DNA of 63,831 bases, the filler included, from Reticulomyxa filosa (Eukaryota > Protista > Foraminifera): NCBI GenBank assembly GCA_000512085.1. It is 17 parts of 17 records of this genome, joined end to end, with 100 filler letters (N's around TTAATTAATTAA, not from the genome) between each part and the next. Parts side by side here need not be neighbours in the genome. Positions count along the whole stretch, not along the records: positions 40,973 to 47,711 come from ASPP01009029.1; 16 more parts are not named here. The stretch is one strand, 5' to 3'. The translations under genes were made by a program, and so were the position numbers. Of this stretch, positions 1 through 63,831 are shown piece after piece (the first letter of the stretch is position 1; each line of letters starts with the position of its first letter). The notes beneath the pieces are model-generated. The model was not told where the DNA came from. It saw only the letters and a list, made by a program, of their open reading frames with translations, and ran no database searches.

Positions 1-129
1 CTAAAAAAAAAAAATATTTGCTGACGACAATCATTTTTTGGACCATTTTTTTTTTTAGGTGTTGCCAAAAGTTGCAAACAAAATTTGGTCTTGCACTTTT
101 GATATTGGGTTTCAAATTAATACAAAAAA

Positions 130-661
130 AAAAAAGTCCATCGTGGAACATTCGACATGGACTTCTTGCTTATGTCCACCGCGAGCAACACCATAAAAAC
201 AAAATATTTTGCTAAAGTTGCAAAACGTTGACTAGCCCTTTCAAACTCATCAAAAAAATCACTAAACTGTCTTGAAAGCTGCATTCTGTTGTGTCTGTGA
301 CCGGGGAGAGTGCGTCTTCATTAGTCGATTGTGGCTCCGAACTTCGATGGCTATTCACTGTTCATTACAATCAAATCCTTTGCATAATTTAGAGTTCTTT
401 GCGAAAAACACAAAAACGCCGTTTCTTGCGAGAAAACAAACACATTTTTGCATATGTAGCTATACCATGTGTTTTATGCTTTTGAGAGTCATCTTCTATC
501 AAAAATGAAAAAATGCAGCATAGTGTTTTTGTGAGGTCTTGATCAACGTTTGTCAAATTACACGTTTCTTTGCCTCCTTTCACGTTATCTCGTGTTAATT
601 CCTTATTTATACTTTTAATATTTGAAATAACGCCATTTTGGTTAGTTTTTTGTATTTCCAT
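130..661 (-). CDS. Possible 5' exons of a hypothetical protein (multi-exon, boundaries uncertain)
   Basis: ORF 389..661 starts with ATG. There is a further hydrophilic exon-like block near 268-360 (VNSHRSSEPQSTNEDALSPVTDTTECSFQD) flanked by AG/GT. No family recognised. Confidence 0.3.
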
Positions 662-1327
662 TTTAAAAATTTACTTCAAATTAACAAAAAAACAAAAGGA
701 AGCGCTACTGTTGAAAAAACAAACAAGAAAGTGAACTTGGCTTGTGTCCCCAGCTTTGAACGTTATTATTGGGAATTAAGATCGTTTTTTTGTCAGCTGT
801 TCGTTAGCTCTCGACAAATAATTACCACTGTATTAAATTTTTTCAGCTTGAGTGATAGAATTGCACAATAAAAATTCAAAGCATATATCAAACAACTTTT
901 TCAGAGCAAGATGCAGTATCTTCCTTAAAGTTCATTTTAACTTTCTATTTATTGTGGAACATCTCAAAGGTATATTGCCTTATAAATAGCCTGTAGTTTT
1001 ACTGTTATTGTGTTAGTGTTCACTTATTATGAATGTTCGTGTTTTATGCTTTTTTGCTTAATTTGGAATAATTTTTGTGTTTATTGTATAATTCACCAGA
1101 CATAGCAAAGAAACCTTTTTGTCGATTAAATCTGTATATCAGTAATACTAATATAAAAAAGATATAACTACAAAATCTTAAAAGGTTAAATTATTGATTT
1201 TCTTTTGAAAGTTGGTAGTATCTTGGCAATTGATTTTATGCTTCATTGGTTTCCTGTTGTGTTTTCTAATTTCTAAAACGCAAAATTTTGGGAAGTTTCG
1301 CATATTGTAATCTCATTACTGTTTCAA

Positions 1328-1937
1328 ATGGCCCAAGCAACGAATGATGAAGAAATGTGTGATGATTCAAAGAAAATTCTCAATGATCCATTAGTTGTTT
1401 GTCTCATCAGGCGTTCCAAAAATGCCAACGTCGTTGTTTACCGAGTTTAACAAATGTTTTTTTGTTACTGTTTCACCTCCCCAAAATTACATGAATTACA
1501 TTTTTTTTTTGGTAGGCACGTTTAGGAGAAGTAAAAAAAAATTAAATGAATCCGACCCGTTGGAAGTGTTTTGGTTGAAAATTGAGCCCTCGTATATAAA
1601 AAGCCGCCGCAAACAAGGTTATAAGGATGACAGATCCGATTTGACATTTTTGGAAAACCAAATGGCTTACGGGGTAAGTATAGAAAAAACGAAGAATGGG
1701 GGAGAGTTTAAAGTAACATTTGTTGCGTTGAGTGGCCGACCATTGACTTTAAGAGTTGGCAAAGACGGCCTACCTCATTGTTATGGAGAGGCAAATGGCA
1801 AACCGTGCATTTTGAAAGAGATGTTTGTAAATGCAACCGAAAACTTCATTGGTTTGCCAAGTGTCAATTACGTGGAAATGAAAGGAGTGGACGAAGAGAC
1901 CGGAGGCAACATTGTTGAAAAAGTAGTACCAAAGTAA
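1328..1937 (+). CDS. DUF4833-family protein (2 exons, with an apparent 1-nt frameshift near 1528-1541)
   Basis: Exon 1 (1328..1444) reads MAQATNDEEM...LIRRSKNANVVVYR. The intron is 1445..1515 (GT..AG). Downstream sequence reads DPLEVFW...LTFLENQMAYG...FVALSGRPL...LPSVNYVEMKGVDEETG, which matches my recollection of DUF4833 motifs (RSKNxNxxVY, DPxxVxW, AYG, LPxVxYV). Confidence 0.7.
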
Positions 1938-2514
1938 ACATAAGAACAAATAATAACTATGTTCAGAAGTAGGTTTTCTATTTCTGAACTTTTTTCCAAA
2001 TAAGAAAGATTTGCTTTTTTTAATTTGGGAAAAAGATTGATTTCGCCCCCTTTTTTTTTTCGCTTCTGGCATGCCATTCTATGATTGTTTTGCTTGGTTT
2101 ATGTTTTGGATTACTTTGATTATTCGCAGATTTATTCAAAAGCCACTTTCTTTCACAGTTAAATGCCATGTTTTTGGTTGTACCAAATGCAGCTCGGAAA
2201 GGCTAATCTTACATGTGTGAGTTCGTGCATATTTCTCAAACTTGATCTCTGTGTACAAGATTGAATGTACTTAAACGCCTTTCGCGTTGTCCATGCGATT
2301 TCTTTTAAATAGGAACGCATCATTTGACTTTTGATTTCTCTTTTTATGATTCCCAATTAAACAAATGAATGATTTTTTTCTCAATTTGTTTTATTTCCTT
2401 CTTCATTTTCGTGTTCAAAGTTTTGAATACAAGAAATAAACCTTGTGAGAAAAAAAACAGCAAAAGAGGAACCGTATTTTTTAAATTGAGGCATTTTCGG
2501 AGAAGCGGATCTGT

Positions 2515-4712
2515 ATGATGGATTGGGATGTTGCAAATGAATATTTTGAGTGGGAAGTATTGAAAGAATGGAAACAATACACTGAAAAAAAGAAAGTGAA
2601 CATATTTTGCAGCACGTACAACGTGGGTGCCAAACTTCCGTTAACTGAACGAAGCGGGACAGGTCTTCAGCAGTTGCTTTCAGATCAGGAGATGCTTGAG
2701 GCCTACGGAGGTGCGCCGGACATCTATGTGTTGGCATTCCAAGAAATAGTGGATTTATCCAGTGCATCGAGCTATTTGCTGGAAGGCGAAGCAAAGCTTG
2801 AATGGGAACAGCAAGTGAGTGAAGCTCTAGGGAGTGGATATGATCAACTGTGCAGCAAATCATTGGTGGGATTGTTACTGCTCGCATATGCAAAAAAAGA
2901 GATGAAAGAGCATATAAGCGAGTGTTTGATAAGCACGTGCGCAGTTGGATTATTTGGAACCGTTGGGAACAAAGGCGGGATAGGGATTCATTTAAAAGTA
3001 TACGACTCAAACCTATGCTTTATTTCGTCTCATCTCGCGGCCCAACAGAACAATGTCCAAGGAAGGAACCAAGACTTTTGGAAGATACTTGAAAATCTAA
3101 AGTTTATCAAAACGGAAGAAAGTGTAAGCAAGCTCGAAATGGAAATCGACGAGTCCAAAAAAATGGCCAAAGAAAACGGACTTAAAAAAAAGAGACAGGT
3201 AATGCCACCGGCGACAATGTTTTGTTAAGTGCGATTGAAGTGTTGGCACATCACGATATTATCTTTTGGTTGGGCGATTTGAACTATCGACTGAACATGG
3301 ACAGCTTATCCCTTGTCTACGAGTTAATCGAACGCAAAGAATGGAAAGCGTTGTTATCAAAAGATCAGCTGTGCTTAGAACGAATGCAAAAAAACGCATT
3401 TTCCGAGTTTATGGAACCCGAAATCGCATTCCCACCTACGTATAAGTATATCCCTCATACGCTTGAGTATGACCGCAGACCAGACAAGAAAGCGAGGATG
3501 CCCGCGTGGTGTGACCGAATATTGTGGAGACGTGGCAAACGTCCGACTGGTGATGTCGCGGATGTCACATGCTTGAAATATAACTGTGCTCAGTTAACCA
3601 TGAGTGATCATAGACCAGTCTACGCATGGGTCACTTATGACTGCAATCTTTTTGACTATGAAAAGCTTGCAAAGGTGAAAGCAATGGTTCGCAAAAGAAA
3701 AGAGCGCCAAGACAATTTAATGATCCCGGTTATTCGTGCTGACAATGAAATATTCTTTCGAAATGTGAAATATGGTGAGCCCACTATTCGCCACTTTACC
3801 ATCGCTAATATTGGTAATGTACCTGTTCGCTACGAGTTTAAACCTTCACAGAATAACACGTCTCTGCCAGATTGGTTGAAAATTGATAGGCCACAAGGAG
3901 TGATCCCAATTAAAGAGCAAGCTCAAATCAGACTTGAAATCCTTGTCAACGCGAATTGTTGTCGGAAAATTATGGAAAATCACAACCGTATTTGTGAGAC
4001 GATTTCGGTTGCGTTGAGCCAAGATATATCACATTTGCTGACACTTCAAGCCGATTACACTCCTTCCTGCTTCGGACAGAAAATCGAATATCTAATTCGT
4101 CTCAGAGATCCTATCCGATTCATTGAGTCACCCTTCCAAGCTGATTTGGACATAGATAATCGAACTAAAGACACGGAAGTTTCAACAGACCTGTCGAAAG
4201 ACGAAAGTGCTCAAGTGTACTCGATTCCAAAAGAATTGTGGAGGCTCGTTGATCACTTGTTTAAATATGGCATGGATACGGAGGCCCTATTTATTACTAA
4301 AGGATCCCAAGCGGATATTTTTATGATTCGAGAATGCTTAGATACCGGTAAAGATTTCGAGAAATGTGATATATATTCCTTTGGAGAAGCATTAATACGA
4401 TTTTTAGAAGGGTTACAAGACCCAGTTTTTCCCGCTTCTTTATGCTCAAAATTTGATGAAAATGTGGATATTACACACTATTGCCGACAAGCATTGACAG
4501 CTCTACCGTTGGCTCACTATAATACATTCATGTACATTGTTTGCTTTTTGAGAGAGGTTCTCAAACACAGTAAAAACCGGCTTTCAGTCGATCGTCTGGC
4601 TTATCAGTTTTCTTGTGCCCTCACTCAAAGTACTGTTGATGCGAACGGAAAATTGCAAAATCATAAGCCATTCCTTTTGTTGAAGCTTTTCCTAACTAGT
4701 TCCGAACTTTGA
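2515..4712 (+). CDS. OCRL: OCRL/INPP5B-like inositol polyphosphate 5-phosphatase with ASH and RhoGAP-like domains
   Basis: 5-phosphatase motifs are TYNVG, FQEIV, GNKGG, SHLAA, FWLGDLNYR, PPTYKY, PAWCDRILW and SDHRPV. An ASH/Hydin-like beta domain follows (FTIANIGNVPVRYEF), then a RhoGAP-like domain (SIPKELWRLVDHL). The frame change near 3120-3220 can be resolved by an intron 3122..3198 (GT..CAG) or by an A-run indel. The true 5' end is uncertain. Confidence 0.93.
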
Positions 4713-5002
4713 TATTTGAGAACCTCTTTTATGAACAAAACACTTTTTCGATTTTCATCCATTAGCGAAAATAAATTTTGAGACAATCATTTTTAATTTG
4801 AAAGTACGAATTGATTTGAAAAATTTTCTTGATAATGCATTAAATAAGCATTTGTCAAATTTTCTACCAGTAGGGATAATAACAAAAATGTTTGTTTGAT
4901 TATATGAGAAGATTAGTTTAGAAATATGAGTATAGCAATAAATATTTTCTCAAAGAGAAATGATTTTGTGGTCTTTGACCGTATGGGTACGATGAATGAA
5001 AA

Positions 5003-8000
5003 CTACTTTGCGTGAGAAAAAGGGATCAAAAACCAATAACACTGCATAAATTTTGCGTATATCCTTTTTGTACAATAAACATATCCAAATTTTTTACGCT
5101 GACAAATTTGCAACTTTTCATGCGCCACTCTTATTTGCAACCAACAGCAATCAAATGTTGCATTGGGAAAAAGAACATTCTTGATGGAGTGTTTGGATCC
5201 TGTTGATGTGTTTTTTAAATGCTGGTAAATAAAAGAAAATAGACAAAACAAAAAGAAACGGAACATGATGTGACTGATCCAATGGAAATGTTTTGACTGA
5301 AAAACGATAACGATTGAGATTGTAAATACCAGGAGTATCGAATATTGTTCGCAATTCAATGTAAATATATTCACCTGGAGCTAATTTGTCACATTCTAAA
5401 GATGTGCTTCCTGACCATTGATAGCGTGCACGAAGTGACACCTCTTTAAATGTCACAAACGATCGTGATCTGGTTGAAAAAAACAAAAAGCACAATTCTT
5501 TCTAACAAATCGTACATACGTTTTTCTTTTTTTAGGGTTCCTTTCTTGTCTGCAAACAGAGTAAATAGCATTTACTAACTCATTGTCAAATTCTTCATTT
5601 TGCGCAAGAGTGTCAAATAAAAAAGATACGTTAAATTTTCTGGAAATATTCAGTACCATTAATTGAACATCGCACGAAACTTTTTGGTCTCTGATATCAC
5701 ATAAAAGAGAAGGCTGGATCCAATACACACAAATTTTTACACGCACGCATATCCAATTTACTTAACTTGACAGTCATTGGAAGCATTTTTGGGTATTTGA
5801 TAGCGACTCTCAGCGGACAGCCAATGTGACTTTCCACTTGAGAAAAGACAAATGGTTCATTTAACATATGGAAGCCATATCTATTTTTGCGAAGACTTTT
5901 GGGCATATGTGACAATTCATTTCTAATCTTGATTTCCATTTGTTCGCGTGTTATTTGATTGAGTCTTTGGTCTTCCATATCTTCGCTTTGGCTGCTGAAG
6001 CTCCTGTCCAAAAACCCAGACGGTCTTGTTGGACGAGGTAACGATATCAACGGGGGTTGTACAGCACTACTGTTGTTTGGAGGGTTGTGTTGCACATCAA
6101 GGTCGGCTTTGGAAGCTATATCAGAAAGGCGATCGTGAAAACTTGCACTTCTTGTCATCGAGTTCGGACTACTTGGAGAACTCGAAGATTGACTAGTTAA
6201 AGTTTCCAAATGATGTGACAATTTGGGAGATTCGGTTATCTGAAATTCGATAATGATATCTAATTCGTTATCATGTCTTTGTGGGGTATGTCCAGAGACT
6301 ATTATGAAAAATGAAAATCAATCACAACATATTTGGCATGTGTCACATATATCAAATAAAAACTGACAAAAAAAAAAATAGTACAGAAGAATAAGACCTT
6401 TTGTGATAAGTTGTATTCTGTCTAACCATCGTTGGTACTTCTTTTTTGACAAAATTGTGAACAATTTCTTTGGCTGGGTTTAATACTTTCTTCACAATTT
6501 CATTTTCTATCGTGCTAACTTGTGACTGAAGTTGAAGCTGTAGCGTCGGAACAATATTCGTCAATACAGGCTCCTCCTCTTCTTGTAACTCCTATTCAAC
6601 CAAGTTTCTCAAGATTAGTTTGTGGATAAACAAAACAACAAAGACTTTGATGACATTGTCAAAGTTTGTGTGCACGTAACAAATGAGTCAGTACTAATTG
6701 TGTAATCTTTATCCAAAGTAAAGCTATCATATTCTTCACTATTGGTTGCATCTAATGGGATTAATTTCGCAAACATCGTCGAACAAAACTGTCCTTTGAT
6801 TGGAACAATTATTCTATGTGTTTTTTTAAAAAAAAAGAAAAGATGAGGCAAGAATTGGATTTTTTTATGGACAAAGGAAAAGTATGAGTGGAAAAACTTG
6901 TTGTCAAGCAATGCTTGAATAGTCCAATTTTCGGCGATACAAACAACATTTGTAACAACGACCCACGGAGACCGCTCTTCATCGGACAATATTCGCAAGG
7001 CATTACGCTTTTGCTCGTTGTCAAGTTCGGATTCGATAGCATTTTCAACAATCCCTCCTTTGTGCCCATTGCGAGCACTGGTAGCGGCAGTGTCGAATGA
7101 CAGAAGCGGCTGCAATTGTGCCAATTGGAGACTACTCATCTCTTCCACGTCATGAACAATGCGATCACTAGAAGTATTTGGATGTGTCAACAGATCAGCC
7201 AAACCAAAGGTGGTCAATGTATTGGCCTTTCCCTGATATTTCAATATGTCATTGGACACGTTTTCAATTTCCAAGGCCAAAATATATTGGCGAGTGTCGC
7301 TAAAGTGGTTTCGTGTAAACAATGTCATATTCAACAGAGGGTCTACCAACAACTGACGAGAAAGACATATCAAACGTTGTGGCGTTTGATGAACATCGCT
7401 TTGCGTCTTCTTTTTTTTTTTTTTTTTGTGATTGAGCAACAAATAAGTAAAAACTAATTTTCAAAGGATGCGCAATTGCGGTTCAAAATTGTGATAAAAA
7501 AAAAAAAAAAGCAAAACTGTTGATTTGATTGTCTCCTCTTTGCTTAGATCACTTTTAGCAGTGACAGATAGTAGAGAATCGTATCCAATTAAGATTTGTA
7601 ACAAGAAGTCTCCCACCATGGCACCGTGCAACCACACCACAGCATAAGACACCCGACCGGGTTTGATCACCTCATTCAAACACAAAATATCATCGTCTGG
7701 CAATTGCTTGTGGGATGCATTCATGTCGTTCCATCCATTTCTCATCCATTTGTTCATCCCGATTTGGGGTGCTTGGTTACGCATTGACGAGGATTGGACA
7801 GGACTATCGGATGGCGCTTTGTCGTTGTCTGACTTGTTTTGGGTCTTTGATGACGCCAAGGTCGAGGAAGGATCGTCGCTCTCTTCGAATTTTACGGGAG
7901 TGAGCACTTTGAGATCGTCCAGCCATTTCATCCATTGCTCTTGATCATTCCCTCCTCCAATCGAATTCGACCACGATCGAATGACATTATGACTCAATTT

Positions 8001-11000
8001 GGATATGCACATGAACTGCGGAAGATTCAGTCGAATACGGATATTGGCTGCTGACAACGATCCGGAGTTGCTCAGCCCAATGACAACCGGCACCAATTCG
8101 CCGTGGTAAATTGAGTGTGGAAATCCAAAGTCTTCGTAAACATGACAATTTAGACATGCTTGCGGAGGTTTTACATTGTATTTGAAATCGATTTGTTTCT
8201 CTACGTCGTTTCTGATATTATTTGCAAAAAAAAAAAAAAAAGCTCTCTCTGTCTCTTTTTTTTCTACATGCATTTGGACCGAGAAAACGAAAAGATGTTT
8301 AACAAGTGGTGTTGAATGGCCCTGTGGTCTGCTTCAAAATACGCGACTCCTTTTCGTCCTTGTCTTAAGAAAGTGTGTGGAGAAATAGGCGATGTCGACT
8401 TGACGGCGGCCAAGGCTCGACCAAAGCGGTGAAATCCTTGCATGCAATTAAAGATTTGCCAGCGAACGCCGACGATTTCGACTTGCAGTCCGTCCATGAT
8501 TGAATGTTGAATTGACACGCTCAGGGCACCTGACATGAGATCAAAAAAAAAAAAAAAAAAAAAGTAGGATGTCGACATGTTTGCACAATTTGCACAAATA
8601 CCAAACTTGTTTGCTCTCTTCCGGCTGCAATGTCAAAAATACAGGATTGTACGCAAACAGATCGTCGTATCCCAGCTTGGTGCCGTCCTCATTTGTGTCG
8701 CTGGACAATGTGCTTCCCACGACACAATGCAGACACAAATGGTTCACTGTTAACTCCCGCTTCAATGGATTCGTCACCAAGACTTCTACGATTATGTTCT
8801 CTGTTATCCATCCAAGCCAACACCAACATTACTTCTTCCCAATCATATCGAGACATTCACATTCACATTCACATATACACACTGATATAACACACCTCCT
8901 CGGATTATTACAATGGGTCCTTGACGCAGATGATATGAGGTCAAAAAATTGTTATCTTGACGCAGCTCTGCACACACACACACACACACAATAAAATAGA
9001 ATGGGATAGAACATACGATAGCATTCAAAACACAGCACATCTGCGTGCAAGAAAACACATTAAACAAGTGAACTGTGCTTCCATACTGGCCCAATGGCAT
9101 TGGACGGTAATTCATCGGGATGATGCACAACGATATCCACAAAAGGATGGAATTTGGGAATATTTAAATTCGGGACAAATTTGAGAGTGGATGAAATCGA
9201 GCGTGACGCCAGCACACCCAACTCTTCGGTCATTATTCGTGAGTCTGTGTTCCATTTCTACACACGTTACACAAAAACATAGAGACATTGCATTTGCTCG
9301 CGGTTTGGGATGACAGTCCTGTTATATGTTTGCAAATGTAAACGACCAAACTCCAACAACGTTGATGAATTTGTCCAAAAAGTTCTTTTGTCGCGTTGCA
9401 GAGCCTCGTCCGGCACCCAACAGCTCCAAAAAGTATTCGATCGCAGCATCGGCACGACCCAATTTCGACGAAAGATAGCCCAAATTGTAATTAATGTGAT
9501 CTTCCACGTGACTCCATCCGTGCTCGGCATACACCATCATTGCGCTGGAATAGCAACGAACAGAATGTTCTTTCTTTTTACGTATGTGTGTATGTGTGTT
9601 TTACTCATAACACTGGTTTAATCGCAAAAAATAAACAAAGTGTCAAACTTGATCACATTCTTTGTATAAATGAGCTGCCAAAATCAAATAAAAGGAATAC
9701 TTGCGAATCATCGGAGAGCGATCTGGGCCCGCCCTCAAGTATGCAAAGGCTGCTTGTTCCAATAGCATTGCCGATCGGTGTTTTACTCCTTTTTTTTTTT
9801 TTTTATAAGTGACAGTTTTGTTAGTTTAATTTTGACTTTGCATATACACACACACACACAAACAAATAAATAAAAACGAACCTTTTCCGAAGGCCTTAAT
9901 AAGATCTTTGATATCATGTCGTTGTTGAATGAATGACCCAGACTACAATGTGCCATCCAAGCCCACATGGACGCTCGTGTGCCTCGTCGAATGTCATCTT
10001 TGTGTATTTGGTTATGTGTTAAACAAAATCAAAGCCAAGTTCATACTTGCTTTTGTATTTATTTTTTTTCCCCTGTTCTTGGTAGAGTAACTGATGTCCA
10101 TGTACTCCGTGAAGGTGTTGTCGAAAAATGTTTCCATGTCTTTGCGATTGCTGTTGTAAGCACCTGTTGGAAATGAGCCACAACGCACACACCAATGTAA
10201 AAGAGATTGACAAAAAAAAAAAGGATCCCTTGAGATAAGGAACAACAAGTGCAAGAGTGAAGGATTAAAAAAAAAAAAAAAAAAAACGGAATTGAACATA
10301 AATTATCTCTCTCACTTTAAGGTATAAAGACATACAAACATATATATATATACACATATATGTATATATGTGTATATATATGTATATACATATACCAGAG
10401 GTCGTAGACAAAGGCTCCTCAGGCAGATTTCTCAAATTCATCCACGATGGAGTTGCCATGGCTTTGCTCAGTAACGCAGCACACAGAGCGGCCATTTCGT
10501 ACGCGCCTGCCAAGTATTCTTTGCAGCCATCGGATTTATAGTCGTTCATGACCAACTTGTAATGTTCTAACGCAATGTCGTATTGCTGCAATACGAAACA
10601 CAGATCTGCCAATTGTCGGATAATGCTTTCAATGCTATCCAAACTATACAAAGGTATCTCTTCGTCCGCATTGGGAGCAACGACATTACTACTGCTTGTA
10701 TCCAACGACGGAGACTGACTTACTTTGTTTTGACTCGGAGTTGCCGTCAACGCCTTTGCTCGTTCCTGTTTCCTTTGCTGCACTTCTGGCTTGGGCTTTT
10801 TGCCCGTAAACAGACGTCGAAAGGTATGTGTGATCCCTTTTCTCTCTTGTGCCACAATCGCGTACAATTCCGTGATACGCCGCTCCACAAACGGCATTAC
10901 GCCATAGAGGACAACATCGGATACCATTTGATTCAGCGTCTGCAGGTCCTCTTCGTTCAGGTACACTCCTGTAAAGTTCACACAGAGTTGTTGAGTATGC

Positions 11001-11496
11001 AATCCCTCCCCTTTTCGCTTTGCGGGATTGTGCTTAGTAATATATATACATATGCATACACATGAATATGTATGTGTATATTTCTATGTATGTGAATGTG
11101 TATATGCGTGTATCGATACCATGCAAGGGTGTCTTTAAAACCTCGTTGACGAAATTGGATGATTTGATATTGTATCCATGCGACCAGCTGCGCTCGGGAC
11201 TGCTTTGCATGTCTTTGACATCTTGTAACACGTCCTCCAATGGCGGCTTGCGATGCATTCTGGCTTTGCTATTTGCCAACGCGGATAAAATGGGGATCGT
11301 CGGAGGAAAGTTTTGATTTATCGAACCCCTCCACAAGTCCAATGTTTCGAGATTGGGCGACGATTGTGCTATCGAGTTGATGTACAGCAACTTGAACGTA
11401 AACTGTCCAAATGCGCGTTTTATCTCTTCAAACATTGATTTCACACTTTTTTTTTTTTTTTTTTTTCAACCCAATAAAAAAAAAAAAAAAAAAAAA
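5003..11496 (-). CDS. TRAPPC8: TRAPP III subunit TRAPPC8/Trs85 (many exons; 5' end cut at contig edge; 3' end approximate)
   Basis: Conserved blocks are MPFVERRITEL...ERKG, SIESIIRQLADLCFVLQQYDIALEHYK..DYKSD...LAGAYEMAALC (10265..11002), RSAMLLEQAAFAY...RKYSFYLILAAH (~9650-9785) and GWSHVEDHINYNLG (9322..9540), followed by C-terminal Ig-like segments. Confidence 0.92.
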
Positions 11497-11596
11497 NNNN
11501 NNNNNNNNNNNNNNNNNNNNNNNNNNNNNNNNNNNNNNNNTTAATTAATTAANNNNNNNNNNNNNNNNNNNNNNNNNNNNNNNNNNNNNNNNNNNN
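11497..11596. other. Artificial contig linker N44-TTAATTAATTAA-N44 (first of 16)
   Basis: An identical 100-bp spacer with a six-frame stop core also starts at 13006, 22770, 24628, 28553, 34455, 39318, 40873, 47712, 49759, 51428, 54154, 57916, 59380, 61369 and 62732. Genes are truncated at several of these points. Confidence 0.99.
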
Positions 11597-13201
11597 ACAT
11601 CATGATCATCACCAAGTTATGCGCATTTACGAGTTGAAGTGATCGAGTAAAAGCAGTGCGTACCAATTTGAGTGTTGTTATATAATTTTAAATCCATACA
11701 TATCGTCCATAACCACTCAAAATATTGATGAAATGGATTGATTGTGTCACCATCTTTGTCTATATTATCTTCTTGCACGATTCATTGCCAGTCGTCATAA
11801 TCCATATGCCATAATACTAATTGTCCAAATTTTTGCTTCATTCTTTCTTCTTCACTTGATATAATCTTCTTCTTTCTTCATTACAAACCTACAATTAAAT
11901 GATCAATATTTACATTGTTCTGGCTAAGGTATTTCACAACAACTGAAAATATTATAAAAATAATATATACCTTCAGAAAAAGCTGCTGGTCTTCGTGCTT
12001 GGTTGACACTTGTCCATTCTTTTGATTGTTCTGGAGTTGGTGATATGCATGTTCTGTCTTGAGTTCGGGTAATGACACCATGTTGTCCCAGTAAAATCTT
12101 GTATGTTGGACATATCGTTCGAGAGATCGTCGAAAGCAAATTATTTTGCACATGTGTCTATAGAAGATACATTCAAACGACGAGGGTATGTGTATTTCTA
12201 TGGACTAAAATATTCAATGTGTCGAAATTTGTGATAAAGTAGTAGAAACTGAAACAGTTGACTGGATTGACGCATATATAAATGATAACATCGTTGTTGT
12301 ATTTTCCGTTTGATCCATTCCATCATTTACTTCTTGCACATCCGCTTGAATACATTCACCGCATCGACAATTTTTGATATTCTTCCACCGAACACATTGC
12401 CAACCTTCGATTCCTATAACATTCAACAACACATATATTTTTTTAAACAAACACACAAAGAGAAAAACTTACTTAACTAATGTATTATCCCGCGCTGGAT
12501 AATAACTTCCAACCATTAAAAAAAATAAATTATTTCAAATATTAATTTTTTTCCTTTATAATCTTTTTCTTTTTTTTCTTATTATTTCTTTTTCATTATT
12601 TCATATAAAAATGTCCTTTTTTTATTTTTTTTCTATCACTTTTTTCTTTTTTTTTCTTTTTCCATTTTTCTTTTTATTATCCATTTTTTTTTCTTATTAG
12701 TACCTTTTTTTTTTTCTTATTAGTATCTTTTTTTTTTTCTTCACCTTTTTTTTTCTTTTATTATTCCATTTTCTTCCCCCCCCCTTATTCTTTATTTTCC
12801 CCTTTTTTACAACCCCATTTTCAATATAGATGCATACACTGCCACGATTTTGTTGCTCGCTGACCTATGCACACAAACAAAGTTACTTTTTATCTTTTAA
12901 ATAACAGACAAAAAAATATTTATACCTACCATTTGGAATTTCATCTGCAAAATTTCTTTTTTCCATATAAAGAACTAACAATACTTTTTTTTTATGTGGG
13001 GGGGGNNNNNNNNNNNNNNNNNNNNNNNNNNNNNNNNNNNNNNNNNNNNTTAATTAATTAANNNNNNNNNNNNNNNNNNNNNNNNNNNNNNNNNNNNNNN
13101 NNNNNCAAATCCCACCAAAAAAAAAAGAAAAAAAAAAATTAGGAAATGATTAAAAAAAAAAAAAAAAAAAAAACCAAACAAGATACAAGGACACATCATA
13201 C

Positions 13202-13619
13202 CTCGTTGAAGCCATGGATCTGAACCATTGACCCAAGTGTAGACAATATCCATTGGGGCATAACTCAGTTGAGTTTGCAAGTTGACATCTTCTTTGATCG
13301 TGTCGGCGTAATTAATCAAAGAACAGTGACTGTTTTTGTTGAGGAGGCAATAGTTACCTCCGATACTCGACGGACTTGTGTCCGATGCACTGCCGCCGTC
13401 AAACAATGCATATATCAATGCTCCAATTATTTGATAAAAAAATAGCAGTGTTCCGATCAATATTATGCTCATCCCCAGCCGAGAGAACACAAAGGAGTAA
13501 AATGCCCTTTGCCATTGTTTCCATTGCATACTTGTCAGTGGTGGACAAGGAAAATGTGAGGAATTCGAATGATTATCAACGTCAATGGTGTGATGGTGAG
13601 AACCATTCAACCTATGCAT
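13202..13619 (-). CDS. GNPTAB: Exon 1 of a GlcNAc-1-phosphotransferase alpha/beta (GNPTAB-like, Stealth family); rest lost at contig edge
   Basis: Stealth CR1 motif PMDIVYTWVNGSDP, preceded by one TM helix and the cytosolic tail WKQWQRAFYSFVFSRLG, which resembles the animal GNPTAB N-terminus. ATG at 13619; GT donor at 13201. Confidence 0.8.
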
Positions 13620-13971
13620 ATTTACGTCCCATGTTTTTTTTTCCCAAGTGCATTGCAGATGTGGCAAACAAAAAAAAAAAAAAAAAAAGAAAGAAAAAGT
13701 CAACCAGAGACAGAGAAGAGAGAAATGAACAACCAGAGAACTAAAGTTCGTCAACTGACATGGAAGAAAAATAACAAAAAATAATAAAATAAAATTATTT
13801 GCAAGTAGTCTCGTTGAATGTGATACAAATTTATCAGAGCAGTTGCGAACAGAAGGATGAGAACATCAATTATTTTGTACTAACCTTTATTTGTTGACCC
13901 CTTTTTTTTTATAAAAAAAAAAAAAGGGAGGAGTAAAAGAGAAAAAACTTTAACGTAAAGACCTTTAACAA
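13620..13971. promoter_or_regulatory. Short divergent (head-to-head) intergenic region, putative bidirectional promoter
   Basis: About 350 bp separates the GNPTAB-like ATG (13619, -) and the likely PP1-like ATG (13972, +). No motif identified. Confidence 0.35.
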
Positions 13972-16900
13972 ATGTTGAACCTGAAAATACAAACTAATAA
14001 GCGTGATCCTGCAGATGAAAAAGAAAATGCAGCAAAAGTGAGTAGGGACAATTTGAGCACTGCCCAAGCAAAGGAAACGAGTACACAGCGCACCGAAGCA
14101 GCAGATAGTAACGATGGCCAGTCTTCGCCGTCCGACTTTGACAGCGCACAGCCCGGCAAAAAGGCAGCGCACATACTGTCTCCATCCAATTTGGGTTTGA
14201 AAATTAGTGTTGCAGGCATTCATGGTCCGACAACATATACAACAAACATCGTTGCGTATACTTACTGTGTTTTGAACATATGTGTACACAACAATAAAAT
14301 AAATACATGAAAATAAACCAGTTGATAAAATGAATACACACGTTACCCCATACACATCAATATTTTATTTTATACATATAAAACATATAAACATAAAAAA
14401 AATAATATCCATATGCACATATATGCATATGTAAAGTGACATAATATAAAACAAGACAAAAAAAAAAAAAAAGTATGTACAGATGACTTGTGATGTATGA
14501 CCAAAATAGCGAACCCCTCAACCTGTGCAAGTGGAAGAAACCAATGAAACTTCGCAGGACGACAATCCTCCATTGGATGTGGATGATTTGATCCATCGGC
14601 TGGCTCACTTTGATTATAAGCATAGCACGACGTTGATGTGTGCCATGTACGACAAAAAGAAAAAGCAGTTATTGGCAGAGCGTGGAAGAGAAAAGCACGA
14701 AAGAGAAAAAAATGAGAAAGAAAGGGAAAAGGAAAGAGAAAAAGAAAAAAAAGAAAAAGAAAAAGAAAGATCAAAATCGAACAAAAAAGAAGCAATAACT
14801 CCAAAACCAAAGTTAGACCCACAACCACAATCACAACCACAATTACAGCCACAGCTACAGCTACAGCCACAGCCACAGCCACAACTACAATCACAATCTC
14901 AGCCACAATTACAATTACAATTACAATCACAATCAAATAAAAATGAAAAACTGACGAAATCGAAAAAGGAAGCAAAAGAGGGACAGCAACAGAACAAAAA
15001 AGGGGAAGGTGATGACGAAGTGAAAGACGTTGCTGCAATTGAAAAGGACAAAGAAACTACAAATGGGCAACATCAAATTCACATGCCCAACCAATTGCAA
15101 CAACAACAAGTCATTTCTTTTTTTTGTTTCTTTCATTTGTTTGAGCAGTTTTTTTTTTTTTTTTTCCGATTGTTGTCATCTTTTTCAGATTGGAGGGAAA
15201 ACAAAACAATACAATACAATACAATACAATACAAAACAATACAAAACAAACAAACAAAATAGAAAACAGAAAATGCAAATAACAAAAAAGATAAAAAAGA
15301 CAAAAAAGATCGATTGAAAAGCCTAAAAACGCGCGTTCCAACGGGACGTTTTCCGACAACGAATGGCCGGTCCAGTGGCAGTAGCAATGACAACGAGGAC
15401 TCTACGATGAAGGAACACGACAACGATAGCAAAAAGGTTGACAGCAATGACAATGACAATGATAATAGCAATGTATTATATGGCAATTATCTATCCATTT
15501 CTATTTCTGCAAACAAAAGCAAAACAACGACGACGAAGAAAAAAAAGAAGAGTGACGATGACGACGATGATGAGGATGAGGATGAGGATAATGATCATGA
15601 CAATGACAATGACAATAAAAATGAAAATGAAAATGAAAATGATAAGGATAATGATCATGATCATGACAATGACCATGACAATGATTTAGACAATGATAAT
15701 GATAATGACAAGGTAAATACTAAGAATAACGATGACGAAAATAAAAAATCGCAAAGTGTGACGGATACGAATACGAATACGAATACGAATACGAATAAGA
15801 ACAAAGATCCCCCAAAAAATGCCAATGACAAGAACGAAAGCCAAAGTAAAACAACGAACGGCAACATGACGATAACGATCAATAACAAAGCAGCGAAGCC
15901 GAGCCAATTGTCCATCCAAAAAAAAGCAAACCATCACTCTCCCTCCGTTTCGACGTCGAAATCGCAGTCGCATTCAATTTCGAATTCCAATTCAAACTCC
16001 AATTCGAACCCCAGTCCAAAACGCCCCTCTCTTTCCGCTTCGCAGAAATTCACATGGTCGGCCAATGAGACCAACGAGTTGCATCAACTGCTCAACGTCC
16101 CAATGACGGAATCGGAATTGAAGCAATTGTGCATGCGCGTGCGACACATCCTCAGCACGCAGCCCATGCTACTGGAGTTGGAGGCACCCATTCAGTTGGT
16201 GGGAGACATTCACGGACAATACTACGACCTGCTGCGATTGTTTCATATTTGCGGCTTTCCCAAGCCAATGGAGCACAACTATCTATTTTTGGGGGACTAC
16301 GTGGACCGCGGAAATATGAGTTTGGAGTGCATTACATTGCTATTTGCATACAAAGGTTAGGTATCAAAAAAAAAAAAAAGAATGGAATGTTAACATTATA
16401 TCTTTTTATTTGTAAAATAAAAAAAATTAGTTGATTGGATTACAATAGTAAAGTACCCCGAAAATGTGTTCCTATTACGAGGAAACCACGAAGTGTCCTC
16501 AATCAATCGTATCTATGGCTTTTATGACGAATGCAAACGTAGGTATTCACCAAAACTATGGAAGGTGTTTTGTGATGCCTTTAATATGTTACCTGTTGCT
16601 GCTGTCATTGCTGAAAAAATTTTTTGCATGTTTAGATAGACTTAAAGCGAATGTACTCTCGCTTTTTTTAAAAAAAAATAAATAAATAATAATACCGGGC
16701 TCATAACTTGTAACAATTAACAACAATAAAAAGGCATGGCGGCTTGTCTCCTGATCTAACCAACGTCAGTGAAATCAAGGCCATTCGCAGACCGACGGAA
16801 ATCCCCGACAGCGGCATATTGTGCGATTTACTTTGGAGTGATCCCGACCCAAATGTCAAACGCTGGGGTGACAACGATCGCGGCGTTTCTGTCACATTTG

Positions 16901-17274
16901 GACGCGAAATTGTTTCGAGCTTTTTAAAAAAAAACAATCTCGATTTGATTGTGCGTGCACATCAGGTCGTTGAACAAGGCTACGAGTTTTTCGCTGATCG
17001 CCAACTTGTCACCATTTTCAGTGCGCCCAATTACACTGGGGAATTTGATAATGCTGCTGCTGTTATGAATGTCGATCAAAATTTGAAATGCTCTTTTCAG
17101 GTGTTTTTTTTATTTGTTTATTGTTTTTGCATTACGTATCCTTCTTTTTTTTTTTTTTTGTCTCCCCCTTTTTTTTTTTTTTGTAAACAATACAAACATA
17201 AACACACAAACCAATATTAGATATTAAGACCGTTGGAACATGTTCCTAATAAAATGTTTTCATGGCTTGGCTGA
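13972..17274 (+). CDS. PP1: PP1-type serine/threonine phosphatase with long low-complexity N-terminal region
   Basis: PPP motifs GDIHG, GDYVDRG, LRGNHE, MHGGLSP, LLWSDP, RAHQVV and FSAPNY. Exons read as ~13972..?, 14510..15109, 15263..16355, 16449..16629, 16734..17100 and 17221..17274. Phases from exon 2 onward are consistent. Confidence 0.93.
15207..15258 (+). repeat. (ATACA)n / (AAAC)n microsatellite in PP1 intron
   Basis: Sequence caatacaatacaatacaatacaatacaaaacaatacaaaacaaacaaacaaa lies just upstream of the acceptor at 15262. Confidence 0.85.
15552..15800 (+). repeat. Coding hexamer repeats (poly-DE, ND, NE, DH, NT dipeptides)
   Basis: GATGAG, AATGAC/AATGAT, AATGAA and ACGAAT tandem units, all in frame in PP1 exon 3. 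Confidence 0.85.
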
Positions 17275-17821
17275 TTCAAATCAACAAAAATGTTTAAAAG
17301 GGATGCCATGAAAAATGTCGGTCCTTGGTGCTTGAAGGGAATTTGTAAGGGTAAGGGTAATCAAGTGTTTTTTTTTGTGATGTGTAAGAATTTGACGTTT
17401 GGAAAAATTAACAAGATTCCTTTCAAATTTTTGTGGTCCTTCCATCCTTTTGTTGATACCTTCTTTTCTTTTGTTCAAATTCTTTTAGTTTCATAATGGT
17501 CTTTTTTCTCTTCCAAGACATTCTTGTAAAACATAAAAGGAAGATAGTAAATGTGTGCTGTTTGTTTTCATTTACCTTTTTTAGTGAATATCAAAGATTT
17601 TTTAATTTTTCTTTTTCCAATTTTGACACCTCAATTCAATGCAGTCGTAAATGTAATTACTACTTTTTAAAGTTTTTTAAAAATTTTTTATTTTATTTCT
17701 GAAGGCAACAGTAGTTAAGTAAAATGGAAACTGTTTCGAAAGCAACAAAGCGTGATAAAAAAGGGACACAACGTGAACAACAAAGAGGAAAAAAAAAGCA
17801 CCTGCCCCAAGATCTCAAAAA

Positions 17822-18250
17822 ATGAGTTGGGAAAACTATTGCCAAGCAGTGCATCAATTGGGCTTCAGTAAAGTGACGATTGTGAATAGGGAAACTTATC
17901 ATCCTGTTGGTCATGCACCAAGAGACGCAGTCGCAACGTCCTACATGGATGGGAACATAAGAATAAACGAAAATCAAGAATTAGCAGACAATTGGAAATC
18001 TAAGAAGCGAACAACGTTTCGTTTTTATGGTTCTAAATTCACCATTGTAAAAAGAGACGAAGCAGATGGTAAATGGTTGATTGGAGAAAGAGAAAACGGG
18101 TTCATTGTGGCTAAGGCATTCAAGTCGGTATGGTTTATTGCGTTCGCCAGAAGGAAGTCCGAAAAATCTAAATTGGGATTTAATTCAGCACAAGAGGCCT
18201 TTGATACCATCAACAAAGAGTTGTGGAGCACTGTGGAAGGGGAAATTTAA
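17822..18250 (+). CDS. Divergent profilin-like protein (single exon, 142 aa)
   Basis: Profilin-type N-terminus MSWENY, typical size, the segment FRFYGSKFTIVKRD (profilin GxKY/F strand) and a C-terminal helix. Confidence 0.7.
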   Translation: MSWENYCQAVHQLGFSKVTIVNRETYHPVGHAPRDAVATSYMDGNIRINENQELADNWKSKKRTTFRFYGSKFTIVKRDEADGKWLIGERENGFIVAKAFKSVWFIAFARRKSEKSKLGFNSAQEAFDTINKELWSTVEGEI

Positions 18251-18971
18251 TTGGCGAAAAGCAGCCTCACTCAAAAAAAAAAACACTATATGAACGCACT
18301 TTTTTTTTTGAAATCAGTCAATTCAAAAAATAAAGTATATGCTGGCCCCTTCGAGGTTGCTATGTTGTTATACATTTTTCTTGTTTTTCATTGTTTGTGT
18401 TTTTGTTTGTTTGTTTTGTTTCTTTTTTCTCTTTGTTTCGTTCGTTTTGTTTCTCTTTCTCCCATTTTGTTGTTTATTGTGGTGAGAGCATACCAAAAAA
18501 AAGCAAAAACACATGTGCACAAAGGAACTTGACAAACGAAAGCCAAATCACAGAAAATAATACAAATATTTCGCTATTTTGTCCACACTTTTTTTTTATT
18601 TGGCTTGGTTTGGTTTTATTTATTCTATCTTCCGTACCGGTCTCTTTCATTTTCACCGCAAAAGTGAATACAAACTTACCATCCGCGAAACGAATCTGAT
18701 TTTTATGTCAGTTGTTGGGTTCCAATTTTGTTTTTTTGCCAAAGTGGCCGAAGCTGCTCTCAATTGCTAGCTGCTATGATTTCATTTCCATGATTCAAAA
18801 ATAAAATAAAGAAAGGGTATATTTCGGTCATTAAAATACAACAAAGTTTTTAATTAAAGTAGAAAACAAATACAAAAGTCGTTTCGCTAGTAGAAATGTA
18901 TTCAAAGTGGTGAAAATTAGAATGGGACAGTGCAAGGGGGAGTCGAGTGGAAAAGACAAAACAAAACCATA

Positions 18972-21325
18972 ATGGGCACATGTTCAGGTAGTCAACAAGA
19001 CGATAAACTACCAATAAGAGATTTCGCAGATGTGGAACAAAAAGAACGTTCCACAGATGCACGTGAAATGGACGCAAACATCAGAGAATGGATGTTGGAA
19101 CAACATCTACGTGACAGTCGAGTGAAAAGATTGTTGTTATTGGGTTCTGGCAGCAGTGGCAAATCAACATTGTTTAAACAACTTAAATGTATCAGTAAGA
19201 AAGAAGACGAGGACGTGTTCAAAGCGAGTGAATATCTTGAGGGCAGAGCGATAATTCGGCGCAATTGTTTGGGAGGAATTTTATTGCTACTAAAAAAATC
19301 ACAAGAACTGGCCGACAGGGTTGAGTACATGCAAAAAAAGGGGTGTGTACCTATTCAAAAAAAAAAATAAATAAAATGAAAAAAAAAAAAAAGAGTCCTG
19401 AGCGTTACGGAGATTTAAGAATAGATTTAGATGAGGACTTGGAATCAATGGAAGACAAAGAGAAATATCAAGTGCTACAAGATATCCGTTTATGTATGCT
19501 ATTTTACAAGGAGACGTTTGAAGGTGCAATAAACTTGATCACCCCTGAGGAGTGCAAAACTGCTTCTTCCATAGAAGATGAAGATGATGACCCAACCTAT
19601 ATCAGCGACTGGCTATGTTTTGTACTATCTCCCCCTTTTTTTTTAAAAAAAGTTTGAGTGTTCGGAAAGGGGGGGTTACTTAAACAAAATAAAACAAAAG
19701 CACGAATATATTCCAACGGAGCAGAAGAAACATTTGCAGGTGAACAGCCAGCACTGAACTGGAAAATAATGAGAGGACTTGGCCATGCAATGAAACGACT
19801 ATGGAATAACACCATATGGAAAAAAACATATGACTTGAGAGGCGTGGAGAAATATGCCATTATTGAAAACGTTGATTATTTCTTTGACCGCACTCTTGTC
19901 TTATTCCAACGAAGCTATTTGCCAAATATCGAAGACATGATCAAAGTGCGTATTCGAACCACTGGCATTGTCAATGCGTTTTACGAAGTCAAAGAAAAAA
20001 AAGACATCACTTTGCATATTATTGACGTCGGTTGGTTGTTCTCCTTTTTTTTTTTCCTCCCCTCCCCCCCCTTTGGCTTTGCCTATTCATTTCCATTATT
20101 ATTAATTTTTTTTTTTGTTGGAATAAATCTAGGAGGCCAACGTAGTGAGAGACGCAAGTGGATTCATCAATTTACCAATGTCGCTGCTGTCATTTTTATG
20201 GTAATAAAAAAAAAAAAAAAAAAGTTGCATAATACATTTAATTGTGTCTGCATAAGAGATATATCCTTGTGTATGTGTATGTGTGCTCTTTGTTTTTTCA
20301 ATTTGCTTAGGCAGCATTGAATCACTATTGTGCCGTACTGTTTGAAGACGGTAACTCCGAATCACATTTTATTTTTGTTTGTTTATTTGTTTGTGCGCGC
20401 TGCCAAGGGGCATGTTTGTAAGCACGTACGCATTAGATTTTTTTTTTTTTCCAGTGACTATGAAATCAAAAACTTTGTAATGTCTTTTGTGATCAACTAC
20501 AGAACGAATAAATGCAATGCATGAGTCATTGATATTGTTCAACGAAATTTGCAATCACAAATACTTTCGAACAACTGAAATGATATTGTTTTTGAACGGC
20601 GGTAAATAACAAATAATTCTTTGTTTGTTTTTATACTTTTTTGTTTTGCTGTTGGCACTTTTTGAATACATGGACAAACACGAGAGAGTCTGGCAAAAAA
20701 AAAGATTGACCCGTATGTTTGTTTTTTTTTTGTCACCAAAAAAGACGATTTGTTTCAAGCGCGGTTGAAAGAAGGCAAATCGCTGTCGATTTGTTTCAAC
20801 GAAAAAGATTGGGATTACAAGGGTGAAGCATATATTGGTATGTCTTTTTCCATCACATATGTTACCCTAAAATAAATAATGTATATTCATCAATCAATCA
20901 CTAGTCTTGAGTGATCTGTTCTAAAAAAAAAACATTTTTTTTTTTGGTCACGTATAACTGGAATCACATTATTTTTTTTAATTGGATGTCATTCAAAAAC
21001 GAAAATGTACGAATACAAAAAAGGACCAAACTACACGGACCCACCTGAGCTTCGTCCACAGTACTACATGAAAGCGGTGGAAAAAGGCTCAGAACCAGTC
21101 CGGATTGACTTGAGAGACGGAAACGACAAGAATTGGTTTGAATATGTATACATTGAAAGCTTAAAGTTTATTCACAGACAATACATGCGCCAAAACCAAA
21201 ACCCACGCAAAGCGATTTTCGTTCATGTCACCAATGCCACAAGTGCAGATAGCATACAAAAAGTGTTTTGGGATGTCCAAGGTATTGTCATAAGGTCCAA
21301 TTTGAAACGCTCTGGTCTTGTGTAA
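18972..21325 (+). CDS. Heterotrimeric G-protein alpha subunit (8 exons)
   Basis: MGTC acylation start; G1 [13 protein letters not shown]; switch I RIRTTGI; G3 [12 protein letters not shown]; [14 protein letters not shown]; C-terminal HVTNAT. Exons are 18972..19319, 19394..19616, 19701..20030, 20133..20200, 20311..20350, 20503..20601, 20745..20837 and 21024..21325. Confidence 0.93.
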
Positions 21326-21959
21326 ATTGTTTTTTTATAATTATTATGTTTTTTATGTTTCTTTTATTTCATTTTATTTTTTGATTTCCTCTTTCGGGTT
21401 GTACATTGCACTGTCCAATCCTCAAATCAAAAAAAATGAACCACGTTTGCAGTGGTGTTCGTTCCCGCCCTTTAATTCTTTTTTTTGGTTATTGTTTTGC
21501 TTGTTGCTAGAGATGCACATTTCATTTTTTAAGACTAACTCTATCCTCGGGTTTTTTTTTTTTGATTTGTTTTTTTCCATAGGCTTGTCTGTTTTGTTTC
21601 TATTTTACTTGGATCGTTCAAAAAGAGGCAACCATGCTTTTTTCATAAACATCCACCATTTCAGCAATGAGAGGACACAAAAATATTTTTTATTGCCTCA
21701 ATTGCTGACACATCACTATTTTCAATTCTGACATCTGTGTCTACACTCCAGTAGCTTGGGGACAGATGCACTGTCTTTCGGTTACCTACACCAGTTTTAA
21801 TCATTCTGAGGCAGGATTACAAAAGGGGACTTTTTGTGTTGTTGTGGCGGGGACAAAAAAGCAAAAAATTTGTCTTAGTTTTTCCACAATCTTAGACAGC
21901 ACAAATTGTTTTATCGATATATTTGATTGTTTTTTTTATTATCGTTTAAAAGTTTGGAA

Positions 21960-22769
21960 ATGTCAGGTGAGCCATCAGGAACTACTGAAAAAGTTGAGAC
22001 GAAGACTCTGAGCGAGTCGGAGATTGACTCCATGAAAGTCCCTGATTTGAAACAAGAATTGAAAAAGGTGAAGCTGTTAGCGTCAGGGACAAAAATTAAC
22101 TTGGTGAAGCGATTAAAGGAGCATTATGGATGTCAGTCATCTTCATATAATTTTGTCAATTTTTATAGCTTTATTTATAACTAAAGACAAGGGACAACAT
22201 AAAAAAAAACATCACAAACATAACCAAAACAACTCAAAGACAATACGAATAAAGAAATAAAGAATGTACGACGAAGTGAGTGAATATTTATTTTGCGTGG
22301 TTCTTGTTCTACTCTTACAAAGAATTGGACACACCACAAAACAAAACACAAGGTCCCAGAAAACGTCGGTTAGAAAAAGATAGTGAAAGCAAAGGAGTAA
22401 GTGAACCTCCTGATAAAAAAGCTAAAACAAATGATGACAAAACTCCAGGTTTGTCACTGCGACAGCTGCTCATACATACCAAAAAAAAGCGTGTCTTTTA
22501 CGGCGTTTGTTTGGACTTGCACAATTATACATACGTGTTACATTTTAAAAGACCGTGCCAGTTCTCCCTCTGATAAAAACAATCACCCAATCAAAGCTGA
22601 AACAGTTGTGTAAAAACTTTGCAATAAACAAAGCAAACAAAAAAAAAAAACCGTGTCATATCGGAGTTAATCATTTATTTGTCGGACAAAAAAAAAAAAA
22701 AGGAAGAAATAGTTCCAGAAACAAAAGAAAAAGAGAAAGAAAAAGACAAAGAGGAAGAAGAAAAAGCAA
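21960..22769 (+). CDS. SAP-domain protein, 5' part (cut at contig edge)
   Basis: IDSMKVPDLKQELKKVKLLASGTKINLVKRL fits the SAP consensus (LxxLKVxELKxELKxRGLxxxGxKxxLxxRL). A downstream basic exon carries an NLS-like RKRR. Confidence 0.8.
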
Positions 22770-22944
22770 NNNNNNNNNNNNNNNNNNNNNNNNNNNNNNN
22801 NNNNNNNNNNNNNTTAATTAATTAANNNNNNNNNNNNNNNNNNNNNNNNNNNNNNNNNNNNNNNNNNNNCCCTCCCCCACTTTGTGTGATGTATTGAATA
22901 TGCATACTATTTTGTATTATGTGCTTGCATTTGTCTGTGTAAGA

Positions 22945-23218
22945 AAGAAAGAGAAAGTGGCATTGCCTGACGTTGAAGAAACAAAGACGGAACAGTCATC
23001 GCAAAGAAATACCGAACAGTTTTGCTTTCGTATCTCTTTGAGAGTGCAGTGGAATTCAATCTCATTTTCAAATGGGACTGAAATAACAATCACTTTTTTT
23101 TTTTTTTTTATAAATCAGAGTCAGCACCGATGCGTTGGAACAAGTCGTACAGACATTAGTTAGTTTGTTTGGTTTGACAATTACGAATATTGTTGAAATA
23201 TAACACCAAACCGTGTTT

Positions 23219-23249
<31 letters not shown>

Positions 23250-24560
23250 ATAACGGATAAAAATGATAGCGCAACGAAAATAAACAATTGACAGAACGAA
23301 TCCAATCCATGCAACTGAATGAATCTCAGATGCAAGAACAATTGAAACAGTTTTGTTTTGTTTTTATCCTCTGTTTTTTTATCCGTTTTCTTCCTTCACC
23401 TCTGTCGTTTTTTCAAATACTCATCAAATGCAATTAGACTCCACGGTGAATTCGATGTTCAGAGACAACAGGTTTTTTTTTAAAGAGGAAAAAAAAAAGA
23501 GTGATGTGCATACAGAGTGGAAAAGGAAAAAAAAATAAATAAATAAAACAGACAAAAAAGCACGAAGACACAATCAAAGAAAAAGAAACGAAAATCACAA
23601 TGTGGGAAGAAAAAATAAACGAAATGGATTCAAGACACAAGGAGAAAATAGACGAACTAAATGCAACGTGGAATGCAAAAAAAGACGAACGAGATGCAAT
23701 GTGGAACGCAAAAATAGACGAACTAAATGTAACTTGGAATGCTAAAATAGACGAACGAGATGCAATGTGGAACGCAAAAATAAACGAACTAAATGTAGTT
23801 TGGAATGCTAAAATAGACGAAGTGAATTTAAAAAATCAACAGTTAACTTCATATTTCACTCTTGTCTATTCCATTGTCAAAACGTTTTGACTTTTTCTTA
23901 TTTATTTCGACTTATGTCTTCGACAGGAGGATAAGTCATAATTTTCTATGTATGTAACAATATTAACAATTATTTTTCTTTGTTTTGGGAAATAGAATAA
24001 AAGACAGAGAAGAGATGGACAGAAAGGAACTGGAAAAAAAATATCAAGAAATAGAAAAGGTAAACACAAATGAAACGTATATGGTATATTTGCTCCCATG
24101 GATTTAATCTTTGCTCTGTTTGGACTTTGAAAACAGTGCACAAACAACACTGAGATCCAAAACCAAGCACTCAAGACCCAGAATCAAGAGAATGAAACAG
24201 AAATGAGCAAATGGAAACAACTTGACCAGTTTATTTTAAACGACAACAACAAAAACACATTATGACATTTAACTTCATTTGTATGCAATAAATAGGGAAA
24301 ACAAGACTCAACTCTCTCAACTGAAAATAGAATTGACCGAAAAAGTGTGCAAACAGCACTTTGATGTCCTATTTCTTTATCTGAGCACACACACAATCCA
24401 TGATACATTACATAGTTTTTGCACAAATAAACATACATAACAGACATCTCGTATATTAGAACTCGAAGAGATCAAACGCAACAGTAGCATGAGTAATGAT
24501 TTAACTTTGTATCAACATCCAACTGTTTTAGTTGTCAAGGAATTGATTTTGACCGAATAA
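22945..24560 (+). CDS. Fragment of multi-exon coiled-coil protein with 11-aa tandem repeats (boundaries approximate)
   Basis: ORF 23600..23890 contains WNAKIDE repeats. Further short K/E/Q-rich exon-like blocks are flanked by A/T-rich introns. Confidence 0.5.
23600..23830 (+). repeat. 33-nt coding tandem repeat with 66-nt higher-order unit
   Basis: Units of type TGGAAYGCWAAAATAGACGAA alternate between CTAAATG (ELN) and CGAGATGCAATG (ERDAM) variants. Confidence 0.9.
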
Positions 24561-26421
24561 CTGAAAACAATATCTTTTGGAGAAAAAAAAGCTAAATTTT
24601 TTACTTCTTTGGGATGGTAATTCTTCTNNNNNNNNNNNNNNNNNNNNNNNNNNNNNNNNNNNNNNNNNNNNTTAATTAATTAANNNNNNNNNNNNNNNNN
24701 NNNNNNNNNNNNNNNNNNNNNNNNNNNTTTCAATAATTCAAACAAGACTTACATTTTATTGAATCATACATGTTTTTTTTTTTTTGCAATGATTAAGATA
24801 GTTATAATCACACAAAGTGTTTCTTCTCTTCGTATACCATTGTCAAAGTGATCATTTTTTTTAAGAAAATAAGATGATTATTAGATACCTCTTCTCATTA
24901 TATTGTGATTTCAAATGGCATAAACACTACTCGACAAGGAACTACAAACAAGCGCCAAGCTCTTGCGAAAAAGGATGACGTGAAAGTGTTTAAAAAAGAA
25001 TAAGAGATCACTTGTTATCCCATATGGACAGTAGACAATGGAAAAACTTCATGCTAGCCTTAAAATTAAAACTATAAGCCAAAACAAAGGAAAAAAAACT
25101 TGCAAACTTTTTTTAAAAAAGTATTAAATCGTATTGATGTAAGATTTTTCAATGACTTCTTTTATTATCATCAACAAAAAGGACAATTGTTTGAAGTAAG
25201 CAAATGTAATGTTTGTGCAATACCATAACAACAGAAAAGGATATTTGATATTGACATTCAATAGAAATGCCAAAGAAATTTTTTATAGATATAAATATAG
25301 CATACTATGTTTGTAATGTTATAAAAGTAATCTAATTCTTGGACATGTCCACATCTAACTAATTTATTACAATTACATGATATAGTATAACTAGTATTTT
25401 TATTAAATCATCACATGAACAATTTCCAATGACTCTAAAAATATCTTAATCATAATTTATACTAAATATTTTTCATTTATGATATATCTTCTTTATTACT
25501 TAGTAATTCTTCTTTTAATATTGTAAATCAGATATTTATTTATCTTTAGAATAATGTTATTCACCAAATTCTTGGTCATTAATCATTTCTTTTAATTTAA
25601 GTTTTTTTGTCTTTATTTGCCTTTACGTTTATGTCCACATAATTATATTTGATTGTATTTGTTGTCTTCGTTTGTTTGTTCTTGCAAATGTTCTTGTTTA
25701 ACTCCAAATTTTGAATAATAGTATTCTTTGTGATATTATCTTGTTTTAGATAATCTGTATGAATTTGTTTACCATTCTGATATTTTTGCATTTCTTCTTC
25801 GATTTTTTTTATTTTTAAACTAATTTCCTTGTTGTATTGCTTTATACGAATTAAACAACTGTTTTTATTGCTTCGTGAAGACAAAATGCAGTACGAAACT
25901 ATATATAGCCACTTGCCGCGTATATACATTACTGATTTGCTGTAATCTTTTTCTCAAAGCAGTTTTTTGTTTTCTTCATTTAACTTACATTATTTTCAAA
26001 AAAATTTTATCTAAATTAGTTAATTTAAACATATTAATACAAAAAAACTTTATACTAACAATTAATTTTTTTATATTATTTTATTTATTTTCATTTTTTT
26101 TAATTACACTTTATGTATAATTAATTTTGCTTTTATCCAGTTAGTATTTCACAAATTGATTTTAAGAATTTATAAATTGGTTTTATTTGGATCCTGAGAT
26201 TTATTTTTTCAAAATAAATCTATTAAAAGAAAAGTGTTTTTAAGGATCTGTGTATAAATTGTTATTACTAATTAGTATAATCTTAATTGATTTGTCTGAA
26301 AAAAAAGAAAATAAATTCAATTATAGTTTTTAATAAGATTTTGCATTTTGAAAAAAAAATTTGACAATAAAACATAATTATATATGATCATAATACATGA
26401 TTTTTTTATTTTAAAAAAATA

Positions 26422-26608
26422 CATTAAAATGCAAATTAAAGTTGACACCTAAAATGGAACCTTACATATAATTGATTTTCTACATGAAAAAATAACATTC
26501 AGACCTAATTTTTAAAAAATATCTACAAATCGTGTACTCTTTAAATATCATTTTGATTTTTTATTACATATTTCCTAATTAGGTGTCAACTTTACTTTGT
26601 ATTCAATG
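26422..26608. mobile_element. 187-bp MITE, Tc1/mariner-like, TA-flanked
   Basis: Imperfect ~38-bp terminal inverted repeats, CATTAAAATGCAAATTAAAGTTGACACCTAA and TTAGGTGTCAACTTTACTTTGTATTCAATG. TA lies at 26420-21 and 26609-10. Related copies are at 40819 and 54036. Confidence 0.75.
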
Positions 26609-28652
26609 TACTTTCAACTAGAAATCTTTCAAATCACTTTTTTGTTCGTTTGTACTATTTCTTCTGTCTTTGAACTTTTTTCACAAGTTATGCACATAAT
26701 CATTGGATATGCCAACACCATACTTACTTTTGCACTTGTCCATAACAAGTAACTACCAATTTGTGAAATTATACAATCAAATTCAAAAAATGCTACTATT
26801 TGCTCTTTTGCGTTGATTTTTTTTGATGTTGGTTCTGCGTTTACACCAAGGTTGTTGCAAAATTATCATAGCTTTTTGGTATTATAAATCTCACAAGATA
26901 ACTTTCCTATTAATTTTAGTTAAGCAAATCATTTACTTGTTTATTACTTACATTTCTACATACATACTTCAATCTTTTACTGTTCTATGCTGTCAAATTT
27001 TTAATCATTTTCTTTTCACATTGCTATTCCTCAGCACAATCAGATTTTGTTCTTTTTTTAGGGATGCTATTGTATTCTTTCGTATAATCTGATTTTTTTT
27101 CTCTTTTTTTCAATCTTCTTCTGCTTCTTCTTTTAGCATTTTGTGTGTTTCTAGTTATTCTAAGCTCAACATTTTCTTCTTTTTTGGAGGATGACCTCCA
27201 TGACACCATTGAAATGTCATCCAATCTTCCAAATCATTTTTCCAATTATCTTTCTTTTGATTAACTGTCTTTTCAAATAGATGAAGTTTTTTCATAGTCT
27301 TGTAATCAACTATTAATGATATGTTATTTGAGTTGAAGAAACAAACATAGTCATTATATGTTGTCACTTGTCTGCCATCATTTTTAGTTAAACTTTCTGC
27401 AGTGGAATTTTTTCATAAACTATTCTGTTTCTAGTAATTTCTCTGTACAAGTTAGAAACAAAAATAAGCGACATTTGATTTTTGCTTTAATCACTTCGAT
27501 TCTCTACTTCATTAGCAAGATTTTGTATCGCCCACTCGTATACAATTTTTAACTTCTATTCATTTTTGATTGTTGGGTCAAATTTATACTTAGCATCAAT
27601 ATATCAATAATGCTTTGTTCTTGAAACGAAAAATTAAGTAAGTCAATGTCAATTCTTAAATCAAATATCTTGTTTGTATTTCCTGTTCTTGTATCAACTT
27701 GATTAGATTCCTACTGTAAATTATTTTCTTTCAATTGCAATAAATTTTCATATCCATGTATATTTTTGACTTTGTCATAAATTCGATTCAGAAAAGTTTG
27801 TAAGCATATACAACCAGTTGTTGTTTAATTATTCAAGTATATAATACAAATATCAAAAATATTAAACATTCTACGCCATTTTGTTCTTTTATTTGTCCCA
27901 CTTTTTCATTTTCTTCTTTTTTTCCTACTTTTTCTGATTCATTTTCAATTTCTTTACTTTTTCCTTTTCTTCACTGTCTTTGGTATATATTTTTGTGTGC
28001 AATTGACAAAATAAAACATTTGCAAATTTTTAAATTATTTTTTTAATTATATTGCCTATAATTAAATTAATATGTAAAACATCAATTGTGTTTTTATGTT
28101 TAATTCACACTTTAAAAATAATTTAAAATATTTCATAATATGTAATCAAAATTTGCCGATCTAATAAGATAAAAGAAATGTATTTCTAAAATGAAAGAAC
28201 TTGAAAAACCATAAGCCCTAACTTTAGTTTAAATTATTTCAAGACTAATTATTGATTAAATATTTTACATTTTTATTTATTTAAAAATTGCTGTTTTTTT
28301 ATTAGTTAAAGTTGTTTTTATTAATGAAAAAAAATTAAAATTTTTAAATTTTTATCTTTTCCAACGAAAGGTAAACCATCATTAACTGTCTCTGATGTTG
28401 CAATTTCGATAGCCGTTTTTTCTTTGTGTATTGCTAGTTCACAAATGAATGTGATGAATAAATTAATATTATGATTGCAACAGCGTCTTTCCAAAAATTT
28501 ATTCATTTTTGCTTTGTATTTTTGTTCATTGTTATCTCGAAATTTCCATTGTNNNNNNNNNNNNNNNNNNNNNNNNNNNNNNNNNNNNNNNNNNNNTTAA
28601 TTAATTAANNNNNNNNNNNNNNNNNNNNNNNNNNNNNNNNNNNNNNNNNNNN

Positions 28653-28734
28653 AGGTTGTAAAGGAAGTTTAACCCACTGGGGGTTCCTCGGGTCCTTCCG
28701 AGTTCAAACCTTTAGAATAGGGACTTGTACTACA
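28653..28734 (+). mobile_element. 3' end of solo-LTR-like element (cut by contig start)
   Basis: Ends GGGACTTGTACTACA like the complete copies, and shares TTTAACCCACyGG with the 55680 copy. Confidence 0.6.
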
Positions 28735-29850
28735 ATATCACATACATATTAAATATATCTTTGTCGCGATCATTCATCAAATTTACATTTGTTGATTTAC
28801 TTTTTAACAATGACTTACAAATTATATCATTATGTCTTGCACGTACCATTTCTCTGCGCTTTGAACTAAATGAGGTGTTTACAGAATTTTTTCTATTTTT
28901 TTAAAAAACATTAACTTTTCAACACTTGTTAATTTGAAAACTGAAACAGTTCATTTCAAGATATATTGAATTTGTACACTCAACGTATACATATTTACAT
29001 CATTTAGTAAGACTTGTTTGCATTTTTTTTGAAATTAACTTTGTTTTTTATCTGAAAAATTTCAACTTAAAAAACATATCCATTCACATAAAGTCCTTTG
29101 TCATTTTCCAACACAAACACTTATTACAATTGAAAGTTATGTTCCGCCAGTTCTTCGTTCCGAATTCAACAAAGGAAATTTGATATTTATTGCACCTGTT
29201 CGGAATTTCGCAAAAAATAAAATGTTAAAAAATTCATAAAAAGAAAAACAAAAATTCAAAATGAAAAATCAGAATGCTAGTCCTTTGTGCAATAGTTTTT
29301 CAACATTAATTTTCAGATTTTTCAAATTAATACACTTTTTCATCACTTTCACCTTACGAACAAAAGAAAAAGCACTTACCTTTTTGTTTTCAAATAACTT
29401 TTCACAGATAACGCCAAAAACAAAAAAAGAAAAAGTTGCGTTATAACGCAAATGAACAAAAAAAAAGCAAAAAAGAAAAAGGGATATAAAAAACTCTTGT
29501 TCGTTGGGTGTTTTTGCAAAAAAAATTCTTTTTATAAACATAGAACAACAATAATTTTTTTGATTTCTGAATAAAATTTATTTATAATACAAAATAGCAT
29601 AATGATTAACTCATCACTTACTTGAGAAAGTATAGATAGCCCATCAGAAGTATCGACAAATGAGATATTGCGCAAACTCCACAGATCTTTCTCGGTTTGT
29701 TTCTTTGTAAATTTGCACTATGAATGGACAAAGAATTTAGTTCTGCAATGAAATTAAGGTATTTACTTAGAAGAAAGTGTGAAAAAACAAAACAATGTAA
29801 AACGCGATTACAACATGACAAAACAAACGAAAAAAAGATCTAAGAGTTAA

Positions 29851-32800
29851 TTACATGATAATATTTTCTATTGAGATCAATTCCTCCAGATCAGAATAAA
29901 TGGACATATTTTTTTTAGCAATATATTTCAATCTGACAAAAAACATCACAGCAAAGGCAGCGGAGACAACGAATAGAGCCAATACGTACAGCATATCGGA
30001 ATTTTGTGAATTGAGATGCGTGCCAAAGATAGTGTTAGGCAAAAGACGATAAACAAAAAAGAGTTCAATAACAGAGCCAATGACACCTGCAAGGAAGCCG
30101 AGAGATTTGAGAACAGATATACCATAAGGAAAGACAGGGATGGAGACTTTGTGGTATTGGGAGAGGTTTAGATTGGTCCATGACCAAATGGCAGTCAACA
30201 GAAATAAGACAAGGCATGTAACAAATTGAGACACAACAGTTCCAACAGGATTACCGGCACTAATCAATTGTGCCGACACTAACATACAACATTTGGCCCA
30301 AGTAACAAGAGATAAATAGGGCTTGATAAACTCAATTGTGGAAGTAAGCGACAGATAATCTTTGCAAGAGCCGCTCAATGGAGTCCCTAACTCTACAAAC
30401 ATTGGCGACACCATCACGCAAAAAGGAATGTAATAAGATAAGCCAATCAATGCTAATGTAGCAATTATCAAATGCTCACCCTTCCAACAGGTTACTTGTG
30501 TGTCCATTCGCCATTGTCCGTCATTTGTGCAACACATTATCATCACCAATTTATCACATATCACCAAGAACAGTGTGTCACACAACAGTCGCATTATCTA
30601 TTCAAATATGTATACCAAACAAAAGTGCAAGAAAGAGTGTTCAAAAAATGGCTACAAAATTTTAAAATTTTAAAATTTTTTTTATTTTTTATTTTATTTT
30701 ACCATCGACAGTTTGTTGTTTGCAGATTTTAATTGGCCATGACCATAAATGATAGCTCCAACAAACGAATGAAAATAGTGATCCTTTGCCTTTTCATTGT
30801 CGAATTGGATATACTTGTAAATGCCATAGGTTTTTACTTCCCATAAAAACAACACCATGAATATAAGCAACAACGTACCCACACCCACTCCGCCAATCGC
30901 GGCGTATATGTACAGGGGATTTGTATTCACCCAATCCATTGACATATAGCCCATTTGCACTATCTTTCGTTTCCAGCCTTTGTTTTTAATGATAACAACA
31001 TACATACACACATATATGTATATATGTATATATAAATTAGAAGGGACACCAAAATGCAAAAAAAAGGAGTTTAAAGTTAACCATTTAAATGTTGATAAGC
31101 TTTTGTAGAGGATGAAGACGTATCAATAGACGAAGAAGAAGAAGAAGAAGTGGACATGGTATAAGAAGCAAAGACAGCTAATTGATAAACTTCATAGCAC
31201 AAAAATGCCAAGGCGATAATCGTACCAATATTCCAAAGAAAACTCTTTGTTGGACCACCTTGATGCTGGTGATATGGATGAATTTGGAGCCTCTGCGAAT
31301 AGGACTGAAAGGCGCGATAAGTACCAAAGGCTTGCAATAATAAAATGGAAAAGATGTACGTGCTGATGACGGCTATGGCGATGGTATTTCGAAAGTGAGC
31401 CATTGGAAGTATGATTGTGGTAATTATCAGAGGCACAGCAACCAAATACGTAAACATTAAGCCACTTCGTAGTATTTGCCAGAGTACTCGTTGGCAGCGC
31501 TTCTGACGTGTCTCTGCTTCAATCACTGCTTGTCGACGGCTTACCCCTTTGTGATCCATTTCGACTTTGTTCATTCGAAAAATCAATAAAAGATAACAAG
31601 ATGGTAGAGTTACACATATACTCATCGCCATTATCAACGGGTATAAACACACTCTTTTTTTTTTTTTTTTAATTTATTTTTGTAATACGTGTGCATACAT
31701 ATATGTATATATACACATACATATATAGTGCATAATGAACACCTAGCAAGGAGCTTGAACAGTATAACCACAGCAGCATAGTGACAGTGTACATAGTCCG
31801 AACATCGACTCCATTCGAGATATGACATGAATCGGCCTAACAAATAAAACCCGTTTTCCAAATCTGCAAAAATGTTATCTGTTATCGACTTTTCCATTTT
31901 GCTATATATGTACAAGTATAATTATTTTCCACGATAAAAGAGATAAAGAAGCAAAAAATAATACGTATAGCGTTTTGAGTGTATGTGTGCATGTGCGTAA
32001 CATCATTGTATTACCTGTGAACAGATTTCTTTGCACCTGTGGCAAGCATATCAGTACTTTGGGGTGATTGAATCAACGCAGTATGTGTAGACATTTTAGT
32101 GGATAGGGGGCTGACAAGGTCTTCCAAGTGTTCGTAGGATATTTGTATCTCTTTAGGGGGTAGTGGTGGAAGTAATGAAGGTGGTGGTGGAGGTGGAGCC
32201 ACTTTGATACTCTTTGATAATATCGCTGTTGCCTCTTCCTCACTCTCTTCTTCTTTTTCTTTTTCTTTATCTCTATCATCTTCATCATATTCTCCTCCCT
32301 CATCGTCATCTAAATATAAAAAAACCTTACTGGGAAGAGGTACAGCATCTATGTTAATAGCCGTACTCTCCGACCATATCTCCTCGGGAGCCACTTTTCG
32401 ACCGGAAATGAGTGACTTTCGTTGGCTGAGCTTTGCCCTCAAGCTATCCATCAACGAATATCTCTCATTGTATTGCCTTTGTACGGTCCAAAACGGAGCC
32501 AACTGATTCAACAATGCTTCAATGAAACTCTGAAACGTAGCCTCGTCACCCTCCACCACTTGACAAAGGAGTGACTCCATATTACGCTGGTCGACCGACA
32601 ACGCTTGCAATGTGGTGATATCTTTTGTTATTGCAAACGAAACGGACATGACCAACAGCGATGCACTCACGTCAAATAATTGTTGATTTCTCATTTGCCA
32701 TGACTCAATCTGTCGTCGACAATCGGCAAAGAATTTGCTGTCTGCATTATCGCTTACAACCAGAAATATTGGAGGCTGTGGTTTGGAGTTCCTCCAATCT

Positions 32801-33710
32801 TTGTCTTCACTCATGGTACGCACTATATTTCCATATTGTTTCAACGACGTTTGTATCGATTGATCGTCGTCACGATCCACGTGCAACATGTGGATCCACA
32901 TGTGATAATATTGCAATGTTTTGAGCTTCAGCATTTTCACTTCAAAGTCTGTTTCCGTCACACTTTTGTCTCGAGAAACAGGAGAGAGAGCTTCATTATG
33001 CGATGCGATCAAAAAAGATGATGCGTTGCCATATAACCAATATTGCACGAAGTGATTCAGTGTGTCCTTGTTCGCGCCAAGTAACACAACCCAAGCCTTA
33101 GACTCTATATTTTTGTCAAGGGCCCTCCATCTTTCCTCTTGGGACGACCGAATTTGCCACACTCGAGTATATGTCGTGACGACTTCCGCGGATCTGTTGA
33201 ATATCAGTGACAGCAACTCGTTTTCAAATTTTGGAGTCACTCCTACTTCCTCTGCCTCTTTCTTTTTACTTGCTTTGAAATATTTCACCAAGTATAGTGC
33301 CATTGCATTTTGAAACAAATTATAAAATATATCCAAGCTCACCCATCCACTTTTGTTCACCTTTGTATTAATTGTGATGTGTTTATAGTACATATGTAGA
33401 GGGGAAAAAAAAATAGTGTCAGTGTATATTGTAGTTTTTAACGCTATGTTACATGTGCCACAATGCCAATGGTAATGAAATCAAAGTTTTTTGCAAATAT
33501 AAATTTTATGTCCTCGTTGTCATCCCAAGAGTCTTGGCTTTTTTCATCTGAAATGATCTGCAACAAAGGTATCGAACTGTCACTCCACACCCATTGATGT
33601 AAACATGAGGCAATATCTTTTTCATATCCCAATTTGTTTTCTTTTGCTGCGACTACTATCTTCTTTTTTTCTGAGTATAAAAAGCAGCATTTTACGTCTG
33701 TATACTGCAT
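29851..33710 (-). CDS. Large hypothetical protein with soluble N-terminal half and multi-pass TM C-terminal half
   Basis: Collinear ORFs 33444..33710, 32011..33393, 31634..31915, 31077..31652, 30694..31059 and 29851..30594 are separated by TA-rich introns. There are many TM helices and a protist-type C..D..V.CW..EH loop (CTNDGQWRMDTQVTCWKGEH). Confidence 0.75.
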
Positions 33711-34554
33711 TATCTTTTAGTTTACAATCACACTTTATTGTTTTTTGTCATATATTCAAGGTCATAAAGATTCTAAATATTTTCCAAAAGTGAGCTCCTT
33801 ATGCTAAAAACTCTTTAAAAAAGGTCTTTTCTCAATTTTTGAAAACATTAATGTCTTGTACTATTTAGCCTGATACAAGCAATGAGCAAAAATTTCTATT
33901 TACAACGCATGATTTTTTAAAGTTTGTTTAATAGAGAAAATTTAAGAATGGTCAGTTAGCAAAATGCAGATATCAAACATGGTAATAAGTATTTCTTGGG
34001 TTATCATCAAAAAAGATAAAAATGTTGGAAATAAAATAGTATACTTTCATTATAAATGAAAACAAACAATGTAATATCGCATAAAGTTTTTGAATAAAAT
34101 TGTCAAAAAATGAAATGCATTCTCACATGTCACGACGGAGTCGTAATGACTCCAATCTTTTCTTTCCTTAATTTAATTTTAATGTCAATGAATGATTGTA
34201 AGGCATGATATTGAATGTAAGTAGTGTAAGAAGTGTTCTTTTACTCGAACATCGTTCACGTACAAAAAAAAAAGTACTTTTTTAAATTTGTGCAAGAAAG
34301 ATGAAGTTATTTTTGTTTTCAACCTTTTTTTGGAATTGACTGTTCTTGTCATTCTTTGAAAAGAAGTTTTCACTTTTTATTTTGTTTAAAGATGAAAATG
34401 GTAGTGTTCCAAAATAACAAGACTCGGTTGATTCATTCCACTCCGTAAAAAAAANNNNNNNNNNNNNNNNNNNNNNNNNNNNNNNNNNNNNNNNNNNNTT
34501 AATTAATTAANNNNNNNNNNNNNNNNNNNNNNNNNNNNNNNNNNNNNNNNNNNN

Positions 34555-34595
<41 letters not shown>

Positions 34596-35057
34596 ATGTC
34601 CATCTTTGCATACTAGATTTTTTTTAATTGTGAAAACGGAGAAAAGAAAAGTACATCTTATCTTACCATCTTTGCTGCATCTGCAGTCTCAAATCGTACA
34701 AAACCCACACCGTCTCCATATACTCTTGATTGTGTAATTACACCAAATTGTTTGAAGAGATCGTCTAACTCCACTTGCGTGCATTCTTTCCACAGCCCTT
34801 TCACATACAAATTGTTTTCGTCCAATTCCATTGCTCCATTTTCGTCGTTTATGTCTATGTCTATTTCTATTTTATTTCATTTTTTTTTTCTTGTTTTTTC
34901 CTTCAGCTGTTTCTTATATACAAAAAAGATGTTTCCACGTACCATGAATTTGTTTGAACTGAGAAGCATCCTCCTTTGGAATTGATTTTGTATTGCTTAA
35001 TGTGCCGTCGTCAGTTCGCAGATCTTCTGTTGAAACGTTTGTTTCGGGCACTGTCAT
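34555..35057 (-). CDS. RRM RNA-binding protein, 5' part (not in ORF track)
   Basis: Exon 1 is 35057..34943 (MTVPETNV...QIH). Exon 2 (~34860..34667) has RNP2 NLYVKGL and RNP1 GVGFVRF. Donor GTAAGA; truncated at contig edge. Confidence 0.85.
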
Positions 35058-35501
35058 GGATAATACTTGTTGTTCCGATTTTATTTATATTAATTGATAT
35101 AAAAGAGACTGGAATGCTTTTCTTTTATTATTGTCTACGTAACGAGCAGATTAGTATGAATACAATACCTTTTTTTGATGTTCCGCGTCTACTCTTTTTT
35201 TTTGTTATTATTTTAAGAACAATTAGATATTGTTAAGTCTTGCCCAGTATTCATGCTGAGGAGGTTTTGCAAATGAATGACAAAATTGAAAAGGTTAGTA
35301 TACCCACTTCATCAAAAAAATAAAAAACGTTCAGCAAACAACGAAACGAAAACAACGGAAAAAGTGACCTTTTTTTCTCTCTTCCCAAATGAACCTTGTT
35401 TGTTGGGCCAGCAACAGAGGAGTGAGACAACAAAAAAAGAACACAAAAAATATGAAGAAAATAATAAAAATAAATACAATACAAAAAAAAAAAAAAAAAC
35501 A

Positions 35502-38500
35502 TCAATCACTTTCGAAAAATTTGACTTGTTTAACTTGTTCTAAAGATTTCAAAATGTTTTCCAATTCGAGAGTTGATTGTGTTACTTGAGGTTCACTCTT
35601 AGTTTTAGTTTCTGCGAATGCCTTGCAACTTCCCAGAAGCAAAACCAATTTATTATAAACCATTTTGACGTGTGTTGTCTCTAATTTCTGTTGCTTGTTC
35701 TTGTCGGTTTGCCAGTGTGCATGTTTTTCTGCCTCCGAATACATCATTTCAAGACTCTTGATTGCAACGTGCCAGTGATTGGTCAAAGTGTGTCGTACCT
35801 GTACATGAAAAAGTGTTAACTTTGACTTTTTTTTCAAAAAGAAAAAGTTTAACTTTGTCTCTAGAGACATCTTTAGGACGACAGAGTAGGAGTAGATGGA
35901 ACATGAATAAAGCCAATTTTTGTTTAAGCAAAGTTTTGTATTTGTGTTGCGTGTATCCGCTCGCATTTCCAGGGAGACGCTCAATGTTCCACAGTTGCAG
36001 AAATGAACATTTGAACAGCTGTTCAAACAAAAACGCGTAATGTGCTCGTGTTGGAATATTCATCAAAGCGCTTACCGCACAGAGACGTGTTTTGCAGTTG
36101 TCATCTTCGTCAACAATTTTGTACAAATCATAAAACAGTTTGGCCGTTTTTTGCAACGACTGCTTGGATTGGAGATGTCCCAACTGGGAATTGGACAATA
36201 TCAATCCCGATGTACAACACGCACTCCATTGCTCTTTGGGTCTTTCGGTATTGATTAAAAGCTCTTCCGATATGATTTGACAAATCTGACACCATTGTGA
36301 TTCATTTCCATTATCATTATCATTGTCATTATCATTGTCATTGTCATTGTCATTGCCATTATTATTTTGTTTTTCATATTTCTTTTCATTATTGATAGAC
36401 TCCTCGTCATTCCTTTCCAAACGCATGTGATGGCCAATGTATCCAACAATCCGCAAAACTTGACAAATGATATCCGATTTCATTATCCGCTTGGCATGGG
36501 TAACATCAAGGGCATTATCATTCTTGCCTGTCTTATTTCGAGGCTGGCTTTGTTGTAAAATGAACAGTCTTTTGGTTGCCAAAATGTCACAGCAGACTTG
36601 CAGTATCTCATCCATGCATTGCTTCGTCAATAACAATTCAATGGGCTTCCTCACCGGCAAGCAGTCATAGTCGCCCCAATCTTTGTGGAACTCCTTGGCC
36701 ACTCTCAAAATTGTGGGTTCATCCACCCGTCGATATCCTTTTCGTTTTGCGTACCGTCCAATGTCTTTGTCTTTGTCCGCGGACAAGGAGTCCACGCCTG
36801 CATTCATTGACATCTCAATACCACTACCGGTCATTGGAACCAATGTCGGTGGTAGGCTGTTCATCGCATTCCACAGAGCATTGGAAGGTGATGAAGAATG
36901 AACTGACGCACTTGCTGCAGCGGCCGATGCATTACAAGGATCACACATATTTGCCAATGCCAAAGACGCTTTTATTCCAACAACTGGACTTTCTTGTCCA
37001 TTGCTTCAAAATAACAAAAATAACAACAACAACAACAACAACAACACAATAACAACAAAAGTCTGTTCAATTCATGTAAAAAAAAAAAAAAAAAAACAAA
37101 AAAACAAAACAAAGATAAATTAACAAAATGTATACGTATGTTATTGTTTGTATGTAACAGTAAGTTTCGAAGGCATTGTGTCAGCAATTGAGCAGACGTA
37201 GCACAAAATTGTTTATCATCAAGAAAGGCACCCAAAGAGCCGATGACTCGACAGGCAATGGCGCGGACATGTGGAACTTTTTCTCCAATCACGCTGTCGT
37301 AGACACATTGGATAAGTTGCTGTTGACACTCCAGCGAGAACAAATCCCAATGCCATTTTTTAAAGCATAGCAAAATATTCAATAGCTTGCTTCGTATTCC
37401 ACTATGTTCCTTGTTGTTTTTGTATCGATTAAACAATCGAGGAAGCCACTGTTCCATGATTCTCACGCAGTCCGACAATCGCAACATTCCTATATATGTG
37501 TACATATATGTATATATGTATACGTATATACATACATATACAAATTGAAACTCAAAAGGCTTTTGTAGACTCATTTTTGATTGTTTGAACACCTAACCAA
37601 ACACGGCATCTTCAGGAGTGACTCCAGGGGAAATAGGTATAATGACCATCCAATGATGGATCATTTTGAGAGTCTCCACAACAGTTTGCATTTGAGCAGA
37701 CCCCAAGCCGGTGGCCACGGCATCCTTTAATCCTTTGGACCACCATTGCGCCAGATATGTCCGATAGTTCCTTGCCATCGAAGAGATGACACTGCGAGCA
37801 TCTCCACTGCTTTCACTCGCCGCATTGCCGTCTTGTTTCGATGGATGGGCCATCTCTTCATGTTCGATATCGTCTTCGTCCGAACTGTTCATTGGATATG
37901 TAGTGTGAGAATGCGGATTGGCAACCTCGGCAGTGGAGATGGCGACAGCGACGACGACGGGTGAAGACTTGAGCTCTTGCAAGATGGTGGTCATAATGTT
38001 GATTGATATGGAGGACTTGTGCTTGTGCATGGAAGAGCCGCTTGTCTGTCGTCTTGTTTTTTTTCCTGTGTTTTGAGTCTGCTATTGCTGCTGTCACTTG
38101 AAACATGGAAGAATACATCCAATTCCTCGATAAAGCACTTTTGATCAAAGATCGCCGCCAAAAGCACAAATAGTCCTGTTTTATAGCTACCCTTGGCTGA
38201 ACTTAGTTGAGTCAAACATATCTCCGTCAATTGACACAAGTACCCTTCTTTCAGTCTCGAGCAGTCGGTCATTTGAACAACAGTCTTCAAACATTTTACA
38301 ATCTATTTGAGATTGCAACAACAAGATAAAAAAAAAAAAAAAATTTAATTGGATCAAAAAAAAAAATCTTGTTTTTTCAAATAATTGAAAAAGAAACTTC
38401 AGTTTTGCAAGTGTCTTGCGATTCTTGCGAGTCCAAAGAGAACATTAACCCATAATGTATGGCCTGCAAAATGCTCAAAGCCCGATCGGACATTGGTGTA

Positions 38501-39317
38501 AACGCAGTTCTGCTAGCGTTGGCAGTGGCGATGGCGGACCGACTTGCGCCAATGTCCAGAGTCCCTTTTGCACCGCCCGTTGTCGAGGTTTGATGGATGC
38601 ACGCAAGCAAACGCGGCAGCGGACACTTGTCCATTAGGCTGTGCAAAAACGCAAATGCTGCGTGTCGCACACGGGGATGAGGGTCGTAAATCGTCACTGT
38701 CAATACCGTTGGTCCCCCAAACGGCCTTCTGCTGATTGCGCTTTTCTCGTCATTTGGAAGGAGCTTCCTCCACAAATCGTCAAAGATTTTTGGACACGCA
38801 CGTACTAAGGCGTGCAAACACTGTTGGATTTGATGTCTCAGTTTTGAAAACACGTCGCTGAAAGAGTCACCCAACAAAACAAATATATTTTCATTTTTTT
38901 TTATTTATTTTAAGCGACTAAACAAACTTGTTATTAATATGACATACAATTATATATATATATGTATGTATATATGTTTGTAAAGAGTCAGAACAAGGGC
39001 ATAAAGAAGGTGTTTTCTGGAGTGGATTGGTCGACATGTTCCCGTTCGGTGGTAGAAGAAAGTACGTTTTCGCTCGTGTATCCAATACCGTAATGCCGAG
39101 TGATTTGATGGAATTCCTTCCCTGCCCAGTCAAATGTGACACGATTTCTGTGCCGATGTCTGCTCGTAGGAGTGGTCATTTTGAAATTGTGATTGGAGTT
39201 ATTGGGGTCATCGTGGTAAGAAATGACCTCTTCGTTTGCCATTTTCAAATGCACGGACACATCACCCGATACATGTTTTTCATTGTTATAGCCATCACCA
39301 TTGCTATTGCTATTGCT
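35502..39317 (-). CDS. HEATR6: HEAT-repeat protein 6 (DUF4042) homolog, 5' truncated
   Basis: LTVTIYDPHPRVRHAA...AFTPMSDRALSILQAIHYGL (DUF4042-like), ALANMCD, QWSACCTSGLILSN and NCKTRLCAVSAL parallel known HEATR6 blocks. Confidence 0.75.
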
Positions 39318-39538
39318 NNNNNNNNNNNNNNNNNNNNNNNNNNNNNNNNNNNNNNNNNNNNTTAATTAATTAANNNNNNNNNNNNNNNNNNNNNNNNNNN
39401 NNNNNNNNNNNNNNNNNTTTTTTTTTTTTTTTTTTTACAATTTTTTGAAAACAAAGTGTGACAAAACTGAGAATGAAAAAGTCTCGACTTTGACGATAGA
39501 AAAGACAAGGAAATAGAATGACTTGTGTGAGTGGACAC

Positions 39539-40291
39539 CTTGACTGGATTGACTATGGTCGTGGACGTGGATGTGAGTGCGTCTGGCTGGGTGGTGCCCT
39601 GATTTTGAAACACAATGTCTTTGACGTCTTGGATGGTCAACTGGTGATTGTTGAGCAAATCGCGAAACAAGTCACACACGTTGTGCTGTAAAATGTCGCG
39701 GTACATCATAAAGTCGCCGCGATAAAACGCGTGTCCGTATCTCTGCACCAACTGGTGGCGCAGTGTCGTCTTCCCACTGTATCCTGGGCCCAGAATCAAA
39801 ATTTGGTATTCCTGTGAGGGCTCACTTTGATCACGACAATATGGACACATCCAACGAATGTTCACACAATTTTTTGTAGAGTTGTGACGTGTATCTGCTT
39901 TCTTTTTTGTTTTTGCTGTTGTCCTTGCTCTTATCTTTGATGTGATACTCTCTTCGCATTTGTTATTATTGTTATTATTGTTATTATTGTTATTGTTCGT
40001 ATTTTTCATGGTATTGCCATTTTTGTCCATACTTCCTACTTTCGAAATTGGGATTGTTGACACAGAAACACGAGCGGCCTTTGTTATCGAAATTTCTTGT
40101 TCCTTCTCCTCCATAGTGCTTGGCGTTTCGGGCTGAAGGTGAGTTCCCGATCGAGACCTGAGCACTGCTCGACCTTCCATTAAATCAGGTTGGAATCCCG
40201 AGGACGAATGTGGAGAATGATATGGACAGGCCTGAGTACAAAGCTGTCCAGAGGCATCATGAGAATGAGGATATGATAAACAACCGCCCAT
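39539..40291 (-). CDS. Atypical G-alpha-like protein, exon 1 (long N-terminal extension)
   Basis: MGGCLS acylation motif; ILILGPGYSGKTTLRHQL P-loop, followed by a G-alpha-like helical-domain start (YRDILQHNV). Donor at 39538; remainder lost at contig edge. Confidence 0.65.
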
Positions 40292-40818
40292 GTTTTGTTA
40301 GCTGCAAGAGAATTTTTCAACGAAAAAAACTTCTTATTGTCTTCACGGATACCATTAAAAAAAATAACCACTAAAAGAAATCATAGCATGAATTAAGAAA
40401 AAAATCATCATTACATATATTTTTTTTGTTTTATTGTTTTGAAAATTTTTTCAGTTCAATTTTTCTAAAAATATACAACAGTTAAATTATTCTTTTTTAA
40501 AAACACACCATTTCAATCATCATTAAATTCAAACAAAAGCCCAAGTCATTGCATTTCTTAAACTTTCTTCATGTTCACTGGGATTAAAATAAAGCATGTG
40601 TGGTACATATCTGGCACAATGAAAAGTTGTTATATTTAGATTAACATTGGAATTGATATAAAAGCGAAACAAAATTTATGTGAAAAATTGTTATTCACAT
40701 TGGCAAATATTTTAAAATGTAGTAAATTCAACATAATTTAAACTTTTTGTGCAAAGCTTCGATTAATTAGCCAATCATGCAATCCACCATTAAAGCAATA
40801 ACATTTTAATTTTTAGTA

Positions 40819-40872
40819 CATTATGTTGCAAAGAAAACTGAACGCATAAAACGATATCTTATGATGATAATT
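40819..40872 (+). mobile_element. Left end of MITE-family element at contig end
   Basis: TA|CATTATGTTGCAAAGAAAACTGAACGCATAAAAC...ATGATGATAATT is nearly identical to the sequence from 54036. Confidence 0.65.
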
Positions 40873-41667
40873 NNNNNNNNNNNNNNNNNNNNNNNNNNNN
40901 NNNNNNNNNNNNNNNNTTAATTAATTAANNNNNNNNNNNNNNNNNNNNNNNNNNNNNNNNNNNNNNNNNNNNTTTTTTTTTTTTTTTTATTGACTTTTGC
41001 AAAAAGCTTAAACGCATGAGAGCAAAGGGAGTACGACGGAAAAACAAACAAGATATTACATGTCGGCCACCGTTGGAATAGTCAAAATTTCGTTGATCGA
41101 GATTATAGTTGCCACCTTCTTTTGAATGGACACAAACAAAAACCTTATATTACTACTTACAAGGGTAATCACAAAGACATCCCCGTCGCTTTTGTTTTCC
41201 GTTGTCCCAAACCTTTGCTCTTTCCTGGATAGTAACCTTGCGTTGAAAATGTTGTAAGACCTGAAGCGTTTCCTTGAAACTGCGTTTGCTGAGGTATGAA
41301 CTCCAAAAAGTTTGAGGATTGAAAAAATGATGACATAGAAGGTTTTAGGAAGGGAGTTTTGCTTTTTTTTTTTTTATGGACCGGCTGACTAAAAACTATA
41401 ATAAGAGTTTCAATTTTTTTGTCCCTACCGAAATACATTGCACAATTGAAACACTGGCAATTTTGCCATTAGTATGTTTTTGTCCAGTAAGCACAATATT
41501 AGTACAGGAGCTTGGTCCAAGGTAATTTTTTTTTTTTTTTTTTTGGAAATAGTATGTATATTGAAAAAAAAAAAAATCCATGCTTTGCAATTTCTGCAAC
41601 AAAGACGGATTAACCTTGGGAAAGAAAAAGCATTGATTAACTTGAGAAAAGAAATAAAAGAGTGGCA

Positions 41668-43623
41668 ATGTCACTGTGGGAGAAAATGTTCCGTCGCAAG
41701 CCGATAGAGCGACTGGTGGAAGTGACGGAGCGTCCGACAAGTATAATAGACGAGGAGCATGCAACAGGGAAGCTTCGTCGTGTGTTGGGAGTGACGGACT
41801 TGATAACATTTGGGATATCATCATGCGTGGGTTCAGGAATATTTGTGATAGCAGGCGTGGCGGGCAAGCATGCAGGAGCAGGTTTGTTTCTGTCGTTTAT
41901 AATCGGTGGCGTGAGCTGTTCATTTTCGGGTTTGTGTTACTCCGAATTTGCGACGCGAGTGCCCGTGTCCGGCAGCGCATACACGTACACATACTGTGCA
42001 TTGGGAGAAGTGTTAGCATTTTTAATCGGCTGGGACCTGACATTGGAATACGGGATCAGCGCAGCGACAGTGGCACAAGGATGGTCAGGTTATTTACGAA
42101 CATTGTTGTTGAGCTGTGGGGTCGAAGATAAGTATTTGCCATGGGTGTTATTTGGGAAATATGTGAACAGTTTTTTCACCATTAACATTATGTCCGGCAT
42201 TTTGATTGCACTTTGCACGATGCTATTAATGTATGGCGTACGCGAGTCCGCAAGATTCACGAATGTAATCACGGTATGGAATATTGTGCTGATTGTAGTA
42301 TACGTAATTGCAGGAGCGTTTTTTGTGGACACAAACAACTGGTATCATCCTTGCGATAATGCGTCGTATGGCACGAGGTGCAACAATAAAGGGAATGAAC
42401 ACAATAGCTTCTTTCCTCAGGGCTTTCGAGGGGTCGTCCGCGCAGCGGGCATTGTATTCTTCAGCTATGTAGGCTTTGATGCCGTCAGCTGCTTGGCCGA
42501 AGAAACACAAAACGTTCGCAAAAATATGGCGCTGGGCATTTTGGGAACGCTGGCCATTGCCACCACCTTGTACATTGGCGTGTCACTCGTGTTGCTGGGA
42601 ATGGTCCCGTTCACTGCCTTGGATGAACGGTCGCCATTAGCTAATGCCTTCGAGGTACATCATCAACCCGTTCTTGCTGCTATTGTCTCGTTTGGCGCAC
42701 TCACGACCACTTGTGCCACCACGCTCACCTCGCTCATTGGACAGCCGCGCATCTTCTATCGGATGGCCAAAGACGGCCTGTTCTTCCCCGTCTTTGCCAC
42801 TATCAATCCTCGCTTTCATACTCTTGTTCATGGCTCCTTGCTCTCTGGCACTATCGCTGCTTTGATCGGCACTTTTATCAATTTCGATTTGTTGGCACAA
42901 ATGATCTCCGTGGGCACTTTAATGGCTTATATTCTAGTTTCTTATTTTTTTATTATTATTATTTTTTTTTATTTTTTGATTTTTGTACTGCAATAAATAA
43001 ATATGTATGTATGTATGTACATGATTATAGATTTGTGGTGGTATCATAATCCTACGCTACCTTTATCTGTCACTGAATTATCGCATAGCGTGGTTGCAAC
43101 CAACTCCAAGTTGGTATGGATGGTTGTCTTGTATTCTCTGACGTGCATTGGAATTGGCTTTACGTTGGACCAGTTCACCTATACCACTGCAGACTGGGTT
43201 GTCTTGTCTCTTTTGATTGTTTGCGCCTTGACATGTTTTGCTTATTTTGTGTATGTTCATTACCATTGCAAAAATCCTTATATCACCAGCAATGTGTTCT
43301 TATGTCCGTGTTGTCCTTTCATCCCTGCTCTGGGCATTTTCACCAATTCTTATATGATTGCCTCTTTGGAGTGGGATTCCTTTGTCCGTGTCGTTGTATG
43401 GTTTCTTGTCGGGCTCTCGATTTACATCTTTTATGGCTCTAAGCACTCCACTCTAAATACTGTCACTGGCCTCGGCGCGAAAAGGACCCTTTCTCAATTC
43501 CCTCTCGTCACAAGCTCTTCTCTGGACGTTGGTAACGAGGCACAAGATGCAAATATTGAACTGGAGTCGTTGTCCTCTGACTCCAAACCTGCCAATACGG
43601 ATGGTGCTGTGGATGCTGAATGA
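41668..43623 (+). CDS. Cationic amino-acid transporter (APC superfamily, CAT/SLC7 type); apparent 1-nt frameshift near 43061
   Basis: Motifs GSGIF, YSEFATRVPVSGSAYTY, FFSYVGFD, QPRIFYRMAKDGL, GTLMAY|ICGGIIILRY (intron 42937..43030) and C-terminal CPCCPFIP...YIFYGSKHS. Confidence 0.93.
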
Positions 43624-44204
43624 CTTGTTTTACAAAACGTTTTTTGTCTCGCTATACATGGAAAAAGTTTAAAATAGAATGTGAAACGTGCATAACTTTT
43701 TTAAGGCTATTAATTGTTATTTAATAAACATCATTTCGTATCACAGTTGAGCCAGTTTCCATCCTGTTTTATGATCCATTGACAATACGTTAATGCGGAT
43801 ACACTAGTATTAGTTCGAAATTATAAAGATTACATGTTCTCCGGCAATAGGCGAACTTGTGATGTGAGGTTAATGTTGTCATAGATTTAAGGAAACATTG
43901 AAAATCTCTAAATTCAAATTTTTACAGCATTTATTGCTTACTTCAAAATATATTACTTAAACAATGTAAGCCCCACAAATTGATTAAAAACAAACAAAAA
44001 TTTGTTTAAATCTCGTCTTATTACAAAACGCCGTTTTAAGGCTATTTTTTTTCAAACATTATATAACAAAAGTGGAAAGGACAAACAAGAAAAAGACAAG
44101 TTTGGTGTCGACGAGGCATGCTTGCCTTCCTTTCTTTCATTTTAAATGCATGTATTACTTGAATATAATTTTGATAGTGCTCTTTGCAAAAAAGCTTATG
44201 TCTC

Positions 44205-46285
44205 TCAGTGATTAGAGAGGTAAACATCATCACTCAATCTTTTCACTTTTCTTTTTGCCCTCATTGTTTCCTCATGCGGTTCTCCAAATGTGGCACTGTA
44301 AGTTTTATATGCTTCTTCGTAATATATCAAAGCTATATCATTTTGATTTTTGTACTCAAATGCCATTCCTAAGTCCCAACAAGAAGTACCAACTATCTGA
44401 TCTGAGTATCCAAATATGCTTTTTCGAATATTCAATGCGTTCTTATAGCACTCAATCGCTTTATCATGTTGTTTATTATTTTTATAATTCGTTCCCAAAC
44501 TGTAATATGACCAAGCAACGTCAGCGTGATTGATATCGTGAGTATTTAATCGTATTTTTAATGAGAGTTCAAAATATTCTTTTGCATCTTGATAATCCTT
44601 TTGAGAACATGAGCACGCTAAGTTATAATATAATTGTGCGCCAAAGGGAAAGTTGACGCCATAGCTACCTATTATAACCCTTAGCGCTTTTTCAAAAGCA
44701 TGTATTGCACTATCATAATCTCGTTTGTTGTAATATCTCAGTCCAAGCATATTATAAGAGATGGCAACAAAAAGGTGATCAGCTCCAAGAGTGTCAATCG
44801 AAAATTGTAAATGTCTTTCCAAGTGATTAATGGATTTACTCAAATATCTGTCTTCGGTACACTTTTCTTCTTCGTATTCAATGGCACGCAGTTGTAATGG
44901 GACATCATGATGTATTTCCATGTTCCATTTGATAATAGAAAGGGACTGTCTCAATTGTTGATCGATCCTGGCATTCGCTGTAACAAATAATTGCGTTGTA
45001 ATCTTTGTATATCCCTTGCATTGGAGTTCACAATCAATGGCATATGCATTTCCGTCAATATTTATATCTTGCAATAGAATCGCTTTTCTTTTTATTACAC
45101 ACACAAGATAATCTTCAAAATCCTTTATATCATCTTCGATATTATTTACAAGATTCAAAAGTGAAGAAAGGTTATCATTTCTATTTTTCCACTTTAATGT
45201 ATTATACGCAACAACAATCAATCCCTGTTCATGTTCGCTTAGCATTGCTTTCACTATTTTCACCGCTTCTGCGTTTGCTTTTCTCCACAGTCTGTTCCAG
45301 TGATTTTTGAAATCCAAAGTTTCTGGAATATGATTCTTGTCACGCTTTAAAGGTTCATATTTGACATCGTAGGTATTTGTGTTCTGGATCTGTTCCTTTA
45401 AGAATGATCTCGGAACCAAATGAAGGGCAAAAGGAAGAGTCGAAGCAGTTTGAATAAGCTCCCTTCCCACTGTTTTATCGAACACGATTTGAATGGTCTG
45501 TTTAATTAGAAAATCAAAGGTCCCTTTGCTATCGCTTTCAATAAGTTGATACAATGCTTGAGCAAAGTTACTGCTTTTTCAATATCTTGATTATATTTTT
45601 TGGAACAATATGTCGAAGTTGTCACAAAAATGGCAAAGATGTCAGATTCGATAATATTGGATGGCTTGTTTCGTATTGTTTCATTGTCAGAATTAATCCT
45701 ATTCAAATGAAATATCTCTTCTCCTTTGTGTCCAATTTTTATAAATATCTTTGGTTTGCCAATAAAATAATCTGTCTTTTTCACAAAGTCGTTTTGAATG
45801 TCTTTGAGATGCTTTATCTTCCCATCACTTGTAATCAAAATGTTTTCATTTATTTCATTTGTTCCATACCCACACCACACAAAAATTAATCCATCATAAC
45901 CATTGACCTTGTTCTTTTCATTATCCAAACCATGTTGTAAAATGAAATTATTCAATTGATGCAAGGTAAGTGATTCGGTACTCGCATTTTGTGAATTGTA
46001 AGTGCTACACACTTCATAACCAAATTTTGATTGGAATAACGCTTCAAATATATAAAGTTCATGTCTCACGTTTTCTAGGTGTTGTCGTTGTTGTTCATAT
46101 TCAATTGCTCCAGCTAATAATATCAATGGATGTTTCATTGAATAAGATTGCAATCCTTGCTTTTTTATTTCACTTTCGTTGACTTCAACAGAACAATCAA
46201 TTCTCTTCTGTTCTGATGTCACGTCCGAGGGCATTACTGTACGCATTTTTGTTCCATCATTTACATAGACTTTGAATGACGACAT
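44205..46285 (-). CDS. Intronless pseudo-caspase (peptidase C14-like) + unknown domain + TPR-repeat protein; one frameshift at ~45575
   Basis: YDGLIFVWCGYG and GKPKIFIKIGHKG align with the caspase His and Cys motifs. The p10-like (G)SNFAQAL appears after a one-base shift. Four-plus 42-aa TPRs (e.g. HADVAWSYYSLG...ALNIRKSIFG) lie at the C-terminus. Confidence 0.75.
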
Positions 46286-46833
46286 TCCGCAAAGTGGTAA
46301 GCACCTAAAATTTCAACATTTTTTTTGTCCCATGGGAATGATCCTTTTTCGAGTTTGTAAACTTAAAGTTGTATTCAGATAATGACTTTTTTTTCTTTTT
46401 TTACCATTTCTTCAAGAATAATTAATTTTACAACAAAAAATACTAGTATTTCTTATAAACTATACTTTGTCTTGTTTTTTTTTGTGTGTTTTAAAAATAT
46501 TTAGCATTTTTGTTATTGTATTAATACTTTATAACTACTGTGTTAAGTAGTTCAAATGACAAAAAGCAATATCTAAAGATAGTTGAAAGTATTTAAATAA
46601 ATATAAAAATCAAGCTGTTAATTGTGCAAGTTTATATATATCTTAAAAAATCAGCGAAAATGTAACTTGCACGCACAATAGCGTCAAAACAAAAACCAGT
46701 AAAATTTGAAAACGCAAAAAACTGGTTAAAGTTTGTTTGGAAGAGGGGCAACTGTCTTTGTAAAAATCAAACTTAAAAAGTGGGTAGTGTTAACAGTGTA
46801 AAGATTCCTTGGTGTTGTGCCTTTCTCTAAGAC

Positions 46834-47510
46834 ATGTATTCAGCAACAATATTTTTTATAATCTGGACATGTGTGATTGAATTCGTTTGCTTGCCAATGG
46901 TGTGTTATCGCACGTACCGGCTTTGGCGGTTTCGAAGCACGATTTTTTTGAAAAAGCGGTACTATCCGATATTGCAAATGGTGTACATAATATTGATAAT
47001 AGACTTGGGATCAACAAGTTTATTATATTTTTCATCAGAAGTAATTCCAATGCCACCAATATGGGCTTTCTTGCTTGGAATAATATTTTATCCTATTTGT
47101 GACTTATCGACCAATGCTTGCATGTATGTACTGTTGTTGAGATATTGGATGGTATGTTTTGATTTGAACTATGCCTTGTTTCAATTGGATAATCAATGGA
47201 AATCGGGGATTAACAAAAAGTACCTGGAAAAAGAGAGTGAAAAGAAAATGTGGTATCACCGACACAGACATACGTTCGGAAATTATTCATGGATGAAACG
47301 GTTCACGGCTGTCGTATACGTAGTGCTTGCAACAGCGAGTGCTTTTCTTTCAGTTGGTAGGGTGGCAGAGAACCACGGTCGATTGCACACCAACTTTCTT
47401 GAAAACATATCCACTATATTCCAATACGTGCATACCGTACTGATCATGGTCGTGTGCTTTACTATTTATTCGCTCTCGCCTCGCTTTCAAGCACGCTGTT
47501 TATTAAGCGT
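46834..47510 (+). CDS. Multi-pass (7TM-like) membrane protein, exon 1; possibly 7TM-RGS type
   Basis: About five hydrophobic helices in 225 aa, with FLKKRY after TM1 and LLRYW after TM3. Truncated by an intron and the contig edge, so no RGS domain is visible. Confidence 0.6.
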
Positions 47511-47916
47511 TTCGCAAACATTTTTATTGCTATATATACATATATATATATACATGTATATATGTTTAAATTGGCGTGTGTATATATAAATATATAAAGA
47601 CAGTTGCTAATCTAAAAACTTAAAGATGATGTGTTTTTAAAAAATTTGGGGAGAGGAGAAAATGTTGCAAAAAAAAAAAAAAAAAACAAATTAGACTACA
47701 ATGTATACAAANNNNNNNNNNNNNNNNNNNNNNNNNNNNNNNNNNNNNNNNNNNNTTAATTAATTAANNNNNNNNNNNNNNNNNNNNNNNNNNNNNNNNN
47801 NNNNNNNNNNNAAAAAAAAAAAAAAAAAAAAGACCTTACAAATATATAATAGTACGTATATAATATGTTTATATTTGTGTATACGTTATACGGTCACAAA
47901 AAAAAAAAAACAAAAC

Positions 47917-49435
47917 ATCTGCCAAAGCGCAATGCAAGCATTCCTCAAATAATAAAAAGTACTCTGTCTTGATTCCCCATGAAGCATGTTGAATTCCCAA
48001 CATTTGAAGTGATTTTAAAACCGAAGCTTGGTCTGACTTTCTCAACAATCGTAACAACCATCCTGCCATATCCAAATACTTTAGAGCCTGAGTATCCACA
48101 TTTCCACGAATGAACAGGCGACGGGCCAAAGGAATTTTCTGGAACATATGGGAATACAGAAGCAATGAAAGTTCCTTTATAAGTACCATACATACATACA
48201 TGTATATAATATTATATGCTAGAAAGTTAGGTACATTATGTATTGTACATACATATAAATATATATACATGTATATATGGACTCACTTTCTTTGGATTTC
48301 TTGGCAAAATGTCGACGTTATCTTTCCAAAATACCCAGCAAATGTCGACCAATTCGGTGTTGAAAATATCCAACTGCGGCAAATTCTCAGGCTGATGGGC
48401 AGAATCGTGACTCTTGGCAAGTTCGGGCATATAAGTTTTGCGCAGGGAAGAGCCTTCGCTTTTGGAGTGGTTTTTTAAATGTTTCCGAGGGTTATGCACA
48501 AAGGATACGCGAACATTCTGCGGACGAGGATGAGCGGAGCGACTCTCGCTGGTTTTGTCAAACCTCATGGAGGCGGCGTGTCTGAGTCCGTCGGTATCGG
48601 CATCAGGGATGGGTGTGATAGTATTGGATTTGGAGATCGGGCTTTGGTTTCCGTTTTCAACGGGCGACGTGGTGACAAAACGAAAGCCTTCGGGACTGTC
48701 GTTGTTGTACAAAGCAAATGCATTTGGAACGCGGTTATCGGACGTAGGGAGTGTCACCTTTATCGCATTAGCGCTTATTCCTGTGCTCTCACTTTTTGTC
48801 TTCTTGTGGCTCATCGGACTGTTTGTGCGCTTTATGGCCGCATTGTCTAAGCCCGTGCCTACCACTCCTAGAGCAAACCTTTCCGTACCCAATGTCCCTT
48901 TCGTGCCCGTTGTCACACCTGCTCTTGAATACGTTTGTGCTGATGTCGTCGTTTTAATCTTTGGAATTCGCTCTTGTGTTCGCAAATTCGCATTTACCCT
49001 TTCTCTTTCTTTCCCTCTTTTTTGCATTCTTTTGTCCATTTCTTTTTCTTTTTCTTTTTCTTTTTTTTTTTTTTTGTTCTCCGTTTCTTTATTCTCAATT
49101 TCTTTGCTCTCGTTCTTTTCTTTCTCTCTTTTTTCTCTTTCTTTATGTCTTTCTCTTTCTCTCTCTCTTTCTTTTTGCTTCTCTTTTTCATTTTGCGAGT
49201 CCATGCCTATTTCTAATGTCGACGATTTTTCTATACTTGCGTTCTGCTGCTCTTCTTCTGATCTTTCTTCCATCGCTCCGCCACTCAGCGTAAATCCTTG
49301 GCCGATTGGCAGCGTTGCTGTGTATCCCAATATACCTTCGCCCGGACCTTTTGTACTCGACTTCCTTGCGAGTCCTAAGTCTGTTTGAGCCCTTCTGGCC
49401 ATCGTACTATCAAAGTCGCCAACGTTATTGCCCAT
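47917..49435 (-). CDS. Globin-domain protein with ~350-aa disordered N-terminal arm (3' truncated)
   Basis: Exon 1 is 49435..48287 and exon 2 is 48174..47917 (phase 0, GTGAGT..AG). 3/3 globin pattern: W in helix A, LYSHMF (B10 Y), P..RRLF (CD1 F), TQALK (E7 Q) and LGIQH (F8 H). Confidence 0.8.
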
Positions 49436-51751
49436 ATTCTTGTTGTTTTTATTTCTTTTCCTGTTTTCACTATTTTGTTCTTTTGCTTTTCAAAAATGAT
49501 TGCAGCATTTAATCAAAAAAAAATAAAACGTAATTCTCCTTCGTTCTTAGTTTGGCGAACTTGTTGGTCCCAAACAAATCTTTTGCAGAAGATAGAAGCG
49601 TCAAAACATAACTAATTTGCAAAAAAAAAAAAAAAATCGTGCAAATGTCAGTTACTCTCACAAGTTTTGTCTTAAATAAGGTCATTTTTTTTTTTTTTTT
49701 TGTTTAAAGAACTCGTCTTTCTATACTTCCATTTCAAAGTGGGGAGAGTACCAGAGATNNNNNNNNNNNNNNNNNNNNNNNNNNNNNNNNNNNNNNNNNN
49801 NNTTAATTAATTAANNNNNNNNNNNNNNNNNNNNNNNNNNNNNNNNNNNNNNNNNNNNAAATTTGAAATAAAACATCATAGTTGATATGGATATAAAAAA
49901 AAAAATAAGGAATATTTAAAATATGTAAAATAAAATATCTCATTACAGCAAATTGAAAATTCTTTTTAAAAAAATTTTATGCGAAGATAATGTAATGTTT
50001 CCCGAAAATAAATAAAAAAAAGGATTCTATATTCTTTTAAATCAAACATAGTTTGTTTTTTGAAAAATTGAAAATGTTTAAAGCTATTAACATTATGCAA
50101 ATTGATCTTTGGTATCTATCTATTTGCTTGTAAACATGAAATTATATCACTATACATTTATCATTTTATCTGATAGTTGAGCAATGAAGTTAATATATAA
50201 TATGTTATACATAAAAACGGTCATGCAAAATTTTCTTTTAGAAAAAAAAAACATAGTTGGTAAATGCACTCTTTGGAAAGATTTTAAATCTACAAATAAA
50301 ACTTTGCAATGTACCTCGAATGCTTATTGTAAATACAAACAAATCAAAAATTAGCTCTTCTTTCACACATTTTGACTGACAAAGAAAAATAAGAAATACG
50401 GCGGGATATTTTCTTTACTGAGTTACATTTTGAAGGGAAAATGTTGCTGAGATGTTGGTATTACACTGAATTTTTGTTCTCCCTTTTTGTGTTTTTGGAA
50501 ATTATTGGGACAAGGATAAAGTACATTCAAATGTTAATATTTTGTACTTTTGAGAGATTAGATGAACAATGGAAAAGCATTCATCCATTTGATTTTCTTT
50601 TATTGTTTCACCACAACAAAATCATTACTACCTTTTTCTTGAACGTATTTATGAACTAATCGCATATTTGCAAAAAAAAAAGTAATTTTAAAGAGAACTC
50701 TTTGTCATAAAAAAAATTTAAAAAATCAATGATTCAGTCTGGAAATGATTCGTAAACTATTGATTGGAATTGTTTGAAAAAAATAATTCATATTTAATTG
50801 TATGTTTTTGTTCATTTAAATTACCCATTTTCTATATAAGTTCAATAAGATAGAAAGTTTTTGGTTCTAAATATTTTCTCATAAAAAAATTTTATATAAT
50901 TCAAATATTTATACTTGTAATCCAAAGCAAATATTCTTTCAAATCAAAAATAAATTGAAAAGATTATGCCTTAACATTTTACAAAACAAAAAATACTTAT
51001 CTCTAATTACAAAGTTTATTTATTGACCCTTCGTGAACATCATCTCAAAAAAAAAGAAGATACTTTAGCTTAGTAATGAAAGTTTCGTTTAAGTTGTTTT
51101 TTTAGGTTTTTATTAATATTGTTTTTCTCATTTTGCTTTATGATTGAAACAGTCAAAAGAAGAAGAGGTCCAAATTTTACTATTAATTTTAATAACGTGT
51201 TATAAGATCACAAAAATACAATCTAATTTTTTTCAAGGTGCAGTTTTCATTTATTATGGTTTTCAATTCTTTAAAAAACATTGAATGCAAAACAAATCCT
51301 TCGATACTTGCATTCAATCAAATCAAACAAGTTTAACATCACATTACTTTCCTTTAATCAAACTTTTCAAACAAAAACACCTTACTTCTTGTTCAACAAA
51401 AAAGTTAATTATCCCCAAATACGAATGNNNNNNNNNNNNNNNNNNNNNNNNNNNNNNNNNNNNNNNNNNNNTTAATTAATTAANNNNNNNNNNNNNNNNN
51501 NNNNNNNNNNNNNNNNNNNNNNNNNNNGCCATAATTACAGTGACTCGGTGTTTTAAATATTCAAATTGATACCATAAATATGATAAAAATAATAACAAAT
51601 CAACCAATAATGCATCTGTCAGTCTGGTTCAAGACGCAAAAAAAAAAACTAACTTTAAGTTTGGCAAACAATTTAAAACAGAAAAAAGTGGTCATTTTTC
51701 ACAAATATAACTGAAATAGATGTCCAGTGTAAAAGCCAATCAATGCCGTTC

Positions 51752-52951
51752 TTACGATTGAGCAGAGTAAATAGAAATGGAAGATGGTCTCTGCAGTTTG
51801 TAGGGGGAGTTGTGATTCGACAAGAACATTTGAATTATCTTCCTTACTTTTTTCTGTTTTCTTTTTTTTTTCCAGTTTAATTCGACTCTCAACTGCAAAT
51901 AATTTCTTTTTATTTTTGTACAGCTTTGACAGATAGAATAAATAGCATACAGAAATAAATCCGCACGCAGCAACAATATAGCTAGATTTTTCATTGTTTC
52001 AGAGATATCAAAAACAACTAGTTTTGTGAGTTTAAAGATAAAGGCTTTTAAGCCTAATTTAAAAAATGAAAGCTTTTCAACTTTATTGTCTTAATTAATG
52101 CGCCGTCAAAAGTAGGACCAATTTTCCCAAGAATCCAAGGTAGGTCTAATAGTATTAACAGGAGAGATAAATACAATTTAAATTTCAAATTAAGTGCAAA
52201 AAATAATTGCCAGTATTTTGGGTTTTCGAGAGGATTTGGATCATTTTTCCATTTGGGGTCATTTTGAAAGCATGCAATGATGCGTTGTTCATTCATTAGA
52301 CCAACTAAGTTTTGCTTCTTTTTGAAGAAGATATTCGGTTTAATCCCGTATAATACACTTGAAACTTTTGCATCTCCCAACTTGGGTAGTACTGGCGCGG
52401 GATTGTCCTTTGGTTTTTTGAAGTAAAAAGGGACCACATATTTAAAGTGAGTTAAAAAAAACAGTCTTTCTAGTACCAAAAAGACGTGTATGAGAACAAA
52501 AAAGAAACAATATCTGCACGAAACTATTTCCTTCTTTTGTGTGCTGTGATCATCAGAGTTTTTACGCTCCAAACTGTCGTTGTCGTTCTTAGAAATAACA
52601 GACACTTGTGACAGCTCTGTGTCAACGCTTATCGCTTGATTTGGACAGTGTCTCTCGGGTGCTGTCGCTTTTTGACTTTTCGGTGTTGTCTGCTTACTTT
52701 TTTTTAACGTGCGAAAAACGAAAAAACTCCGTAATTTTCAATGCACAAATGTATACACACCGTGTTTCGATAACAGGTTTGTGATTTAATGAAGTGGTTA
52801 CACTTTTGGACAAATTAAAGCGTGGCTTTCTCCTATTTTTAACAATGGAGGCCGAAGATAAAGCAGTATCTGATGCCCTTCTTACAAGAACTGATGAGTT
52901 ATTTGCTTGTGTAGACAGCAAATTTGGTGAAGATTGTACATTACTTGTCAT
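51752..52951 (-). CDS. Hypothetical multi-exon protein
   Basis: The ATG ORF 52694..52951 is followed by collinear exon-like blocks down to ~51752, separated by short A/T-rich introns. No family recognised. Confidence 0.5.
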
Positions 52952-54035
52952 CTTTTTTTTGAAAGTTTTTTAAACAATTTTCGATTACGTCATAAAGAAT
53001 ATTTTTCTTCCTTCATACTGGAGACGTAAAAAGACAAAAATTGTATTTTTGGAGCATTTATAAATCAACGATTTGTTGGCTTCACTCGAAACGTTTGTAA
53101 CTCTCGGCCAATTACTATTTCTTCTTTTAGTTTTGCTTGTATGTAAAAAGATAATAGATATCATGCATTGATATCTGCCTTTTTAAGTATTTGCACTAAA
53201 TCACGCAGAATAATTTTTTCAGTAAGCCCTCTTCGTTTGTCCTAATTTCTAGACTTGGAAAAAGTTGACCTGTTTTATTTACAATCGATTACTAAAAACA
53301 CCTAAATCACTCATACAAATTGATATTTTTGGTTGAAAAAATTACAATTGCAATTTGAATTGAAACAATTCTTAGCACATTTGAATTCATTCAAAGAATA
53401 TACAAAAAATGCATTATAAAAGTCATTACTCTTTATGTTGTATAGTTTGCGTAACAGGTAGAAACTTAAAAATATGTCGCAATAAGTAATATGTCAAATA
53501 AGGCTTATCATTCATCATTTGACACATACATTTGAAGGGTTAAATAAACTCTAAAAAAGAATTAGTCTTGAATACCACTTTTGAAAAAAAACAAAGTAAC
53601 GTATTGCAAACAAATGTCAGCAATTGGCAAACATTCCAAAGCATGCCAAGCGTTAGAATCAAAGAATGACCAACGTACGATGAACAAACAATCAACGCAT
53701 TGAAGTTAAAACACCTACACCTAAACAAACACCCGCTCCAATCCAAAGCAACGCAGACAAAATCTCTTCACAAAAGATGAAGTCATTGCATATATCGATA
53801 TTCTTCGACGTTCGTCTTCAGACGGTACTGACATGTTTTCAGCGCAGCTTCTCATGGATATTGCTATATACGATAAAGCACAAGTATCCAAATCATCGCA
53901 GAATGTGTAGTTAGCACAAGTAGCAATGAGACCAATATTAATTAATATTCCGAAATGTGAGTTAACATCTAGACCAATTTCAATCTGATACTTACTATCA
54001 GACTAACTTCTGCCGCTATTCTATCTGACGACATA

Positions 54036-54153
54036 CAGTAGTTTGCAAAGAAAACTGAACGCCTAAAACATATCATATGATGATAATTGATTTTCTCAAT
54101 GAAAAATCAACATTTAGACCTAATTTTTTTTTAAAAAATATCTACAAATCTTG
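54036..54153 (+). mobile_element. MITE-family element, left part, cut by contig end
   Basis: TA|CAGTAGTTTGCAAAGAAAACTGAACGCCTAAAA. The interior ATAATTGATTTTCT..AGACCTAATTTTT..AAAAAATATCTACAAATC matches 26468-26531. Confidence 0.7.
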
Positions 54154-54454
54154 NNNNNNNNNNNNNNNNNNNNNNNNNNNNNNNNNNNNNNNNNNNNTTA
54201 ATTAATTAANNNNNNNNNNNNNNNNNNNNNNNNNNNNNNNNNNNNNNNNNNNNAGCCAAACGATCTGAGGTGAGAGGAGGGAGGGGGGGAGGGAGGGGGG
54301 GAGGGGGGGAGGTTTTACTTTATGCATATCACAAACACAAAAAATAAATTTTTTATGTGTACGTATACATGCTTTTATATATACATATGTGTACGTATAT
54401 ATATGTACATATGTGCATAAATCGTGCGTTAAAAAAAAAAATATTTCACTAAAA

Positions 54455-54701
54455 GGAGTACACCAGCTTGAGTGTTCGCGCCAATGCTCATCGCTTAACT
54501 CCTGCGACATCATTGGCTCGCAAATTGGTCACAGAAACTGAATTGGATGACAATGATGTGCACATGCGTCAGCAAGAAGGCCCAAACAATAATGATGACA
54601 ACGATAACTATTCCAATCCTTTGCTTGCTTCGACAATGGCACACGATTTTTTGAAGCAACAATTCGTTGCTGTAAAGACTGAGCAAAATACAGCACTGTA
54701 A
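54455..54701 (+). CDS. Probable terminal exon of a hypothetical gene
   Basis: A GC-richer open block ending ...VAVKTEQNTAL* follows a TA-repeat intron-like tract. Confidence 0.4.
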
Positions 54702-55243
54702 CACAAAGGTTTTGTTTCTTTTCCCTCACAAAGTTGTTGGCATAATGTCCCGCTTGTGCAAAAAAAGAAAAAGTAAAAAAAAAAACAAAAAAGCCAGACT
54801 CTTTTTTTTGTTTTGTTTGAATTTTGGAGTAAATTTTTTGTTGGCAATTGTCAAATTTTTACGAATAAGAAAACTAAGATCATATTCTTTGCATTTTTCG
54901 GTTCCTGCCTATCTATCCATTTTTTTCTGTCAAGTTTCATATCTGTTACGTTCACGACTAGATTTGTTGTTATAATGAAATTCGGAAATAAAAATGTGAT
55001 GCAGTGGCCTTCTTTTTTTTATAATTTTTTAAAATATTTTATTTTGTACTTTGACGACCTCTACTTTGTTCAAAATGTTGATTTCAAGCATTGTTTTTTT
55101 TTAAATTCGACTGTTTGCCAACTAATTTTGATGTAGTATTCTTCTTTTGCTCTTTGAGTTGACAAAACACTAACAACAATGGATCAAATTCTGTGTCATT
55201 TTTATCATCTGGACCCATATTAGGTGACTCCAAATTTTTTCTA

Positions 55244-56191
55244 CAGTTTTTTGTCAATACAAGCATTTTTATCATTTTTTATAACATAAATATTGTGCTT
55301 TATTAATTTTGGTAATTTTTTTTGCTTTGAATTGTTTTGCTTTTTTAAAAAGTTTTTAACGTTTGTTTTTACTTTTTTTGTTGTTGGAATGTCTCAGCTT
55401 ATCATGATAGATTTACTGTGCTTTTTTTTGAGAGTTATTAACATTTTGATTTGTGATAATTTTTGCAATTGCATTTTTGTTGATGCACTTTTTAATTTAC
55501 ATGTGCTTTGCCTATGTTGCTATGCTATTTTTATTACTTTTAGATGTTAAAATTGTTTAGTCTTTTTGAAAAATATTAAACTTCAAATAGCTATAATTAT
55601 TACAATTAAACCATTATAATTTTCAATTGTAAAATTCAATATTTATTTTTTGACATTGATTAAAAACTTATAGTGTAACTGTAGGAATATTGAGGAGACT
55701 AAATGTAATACGAAAGGAACTTAGTTCCAAGAAACCAATTTCAGTAAAATAAAGTAAATTTAGAACAAATAATTCAACACAATAAAGAAAACAAGTAAAA
55801 GACACGAAAAGTGAGTTGTGTTGTGAACAGTGTTTTAACCCACCGGTGGTCCCACCGTTCCCCTAGTAGTTGATATTGCATAATAGTGACTTACCCTACA
55901 TAACATAATCTAATACGCAAAAAACCCAAAAACTTTTTATTTTAAAAAATTATAATATCTTTGTTGCTTTTCAAATTTTTTTAAATCACAATTACTAACT
56001 CAAAAAATAAGAAAGAAAAAAAAAGAACGTAAAAAATAATAATAATAAATTAATTTCATAAAATAAACTACCAAAAAATTTTAAAAAACAAATTTGCAAA
56101 GAAAAAATAAAAAATAAAAAAATTCAAAAATCGATAAGCAAAACACTAATGTCATAGAAAATGATAAAATGTTTGTGATTGACAAAAACTG
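55244..56191. mobile_element. TA-flanked non-autonomous TIR element (CAGT...ACTG ends)
   Basis: CAGTTTTTTGTCAATACAAGCATTTTTATCATTTTTTATAAC is the imperfect inverse of GTCATAGAAAATGATAAAATGTTTGTGATTGACAAAAACTG. TA lies at 55242-43 and 56192-93. Confidence 0.6.
55680..55900 (+). mobile_element. Solo-LTR-like element, 221 bp, 4-bp TSD TAAC
   Basis: TGTAGG...CCTACA termini; TAAC at 55676-79 and 55901-04. Confidence 0.8.
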
Positions 56192-57111
56192 TAGAAAAAA
56201 ATGAAATGTATTTTGAAACACTTGGTTCGTAGATATTTTAAAAATGTTGATTTTTGACTTATAAAATCGATCGTCTTCTAAGGTACCATTTTAGTGTCAC
56301 TACACGTATCAAATGTTTGTTACAAACATCAAATCTTCGAAACTAAAAAATTTTACTTCTACACACTGTAACATATTATTTTGACTGATTTGATAAAATA
56401 ACCAAATAATTATAAATTTACGAATGAATAAATAAAAATACAAAAACAATATTATTATTTGAATAGTTCATTAAAAAGGGTGTAGTTACAGATTTTTAAT
56501 TTTTTTTATGTTGCATCACTAGTTTTATTCATTGCTTTCAAAGTTTAGAAGCAGAAAATTTACATTCACTGATTGTCGAATAGATCACATTTACGAAAGT
56601 AGTTAAAAGTGTTAAAAAACAATATGATGTTAATTTTTTTTTTACGTTGAAAAATATATTTTGTGTAATATAAGTTATACATTACAGAACTTTTAAATAT
56701 TCAAAATGTTTTTTTCATCAATACAATTATCGTTTTTAGCTTTTTTAATATTTGTTAATATTCTTCAAAAACTTTTAATAAAATTTGCAGCTTTAAATTA
56801 ATACAGCAATTCTAAAGTGTAACATGATTACCTTTCTGCAGCAAGTAGTAACACACATCTAAAATCAGCATGATCTCTTGTGAATTCTAATACAGAGTGG
56901 CTATATCTCAATGAAAAGTACTTTTTTTATCTCTCAAACGCTAAAAGCAAATATTATTGACATTGTTTTTTTTATTTAAAAAAAATGAAGTCACGTTGAC
57001 TGTAAGAGTAAAAAAATCACGCCTTAAATAAGAAAGATAAACGACAACCGTTTTACAAACTTACAATTTGCTATGCACAATGATTATTGCAACGTGCAAA
57101 TAATTATAAAT

Positions 57112-57915
57112 TTATTGAATGTGTTCCCACAAGGTGATTGTTCCCAGGCATCTTGGGCATGGAACACACATTGGCGTCGTCTTTGTTTGATTATTATTGC
57201 TTTTTGTAACTTTGGAGATTATGGAATGCGTTATTTTTTTCGTCGCATCTTCGTTTTCAAAACTGATATCAGTTACCAAACAAAAGGTTTACTTATTATT
57301 GTACACGTATATAAAGTAATGCACATATATACATTTCTTCTAAAAAAAGGAGTTAAAAAAAATATATATATAGTGGCTAAACTCGAAATTGCGTTTGACG
57401 TCAGGATTGACAGTTGCTACAGGGGACATGATACTGTGTTCACTCCATTCCTTTCCTTTTCCTTGATAAGTATTATCAACGCTTTGTTTCATTTGATATA
57501 GCTCTCGAACCGACAGCATATCGGACGAAACGTTGCTATTACCTGTCTCATCTAGATCATCCGATGGAACACTGTTTTTGTTCTGTAAAATCTTATTTTC
57601 TACTTCTCGACACGTAAATATTAGCAAGTTCAATTGTCGCAGCTCTTCTGCTATGCTTGGAACATCACCACCACCCTGATTTTCCAATGCATTTTTTTTT
57701 TCAGAATTTTTGGGTGATATTTGATTTGGTAATAATGAATGCAATTCAGCCAATACTTCCTTTGATATACATATATATGTATACGTATACATATATTATA
57801 TATTCAAAAAAAAAAAAAAAAAATTCCAAATTAAAAAATTAATTTGACTTTGTACCTCATTTTCAATGGTATAACCACTTGGCATTGAAGTGTCTGAAGA
57901 TGTTTTTTTTTTTTT
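57112..57915 (-). CDS. 3' exons of a hypothetical protein ending CVPCPRCLGTITLWEHIQ*
   Basis: Exon-like ORF 57340..57792 plus a last exon ~57260..57112, with TA-rich introns. 5' end cut at contig edge. Confidence 0.5.
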
Positions 57916-58716
57916 NNNNNNNNNNNNNNNNNNNNNNNNNNNNNNNNNNNNNNNNNNNNTTAATTAATTAANNNNNNNNNNNNNNNNNNNNNNNNNNNNN
58001 NNNNNNNNNNNNNNNAGCAGCAGCCAAGTTGTGCAAGTAGAGGGCAAAAAGCAGTGCGAGTGTCCAACACTTGACACACTGCAACCCATCTATAAAAAAA
58101 AAAACATCATCTGTTCTTCAATTGCTAACAAATGGAAGAATAGATAATGTGCATAATGTAATATCAATGCTTGATGTTGCATTGTCTTTCATAAATGTGG
58201 TAATGTGTTAATAATATTTAATCCATTAGACACAATGAAATCGAGAATACAATCACCAGCATCGTCGGTATTATGATCCAATAACCAAAAACATTTTAAT
58301 ATTTTATTCATAAAATTGAGGATTTTGATCACCGGTTGATATCACAAAGCCTCCAAGTTTCATAAAAACCCAGTAGCTCACAATTTTAAGAAAGGGAGAA
58401 CAGCGTCATTGCAAACTGTAATCCCAGGAGTTGGAACACAGAAACAACATTTGTTTGATAATTTCGCGCGAGGAAGCCTTTGGGAGATGTATTTGAACAT
58501 TCGTCCCTTCCCTAAGATGCCCTACTTTTTGCTTGAGTTTGCCAATGATGGATATATATATATTTTTTTTTTCACTCAAACCTGAAAGAATGCGATCATA
58601 TGAAGTGGAGGAAACTTGGATATTTGACACAATAGCATTCATATAATCTTTGAGTAAACAAGACCGTATGGATATGTATAAAAATACTTCTCATTGGAAA
58701 GAATATATTTCCAAAG

Positions 58717-59379
58717 ATTATAAATACATTACAAGCACCAGATTGTTATCTATGATCGGGGCTAAAGACGAGCAACTAATACATATTTTTAGTACAAGAT
58801 TGAGCATTTTACTAACCTTAATATTCTTTTCCATGATGCCAATCCAAATAAATTGTCGTTTGCTATTACTAACATTATTTTCTTTAATGACTTTACTTTT
58901 CTTTATGTTTGCCAAATATGCCACATATAAAATTCACTAAATCTACCTATTTATAAATAAACTGCACAATTTAATAATATTTGCCGTCTTTTTTTTTTTA
59001 ATTTTGCCGTCTACTTGACACAAATTCGCAACTATGATTTATCACTTTTGGAGACTGGTTCAATCAGGGAAAATCATAAAGAAAAACAATGTGAACAAGC
59101 CAAAAATGAGTACATCACTAAATACACACTGCAATACAAAAGGTAAACTTCAATGTTCTTGTGGTCGTTAATATCGCTTGAATGAAGCAGTCTTCGAATA
59201 TCTTGCAGCTCCAATTGTATCATTGAAGGTAATCTTGTAAAAAGACTTGGACTTAGGTCTTTTAACAATTTCCACATTGGCGCACTGCATGTTCAATCCT
59301 GTAAGTCTTTCTTTGAATACAGTTACGTCTTTAGCCCCGATCATAGATAACAATCTGGTGCTTGTAATGTATTTATAAT
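58717..59379. repeat. Perfect 54-bp inverted repeat pair (58717..58770 and 59326..59379)
   Basis: ATTATAAATACATTACAAGCACCAGATTGTTATCTATGATCGGGGCTAAAGACG and its exact reverse complement. The second copy runs into the contig end. Confidence 0.95.
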
Positions 59380-59494
59380 NNNNNNNNNNNNNNNNNNNNN
59401 NNNNNNNNNNNNNNNNNNNNNNNTTAATTAATTAANNNNNNNNNNNNNNNNNNNNNNNNNNNNNNNNNNNNNNNNNNNNAAAAAAAAAAATGTG

Positions 59495-59615
59495 GAGTTG
59501 CCTCTGGCACTAGAGTTGCGTCTGGCACTAAGAGTTGAGTCTGACACTGGAATTGCTTCTGGCGTTTAGATTTTATCTTTACGTCGCTTCTAGCTCTGGT
59601 GTCGCTTCTAGCTCT
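59495..59615 (+). repeat. 18-bp minisatellite
   Basis: About four GAGTTGCCTCTGGCACTA-like units, then two GTCGCTTCTAGCTCT units. Confidence 0.8.
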
Positions 59616-60758
59616 ACTTTTATTTTTTTTTTATATTTATATACTTACATTTTATGTAAAAAAAATAGTAAATACTAAAATAGATTGTCAAAGAAGTTGT
59701 CATTCGAAAATTCGAAAAATCAATTTGGCAGAATTTAACAAAAAATACTAACATCCAAATATTTATATAATCCAATGTTTAATGTAAACTGATTATATTT
59801 AAATTTTTATTTTTATTTCAATAAATGAATCCAAAAAAATCAAATAATGACAAAGCGTTCTTTTGAATTTGATTGTTTAATTTTTTTTTTGTGTAAGCAA
59901 CCTTTGTTCAAGTACTGTTAGCGTTAGAAAAAAAAAAATTAAATTTAAAGTTTGATAAAATATACTATTGCAAGTAAATAATTATCCATACTTTGCTGAT
60001 AATCGATTTATTTGAGAAAAAAAAAAATTAATCATGATATTATAGCACAAATCAGAACATAATGAATTAGCGTCCACTTTTTTATTGTCTTTATTGAATT
60101 TTTGTAAAATATCTTTTACTTAAAAAAACATCTCCAGAAGAAAAAATAGCAATAACAAATTGCAAGCCAGATAATGGTCATACATATTTCAAACTCATCA
60201 ATCATTTCTTATTCTTCTTTTTCACAGATAACTCAAATTTATCATCTTTATGATGCGATATCACTATAAACAGATAATTGATGATATTCAAAAGTGTTGT
60301 TGTCCAACTTTGCTTCTTACTTTTGATTGTTTGTTTTTTAAGTATTTTAGTCAGAAATTCTATTCAAATGAAAGGTTATATCATTATATTTTACATATTT
60401 TGCATATGTGTACTCAATACATGAGAAAGTTGTTTATATTTATAACAAATTTTAAGAAATAAGCTTTGAACTTTGATATTAGTTTTTTGATAGATAGAAC
60501 CTTTCTAATTACAAAGTATTATTATATTTTAGGTTATTTGTTTCAAATGTTATGTCTGATGTTTTGCTAGCAATTTTCTGCTATTTGCAAATATCAAAGG
60601 TCGATATTTCACTATCTCAATTTTCTTTCAAAAATATTTTTACTTCAAGATTATTATTAAATAACAAAATGATATTTTTTTTTTGTCAAGTAAAATGAAT
60701 TTTCAACACTTCTAAAAACATTATCCAATATTTTTGTTTTAATATGTGCATATATGTA

Positions 60759-60976
60759 TGTAGGAAGTTGACTAACTTGTCTCGACTAAAATGTTAAGTG
60801 TAATACGAATAATTGCTCTTTGAGTAATCTTTCAAAAATAAATTAGTTTAAATAAAAGAAGAATATCAACAACAACAACAAGAGAATAAGAGGGTTGGAA
60901 GAAAAGGTAAATGAGTAAGTTGTTGTAAAAAAAAGGGCAGGAACTTCCCTTTATATTGTTGGGGTCTTGTCCTACA
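60759..60976 (+). mobile_element. Solo-LTR-like element, 218 bp, 4-bp TSD TGTA
   Basis: TGTAGGA...TCCTACA termini; TGTA at 60755-58 and 60977-80. Shares GACTAAA..TGTAATACGAA with the 55680 copy. Confidence 0.8.
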
Positions 60977-63831
60977 TGTATTAAATTAAAAAATTACAAT
61001 TCCATTTTTAATTTTTTTTTTTTTTTGCAATTTGATCTATACATCATGACCAGGTCTATGTTTCAACTTAAGAAATTAAAACTATGTACTCGACAAAAAA
61101 AGCAAAAAATTTAATGAACAAATACTCAATAACAGAAATAGCCTGTTTTTTTTGTTGCTGCGAGTACTTATTAAAAGTTGATATTTGAGGATAACCTTTT
61201 CACTAAAAAATGATTTGCTTAGAAATAAAACAATGGACTTGGCAGCACTGTTGTTCAATAAGAAACACGAATCTAAAACATGAGTTATGTTTCGTTGGAT
61301 CATTTCGAATTGTCGGCAAGCCGGTTGGCATTGGCGCTTCCACAAAAAAGCAAAAAGTCATCCAAAAANNNNNNNNNNNNNNNNNNNNNNNNNNNNNNNN
61401 NNNNNNNNNNNNTTAATTAATTAANNNNNNNNNNNNNNNNNNNNNNNNNNNNNNNNNNNNNNNNNNNNAAACAACATGCATAATGACAATGGCTTTTTAA
61501 TGATATGGTAACAGCAAAAGGGTATCAAGTGGCCGATTTGTCATTACTCAATGAAAGCATGAAAAATATAATTATTTCCAAATACAAAATTGGCTATCCT
61601 TTAAGTCATATGCTAAGAGAAATTCGAAAAGATATTAAGAGAAAAGGTAGCGGTGAATAGTATTGTGTGGAAATTCAAGACACAATTGACTATGATATTA
61701 CCTTTCAACAAAGAAAATCTTTATTTTTTAAAGAACTAATAAGTAACACGCAATATCTATTGCATTGAATTTTTGTTTATACATTCAACAAACTCAAAAC
61801 TACTGAAAATAAAAAGGAAAAAAGAATGAATAATTCTATTCATAACAGTGAATTTTATATTGATTTAATGAAACAATAATGCATTTGAATAGCTGAATAA
61901 AAACATAAAAAAAATGGGACGCACATAGCAACGTGAAAATAAAAACAGCATAGCCACAATATAATCTCTTTTCAAATATTATTTTTGCACATGTTAACTT
62001 ATTATGGGTCTCATTTGTTCATTCTTTTTTGCCCAATGTTTTTTAATCAGTTGGATCACATTAACGAACAGCTCATATTTTACTTTTTTGTTATTTTTAA
62101 AAAGAAAAGAATTTTTCAAGTACATTGTTCGTCGCAAAAGTTTGGAAAGGATGATTTAACTGTATTTGGGTCGCTTATTTCAACCAACTTGTTCAGATAT
62201 CAGATTAGAATAAAGAATGACGATAGAATATATCAAAAAAATAACTATATTGAAAAATATCAACAATTAGAGCAAGCACATTCAATCACAGCGATAACAA
62301 CAACTCACACAATAACTAAAAAGAAAAAAAAACAAATGACGATGAGTAAATGTGTTTTGTTGTGACGTATTTCATTATCGATGGGATTGGACGGACAACA
62401 TTGCACAATTTTGTTTTTCATTTCCGCGTTGTTTGTGCGTATTCCGAGTCCGTGGTAAGTAGATTCAATTTGTTTCGGCTGGTGCAGTAACAGCACGCTT
62501 TGCAATTCATTGTATCATCATCGCCATCATTAAATTCAAACGAAAGCGTCTTTGGAAGTGGCCGATGCAAGCGAAGAAGAAAGAGGAGATACTTGATACA
62601 ACTGTGATCTATGATATCAACATCATCTCAAGTGCCAATGATAAAACGGAGCCAATAGCAATGACAATGGAATGGTAGCCGATTGAAAGGCATTATTCGT
62701 GACCTTGTTCTTATTCACATTTAATACAATGNNNNNNNNNNNNNNNNNNNNNNNNNNNNNNNNNNNNNNNNNNNNTTAATTAATTAANNNNNNNNNNNNN
62801 NNNNNNNNNNNNNNNNNNNNNNNNNNNNNNNAAAAATGAGTTAGTAACAAAATTCAAAATGGAATGTGAATACAAATAAAGTTTTTGATTTCTGCAATGG
62901 ACTAAACAATTTATAACTTAAACTTAAAGACCTGATAAATCGATTTAAAAAAGTGCCTTTGGTGTAGATGCGACTTTGACAGCTGCTCATTTCAAAAAAA
63001 ACTTTCAAAGAAAAAAAAAAGGATCGAATTTACTGAAAAAAAAAAGAAAAGTCTAAACACTTCAAACAGAAAAACAGGCCAAAAAAAACATTTGAGAGCA
63101 GTTCACATTGTAGTATGAAAGACTCTCTTTGTCAGTTTATCTCGGTTTACTTATTGAATGATAACTTCGCTTTCACCATTCGTTTTTTGGTAAATAGATC
63201 ATTCTTCTTGAAGATCTTGCAAATAATGGCACGTATTTATACTTAATTTTTGTTCTACAAAATTTTTCGAAAGACTAAACTGTCTTGCTTAGATTGTGAC
63301 AATCGAAATTTAAAATGTAAAGAACGTTTAGTTTGAAAAGTTCTAAAAAACATTTTAAAATTGTTGTTTATGCCAAAGTGGTTGCACCACAAAATTAAAC
63401 GAACGCACAAACTAACAAAAACACTAAAAAACTTACTATTTTTGTCCAACGAGACTTCCATACGCCCCCCTTTTGGTGTGGTTTAGTTTTAGTGTTCTGT
63501 TGTACCATTTCATTGTACTTTCTTCCTTTTTTTTGTTTTCATTTAACTTTTATTTGCTTTGAACCTTAACAATTTCTCGTTTGCGTTGAGAAATTTTTTG
63601 CGAAAAAAAGAAAACCTTTCAATGAATACAACGCTTTTGTTGCTATTTAGCGTTGCAACAAGTTAACTTTGTGTTTTTTTTGTTTTGTATGCAATAACTT
63701 TTTTTTGACTTTTCCTAGAGATAAAGAAAACTATATTTTTTTCGCAACACAATTGTCTTTCCACAAAAAGAGTTTTTTTCCACATAAAAATTGGTTGTTT
63801 TTTTGTGTTTTAAAAAAAAGGTTTTGCACAG

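What the first reader, a model, noticed from the sequence alone, without database searches (positions are those of the whole stretch)
44205..46285. Pseudo-caspase fused to an unknown domain and a TPR array: candidate sensor/effector (immune-like) module
Seen: repairing one frameshift gives a ~690-aa intronless protein. Its N-terminal third follows the caspase fold in order: LILLAGAIEY, FEALFQSKFGYEV, YDGLIFVWCGYG, LITSDG, GKPKIFIKIGHKG, SDIFAIFVTT, (G)SNFAQALYQLIE and LIQTASTL. Known: GKPKLFFIQACRG and GSWF mark true caspases/paracaspases rather than the metacaspases typical of protists. Here the catalytic His aligns with Tyr and the catalytic Cys with His. The C-terminus has 42-aa TPRs of the kind used as sensor repeats in bacterial and fungal NLR-like proteins. 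Inference: a catalytically dead caspase scaffold or decoy (cFLIP-like) coupled to a variable sensor, possibly one member of an expanded recognition family in a protist.
Basis: partly seen in the sequence, partly recalled or inferred. Interest (0 to 1): 0.8.

Follow-up and report, generated by a model that had tools for sequence, protein, structure and literature searches.

The report
Dead caspase-like protein with TPR tail
This gene of the foraminiferan Reticulomyxa filosa encodes a caspase-type domain that has lost both catalytic residues, joined to an unknown domain and four TPR repeats; it is one of at least fifty paralogues, so animal-type caspase folds have diversified, mostly as non-enzymes, in a protist.

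Summary
The piece is a Reticulomyxa filosa contig. The minus-strand gene 46285..44205 is GenBank RFI_12454, annotated as a hypothetical protein.

It reads in two frames that switch at an A5 run (45575-45579). The annotators bridged the switch with a 74-nt GT..AG intron.

- **Caspase homology:** a family profile hits only caspases in the PDB, and paralogues pass Pfam Peptidase_C14.
- **Catalytic residues:** the His position holds Tyr140 and the Cys position holds His186.
- **Rest of the protein:** a 150-aa domain with no detectable relative, then four 42-aa TPR units of the kinesin-light-chain type.
- **Family:** 54 representative clusters in the close family, and every one checked by name is from R. 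filosa. TPR counts run from 1 to 16. Only 5 of 54 keep His and Cys, against 67 of 94 distant relatives.

Caspase-like proteins of R. filosa were published in 2018. The TPR fusion, the middle domain and the widespread loss of the dyad were not found in the literature I could search.

The proposed function, a non-catalytic adaptor or regulator, is inference. I could not test whether the frameshift is real, because no sequencing runs were listed.

The parts
44205..46285 (-). Whole coding region of RFI_12454, about 695 codons when read through the one frame change, stop codon included
   Evidence: ORFs. 100% match to P0001 (RFI_12454, R. filosa). Domain map by six-frame HMM.
46145..46285 (-). N-terminal leader of 47 aa. 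Its first ~19 aa match the start of the ~80-aa N-terminal domain of paralogues; the rest of that domain is missing here, as in P0024
   Evidence: Alignment with paralogues. The paralogue domain gives only sub-threshold GRHL1_C (ubiquitin-like) hits.
45575..46144 (-). Caspase-like domain, first part (frame A, residues 48-237): p20-like core, inter-subunit-like linker and first p10-like strand
   Evidence: Family HMM positions 1-179, 221.6 bits. Profile against PDB hits caspases only.
45866..45868 (-). Tyr140 codon at the position of the catalytic His (WCGYG)
   Evidence: HMM alignment to Dronc. This column is His in 76 of 94 distant relatives. Coordinates.
45728..45730 (-). His186 codon at the position of the catalytic Cys (KIGHKG against QACRG)
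   Evidence: HMM alignment to caspase-3. This column is Cys in 71 of 94 distant relatives. Coordinates.
45575..45579 (-). A5 run where the reading frame changes by one base
   Evidence: Sequence. Junction window. The read-through aligns end to end with the family HMM.
45405..45578 (-). Caspase-like domain, second part (frame B): the helix equivalent to the caspase GSWF...L helix, and the last strands
   Evidence: 37.2 bits alone to HMM positions 186-243. Aligned to caspase-3 DGSWFIQSLC.
45498..45571 (-). The 74-nt GT..AG 'intron' of the GenBank model, judged spurious: it removes 26 codons of the conserved helix
   Evidence: P0001 lacks SSNFAQALYQLIESDSKGTFDFLIKQ. The annotated model scores 234.0 bits in two pieces against 269.9 for the read-through. 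Its composition is exon-like, unlike the T-rich intron of the neighbouring gene.
45327..45404 (-). Linker between the caspase-like domain and the middle domain
   Evidence: Poorly conserved, length-variable columns in the paralogue alignment.
44877..45326 (-). Family-specific middle domain of 150 aa, mixed alpha/beta, with no detectable relative outside the family
   Evidence: Alignment A2, 32 paralogues, 8 invariant positions. AF2 pLDDT 76, pTM 0.76. No match in PDB by sequence, Foldseek (best E 0.6), VIA-align (best Z 4.0) or atlas (TM <= 0.40). Its HMM hits 59 proteins among the 176 fetched here, none of them a metagenomic or Bolivina relative.
44268..44876 (-). Capping helix (44769-44876) and four 42-aa TPR units (44268-44768)
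   Evidence: Pfam TPR_12 2.6e-28 and TPR_10 1.3e-20. Four units by a family unit HMM. The nearest natural solved TPRs are kinesin light chains 1 and 2 and LGN.
44205..44267 (-). C-terminal tail and stop codon
   Evidence: ORF end. The tail aligns with paralogue C-termini.

Best explanation
Shown: the gene encodes a multidomain cytoplasmic-type protein. In order it has a truncated N-terminal leader, a caspase-fold domain of the animal-caspase type, a 150-aa family-specific domain, and four kinesin-light-chain-type TPR units. The caspase-fold domain has Tyr in place of the catalytic His and His in place of the catalytic Cys. It is one diverged member (closest paralogue under 60% identical) of a Reticulomyxa filosa family of at least 54 clusters that share this architecture. 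In that family the dyad is usually lost (commonly Tyr/Tyr or His/Tyr), but it survives in a few members such as the RFI_25175 locus.

Inferred: the protein cannot cleave peptides by the caspase mechanism. It more likely works as a non-catalytic adaptor. The TPR array would bind a protein or peptide partner. The dead caspase fold would keep what pseudo-caspases keep: the dimer interface and a substrate-groove-like surface. That would let it pair with, and so activate or restrain, the catalytically intact paralogues, the logic of cFLIP with caspase-8.

The single frame change is more likely an assembly error than a true lesion, so the gene is probably intact in the organism.
For: Organism and gene identity.

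Caspase homology: profile against PDB gives 55 of 55 hits as caspases. PF00656 hits 10 of 28 members, best E 3.6e-10. Intact paralogues score 47-70 bits against a cut-off of 21.4. The representative search runs without a break into HG...ACRG proteins. The atlas agrees. Klim 2018 (PMC5982838) places R. filosa proteins with animal caspases.

Dead dyad.

Family size, TPR variation from 1 to 16 units, and R. filosa origin of every close member checked by name.

Intact-dyad members share the same architecture at DNA level.

Constraint on this copy: 35 of 39 highly conserved positions are kept, within the paralogue range of 34-39. All 8 invariant middle-domain positions are kept. There is no nonsense codon.

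Assembly error favoured: across 9 loci there are 8 frame changes but no internal nonsense codon in about 6,250 aligned codons.

Tyr at the Cys position is the family consensus (28 of 54), which points to a selected state rather than random decay. Parallels: bacterial pseudo-orthocaspases carry Tyr/Ser instead of His/Cys (PMC6426788). From my own knowledge, cFLIP carries Tyr at the Cys position.
Against: No expression data exist: none was listed. No structure of the caspase-like domain was obtained; the single-sequence model failed with pLDDT 34. Heterodimerisation and TPR ligand binding are pure analogy. This copy lacks most of the N-terminal domain and has a unique Tyr/His pair, which could also mark a decaying copy. 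Six of nine family loci carry frame changes, which would also fit a family rich in young pseudogenes. Homopolymer runs at the junctions are not clearly more frequent than chance.
Confidence: 0.55

Rival explanations
1. Young pseudogene. The one-base loss in the A run is real, translation stops after about 259 residues, and the locus is a decaying copy in a large birth-and-death family.
For: The frame change is in the deposited assembly. Six of nine family loci examined carry one or two frame changes. This copy also lacks most of the N-terminal domain and has a unique residue pair at the dyad. No transcript evidence could be obtained.
Against: There is only one lesion in 2.1 kb. There are no nonsense codons here or in any of the 9 loci, against 8 frame changes, a pattern expected of indel-type sequencing error. 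Conserved positions are kept as well as in the paralogues. Branch length is 0.74 against a median of 0.6, even with the truncated model.
Confidence: 0.25
2. Non-catalytic scaffold unrelated to cell death or defence. The kinesin-light-chain-type TPRs dock cargo or cytoskeletal partners in this transport-rich giant cell, and the dead caspase fold is just another binding module with no link to the active paralogues.
For: The nearest natural solved TPRs are kinesin light chains 1 and 2 and LGN. No NTPase, death-fold or other signalling domain is present. The middle domain is unknown.
Against: TPR_12 and TPR_10 similarity to kinesin light chain is generic for 42-aa TPRs. Distant relatives of the caspase-like domain are fused to NACHT, WD40 and SPRY, which are architectures of recognition and death systems. 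Active and dead members share one architecture, which suggests that they work together.
Confidence: 0.15
3. The GenBank model is right. The 74 nt at 45498-45571 are a real intron, and the protein is 668 aa without the conserved helix.
For: It has GT..AG ends and a length typical of a short intron. It is the deposited annotation.
Against: In the other frame the stretch encodes 26 residues homologous to a helix present in all paralogues and in caspase-3. The read-through scores 36 bits more and aligns end to end. The composition is exon-like. Gene finders commonly bridge frame errors in this way.
Confidence: 0.04
4. The domain is still a hydrolase that uses other residues, for example the nearly invariant Cys138 of WCG or His186.
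For: Cys138 is conserved in at least 90% of the family. A His sits at the nucleophile position.
Against: In distant intact relatives the WCG position is Ser, Cys, Ala or Leu, so it is not a conserved catalytic site. The residue at the Cys position varies freely in the family (Y, W, N, F, S, I, T, E, H). No clan CD enzyme is known to work this way (own knowledge).
Confidence: 0.02

Closest known systems
Caspase-like proteins of Reticulomyxa filosa (Klim et al. 2018, PMC5982838; ETO10778.1 is used as outgroup in later caspase phylogenies, PMC10959488)
   Same: Same organism and the same Peptidase_C14 homology. The published trees group these proteins with animal caspases rather than metacaspases, in line with the caspase-only PDB hits here.
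   Different: That paper has no occurrence of TPR, tetratricopeptide, catalytic, active site, dyad or pseudo. The fusion to a middle domain and TPR array, the family size, and the fact that most members (this one included) lack the dyad were not described in anything I could search.
cFLIP-L and other pseudo-caspases
   Same: A caspase fold with the catalytic Cys replaced and the His replaced as well. From my own knowledge cFLIP has Tyr at the Cys position; the family consensus here is also Tyr. Catalytically intact paralogues are encoded in the same genome.
   Different: There are no death-effector domains. The partner domains are an unknown 150-aa domain and TPRs. No evidence of heterodimerisation exists. 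The loss of activity arose independently in Rhizaria.
Bacterial pseudo-orthocaspases (PMC6426788)
   Same: Clan CD caspase homologues in which the His-Cys dyad is replaced, with Tyr at the His position, and which are kept as a conserved class.
   Different: Those are prokaryotic, of the C14B type with basic specificity, carry Tyr/Ser, and have different partner domains.
CHAT-TPR proteins (Caspase HetF Associated with TPRs; for example TPR-CHAT/Csx29 of type III-E CRISPR)
   Same: A caspase-fold domain joined to a TPR array in one polypeptide, with the TPRs acting as the regulatory or partner-binding part (own knowledge).
   Different: No Pfam CHAT match here. The domain order is reversed (caspase first, TPR last). 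The caspase domain is of the animal-caspase type and is inactive.
NLR/STAND-type receptors with TPR sensors (fungal and bacterial)
   Same: An N-terminal effector-type domain plus a C-terminal array of highly regular 42-aa TPRs whose number varies between paralogues. Distant relatives of the caspase-like domain do occur with NACHT (P0078).
   Different: There is no NACHT or NB-ARC domain and no P-loop motif in the middle domain of this gene or its close family, so the defining NTPase switch is absent.

Membership tests
Peptidase C14 (caspase fold, clan CD) | Significant sequence similarity to the caspase domain (Pfam PF00656) | tested here: met
   This gene alone gives no Pfam hit. It scores 269.9 bits against the family HMM. 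Family members hit PF00656 (10 of 28, best E 3.6e-10; P0044 70.2 bits against a cut-off of 21.4). The family profile hits only caspases in the PDB.
Peptidase C14 (caspase fold, clan CD) | His-Cys catalytic dyad | tested here: not met
   Tyr140 lies at the His column and His186 at the Cys column. The gene is therefore a homologue, not an active peptidase.
Peptidase C14 (caspase fold, clan CD) | p20-like then p10-like order, with the GSWF-type helix after the linker | tested here: met
   The HMM alignment to caspase-3 covers GKPK..QACRG through DGSWFIQSLC..ILTRVN. Here the matching stretch is GKPKIFIKIGHKG ... SSNFAQALYQLIE ... FLIKQTIQIV.
Peptidase C14 (caspase fold, clan CD) | Three-dimensional caspase/hemoglobinase fold | tested here: inconclusive
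   The single-sequence AF2 model failed (pLDDT 34).
Subfamily C14A (caspases) rather than C14B (meta- and paracaspases) | Closer to caspases than to metacaspases or paracaspases | tested here: met
   All 55 PDB hits at E<=1 are caspases, and none is a metacaspase, paracaspase or gingipain. Published trees agree (PMC5982838). Asp specificity was not tested.
Pseudo-caspase of the cFLIP type | Caspase fold without the catalytic Cys | tested here: met
Pseudo-caspase of the cFLIP type | Tandem death-effector domains | tested here: not met
   No DED or other death-fold hit in Pfam at E<=1.
Pseudo-caspase of the cFLIP type | Heterodimerises with an active caspase paralogue | not testable with these tools
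   Active-type paralogues exist (P0044, P0043, P0053), but no interaction data are available.
TPR_12 / TPR_10 (42-aa, kinesin-light-chain-type TPR) | Pfam match above the gathering score and 42-aa periodicity | tested here: met
   TPR_12 98.4 bits (cut-off 30.1) and TPR_10 73.1 bits (cut-off 27.5). Four units of 41-42 aa. Kinesin light chain hits in the PDB.
NLR / STAND receptors | Central NACHT or NB-ARC NTPase | tested here: not met
   No such Pfam hit. The middle domain has no Walker A motif on reading the sequence and no fold match.
CHAT domain proteins | Pfam CHAT (PF12770) match | tested here: not met
   Not among the hits for this gene or for the 28 family members.

The most novel reading that the evidence does not exclude
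Reticulomyxa filosa runs a recognition and cell-fate system built without an NTPase. Dozens of TPR-bearing pseudo-caspases would act as ligand-specific partners that switch on or block a handful of catalytically intact caspase-type paralogues of the same architecture by heterodimerisation. That would be cFLIP/caspase-8 logic, expanded into a receptor repertoire, evolved independently of animals. The conserved 150-aa middle domain would be a new oligomerisation or signalling module.
Probability: 0.15. Interest if true: 0.8.

Novelty: new variant of a known kind. Interest (0 to 1): 0.55.

Why it matters
Caspases proper are usually treated as an animal invention, and R. filosa is the best-known exception. 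It is now routinely used to root caspase trees.

This work shows that the R. filosa proteins are not simple caspases. They form a family of 50 or more multidomain proteins (caspase fold, unknown domain, variable TPR array), and most members have lost the catalytic dyad. That bears on two questions:

- **Whether these sequences are suitable outgroups.** Many are pseudo-enzymes under different constraints from active caspases.
- **How regulated proteolysis and pseudo-protease regulation arose outside animals.**

It also flags a conserved domain with no detectable relatives. As a practical point, many gene models of this family in the public annotation are split, or patched with false introns.

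Tried and rejected
- **AF2 on frame A alone:** the single-sequence model failed (pLDDT 34), so there is no fold search for the caspase-like domain.
- **Reads:** The look-up of sequencing runs listed no run, so neither the A-run length nor expression could be checked, and read laying was not used.
- **An interim idea of my own, rejected:** from protein models it looked as if an intact His/Cys dyad never occurred together with TPRs. The DNA of the P0044 and P0043 loci shows the middle domain and TPR array directly downstream in another frame. The pattern came from split gene models.
- **Homopolymer association of the frame changes:** 6 of 8 junction windows hold an A/T run of 5 or more. Such runs occur about once per 116 nt in this gene, so this is weak evidence.
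- **Middle domain:** no hit in the PDB by profile, Foldseek, VIA-align wide (best Z 4.0), atlas by shape (TM <= 0.40) or atlas by features.
- **PADLOC:** gave only generic TPR hits for a paralogue and nothing for this gene.
- **R. filosa genome paper:** it is not held in the library, so the sequencing technology could not be cited.
- **Selection tests on TPR surfaces:** dN/dS was not attempted, because the closest paralogue is under 60% identical.
- **How the break was handled:** the read-through used in scripts carried X at the break.
Full report
**What is there.** The piece 40973-47711 is a 6,739-bp contig of the foraminiferan Reticulomyxa filosa. The C-terminal ORF of the finding matches GenBank protein RFI_12454 (P0001, 668 aa, hypothetical protein) at 100% identity, on a contig of that length. 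On the minus strand, two ORFs overlap by 49 nt: 46285..45506 (259 aa) and 45554..44205 (449 aa).

**Frameshift or intron.** The downstream frame opens just after a TGA at 45581-45579. The upstream frame closes at 45506. The frame must therefore change in the 76 nt between them, which begin with the run GAAAAAGC (A5 at 45575-45579).

GenBank bridges the two frames with a 74-nt GT..AG intron (45571..45498). That intron deletes the peptide SSNFAQALYQLIESDSKGTFDFLIKQ. In all paralogues the homologous stretch is in frame (consensus S.FTE.FCQ..E.N.N.SL..IIKQV), and it aligns with the DGSWFIQSLC...ILTRVN helix of caspase-3.

I scored three readings against an HMM built from the paralogues alone:
- The read-through with X at the break scores 269.9 bits and aligns end to end.
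- The annotated model scores 234.0 bits in two pieces.
- The frame-B piece alone scores 37.2 bits.

The stretch also has exon-like composition, unlike the T-rich intron of the neighbouring permease gene.

**Caspase homology and the dead dyad.** The gene's own N-terminal part has no Pfam hit and no PDB hit by itself. A language-model search put 29 of the 30 nearest clusters in Peptidase_C14.

A word search with residues 45-240 of P0001 found 27 proteins, all from R. filosa. Several carry precomputed PF00656 hits or the UniRef name 'Peptidase C14 caspase domain-containing protein'. I aligned 26 paralogue domains with the two pieces of this gene (A1). That profile hits 55 distinct PDB sequences at E<=1, and all are caspases: Dronc 5.8e-4, caspase-3 from 2.7e-3, caspase-7, and an ancestral caspase-6. 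No metacaspase or paracaspase appears. Ten of the 28 members hit PF00656 individually, best E 3.6e-10.

In the HMM alignments the family Tyr of WCGyG lies on the Dronc catalytic His. The family Tyr of KPKIFIKItyk lies on caspase-3 Cys163. In this gene those columns hold Tyr140 (codon 45868..45866) and His186 (codon 45730..45728). The Gln of QACRG is Ile here. By the caspase mechanism the domain is catalytically dead.

**The family.** An exhaustive profile search of 1.84 billion representatives found 425 proteins at E<=1e-3, 146 at E<=1e-10 and 55 at E<=1e-30. All close members that I checked by name are R. filosa proteins. The intermediate hits are from metagenomes or from the foraminiferan Bolivina argentea.

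| Group | Number of representatives | His column | Cys column | Both His and Cys |
|---|---|---|---|---|
| Close family (over 150 bits) | 54 | Y 28, H 20, N 3, R 2, G 1 | Y 28, C 8, W 4, N 3, others 11 (2 of them gaps) | 5 |
| Distant (115 bits or less) | 94 | H 76 | C 71 | 67 |

This gene's Tyr/His pair is unique in the close family.

A quick maximum-likelihood tree puts the R. filosa proteins in one clade (SH-aLRT 99), nested among relatives with an intact dyad. The few intact R. filosa members are scattered inside that clade, and this gene sits on an unresolved basal branch of length 0.74 against a median of 0.6. The careful tree search did not finish, so only the quick tree is used.

The distant relatives show other fusions:
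- NACHT (P0078)
- WD40 (P0068)
- SPRY (Bolivina P0098)
- a weak TRAF zinc finger (R. filosa P0056)

**A correction made on the way.** From protein models alone, members with an intact dyad seemed to lack TPRs. The DNA says otherwise. At the loci of P0044 (VWCGHG, KIGCRGE) and P0043, the middle domain and a TPR array follow directly, but in another frame. Members with intact and with dead dyads therefore share one architecture. P0053, which also has an intact dyad, carries the middle domain too.

**The rest of the protein.** After a variable linker comes a 150-aa domain (45326..44877). It is conserved in 32 aligned paralogues, with 8 invariant residues. Its HMM hits 59 proteins among the 176 fetched here, none of them a metagenomic or Bolivina relative.

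AF2 with that alignment gives a mixed alpha/beta model: pLDDT 76.3, pTM 0.76, a long helix, then about seven strands and short helices. I found no relative by any route:
- PDB by profile: best E 0.03.
- Foldseek against the PDB: best E 0.6.
- VIA-align against 48,161 chains: best Z 4.0, no chain at Z 5 or more.
- Atlas by shape: TM 0.40 or less.
- Atlas by features: nothing usable.

The alignment is shallow and comes from one species, so this does not prove a new fold. The domain has no P-loop motif, so the protein is not an NLR or STAND protein.

The C-terminus is a capping helix plus four 42-aa TPR units: TPR_12 at 2.6e-28 and TPR_10 at 1.3e-20, with units mapped. The nearest natural solved TPRs are kinesin light chains 1 and 2 and LGN. 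Unit number in the family ranges from 1 to 16.

Most paralogues begin with an ~80-aa domain that gives only sub-threshold ubiquitin-like (GRHL1_C) hits. This gene keeps only its first ~19 residues, as does P0024.

**Is the gene alive?** No sequencing run was listed, so neither the A-run length nor transcription could be checked.

The indirect evidence is as follows. This copy keeps 35 of 39 highly conserved caspase-domain positions, within the paralogue range of 34-39. It keeps all invariant middle-domain residues. It has one lesion in 2.1 kb.

A six-frame HMM census of nine full loci gave these results:
- Three loci are in a single frame (P0018, P0020, P0024), so intact paralogues exist at the DNA level.
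- Four loci have one frame change, this gene among them.
- Two loci have two frame changes.

In total there are 8 frame changes and no internal nonsense codon in about 6,250 aligned codons. That pattern fits indel-type assembly errors better than neutral decay. Six of the eight junction windows contain an A/T run of 5 or more, but such runs are frequent in this genome, so this adds little. I put a true pseudogene at about 0.25.

**How it most likely works.**

Shown:
- A caspase-type fold, by homology.
- Loss of both catalytic residues.
- A conserved unknown domain.
- A short TPR array.
- Membership of a large family in which a non-catalytic state (Tyr at the Cys column) is the consensus, while a few members with an intact dyad persist in the same architecture.

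Inferred: the protein is a non-catalytic adaptor. Its TPRs bind a partner, and its dead caspase fold pairs with or competes with the active paralogues. This follows what is known for cFLIP with caspase-8 (own knowledge) and echoes the conserved bacterial pseudo-orthocaspases with Tyr/Ser (PMC6426788). A role in transport or scaffolding unrelated to proteolysis cannot be excluded.

**Comparison with what is known.** Klim et al. 2018 reported caspase-like proteins in R. filosa that group with animal caspases. Later papers use one of them (ETO10778.1) as an outgroup. That paper does not mention TPRs, catalytic residues or pseudo-enzymes. Searches for R. filosa with tetratricopeptide, and for foraminifera with caspase-like and TPR, found nothing relevant.

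The gene is therefore a new variant of a known kind. It is a member of the known R. filosa caspase-like group, with an undescribed architecture and an undescribed, family-wide loss of the active site.

**Verdict.** Interest is moderate (0.55).

Noticed in passing
window 41662-43623 (+): A cationic-amino-acid-transporter-type permease gene (AA_permease_2 4.9e-44, AA_permease_C 4.2e-18) in two same-frame ORFs. They are separated by what looks like a T-rich intron of about 95 nt, roughly 42937-43031.
   Followed up: partly
window 46834-47589 (+): A 251-aa ORF rich in hydrophobic stretches, upstream of and divergent from the caspase-like gene. It has no Pfam hit at E<=1.
   Followed up: partly
Paralogues, e.g. 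P0015:1-95, P0028:1-90: Most family members start with an ~80-aa domain that gives only sub-threshold hits to GRHL1_C, a ubiquitin-like fold (best E 1.7e-4, below the cut-off). An intron follows it in the loci inspected. This gene and P0024 lack most of it.
   Followed up: partly
L003 2521-4008 and 4994-7600: Two family genes lie in tandem on one R. filosa contig. P0020 is complete. The upstream copy, P0002, has only the middle domain and 7 TPR units, with no caspase-like remnant detected upstream.
   Followed up: partly
L001, L002, L005, L006, L007: Many public gene models of this family are split in two or patched with false introns at single frame changes. Across 9 loci there are 8 frame changes and no nonsense codon, which suggests indel errors in assembly GCA_000512085.1.
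   Followed up: partly
P0078, P0068, P0098, P0056: More distant relatives with an intact dyad are fused to NACHT (metagenome), WD40 (metagenome), SPRY (Bolivina argentea) and, weakly, a TRAF zinc finger (R. filosa). These are architectures typical of recognition and death signalling.
   Followed up: partly
P0039:1-390: One partial R. filosa member carries about 390 extra residues of unexamined sequence ahead of the usual N-terminal domain.
   Followed up: no
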